Notes: a model not told the origin generated them from the letters alone. A stretch of DNA of 18,723 bases from Gemmatimonadota bacterium (GCA_046758745.1 JBHIAV010000051.1:1-18723), one strand, 5' to 3'; positions 1 through 18,723 are shown, counted from the stretch's first letter. A program made the numbers and translations.

Positions 1-53
1 CCACCATCCCTTGGTTAGAGTCGAGGTGGCGCATTACTCGGACACGCTCCTAG
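1..53 (+). mobile_element. Probable right end (terminal inverted repeat plus CTAG target) of an insertion sequence, IS1182- or IS5-family-like; element body lies outside the window
   Basis: 32-49 CATTACTCGGACACGCTC followed by CTAG (50-53). Its reverse complement GAGCGTGTCCGAGTAATG matches 18674-18691 GAGCCTGTCCCCGTAATG at 15/18, and both lie next to CTAG. The frame starting at base 3 is open (TIPWLESRWRITRTRS) and stops at the TAG of CTAG, as expected for a transposase C-terminus. Family assignment is inference. Confidence 0.65.
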
Positions 54-135
54 GGCGGCCCGGCACCATCCGCGCCTCTAGGGCGGCTCGGCGCCGCCGA
101 CGCCTCTAGGGCGGCTCGGGCACCGCGCACGCCTC
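45..135. repeat. Short tandem repeat, about 3.3 copies of a 28-bp unit with core CGCCTCTAGGGCGGCTCGG
   Basis: CTAGGGCGG occurs at 50, 78 and 106 (period exactly 28). CGCCTCTAGGGCGGCTCGG is identical at 73-91 and 101-119. A partial fourth copy ACGCCTC is at 129-135. Confidence 0.85.
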
Positions 136-296
136 CCGCTGGATACCCTCACCGAGGGTGGCCGTGACCACTCAGCCGTCGGGAAGCGGGATATCCGGCC
201 GCGCGGCGTAGTATGGCCGGGCGAGGGCCGCGCCCGGCTTTCCCCCGGCCGCTCCTGTCGCGAGCTTGTGAACGAAACGCCAAAGGAAAGAGCGGA

Positions 297-1415
297 ATGT
301 CGCACGACGAGCTGAAAACCGGCACCACGGAGGATCTCTTCCCCGGGGTTGTCTACTCTGACGCTCCCCGGAACGTGTACTGGGAGATGACGATCGCGTG
401 CGACCTGGCGTGCAAGCATTGCCGCGCCAACGCGATCCACGAGCGGGATCCGGAGGAGCTGAACGGCGAGGAAGCCCGTGCCCTGATGCGCGATATCAAG
501 CGGATGGGCAGCATGCTCATCCTCACCGGCGGGGATCCGATGAAGCGGCCGGATCTCTTCGACCTCATCGCCTATGCGCGCTCCATCCGGCTCTCCGTCT
601 CGATCACGCCGAGCACGACGCCCACTCTCACGCGGGAGGCGATCCGCCGCTTCAAGGATCTCGGTATCGCGGCCATGGGCGTCAGCCTGGATGGCCCCGA
701 CGCGACCTTGCACGACGCTTTCCGAGGCGTGGCGGGAACCTTCGATCACTCGATGCGGGCGCTGGCCTGCGCACGCGAGTTCCGCATCGCCGTGCAGGTG
801 AACACCACGGTCACCCGTGACACGATGCGGCACCTCCCTGCGATGTACGATCTCCTCCGGGCTGAGGCCGTGCCGCCGGTCCGGCGGTGGAGCCTCTTCC
901 TCCTCGTTCCCGTGGGACGCGGAGCGGCGCTCGGCATCCCGGAGGCCGATGAGGTGGAGGCCCTGTTCGAGTGGGTCTACGACACGGCCCGCGCCGCGCC
1001 GTTCAACGTTCGGACGGTCGAGGCGCCCCACTACCGGCGCTACTGGATCCAGCGAAGGCTGGCGGAGGGGAGCTCGCGCGAAGCGATCGGGAGATCCGCC
1101 AAGCGAATGGGGCTCGGGGTGCGGGACGGGAACGGCGTCGTCTTCGTGTCCCACCGGGGCGAGGTCTTCCCGGCCGGCTTTCTCCCATATCCCCGCCTAG
1201 GGAACGTCCGCGAGCGGCCGCTCTCGGAGATCTACCGGGAATCCTCCGCCCTCGCCGAGCTCCGAGACATGGACCGGCTGCGCGGCAAGTGCGGCGCCTG
1301 TGAGTTCCGCTGGGCGTGCGGCGGGTCGCGGGCCCGCGCCTACGCCATGACAGGCGATCACCTCGGCTCGGATCCCTTCTGCGCCTACCAGCCGGAGCCT
1401 GCTCGTTCGGTGTGA
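297..1415 (+). CDS. Radical SAM/SPASM-domain protein (TIGR04053 / AhbC-AhbD-NirJ-like clade)
   Basis: CxxxCxxC motif (CDLACKHC), LTGGDP, SLDG and a C-terminal CGACEFRWACGGSRARAYA...DPFC cluster. ATG 297 is preceded by AAAGGAAAG; the ORF-track start at 213 looks over-extended. Confidence 0.88.
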   Translation: MSHDELKTGTTEDLFPGVVYSDAPRNVYWEMTIACDLACKHCRANAIHERDPEELNGEEARALMRDIKRMGSMLILTGGDPMKRPDLFDLIAYARSIRLSVSITPSTTPTLTREAIRRFKDLGIAAMGVSLDGPDATLHDAFRGVAGTFDHSMRALACAREFRIAVQVNTTVTRDTMRHLPAMYDLLRAEAVPPVRRWSLFLLVPVGRGAALGIPEADEVEALFEWVYDTARAAPFNVRTVEAPHYRRYWIQRRLAEGSSREAIGRSAKRMGLGVRDGNGVVFVSHRGEVFPAGFLPYPRLGNVRERPLSEIYRESSALAELRDMDRLRGKCGACEFRWACGGSRARAYAMTGDHLGSDPFCAYQPEPARSV

Positions 1416-2821
1416 GCGTCTCGCCCCGGCCACGCGGCTGTCCCCGCCGCCAGTAGCGCTCCGGCGGCCGCCGTCCACCCCGACCGGATGCAGTCCGGGA
1501 TTCCGACCCCGCGATACGAGGCGCCCGCGAGGAAGAGCCCGGGGTGTTCGGCCAGCCTTCGCTCGATCCGCTCGATCCGCTCGAGGTGTCCGGTGACGTA
1601 CTGAGGCATTCCCCTCGGCCACCGGTGGACGCGCGCCACGGTCGGCTCCGCCCTGATCCCGAGCGTCTCGGAGACCTCCACGCGGGCAGCCCGCTCGAGC
1701 TCCTGAGCGGTTCTCCCCACGACTTCCTCGCTCCCGGCGCGTCCGACGAAGATGCGAAGAAGGACGCTGCCCTCCGGGGCGCGGCCCGGGAACTTGCTGG
1801 ACGTCCAGCTGCAGGCGACCACCGGACCGCCCTCGGCGCGAGGTGAGAGGTAGCCGGAGCCGTTGAGCGGGTGCGGGACGGCCTCGACAGGGTAGGCGAG
1901 CGTGACGATCGCGGTCGACACGAAGGGGATCTCGGCGAGCCGGCGGGCGAGCTCCGGATCGAGCGTGCGCACGAGTTCCGCCGAGACGAACGCGGGTGTG
2001 GCCAGAATCACGGCGCGCGCGGTGAGCTGGGAGCCGTCCGCCAGTTCGACCCGGTAGCGATCCTCCTCCCGCCGCACGGCGATCGCGGGGGTTCCCCGAC
2101 GGATGCGCTCGGGCGGTATTCGCCGCTCGATCTGGCTGACCATCTCCGCGAGCCCGCCCTCGATGCTCACGAGCCCGGGCCCCGCCGGACGGGGTGCGCG
2201 GCGTCGCCACATCGCCCGGAGGAGACTGCCGTGCGCCCGCTCCATGTCGGCGATGTGCGGGAAGGTAGCGCGCAGGCTGAGGCGCCCTCCATCCCCCGCG
2301 TGGATCCCGCTCAGCAGGGGCTCCACCAGCCAGTCGTACGCCTCGGCGCCGAAGCGCCGCGTGATGAAGGCCCGGATCGTCTCGTCCTGGGAGTCGCCAC
2401 GCCCGGGAACGAAATACTCGAGTCCTGCGCGCAGGCGGCCCCGCACGGATAGGATTCGCGTCGCGAGGAGCGGCCCGATGCGGGAGGGGACGAGCCCCGT
2501 GATGCCGGCCGGGAGCTCGAAGAGCCGCCCGTCCCGTCGGACGAAGCTTCGACGGCGGTCCGGATCTGTCCCGCGCAACCGGTCTTCGAGACTCAGCTCG
2601 CGGCACAGCTCGACGGCGTCCGGCTTGGAGGACAGGAAGCTGTCCGGGCCGCCCTCGATGACGAACCCATCCGTGCGCTCGGTGAGGATCTTTCCCCCGA
2701 GCCGCTCGGTGCTCTCGACGAGCGTAGCTACACCCGGAGCGGCTCGTTCGACGAGCCGCAGCGCGGCCGCGAGGCCCGCGATCCCGCCCCCGACGACCAC
2801 GATGCCGGGTGAATCGGTCAT
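1385..2821 (-). CDS. hemG: FAD-dependent protoporphyrinogen/coproporphyrinogen oxidase (HemY-type, often annotated hemG)
   Basis: N-terminal VVGGGIAGLAAA dinucleotide-binding motif, RLGGKI, IEGGPDSF, MPQY and C-terminal LAGASYRGVGIPDCI, typical of the HemY family. Overlaps the convergent radical SAM gene by 31 bp. Confidence 0.93.
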   Translation of the reverse strand: MTDSPGIVVVGGGIAGLAAALRLVERAAPGVATLVESTERLGGKILTERTDGFVIEGGPDSFLSSKPDAVELCRELSLEDRLRGTDPDRRRSFVRRDGRLFELPAGITGLVPSRIGPLLATRILSVRGRLRAGLEYFVPGRGDSQDETIRAFITRRFGAEAYDWLVEPLLSGIHAGDGGRLSLRATFPHIADMERAHGSLLRAMWRRRAPRPAGPGLVSIEGGLAEMVSQIERRIPPERIRRGTPAIAVRREEDRYRVELADGSQLTARAVILATPAFVSAELVRTLDPELARRLAEIPFVSTAIVTLAYPVEAVPHPLNGSGYLSPRAEGGPVVACSWTSSKFPGRAPEGSVLLRIFVGRAGSEEVVGRTAQELERAARVEVSETLGIRAEPTVARVHRWPRGMPQYVTGHLERIERIERRLAEHPGLFLAGASYRGVGIPDCIRSGWTAAAGALLAAGTAAWPGRDAHTERAGSGW

Positions 2822-3075
2822 GGCAGGGTCGGAGCTACGGCCGCGGCGCTTTTCGTCCCCCGACTCGCAATCGCCTTGTCATTGCTCTTCTTCATGCCCA
2901 CCACGAATGTAAAAGGCCGGCGGATCGCCGGCAGCCGTCCCGCACACGACCGTCCAGACCCGGAGAGATGCGCGATGGCGGCCAGGGCGGAGCGCGCTCC
3001 CCTTCGCGTGAGCAGGCCGTTATTGTGGGCCGTAGCCTCGAAGACGGAGCACGGAAGAAGGAGAGGCGGATAGAA

Positions 3076-4479
3076 GTGCGACCAGGCTGGATGATCGCCG
3101 CGGTGGCCGGCGGCGCGCTGGCCCTCTCGCAGCGCGCGACCGCACAGTCGCTCGTCTCGCCCGGGGACAGCGCGCTCGCACACGAGATCTTCGCCGAGCT
3201 CATCGCGATCCGGTCCCTCTCGAGCAGCCCTGCCGCGGTGGAGGCCGCGGAGGCCGTGGCGACGCGGCTGCGCGCGGCCGGCTTTCCAGAGGAAGAGGTC
3301 CTCGTCGTCGGTCCGGAGCCGGGGGTGGGAGGGCTCGTGGCGCGCTACGGGGGCACGGGCGAGGGAGGGCGTCCGATCCTCCTCATGGCCCACCTCGATG
3401 TCGTCGACGCCCTCCGCGAGGACTGGTCGCTCGACCCCTTCGAGCTCATCGAGCGCGACGGCTGGTGGTACGGACGGGGCACCACGGACAACAAGGCCGG
3501 GGCGGCGATCCTCGTCGCCAACTTCCTCCGCTACAGGCGCGACGGGTTCGTTCCGAGCCGCGACCTGATCATGGTGCTCACGCTCGATGAGGAGACGGGG
3601 GGAAGGAGCATCGAGTGGCTGGTCCATGAGCGCCGCGACCTCGTGGACGCGGAGTTCGCCCTCAACACCGACGCGGGCGGGGGCGTGCTCCGGGAGGGCC
3701 GCGCGGTCATGAACGGCGTTCAGGCGAGCGAGAAGGTCTACCTGAGCTTCCGGCTGAAGGTGACGAACCCGGGCGGTCACAGCTCGCGGCCTCGCCCCGA
3801 GAACGCGATCTACACCCTGGCGGCCGGACTCGGCCGCCTGGCGAGCCACAGGTGGCCCGTCGAGCTGAACGAGGTGACCCGCGGATTCTTCGAGAGGGCG
3901 GCGTCGCTGGAGAACGGGCAGACGGCCGCGGACATGCGGGCCGTCGCGGCCACGCCTCCCGACCTCGCGGCGGCGGAGCGACTAGCCGCCCGCTCTCCCT
4001 ACCACAACGCGCTGATGCGCACCACCTGCGTGGCCACGCGGCTCGAGGCGGGTCACGCCGACAACGCGCTCCCGCAGACGGCCCGCGCGATCGTGAACTG
4101 CCGAATCCTACCGGGAAGGTCGCCCGATCAGGTGGAGCGCACGCTCAACGACGTGCTCGCCGACCCGGCCATCACGGTGAGCCGCGACGACGAGCCGAGA
4201 CCCAGCCCCCCATCGCCCCTCACCCCGGCCGTCCTCGGACCGATCGAGCGGCTGACGGATGCGATGTGGCCGGGCGTCCCCGTGGTGCCGGTGATGTCGA
4301 CCGGTGCCACCGACGGCCTATACGTCCGCAACGCGGGCATCCCGGTGTACGGGGTGGCGGCGATCTTCGAGGACCAGGACGACGTGCGAGCCCACGGGAA
4401 GGACGAGCGGATCGAGGTCCGACGCTTCTACGAGGCGCTCGAGTTCTGGTACCGGCTGGTACAGGAGCTCAGCCGGTGA
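3076..4479 (+). CDS. M20/M25/M40 family metallo-hydrolase/peptidase with probable signal peptide
   Basis: Metal-ligand motifs [29 protein letters not shown] and AHGKDER. Hydrophobic N-terminus ending ATA-Q. GTG 3076 follows AAGGAGAGG; ATG 3091 is an alternative start. Confidence 0.88.
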
Positions 4480-6956
4480 GCGCGACGGGTGGGCCCTCCC
4501 GGCCGGCTCCCGGTCAGGACTTCATCCGAGAGATGGTCGCGGCCGACGTGGCGGCAGGGAGGCACGGGGGCCGAGTGACCACCCGCTTCCCGCCCGAGCC
4601 GAACGGCTTTCTCCACATCGGTCACGCGAAGTCGATCTGCCTCAACTTCGGGCTGGCCGAGGAATTCGGGGGAACCTGCAACCTCCGCATGGACGACACG
4701 AACCCGACCACCGAGGACGTCGAGTACGTCCGGGCGATAGAGCGGGACGTCCGGTGGCTCGGCTACGAATGGAACGGCGACACCCTGCACGCCTCCGACT
4801 ACTTCGAAAGGCTGTACGAGCTCGCCGAGCAGCTCATCCTGGATGGGAGGGCGTATGTCGATAGCCTGAGTGAGGAGGAGATCCGGGAGTACCGCGGCAC
4901 GGTGACCGACCCCGGGCGCGAGAGCCCGTACCGCGACCGCTCCGCGGAGGAGAGCCTCGACCTCTTCCGCCGCATGCGGGCGGGCGAGTTCCCGGACGGG
5001 GCGCACGTGCTGCGCGCGAGGATCGACATGGCCGCGCGGAACATGAAGATGCGGGACCCGCTCCTCTACCGGATCCGGCACGCCCACCACTATCGGACGG
5101 GCGACGATTGGCCGATCTATCCGATGTACGACTGGGCCCACCCCCTGTCGGATGCGATCGAGGGGATCACGCACTCCCTCTGCACCCTGGAGTTCGAGCC
5201 CAACCGGGAGCTGTACGACTGGGTGGTGGACCACACCCGGCCGGCGGGGCCGGAGAGCGAGCCGGGATCCTGGGATCCCCGCCCCCGCCAGACCGAATTC
5301 GCGCGTCTCAACCTCGACTACACGGTGCTCAGCAAACGGAGGCTGCTGGCGCTCGTCGGAGAGGGGCACGTGGCCGGGTGGGACGATCCGCGCATGCCGA
5401 CGATCGCCGGTCTCCGGCGGCGCGGGGTCACCTCGGAGACGATCCGCACGTTCTGCGATGCGATCGGCGTGGCGCGGGCCGACAACCGGGTGGACATGGG
5501 CAGGCTCGAGCACGCGGTGCGGGACGACCTGAACCGGAGGGCCCGCAGGGTCATGTGCGTGCTGCGGCCGCTCAGGGTGGTGATCGAGAACTACCCGGAG
5601 GGGGAGACGGAGCAGCTCGACGCGCCGTACTTCCCGCGAGATGTCCCGAAAGAGGGCTCGAGATCGGTGCCCTTCTCGCGCGTGCTGTACATCGAGCGGG
5701 AGGACTTCCTGGAGGACCCGCCGAAGGATTTCTATCGCCTCGCCCCGGGGCGGGAGGTGCGGCTCCGCTACGCCTACTTCATCCGGTGCACCGGAGTGGT
5801 GAAGGACGAGAGGACGGGCGAGGTGACCGAGCTCCGCTGCACGTACGACCCGGGCACGCGGGGGGGCTCGGCCCCGGACGGTCGTAAGGTGAGAGGTACG
5901 ATCCACTGGGTCTCGGCCGAGGAGTCGCTCCCGTGCGAGGTTCGGCTGTACGATCGGCTCTTCTCGGCCCCGAACCCGGAGGAGGAGGACTTTCGGAGGC
6001 ATCTGAATCCGGAGTCGGTGGTGATCCTCGAGGAGAGTCGCATCGAACCGAGCGTGGCGAAGGATTCACCGGGCGAGCGCTACCAGTTCGAGAGGCAGGG
6101 CTACTTCGTGAGGGACCTCGTGGACTCACGTCCCGACCGGCTCGTCTTCAACCGGACCGTCGCACTCCGCGACCGCTGGGAGAGAATCGCGGCCCGGGAA
6201 GCCGGGAAGAATGCCGCGGACGGCGAGGCCCTCCGGACGGGGGCGAGGAGCGAGCGGCCCGCGGGAGGTCGAGTCGGTGCGGCGCGCAAGGCGGGCGCGC
6301 AGGAAGGCCACGGGGTGGCGGCGACCCCTGCGCGTCCGGGGGCCAGAGGCGATAAGCCGGCGGCTGCCGGCGCCGTGCCGCGCGGGGCGGCCGATCGGGA
6401 GCGGGCCCGGGCCGGCTCGCCCGAGCTGGCCGAGCGGTTTCGCCGCTTCCAGCGTGAGCTGGGGCTATCCGAGGAGGACGCCGACATCCTCTCCGGCGAT
6501 GTCGCGCTGGCCAGGCTGTACGAGGAGGCCGTCGACGCCCACCCCAACCCGCAGGCGGTGGCGAACTGGGTCATCCACGATCTGCGCGGCGCCATCGGGA
6601 GCCGCTTGTTGGGCGACCTTTCGTTCGGAGGTCGGGAAGTCGGCGCCCTCGTCGCGCTCATCGAGGAGGGAAAGATCTCCGGGCGGATCGCGAAGGAGGT
6701 GCTCGCCCGCATGCTGGAGAGGGGTGGGGACCCCCGGGAGATCGTGAAGCGGCACGATCTCGAGCAGATCGACGATCCCGGCGTCCTGACGCCGTTGATC
6801 GACCGCTTGCTCCTCGGGAATCCCGATCAGGCCAGGCGATACCGGGAGGGACAGAGCGGCCTCCTCGGCTTCTTCGTGGGCCTCGTGATGCGGGAGACGA
6901 AAGGGAAGGCGAACCCCGAGCTTGTACAGAAACTCGTTCGCGAAAGACTGGGCTGA
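4476..6956 (+). CDS. glnS: Glutamine--tRNA ligase with C-terminal YqeY (GatB C-terminal-like) domain
   Basis: [17 protein letters not shown] (HIGH motif), [12 protein letters not shown] (KMSKS equivalent), GWDDPRMPT and QFERQGYF. C-terminal [19 protein letters not shown] is YqeY-like. GTG 4476 overlaps the upstream stop (GTGA) and follows a CAGGAG RBS. Confidence 0.95.
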
Positions 6957-6980
6957 CGCGCGGCGACGAGCTCTACCGCG

Positions 6981-7319
6981 TCAGCGGGGTGTCCTCCCGA
7001 AGAGAAAGGCCCACGCGAAGGAAGCGGCGACCGCAGCGATGAGGACGGCCAGGAGGTGGTCCGACGCCCAACCGAGCCCGTCGCGTCCCAGGCTCCGGAG
7101 ATCGGCCCACACGCGTGTGCCGGAGGCGCCGTACTCCGCCGCCCCCTGCGACGTCAGGATGACGACGCTCGGGAGCGTGGAAGCCCGCCATGCTCGAAGG
7201 CGTCGGGCCGGTCGGCCCAGGCCGCCGGAATCCTCCTTCCTCCTTGGGAGGCACACACCGGGTTCCCGTAAGACCCGAGAGCTTCGACCGCGTCGGAGTT
7301 CAGAAACAGAGCCGAGCAT
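6981..7319 (-). CDS. Small hypothetical membrane protein; start uncertain, protein-like core about 6981-7190
   Basis: C-terminal part VVILTSQGAAEYG...HLLAVLIAAVAASFAWAFLFGRTPR has one clear hydrophobic helix. The upstream in-frame sequence is Arg-rich and looks non-coding. Confidence 0.45.
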   Translation of the reverse strand: MLGSVSELRRGRSSRVLREPGVCLPRRKEDSGGLGRPARRLRAWRASTLPSVVILTSQGAAEYGASGTRVWADLRSLGRDGLGWASDHLLAVLIAAVAASFAWAFLFGRTPR

Positions 7320-7635
7320 ATACAAGACCCCTCGCTGCAAGGTGCCGCTCCCGTGTTCCGGCCCGGCCGCGGCCGGGCGCCACGGGCGTCGATGATCCGG
7401 CCGGCCGAGGCCGAGCACGCATCGCTGCTCCCTCCGGCGTCGATGCAAGAAACGTCGCTTCCCCGAGCGGGGCCGCTGCCGTCCCTTCCTGTGGCGGAGG
7501 CGCAACACCACGGGTGCCGCTCTTTCGCTCTCGGTCGTCCGGCTTCATCCTCTCTTGCCGCCCGGTTCTTGCACTCTCGACCCATTCGCCCCGGACGCCA
7601 CCGCCCGCAGCTGACCCGCCGGGGCCGGAGGACGT

Positions 7636-9222
7636 ATGCTCCCACCCGCCGTGACGGACATCGAGCTCGTCGGTAGCCGGACCCCGGAGGCGCCCCGCGT
7701 CCTCACCCCGCAGGCCCTGGCGTTCGCCGCCGATCTCCACCGCGAGTTTCGCGGCGTTCGCGAGAAGCTCCTCCGTAGCCGCGCGGAGAGGCAGGAGGAG
7801 TTGAGCGCGGGGGCACTCCCCGATTTCCTGTCCGGGACCCGCGACGTGCGTGAAGCGGAATGGAGCGTGCTCCCCCCGCCCGCCGATCTCGAGAAGCGCT
7901 GGGTGGAGATCACGGGTCCGGTGGACCGGAAGATGATGATCAACGCCCTGAACTCGGGGGCGGACGTCTTCATGGCCGACTTCGAGGACTCGCTTTCCCC
8001 CACGTGGGAGAACGTGGTGGCGGGGCAGGCGAACCTGGTCGATGCGGTGAGGCGGAGGCTGGAGTTCACCAGCCGCGATGGGAAGGAGTACCGGCTGAAC
8101 GAGCAGACGGCCACGCTGCTCGTCCGGCCGCGCGGCTGGCACCTGGTCGAGAAGCACGTGCGGGTGGGCGGCGAACCGATCTCCGCCAGCCTCTTCGACT
8201 TCGGCCTCTACCTTTTTCACAACGGGCGCGAGCTGCTGGAGCGCGGGACGGGCCCGTACTACTACCTGCCCAAGCTCGAGAGCCACCTCGAGGCGCGGCT
8301 GTGGAACGACGTCTTCGAGTACGCCCAGGATGCCCTCTCGATTCCGCGCGGCTCCATCCGGGCCACCGTGCTCATCGAGAACATCCTCGTCGCCTTCGAG
8401 ATGGAGGAGATCCTGTACGAGCTGCGCGACCACGCAGCGGGGCTCAATGCGGGGCGGTGGGACTACATCTTCAGCGTGATCAAGAAGTTCCGGAATCGCG
8501 CGGAGTTCATGCTCCCCGATCGCGCAAGGGTCACCATGACGGTCCCCTTCATGCGCGCCTACACCGAGCTCCTCGTGCGGAGCTGCCACAAGCGGGGGGC
8601 TCACGCCATCGGCGGGATGGCCGCCTTCATCCCGAGTCGCCGGGATCCGGAGGTCAACGCGCGGGCCCTCGAGATGGTGCGTGACGACAAGCTCCGCGAG
8701 GTCGGAGACGGGTTCGATGGCACCTGGGTGGCCCACCCCGATCTCGTTCCGCTGGCAAGAGAGGTGTTCGCCGAGAGGCTGGGCGAGCGGCCGCACCAGA
8801 AGGGGCGTCTCAGAGAGGAGGTGACGGTGGCCGCCGATGATCTCCTCGACTTCCGCGTGCCGGGCGGCGAGGTCACCGAGACCGGCGTCATCCAGAACGT
8901 GGGCGTGGCGCTCCAGTACCTCGACTCGTGGCTCCGCGGCATCGGTGCGGCGGCCATCTACAACCTCATGGAGGACACGGCGACGGCCGAGATCTCACGC
9001 GCGCAGCTCTGGCAGTGGATCCGCCACGGCGCGAAGCTGGCCGAAGGGGGGAGGGTCACCCGGGAGCGGTACGAGGCCACCCGGAGGGCGGAGGTCGAGC
9101 GGCTGGGGGAGGCGAGAGGCGAGGGCTCCCGACTGGCGGAGGCCGCCGCCCTGCTGGACGCGCTGGTGACGGCCGAGACGTTCACGGAGTTCCTGACGCT
9201 TCCCGGCTACGACCACCTCTGA
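7636..9222 (+). CDS. aceB: Malate synthase A
   Basis: [48 protein letters not shown] and [12 protein letters not shown]. 528 aa with a GGAGG RBS. Confidence 0.96.
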
Positions 9223-9237
9223 TCGGGGGACAGGAGG

Positions 9238-10527
9238 ATGGCACTGGAAGACGGGTTCACGAGACAGACTGCGGAGCTGGCGCAGAGCTGGGCCACGGAT
9301 CCCCGCTGGCAGGGGATCGAGCGCCCCTATTCGTCCGAAGCGGTGGTGCGCCTTCGCGGCTCGGTCCGCATCGAGCACACCCTGGGCCGCCTTGGCGCGG
9401 AGCGGCTGTGGAGACTCCTGAATCGGAAGGAGGGGGTCACCACGCTCGGGGCGCTCACCGGCGCGCAGGCCGTGCAGATGGTGCGGGCCGGCCTGGAGGC
9501 GCTCTACGTGAGCGGCTGGCAGGTGGCGGCCGACGCCAACCTGTCGGGGCACACGTATCCGGACCAGAGCCTGTATCCCTGTAACAGCGTGCCCGCCCTG
9601 GTCCGTCGGCTGAACAACGCGCTGCTCCGCGCCGACCAGATCGAGTGGAGCGAGGACCGGACCGGGCGCTCCTGGCTCGTCCCGATTCTCGCCGACGCCG
9701 AGGCCGGCTTCGGCGGCCCGATTCACGCCTTCGAGCTCATGAAGGCGATGATCGAGGCCGGAGCGGGCGGGGTTCACTTTGAGGATCAGCTCGCGGCGGA
9801 GAAGAAATGCGGTCACCTGGGCGGCAAGGTCCTGGTGCCGAGCTCGCAGTTCATCCGCGTGCTGAGCGCGGCGCGGCTCGCCTCGGACGTGCTCGGAGTG
9901 CCCACCGTCCTCGTGTCGCGAACCGATGCCCTGGCCGCGACCCTCCTCACCAGCGATGTGGATGAGCGGGACCGGGAATACCTCACCGGCGAGCGAACGC
10001 CGGAGGGCTACCATCGGGTCCGGGCGGGGCTGGAGCCGGCCATCGCCCGCAGCCTGACGTACGCGCCGCACGCCGATGTGCTGTGGTTTGAGACCTCACG
10101 ACCGGATCTTGAGGAGGCACGGCGGTTCGCCGAGGCGATCCAGGAGCGCTGTCCCGGCAAGCCTCTCGCCTACAACTGCTCGCCCTCCTTCAACTGGAAG
10201 CGGCATCTGGACGAGTGGGAGGTCGACCGGTTCCAGCGCGAGCTGGTGGCTATGGGCTACCGGTTCCTCTTCGTCACTCTCGCCGGCTGGCATCTTCTGA
10301 ACCTCCGAAGCTTCCAGCTGGCGCGGGAGTACGGAACCGAAGGGATGCCGGCGTACGTCCGGCTGCAGGAGGAGGAGTTCGGCCTGCAAGGGGAGGGCTA
10401 CACGGCCACGCGTCACCAGCGCGAGTCCGGAGCCGGGTACTTCGACCTGGTCGTACAGGCGGCGAGCGGCGGGAAGGCCTCGACGAAGGCGCTTGAAGGC
10501 TCCACCGAGGCCGAGCAGTTCCGCTGA
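9238..10527 (+). CDS. aceA: Isocitrate lyase
   Basis: Catalytic [39 protein letters not shown] and C-terminal STEAEQF. Lies 15 bp after aceB. Confidence 0.97.
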
Positions 10528-10866
10528 GCGGACCGGCCGGGCGGAGCCGCGGCCGGGGCGCGGCGATCCGGTCGACGAGGCATGGATGGTCTGCGAAGGC
10601 GGCGCGGTACAGCGGCGGCAGACGGACCGCATTCGCGCGGGCCCTTCGGTTCTCCGGCTGGACGTTCCATCGGGACCGGACGCCACGCTCGGTGGAGTGG
10701 GCGAGCTCTGCGTTCGGGCGGCCGCCGAAGCCGATGATCCCCGTCCTGACCGCGCGAGCTCCCCGGATGGGCCTGCGGGTCGGGCCAACTTGACCGGGGG
10801 TGCGGGGAAGCCGGAAGTTCCATTCTTCGCCACCATCCGTGTGCGTCCGGATCCCAGGAGCTTCAC

Positions 10867-12042
10867 ATGGCCGCCACGCGCAGCCTGCCCACCGCCCGCC
10901 GCACGCACGGCTTCACGGAGTCCGTGATCCGTGAGATGACCCGGGTGGCGAACGAGCACGGCGCGATCAACCTGGCGCAGGGATTCCCGGATTTCCCCTG
11001 CCCGGATGTGCTGAAGGAGGCGGCGATCCGCGCGATCGCCGACGACATCAACCAGTATGCGATCACCTGGGGCGCACCCCGCATCCGCAGCGCGCTCGCC
11101 CGGAAGTACGCCGAGTGGTACGGGATGGAGGTGGATCCAGAGCGGGAGATCACCATCACCTGCGGGGCCACCGAGGCGATGGCCTCCGCCCTGCTCGCCA
11201 TCGTGGATCCGGGCGACGAGGTGGTGATCTTCGAGCCCTTCTACGAGAACTACGGCCCAGACGCGATCCTGTGTGACGCGAAGCCGGTCTTCGTGCCCAT
11301 GCTCCCGGATGAGCCGCTCGACCTCGACCGCGCGGCGATCGCGTTCTCGCCTCGCACCCGGGCGATCGTGGTCAACACCCCGAACAACCCGACCGGGAAG
11401 GTATTGAGCCGCGTCGAGCTCGAGGGAATCGCCGAGCTGTGCCGGCGTCACGACGCCTGGGCGGTCACCGACGAGATCTACGAGCACATCCTGTACGAGG
11501 GGGAGCACATCCCGATCGCCACCCTTCCGGAGATGCGGGAGCGGACGATCACGATCAGCGGGGCCTCGAAGACGTTCAGCGTCACCGGGTGGCGGGTCGG
11601 GACGATCGTGGCGCCGGCCGGGGTGACCGACGCGATCCGCAAGGTGCACGACTTCGTCACCGTCGGATCTCCCGCTCCGCTGCAGGAGGGCGTGGCCGCG
11701 GCCATCGAGCAGCTCGGCCCGGAGTACTACGCGCGGCTCGCCGCCGACTACCGGGCGAGGCGCGACGTCCTGATGGGGGGCCTCCGGGCCGCGGGCTTCC
11801 GGTGTACCCCGCCCGGGGGCGCCTATTACGTGCTGGCCGACTTCTCCGGTCTGAGTGACCTGGATGACGCGGCCTTCTCGGAGTGGCTGACGCGCGAGGT
11901 AGGGGTGGCGCCGGTGCCGGGCTCGAGCTTCTTCAGCGTTCCGGAAGACGGGAGGATGCTGGTGCGCTTCGCCTTCTGCAAGACGGAGGCGCTGCTGCGG
12001 GAGGCATCGGAGCGGCTGGCCGGAATCCGGGCCGGGGCGTGA
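10867..12042 (+). CDS. PLP-dependent aminotransferase class I/II (YbdL / methionine-kynurenine aminotransferase-like)
   Basis: INLAQGFPDF, NTPNNPTG, TDEIYE, SKTFSVTGWRVG (PLP lysine) and VRFAFCK. CAGGAG RBS. Confidence 0.92.
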   Translation: MAATRSLPTARRTHGFTESVIREMTRVANEHGAINLAQGFPDFPCPDVLKEAAIRAIADDINQYAITWGAPRIRSALARKYAEWYGMEVDPEREITITCGATEAMASALLAIVDPGDEVVIFEPFYENYGPDAILCDAKPVFVPMLPDEPLDLDRAAIAFSPRTRAIVVNTPNNPTGKVLSRVELEGIAELCRRHDAWAVTDEIYEHILYEGEHIPIATLPEMRERTITISGASKTFSVTGWRVGTIVAPAGVTDAIRKVHDFVTVGSPAPLQEGVAAAIEQLGPEYYARLAADYRARRDVLMGGLRAAGFRCTPPGGAYYVLADFSGLSDLDDAAFSEWLTREVGVAPVPGSSFFSVPEDGRMLVRFAFCKTEALLREASERLAGIRAGA

Positions 12043-12152
12043 CATGCGCCTGATGTGGGACGACCTTCCTCACGCATGGTCGGCCTCGCGGCGGCAGCTC
12101 GCGACCACACGACGGCCTTGAGGTCCCGATGACCCCTGACGCGGAGTGTTCG

Positions 12153-12626
12153 ATGGGAAAGGCCACGTTCGCCGCCGGCTGCTTCTGGGGAGTGGAGGCG
12201 GCCTTTCGGAACCTGCCCGGGGTGCTCGCCACCCGCGTCGGATATACGGGCGGGAGCTTCGACCAGCCGACGTATCGCGATGTGTGCACAGGCCGAACGG
12301 GGCACGCGGAGGCTGTCGAGGTGACCTACGACCCGTCGCGGGTGAGCTACGAGGATCTGCTGGACGCCTTCTGGAAGCTGCACGATCCGACGACCCTGAA
12401 CCGCCAGGGGCCGGACGTCGGCCCGCAGTATCGCTCTGCCATCTTCCATCACTCGGCCGCGCAGGAGAAGGCCGCGAAAGCCTCCAGGGATCGGCTCCAG
12501 GCATCGCCCGCGTACCGGGCCCGGCGCATCGTGACCGAGATCGTGCCCGCCTCCACCTTCTGGCCGGCCGAGGAATACCACCAGCGATACCTGGAGAAGC
12601 GCGGCCTGGCGACCTGTCGGATCTGA
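12153..12626 (+). CDS. msrA: Peptide-methionine (S)-S-oxide reductase
   Basis: GCFWG active site, [29 protein letters not shown] and a C-terminal Cys. ATG 12153 follows GGAG; ATG 12129 is an alternative. Confidence 0.95.
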
Positions 12627-12715
12627 GGCGGTCGGGCCGGGAGCTCGCGCCGGCTCATCTCCTCCTCCCGCAAGCGATCCTCCCCCTTGGCGGAACTCCT
12701 CCGGGTCTCTTCCCC

Positions 12716-12775
12716 TTGACATCCTTCGCAGTCGAGAGGATCATACATACGTATGAATAAAACGAACGTATGAAT
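12716..12775 (+). promoter_or_regulatory. Sigma70-type promoter with tandem palindromic operator for the adjacent TetR regulator
   Basis: TTGACA at 12716-12721, 17-bp spacer, GATCAT at 12739-12744. Perfect inverted repeat TCATAC-N4-GTATGA at 12741-12756 and a degenerate copy TAAAAC-N4-GTATGA at 12758-12773 overlapping the ATG. AT-rich patch in a GC-rich background. Confidence 0.75.
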
Positions 12776-13459
12776 CGGCGCGCGGAGGGCGGACGCGGGA
12801 GATCAGCGGGCTCTGCGGGCGGGGATGCCGAGGCCGAGGGAGAGGCTCGGGGAGCGGCGAGAGACACGGCGAGCCGCCTTCTCCGCGCGGCGCTGGAGCT
12901 CTTCGCCCGCCGGGGGTACGACGGGGCGTCACTTCGCTCCATCACGGCGCGAGCAGAGTCGAACCTGGGAGCCGTCGCCTACCACTACGGCTCCAAGTCG
13001 GGGCTGTATGAGGCGGTGGTGGCGTGGGTGGTGGGGCCGCTGCGCGAGGCGGCGACCCGGGCGGCCCACGCGCCGGGGCCGCCGCTCGAGCGGGTGGAGG
13101 GGATCGTGCGCGCGTTCTTCGCGCACCTCGAGCGGAGACCGGAGCTGCCGCAGCTCATGCTCCAGCGTCTGGCCGCCGGGCAGCCGATACCGAAGCCGGC
13201 CGCGGTCACCATTCAGCACAACCTCGGGATGCTGGTGTCGCTCATCCGCGAGGGCCAGAAGGACGGCACCATCCGGGAAGGGGATCCCGCGCTCATGGCG
13301 CTCAGCGTCGTAGCACAACCGCTCCATCTCAGCCTTGCCGGGGGTGCGATCGGCGAGGCCGGGATGGTCGATCCCACCGACCCCGAGAGCCGAAGGAAGG
13401 TGGTCGAGCACGCGGTCGCGTTCGTGCGAGCCGGTCTGGCAGCGGGGCGGACGGGATGA
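12770..13459 (+). CDS. TetR/AcrR family transcriptional regulator
   Basis: N-terminal HTH RLLRAALELFARRGYDGASLRSITARAESNLGAVAYHYGSKSGLY; C-terminal LIREGQKDGTIR. Confidence 0.92.
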   Translation: MNRRAEGGRGRSAGSAGGDAEAEGEARGAARDTASRLLRAALELFARRGYDGASLRSITARAESNLGAVAYHYGSKSGLYEAVVAWVVGPLREAATRAAHAPGPPLERVEGIVRAFFAHLERRPELPQLMLQRLAAGQPIPKPAAVTIQHNLGMLVSLIREGQKDGTIREGDPALMALSVVAQPLHLSLAGGAIGEAGMVDPTDPESRRKVVEHAVAFVRAGLAAGRTG

Positions 13460-13561
13460 AGAGCCCGAGCGAACGCGCCGGCCGTGAGGTTGCGCGGGGA
13501 GGCCGACATCAGCCATGGACTGGCCGGTCGGGCGTCGGGGCCGCTGGCCGTCGCCGCGCTC

Positions 13562-13590
13562 TTGTGAGGGCGCTCCGCCCCGCCTACGAT
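13562..13590 (+). promoter_or_regulatory. Sigma70-type promoter, probably giving a leaderless HD-protein mRNA
   Basis: TTGTGA (13562-13567), 17-bp spacer, TACGAT (13585-13590). ATG 13598 lies 7 nt downstream with no SD sequence. Confidence 0.45.
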
Positions 13591-13597
13591 GGGCTCG

Positions 13598-14446
13598 ATG
13601 AGCGAGCTACCGGCAACCGACCCACGGTCCGAGGTCTTTCGCGGCTCGATGGAGGAGCGGTTCGGAGTCCGCCACCGGATTTCCGTTCCCGCTCGGCGCA
13701 ACGGGATCCTCTCCACCCTCATCGATCGTGTCAACGACAGCGATGAGATCTACGCCCTGTGGGTGGGGCAGAACGTGAACGCGGTGGACCGACAGGCGAT
13801 GTCCGACCACGGTCCCGTTCACGTGCAGATCGTGGCGAACTCGGCCCTCCGTCTCCTTCGTCTGCTTCGGGACGGCGGCATCCAGCCTTCGGTGGTGCTG
13901 GACTACGGGCTCACCCCGGCGGACGCCGAGGTGGTGGTGGTTCTCGCGGCACTGTTTCATGACGTGGGCATGTCGATCCACCGGGATGGTCACGAGGCGT
14001 TCTCGCTCTTCGTAGCGCAACCGGTCCTCCGCTCCCTACTCTCCGAGGTGTACCCGCCGCCCAGCGACACCGTGATCCGGAACGAGATCTTGCATGCCAT
14101 CATCTCGCACCGGGGAGGCGGCCGCCCGCTCACCCTGGAGGCCGGGGTGCTGCGGATCGCCGATGCGCTGGACATGGCGAAGGGGCGCTCGCGCATCCCC
14201 TTCACGGCCGGCTCGATGAGCATTCACTCCGTGTCGGCCGCGTCCATCGATGCCGTGCACATCGAGAAAGGTGAAGCGACCCCGGTCCGCATCCGGATCC
14301 AGATGGCGAACTCCGCCGGCGTCTTCCAGGTGGACCAGCTTCTGCGCGACAAGCTGAAGGGTTCGGGTCTGGAGACGTATCTCCAGATCGTCGCGCAGAT
14401 CGAGGGCGAGACCGAGAAGCGGATCGTCGAGACCTTCCAGCTGTAG
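13598..14446 (+). CDS. HD-superfamily metal-dependent phosphohydrolase (COG3294-like)
   Basis: DHGPVH, LFHDVGM, HAIISH and IADALD motifs. Alternative ATG at 13589. Confidence 0.88.
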   Translation: MSELPATDPRSEVFRGSMEERFGVRHRISVPARRNGILSTLIDRVNDSDEIYALWVGQNVNAVDRQAMSDHGPVHVQIVANSALRLLRLLRDGGIQPSVVLDYGLTPADAEVVVVLAALFHDVGMSIHRDGHEAFSLFVAQPVLRSLLSEVYPPPSDTVIRNEILHAIISHRGGGRPLTLEAGVLRIADALDMAKGRSRIPFTAGSMSIHSVSAASIDAVHIEKGEATPVRIRIQMANSAGVFQVDQLLRDKLKGSGLETYLQIVAQIEGETEKRIVETFQL

Positions 14447-14468
14447 CCGTCCCCCGCTCACGGACGGC
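14446..14468 (+). terminator. GC hairpin directly after the HD gene, possible terminator (no U-tract)
   Basis: GCCGTCC (14446-14452) pairs with GGACGGC (14462-14468). Confidence 0.35.
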
Positions 14469-14494
14469 ATCGCCTCCGTCGATCCCGGATCGAC

Positions 14495-14523
14495 TTGACC
14501 ACCATATGTGGTATCCTTACCTT
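14495..14523 (+). promoter_or_regulatory. Sigma70-type promoter
   Basis: TTGACC (14495-14500), 17-bp spacer, TACCTT (14518-14523), in an AT-enriched patch. Confidence 0.7.
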
Positions 14524-14546
14524 GTAGATGCCCCAACATGTTGCGG
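14499..14546. promoter_or_regulatory. Tandem NrdR boxes
   Basis: CCACCATATGTGGTAT (14499-14514) and CCCCAACATGTTGCGG (14531-14546) resemble the NrdR consensus acaCwAtATaTwGtgt. They start 32 bp apart, the usual tandem NrdR spacing, and straddle the -10. Confidence 0.75.
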
Positions 14547-14550
14547 TCAT

Positions 14551-14633
14551 TGTGGACAACTCGGGTGCGATGCGTGGATTGGGGTGGAAAAGTCGTGCCG
14601 TCGTGTGCAGAGGCCGGGAAGGCCTGTGGAGAA
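14551..14633 (-). promoter_or_regulatory. Cluster of co-oriented DnaA-box-like 9-mers
   Basis: On the minus strand: TTGTCCACA (14551-14559), TTTTCCACC (14583-14591), CTCTGCACA (14604-14612) and TTCTCCACA (14625-14633), matching TTWTNCACA at 8, 8, 7 and 8 of 9. Start spacings are 32, 21 and 21 bp. Confidence 0.55.
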
Positions 14634-14761
14634 GTCGGGGGCGGCGACACGTCGTTCCAATTGGACGACAGGTTGAGGCAGCCCGGCAGGGTCGCAGTTC
14701 GAGTTTCGTCGGCACTGGGTAGCCGGCGGAAGGAGCGCAGCCGATCGTGAGGAGGACCGAG

Positions 14762-14962
14762 ATGGCCGAGGTCGGCGGGAGCGGCGAGGTCATCGTCGAG
14801 CGCGGGCGAATACTGAAACATCCTTCCCTCACGACGAAATGGCTTCGCGATGCGGTTTCGGCCGGCCGGTCGGCGTTCGAGCGCGAGATGCGTCGAGAGC
14901 GACGTGGCTTGGACGCCGAGTTCGACCGGTTCTGGAGAGAGAGGTCTGCCCGCCAGGCGTAG
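14762..14962 (+). CDS. Small hypothetical protein, 66 aa, Arg/Glu-rich, no recognised family
   Basis: AGGAGG (14750-14755) lies 6 nt before ATG 14762. Sequence MAEVGGSGEVIVERGRILKHPSLTTKWLRDAVSAGRSAFEREMRRERRGLDAEFDRFWRERSARQA. Promoter upstream and strong hairpin downstream. Confidence 0.7.
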   Translation: MAEVGGSGEVIVERGRILKHPSLTTKWLRDAVSAGRSAFEREMRRERRGLDAEFDRFWRERSARQA

Positions 14963-15039
14963 CGAAGGGAACCCAGCGAAGCGAAAGCACGAGGGGTAGG
15001 GCCGGTCGGCCGTAGCCGATCCGGAATCCCGGCGGGTGT

Positions 15040-15070
15040 GAGGCCCCGGGGCGCGAGGCCCCGGGGCCTC
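15040..15070 (+). terminator. Perfect 13-bp stem hairpin, probable terminator or 3' stabiliser of the small-ORF transcript
   Basis: GAGGCCCCGGGGC (15040-15052), loop GCGAG, GCCCCGGGGCCTC (15058-15070). No long U-tract. Confidence 0.55.
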
Positions 15071-15230
15071 TGCACAGGGACCCGGTGCGGGCCCCGGGGT
15101 GCGGTGCCGGCTCGCCGGGCCGCTCCGGACCGCGCGCGCAACCGAAGCCCGGCCCGCTTTCGGACTGGTTCGCCGTCATTCTCGCCGGTAGAATACCCGG
15201 TGGAAGGCCCGACTCTGGTGGGACTGCCGC

Positions 15231-15325
15231 CCCCGGGGGTTGGAAGCGGGGGGCTCCCGGCGGGTCGAAGCGGGGACCTTCGGCGTGGCCGAAGCGCAGG
15301 CCTATCGAGAGCCGAAGGCGGAGCC
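15231..15325. repeat. Degenerate 24-bp tandem repeat, about 4 units
   Basis: GAAGCG at 15243, 15267 and 15291 (period 24) and GAAGGCG at 15314. The first two units CCCCGGGGGTTGGAAGCGGGGGGC and TCCCGGCGGGTCGAAGCGGGGACC are clearly similar. Confidence 0.5.
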
Positions 15326-15342
15326 GCCGCCCCCGGACACCG

Positions 15343-16695
15343 ATGGAGAACTCCGGCGCGCGGCACATTGAAGCGAGAGCCTCTGACGGGTCGAGATCGA
15401 AGTACGTGACCAGCGACGATCCGAAGCGACGAGCCGCCGCCTCCGGGCGGTCCCACCCGGCAGCGGTATTCCGACCGCGCCGCAGGACGGTCACCGTGCG
15501 GGTCGGCGGCGTGGCCATCGGCTCCGATCACCCGATCGCCATCCAGTCGATGACAAACACCGACACGGCCGACGTCGACGCGACGGTCGCTCAAGCCGAG
15601 ACGCTCGCGGCGGCGGGAAGCGAGCTTGTCCGGGTAACGGTGAACACGGCCGCGGCCGCGGCCGCCGTCCCCACGATCGTCGGCCGGCTGCGGGCGCGCG
15701 GGGTGGAGGCGCCGATCATCGGCGACTTCCACTTCAACGGACACATCCTTCTTCCGCGCAACCCGCAATGCGCCTCGGCCCTGGACAAGTACCGGATCAA
15801 TCCCGGCAACGTGGGAAGCAGGCGGTGGGATGTGCACTTCGCAGCGATCATCGAGTGCGCGATCGAGCATGGGAAACCGGTTCGCATCGGCGTGAACTGG
15901 GGCTCGCTCGACCAGAAGCTGCTCACCCTCCTGATGGACGAGAACGGGCGGCGCCCCGAGCCGCGCGAGGCGCACGAGGTGACGCTGGAAGCGATGGTTG
16001 AGAGCGCCATGAGCTCGGCTCGCTTCGCCGAGGATGTGGGGCTTCCCCACGACGCGATCATCCTGAGCGCCAAGGTCTCCGGCGTTCGCGACCTGATCTC
16101 CGTGTACCGCGCTCTCGCCCCCCTGTGCGACTACCCGCTGCACCTCGGCCTGACTGAGGCGGGCATGGGCCGGAAGGGGACCGTGGCCAGCACGGCCGGC
16201 CTGGCGATCCTGCTCTCAGAAGGCATCGGAGACACGATCCGAGTTTCGCTCACCCCGCGCCCCGGGGAGGACCGAACGGAGGAGGTCCACATTGCCCGGC
16301 AGATCCTCCAATCGCTCAGCCTGCGCAGCTTCACGCCCCAGGTCACCGCGTGCCCCGGTTGTGGCCGCACCACCAGCACCTTCTTTCAGGAGATGGCGGA
16401 GGAGATCGAGGGCTACCTCGACCGCCACATTCCGGAGTGGCGCGCACGCTATCCCGGGGTCGAGGAGCTGACCGTCGCCGTGATGGGGTGCGTGGTCAAC
16501 GGGCCGGGCGAATCCCGCCACGCCGACATTGGGATCTCGCTTCCGGGCACGTTCGAGGAACCGAGCGCGCCGGTGTACGTGGACGGCGAGCACCGGGTCA
16601 CGTTGCGTGGCGATGGAATCGTCGAAGACTTCATCGAGATGCTCGAGCGATACGTCCGCGAGCGCTTCGGCTCGGGTGTCGGGGCAGCGAGCTAG
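15343..16695 (+). CDS. ispG: (E)-4-hydroxy-3-methylbut-2-enyl-diphosphate synthase
   Basis: [42 protein letters not shown], and Fe-S ligands ACPGCGRT and [10 protein letters not shown]. Start uncertain (ATG 15343 or GTG 15406). Confidence 0.95.
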
Positions 16696-16873
16696 AGGCG
16701 AACCGCGCAACTCCGCCTTCGAAGGCTCGTTCGACCGTACGGCGGGCACCGGCCGACCGGACCCTCCAGCAGGAAGACCGCGGTAACGTGGGGCAGGAAG
16801 GGGTCGGGAAGGGCCAGGCGCCGGCATCCGGCAAAGAGCCGTTCCGCCTTGCGCTGCCCGTCCGGGAGGGGCA

Positions 16874-17737
16874 TCAGGGGCTTCCCCGCAGCCGCACCCC
16901 GCGCCGGAAACGGAGACGTCGAAGAGCGCGAGCGATCTGACGCAGCTCCTCCGGCCAGCCGAGGCGCCTGCCGTCCAGCCGGTGGACGCGCTCCATCCCT
17001 CGCACGGCGTTGGTCAGGAACACGCCCTCCGCCCGCGACAGTTCCGAGGGGGGAAAGTGGCCCTCCTCGACACGCAGGCCGGCCTCGCGGGCGACCTCGA
17101 GGACGAGGGAGCGGGTCACCCCGGGGTACAGCGGAAGCGCGGCCGACGGCGTCCGGAGCGTGCCGTCTGCAAGCCAGAAGAGGTTGGCGGCCGAGGCCTC
17201 GGTCAGCCGGCCGTCATCGAGGCGGAGGATTTCGTGCACCCCTCGCTCCGCCGCCGCGCGCGCGGCGAGAACGGCCGATAGGGCGCTGCAGCTCTTCACG
17301 CCGGGAATCGCCGGTCCGGGAAGGCGGAGGTCGGGCGCGGCAGTCGCGACGCTCAGACGACGTGCCGGCGGCGGGGCCGATAGCTCCACGAAAGCCCGGC
17401 TTCCTTCCGCCTCCGATCGGCCGTAGCCCCGTTCCGAGACGCCAGCGCTCACCTGCGCCCGCACCACGACCGCGCGCCGTTGCTCGATATCGAGGCAAGC
17501 GAGCACTTGGAGGAAGCGGTCCACCCCCGACAGCTCGGGCGGCACGGCGAGGCCGAGCGTCTCGCAGCCCAAAGCCAGCCGCGCAAGCTGTGCGGGCGCG
17601 TCGAGAAGTCGCCCTGATCGCCATGAGAGGGTCGCGAAGACGCCGTCGCCATACCGGAACGACCGGTCCCTCACCGAGACTTTCGCGTCGCGGGCCGCCC
17701 GCACCTCCCCCGCCACCCACACGAGGTCGCGGCTCAT
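16874..17737 (-). CDS. Aminotransferase class IV (PabC aminodeoxychorismate lyase / IlvE-like)
   Basis: DRSFRYGDGVF, GVKS (PLP lysine), LTEASAANLF, LYPGVTR and EGVFLTNAVRG. Confidence 0.88.
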   Translation of the reverse strand: MSRDLVWVAGEVRAARDAKVSVRDRSFRYGDGVFATLSWRSGRLLDAPAQLARLALGCETLGLAVPPELSGVDRFLQVLACLDIEQRRAVVVRAQVSAGVSERGYGRSEAEGSRAFVELSAPPPARRLSVATAAPDLRLPGPAIPGVKSCSALSAVLAARAAAERGVHEILRLDDGRLTEASAANLFWLADGTLRTPSAALPLYPGVTRSLVLEVAREAGLRVEEGHFPPSELSRAEGVFLTNAVRGMERVHRLDGRRLGWPEELRQIARALRRLRFRRGVRLRGSP

Positions 17738-17859
17738 CGACCCCTCTCCCGCGACGGGGGACGAGCGGCGTCTCCTCCCTTGTCGGTCGGCCGGGCAGAG
17801 CGCAAGTTACAGAATGGGAGGCTGCTACTCGCCACTCGGATGCACCGGGAGGGAGCTAC

Positions 17860-18249
17860 ATGCGCTCGAGATTCGGAGTCGAGGTCTGGCTTCTGATCGC
17901 CGTCGCCGCCGCCACAGCCGGGTGTGCCCGTCAGGCCGTGGTCGCCTCCGAGCCGGGGAACCCCGGCGCCGTTCGGGCCTCGGTGGACGCGTCGCTCAGG
18001 GCCGATCTCGCGCGGCTCGCGGAGGCTCAGAGGAGTTATCGGGAAAGGGAGGGGAGATACGCGGACAACCTTGCCGCCCTCGGGTTCTCGCCGACGGCGG
18101 GGGTGACCGTGAGCATCCTCCAGGGAGATCGGAACGGCTTCTCGGCCATCGCGAACAGCGGTGACTTCGAGTGTGCTGTCTACTCCGGAAGCATACGGTC
18201 CCCGCGGTCGTATGTCACGTCTCCGGATGCGATAGCCTGTCGATCTTGA
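17860..18249 (+). CDS. Putative lipoprotein with a type IV pilin-like globular domain
   Basis: GGGAGGGAG RBS and signal peptide ending in lipobox TAG-C. Then LRADLARLAEAQRSYREREGRY, beta-strands GVTVSI and GFSAIA, and two C-terminal Cys. Confidence 0.75.
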   Translation: MRSRFGVEVWLLIAVAAATAGCARQAVVASEPGNPGAVRASVDASLRADLARLAEAQRSYREREGRYADNLAALGFSPTAGVTVSILQGDRNGFSAIANSGDFECAVYSGSIRSPRSYVTSPDAIACRS

Positions 18250-18327
18250 GCTGACTCGGCGGCCGGCGGCCGCCTGGCCCGCGGCGGGGCGATCGGGGGC
18301 GTCGGGTGGCCAGCCGAGTTCTCTTCG

Positions 18328-18525
18328 TTAACTTCGGCTGCGGCGTCGCGCGTTGCGCGCGAGGCGTCGCTGGGCCGCCTTTGCCTTCCGGCGCCGGGCT
18401 TCGCTCGGCTTCTCGTAGTGCCTCTTGCGCCTCATGTCCGCGAGAATCCCCGCCCGCTGGACCTTTCGTCGGAACTGGCGAAGGGCGCGTTCGAGATCCT
18501 CGCCCTCCTCGATACGGATCTCCAA
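18328..18525 (-). CDS. rpsU: 30S ribosomal protein S21
   Basis: EDLERALRQFRRKV...RHYEKPSEARRRK is the S21 signature. Probable TTG start at 18525 gives 65 aa. Confidence 0.93.
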   Translation of the reverse strand: MEIRIEEGEDLERALRQFRRKVQRAGILADMRRKRHYEKPSEARRRKAKAAQRRLARNARRRSRS

Positions 18526-18561
18526 ACTCCCGACCTTTTGCGAGGTGGTTTGCGAGAACAC

Positions 18562-18593
18562 AAGACCCGCCGGCATCGGTGCGGGCGGGTCTT
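18562..18593 (-). promoter_or_regulatory. Strong hairpin upstream of rpsU (leader structure or terminator)
   Basis: AAGACCCGCC (18562-18571) pairs with GGCGGGTCTT (18584-18593), with an inner GCA/TGC stem. Confidence 0.45.
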
Positions 18594-18669
18594 CACGAGA
18601 GGGAACGACCGCCGGACCTTATACCTAACATCAACGGGGCGCCGAAATCAAGATAATCCGACGGCCCGG

Positions 18670-18723
18670 CTAGGAGCCTGTCCCCGTAATGGCGACTGAC
18701 GAGGGTGGTAGTGTGCTCATGGT
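18670..18723 (+). mobile_element. Probable left end of an insertion sequence (CTAG target, terminal inverted repeat, possible transposase promoter and start)
   Basis: CTAG at 18670-18673, then GAGCCTGTCCCCGTAATG (18674-18691), the inverted match to 32-49. Extended -10-like TGGTAGTGT at 18706-18714 and ATG at 18719, truncated by the window end. Confidence 0.65.

Follow-up and report, generated by a model that had tools for sequence, protein, structure and literature searches.

What is a control region of the ribonucleotide reductase type doing in front of an open reading frame (ORF) for a protein of only 66 amino acids? The question is raised by positions 14,469 to 15,070 of an 18,723-nt stretch of DNA (the window), which is contig C51 of a metagenome-assembled genome of 3.08 Mb in 130 contigs (68% G+C, 87% complete); Gemmatimonadota is the label on public copies of the 66-aa protein's relatives. 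To our knowledge, NrdR is regarded as an almost reductase-specific repressor. The initial annotation of this DNA had proposed that an NrdR- and DnaA-controlled promoter drives a small protein here instead of a reductase, and had pointed out that no reductase gene is present. Indeed, we find no ribonucleotide reductase gene within the window, and the only match in the genome lies on another contig (C38).

The locus sits in ca. 0.9 kb without a large gene between the end (14446) of an HD-domain protein gene and ispG. The former (13589-14446, plus strand, 285 aa; Pfam PF01966, E 5.7e-9) lies upstream and outside the small-ORF unit and is itself preceded by a TetR gene in the host genome. Downstream follows ispG (GcpE; 15343-16695, plus strand; Pfam PF04551, E 1.6e-114), the start codon of which is uncertain. 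A minus-strand ORF at 14458-16143 (561 aa) was discarded as spurious, having no Pfam match and overlapping ispG, and a 110-aa neighbour protein with a good structural model (pLDDT 82.7) gave no PDB fold match at E <= 0.001.

Architecture and conservation of the promoter region

The promoter described in the initial annotation, TTGACC-N17-TACCTT, is found on the plus strand, with the -35 element TTGACC at 14495-14500 and the -10 element TACCTT at 14518-14523 separated by a 17-nt spacer; a strict sigma-70 consensus scan does not call it, the -10 element matching at 3 of 6 positions. The two NrdR-like 16-mers that had been noticed there are likewise in place, neither assigned to a strand: box 1 at 14499-14514 overlaps the -35 element, box 2 at 14531-14546 covers the predicted transcription start, and their start-to-start distance of 32 bp leaves a 16-bp spacer that contains the -10 element. 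Six strongly conserved consensus positions (C4, A6, A8, T9, T11, and G13) are present in both boxes. As published, the NrdR-box consensus reads acaCwAtATaTwGtg (PMC4009431), and a spacer of 15-16 bp is described as common for tandem NrdR boxes (PMC12051234).

Scoring with an NrdR weight matrix, as suggested in the initial annotation, bears this assignment out. The matrix was trained solely on the nrdJ promoter boxes of 25 relatives, with neither this site nor the host genome included, and gives 18.6 bits for box 1 and 20.3 bits for box 2. When scanned across the 3.08-Mb genome (6.1 million position-and-spacing tests), it returned only four pairs above 16 bits, namely those at nrdJ (39.9 bits), at the small ORF (38.9 bits), on contig C37 (38.0 bits), and on contig C29 (27.5 bits), so that the small-ORF operator ranks second genome-wide after the genome's own nrdJ promoter. 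Because an independent, nrdJ-trained matrix yields just these four pairs, a chance origin of the box pair is excluded. The repressor itself, whose absence would have spoken against the initial annotation, is encoded in the host genome (nrdR, 178 bits, above the family cut-off).

The boxes are also kept upstream of the homologs of the small ORF, as the initial annotation had expected of a functional operator: tandem boxes scoring 34.6 to 46.1 bits precede all 18 orthologues, which are kin, so that counts of loci and genomes here and below are not counts of independent events. In a control set of 4137 windows, the 99.9th percentile was 18.5 bits. The orthologous box pairs are 31 or 32 bp apart and start 154 to 321 nt upstream of the aligned coding region, and the spacer measures 15 or 16 bp in all 19 small-ORF loci. 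Across 45 aligned operators, the invariant columns, those of box 1 among them, coincide exactly with the positions that the published consensus shows as strongly conserved. The leaders of the 18 relatives are poorly conserved outside the binding motifs, so that the conservation of the boxes amounts to phylogenetic footprinting. TTGA abuts box 1 in 10 of the 19 loci (11 including one TTGC), and 11 combine TTGA or TTGC at box 1 with a TAnnnT hexamer at +19 from box 1; seven have neither TTGA nor TTGC at this place, and promoter geometry is thus not uniform in the family.

The resemblance to nrdJ extends to the layout of the whole promoter. At the host nrdJ, TTGA runs into box 1 and is followed by a 16-bp spacer with a TAnnnT hexamer and by box 2, just like at the small ORF. 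The 16 nrdJ promoters of the family share the build of TTGA and box 1, with TTGA within one base of the -35 position of the small ORF. The boxes resemble the nrdJ operator not only in sequence but also in their spacing and in where they sit relative to the -35 element, which supports the regulatory reading first put forward. The nearest known kind are the NrdR operators at E. coli nrdAB, nrdHIEF, and nrdDG and at S. coelicolor nrdAB and nrdRJ. Such operators are described as pairs of 16-bp, partially palindromic boxes that are 15-16 bp apart and lie over the core promoter (PMC12051234, PMC4009431), and both the small-ORF site and the host nrdJ share this architecture. Every sequence-level feature tested places the control region among the NrdR operators, and NrdR would be expected to bind the small-ORF boxes. 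Unlike at the known operators, the controlled gene is neither a reductase nor a known reductase accessory gene.

DnaA-box-like repeats downstream of the operator

Behind box 2, three DnaA-box-like 9-mers follow on the plus strand at 14551-14559, 14583-14591, and 14625-14633, the second 32 bp after the first and the third 42 bp after the second, each with one mismatch to TGTGGAWAA. The DnaA-box consensus is TTWTNCACA, and TGTGGAWAA corresponds to its reverse complement. Among 18 relatives, 15 carry a 9-mer at +3 to +6 after box 2, the recurring offsets being +4, +36, +57 or +78; at least two phased 9-mers are found after box 2 in 16, and exact copies of the TGTGGAWAA-type 9-mer are present in many. 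Altogether, the 1931 nt after box 2 in these relatives hold 43 forward and no reverse 9-mers, compared to seven such 9-mers in the remaining 82 kb of the same 18 loci. The array has a single orientation, and its spacings of 21, 32, and 42 bp approximate whole helical turns.

Elsewhere in the host genome, such 9-mers are rarely clustered. At least three within 200 bp occur at three places, which are the small-ORF site, the nrdJ leader, and an AT-rich, 800-bp intergenic region on contig C13 that could be a replication origin; there is no cluster near dnaA. Across the family, only 8 of 16 nrdJ leaders contain at least two DnaA-like 9-mers.

It is possible, though not probable, that the GTGGAAAA-type 9-mers are sites of another factor, an extension of the NrdR operator, or the upstream element of a second promoter nearer to the ORF. 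TGTGG is common to the 9-mer and the 3' half of the NrdR box, and a TTGAC/G..GGCCCC motif recurs ca. 125 nt after box 2 in about 10 of 18 leaders. Furthermore, a complete relative has six exact 9-mers, two of them in the nrdJ leader but not one near dnaA, and the AT-rich stretch after its dnaA offers at most two one-mismatch 9-mers (weak matches). On the other hand, many copies are the exact reverse complement of the near-universal DnaA box, they keep a uniform orientation with spacings near whole helical turns, and the third genomic cluster lies where an origin could be. What stands of the DnaA control proposed in the initial annotation is a conserved array of DnaA-box-like repeats; their identity as DnaA sites, to which DnaA would then bind, derives from the match to the consensus and seems rather probable to us.

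In E. coli nrdAB, the DnaA boxes lie upstream of the promoter, unlike the 9-mers described here, which form a phased, same-orientation array downstream of the start. The two promoters are alike in that NrdR repression and DnaA-type sites (here candidates by sequence match) would come together at one promoter; for the E. coli class Ia reductase genes, DnaA is a listed regulator (PMC4009431).

The 66-aa protein and its relatives

The small ORF begins with an ATG at 14762 behind a Shine-Dalgarno sequence (AGGAGG, 14750-14755) and runs to 14962 on the plus strand (coding 14762-14959 plus stop); its product of 66 aa has 13 Arg and no Cys, all as first annotated. When genomes were searched in six frames, 18 of 24 from the same family proved to have an orthologue (E 2e-21 to 2e-8), and the 16 from the sister family gave none at E <= 0.001. 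In a sample of the phylum, 9 of 30 family members carried the gene, as opposed to 0 of 371 genomes from 11 other families. The carriers comprise 19 loci from at least 16 genera that keep the ORF together with the operator. In 16 of these loci, an ATG with an upstream Shine-Dalgarno sequence of the GGAG/GAGG type opens a product of 62 to 72 aa, and the products chosen for all 19 span 50 to 72 aa.

In the alignment of these products, a variable N-terminal part of ca. 20 aa is followed by a conserved core of ca. 45 aa, and 8 residues are invariant. The initial annotation had named conservation and a dN/dS below 1 as marks of a genuine gene, and besides the 18 orthologues we obtain a median dN/dS of 0.39 (134 unsaturated pairs), with pN < pS in 168 of 171 pairs and the third codon position as the most variable one. 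On this codon-level evidence, the 66-aa ORF is a real gene under purifying selection.

An AlphaFold2 model (mean pLDDT 80.4; residues 1-9 below pLDDT 50) shows a single helix over residues 25-65, in line with the charged and probably helical C-terminal half that had been suspected at the outset. The protein is thus predicted to consist of a disordered N-terminus of ca. 20 aa and one long, conserved, amphipathic, and highly charged helix, a modeled shape that suits partner binding or self-pairing better than catalysis.

The protein appears to be without known kin: it matched no Pfam family at E <= 0.01 and no NCBIfam family, a profile search of PDB chains with the 66-aa family gave 0 matches at E <= 10, and the ESM Atlas returned no usable feature match and only single helices as structural look-alikes. 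Among 5.8 billion proteins, its relatives form 119 clusters, and the few of these named by their source are almost all called "hypothetical protein". A profile search of 1.84 billion proteins yielded 32 representative clusters, with all matches 35 to 142 aa long except for a weak one of 332 aa (E 6e-4). This search provided no convincing fused form, and the idea of a split-off domain was dropped. In a titles-level search of the literature on NrdR, nrdJ, and Gemmatimonadota reductases, we did not find the small gene described. By sequence comparison, the 66-aa protein belongs to no known family.

Leader, hairpin, and the relation to ispG

Between box 2 and the ATG, the leader measures 215 nt; counted from the start predicted 7 nt after the -10 element, it is ca. 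230 nt long, in agreement with the length of ca. 230 nt given in the initial annotation; those of the relatives range from 55 to 226 nt. Such a long leader could suggest that the main product of the unit is a regulatory RNA and that the ORF is a by-product or at most a second function, as in a dual-function RNA. We consider this very unlikely. Leader conservation hardly extends beyond the protein-binding motifs, the fold is ordinary (z = -1.82, with 11 of 200 shuffles folding at least as well), which led us to reject a structured leader RNA, and codon-level purifying selection argues against an incidental ORF. Rfam had nothing at gathering scores in the whole window and only chance-level rows at E <= 10 over 14400-15500. 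The lack of an Rfam match rules out that the leader contains a known type of riboswitch and speaks against the regulatory-RNA reading in general.

Downstream of the ORF, the GC-rich hairpin that had been reported is confirmed at 15040-15070 on the plus strand, with a perfect 13-bp stem (15040-15052 paired with 15058-15070) and a 5-nt loop; the 44-nt stretch containing it folds at -39.3 kcal/mol. GC-rich hairpins follow the ORF in most relatives, and comparable ones lie 9 to 91 nt past the stop in all 17 relatives with enough downstream sequence, several of them with T-rich tails. In the window, where a strict terminator scan called no T-tailed terminator at the small-ORF locus, the hairpin is a probable terminator without T tail, and the transcript would accordingly be expected to run from the predicted start to this structure.

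The gene behind the hairpin deserves separate consideration, as ispG could be the truly regulated gene, with the small ORF as a leader peptide or uORF and the hairpin as an attenuator, such that NrdR and DnaA would gate isoprenoid synthesis. ispG lies downstream of the small ORF in 14 of the 19 loci, in several relatives only 148 to 170 nt separate the ORF stop from the ispG coding match, and the missing T tail of the window hairpin would fit read-through into ispG. A gap of this size leaves little room for an own ispG promoter, so some read-through is possible. Moreover, in one complete relative ispG directly follows nrdJ and may there belong to the nrdJ unit. However, the operator tracks the small ORF and not ispG: three loci without ispG keep the ORF and the boxes, and two genomes of the family that have ispG and lack the ORF show no NrdR pair in the 1.5 kb before ispG. 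The conservation of the protein sequence (with its invariant residues and a dN/dS well below 1) is unexpected for a mere leader peptide, and the T-rich tails of several relatives' hairpins also argue against an attenuator on the way to ispG. Control of ispG through the small ORF therefore seems unlikely to us, and we regard ispG as probably a unit separate from the small gene.

Of the 19 loci, 7 have an orthologue of the HD-domain gene as the immediate upstream neighbour of the small ORF. The three loci without ispG named above have different surroundings, with a peptidase gene upstream and rpsU and a cold-shock gene downstream; these rearranged loci retain the small ORF, the NrdR boxes, and the 9-mers.

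Linkage to nrdJ

The only reductase found in the host genome is the class II gene nrdJ on contig C38, which is interrupted by inteins; nrdB and nrdD were not found in this 87% complete assembly. In all 26 genomes of 26 inspected, nrdJ is preceded by an NrdR pair of its own. A sequence-only model of the operator reports a single site, the one at nrdJ, in all 16 genomes of the sister family and in the 6 genomes of the family without the ORF; in carriers, it recovers the sites at nrdJ (where nrdJ is assembled) and at the ORF, and few if any besides. This model was trained on sites that it recovers, so only the scarcity of other sites is informative.

Both genes were found in 11 relatives, and in 10 of these nrdJ precedes the small ORF on a shared contig and strand, at start-to-start distances of 2.8 to 11.5 kb. 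It is the immediate upstream neighbour in at least four loci, where the cysteine-rich C-terminal tail of NrdJ ends 37 to 73 nt before box 1. The host itself has nrdJ on a different contig and, as mentioned, a TetR gene before the HD-domain gene, from which it follows that either the local order has changed or the contigs join farther away. We also looked for a feature of NrdJ that tracks the small protein and dismissed the idea, given that only 1 of 944 alignment columns tells the 9 carriers apart from the 11 non-carriers and no indel makes this distinction.

These data bear on the reading that a rearrangement left behind a second, orphaned copy of the nrdJ promoter, which now drives a chance ORF. 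The location of the host nrdJ on another contig and the close resemblance of the two promoters would suit this origin. Yet ORF and operator have been retained as a pair in 19 loci representing at least 16 genera, and in relatives nrdJ lies upstream with its own operator and not downstream of the small-ORF promoter, which is where the initial annotation would have looked for it if the promoter were such a remnant. We thus regard an orphaned promoter as extremely improbable. The conserved linkage to nrdJ makes a reductase-related role of the small gene more likely than could be known from the window alone.

Discussion

Considering the observed sites, their conservation, the coding status of the ORF, and its linkage to nrdJ, we put the probability at roughly 70% that the locus holds a functional gene, complete in itself, whose small, lineage-specific product is controlled in the manner of the cell's sole reductase. 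The unit would be a candidate lineage-specific member of the NrdR regulon that is co-induced with NrdJ.

The mechanism that we propose for the control of the small ORF is transferred from established NrdR biology. NrdR tetramers with dATP and ATP bound are described to occupy the two boxes of an operator (PMC12051234). With box 1 over the -35 element, the -10 element in the 16-bp spacer, and box 2 over the start, as in the nrdJ promoter, plentiful dATP would place NrdR loaded with dATP and ATP on both boxes, occlude the -35 element and the start, and shut the promoter. Once dNTPs fall, NrdR would leave the DNA and the small gene would be switched on together with nrdJ, with the 9-mer array downstream of the start probably allowing DnaA to tune or block transcription, much as DnaA modulates E. 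coli nrdAB. The resulting transcript would comprise a leader of ca. 215 to 230 nt, a strong ribosome-binding site, the 66-aa ORF, and the GC-rich hairpin.

As for the protein itself, we favour as most likely that it serves dNTP supply or replication, perhaps by partnering or modulating NrdJ, because throughout the family its gene sits close behind nrdJ and has the same kind of operator. If candidate partners are ranked by regulation and linkage, NrdJ would come first, followed by replication and initiation proteins, NrdR, and IspG. More specifically, the helix might bind NrdJ or the replication initiation machinery and be made only when NrdR senses low dATP, a tentative proposal that we ourselves hold to be rather doubtful in this precise form.

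Small partner proteins of reductases are familiar from bacteria (NrdH, NrdI, and YfaE) and from yeasts (Sml1 and Spd1), and the 66-aa protein resembles all of these in being small and encoded beside or regulated with a reductase. Having no Cys, it is neither a redox protein of the NrdH type nor an iron-sulfur protein of the YfaE type, and with a single predicted helix and neither a flavodoxin nor any other Pfam domain it is not NrdI-like. Sml1 and Spd1 are eukaryotic and unrelated to it in sequence. Another point of comparison is Sda of Bacillus subtilis, a small DnaA-regulated checkpoint protein that forms a helical hairpin and acts on sporulation kinases. Like Sda, the 66-aa protein is very small and (as predicted) helical, its gene has candidate DnaA-type sites, and it could likewise report replication status. 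Unlike Sda, it is predicted to form one long helix and matches no Pfam family at E <= 0.01 and no PDB chain at E <= 10; moreover, the phylum Gemmatimonadota is not known to us to sporulate.

The lineage that carries the gene is uncultured and the protein family is narrow, with its 32 representative clusters among 1.84 billion proteins. Within these bounds, a reductase-type control region with NrdR and probably also DnaA sites has probably been recruited to a new small protein adjoining nrdJ, and the full nrdJ-type control region has been kept at the small gene through the divergence of at least 16 genera. The locus would thereby illustrate, in a clean natural case, how an NrdR operator can come to serve a gene other than a reductase. 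The shared operator, the conservation, and the linkage to nrdJ together make the small protein a testable candidate factor in dNTP supply or in the coupling of dNTPs to replication. Should its helix indeed bind NrdJ or the initiation machinery and be made only at low dATP, it would be a bacterial counterpart, in logic and not in ancestry, of Sml1/Spd1 or of Sda. We know of no dedicated partner proteins of class II reductases, and if the protein binds NrdJ, it would be the first protein partner described for a reductase of this class.

nrdJ and its promoters in the two families

The sole reductase gene of this genome (G000) is nrdJ, which lies on the minus strand of another contig (C38:5950-12720) as a single open frame of 2255 aa. 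The Pfam match to this frame is split into three separated pieces and the gene is probably interrupted by inteins; in most relatives, nrdJ encodes an intein-free protein of 836 to 884 aa. In the complete genome G015, a member of the family that lacks the small ORF, nrdJ is followed directly by ispG (C1:1449028-1453285; loci L058 and L077), and because ispG sits immediately 3' of nrdJ, the two genes may be co-transcribed. Six exact DnaA-type 9-mers are found in the whole of this genome, 2 of them in the nrdJ leader. The nrdJ promoters of the sister family (loci L061-L070) differ in the geometry of the NrdR pair, since their TTGA-type -35 element is placed within the NrdR spacer and does not abut box 1. 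DnaA-like 9-mers are absent after the pair at these loci.

Leader of the small ORF and a further DnaA-type cluster

About 10 of the 18 small-ORF leaders aligned (alignment A4, columns about 205-225) share a TTGAC/G..GGCCCC motif that in the window occupies positions 14671-14690, about 125 nt after box 2. The motif may mark an additional promoter or belong to an RNA element; in the window, no convincing -10 element follows it. Elsewhere in G000, exact and near-exact DnaA-type 9-mers cluster beside an AT-rich stretch (C13:4220-4315; locus L087), inside an intergenic region of 800 bp that is bounded on one side by the start of a D-Tyr-tRNA deacylase gene and on the other by the end of a helicase gene. 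This cluster may represent a replication origin or some other site under DnaA control.

Further NrdR pairs in the genome

The minus strand of C37 carries a strong NrdR pair at 14519-14565 (locus L025), which scores 38-40 bits and has TTGACA as its -35 element. The 65-aa ORF downstream of this pair contains four Cys in a zinc-ribbon-like pattern; its Pfam search returned a single row, a weak match to Cys_rich_CWC, and no homologues were found among 25 relatives.

The fourth pair of G000 scores 27.5-33 bits and comes with TTGACC and TATAAT elements. The gene order at this locus (L024; C29:889-936 and 1221-3318) runs from the NrdR pair through a conserved 110-aa ORF to pyruvate kinase. This ORF matches no known family and is present in 24 of 26 genomes spanning both families, with an NrdR pair upstream at only 5 of 12 loci. 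Two genomes, both from one genus, have pyruvate kinase directly downstream of the pair. The predicted structure of the 110-aa protein is a good model (pLDDT 82.7), for which a fold search against the PDB gave no match at E <= 0.001. Contig C29 probably continues the contig of the window, since relatives carry the 110-aa gene 1-5 kb 3' of the small ORF.

Neighbours of the small ORF

Downstream in the window, ispG is followed by a 466-aa ORF (16849-18249) that matched neither a Pfam nor an NCBIfam family and has partial homologues (38-48% identity) at the same position in four relatives. On the other side lies an HD-domain protein gene (13589-14446) without an NCBIfam name. This gene is found directly 5' of the small ORF at 7 of 19 loci, and several relatives place it between nrdJ and the small ORF. 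A candidate role of the HD-domain protein as a nucleotide hydrolase would fit this nrdJ/small-ORF neighbourhood.
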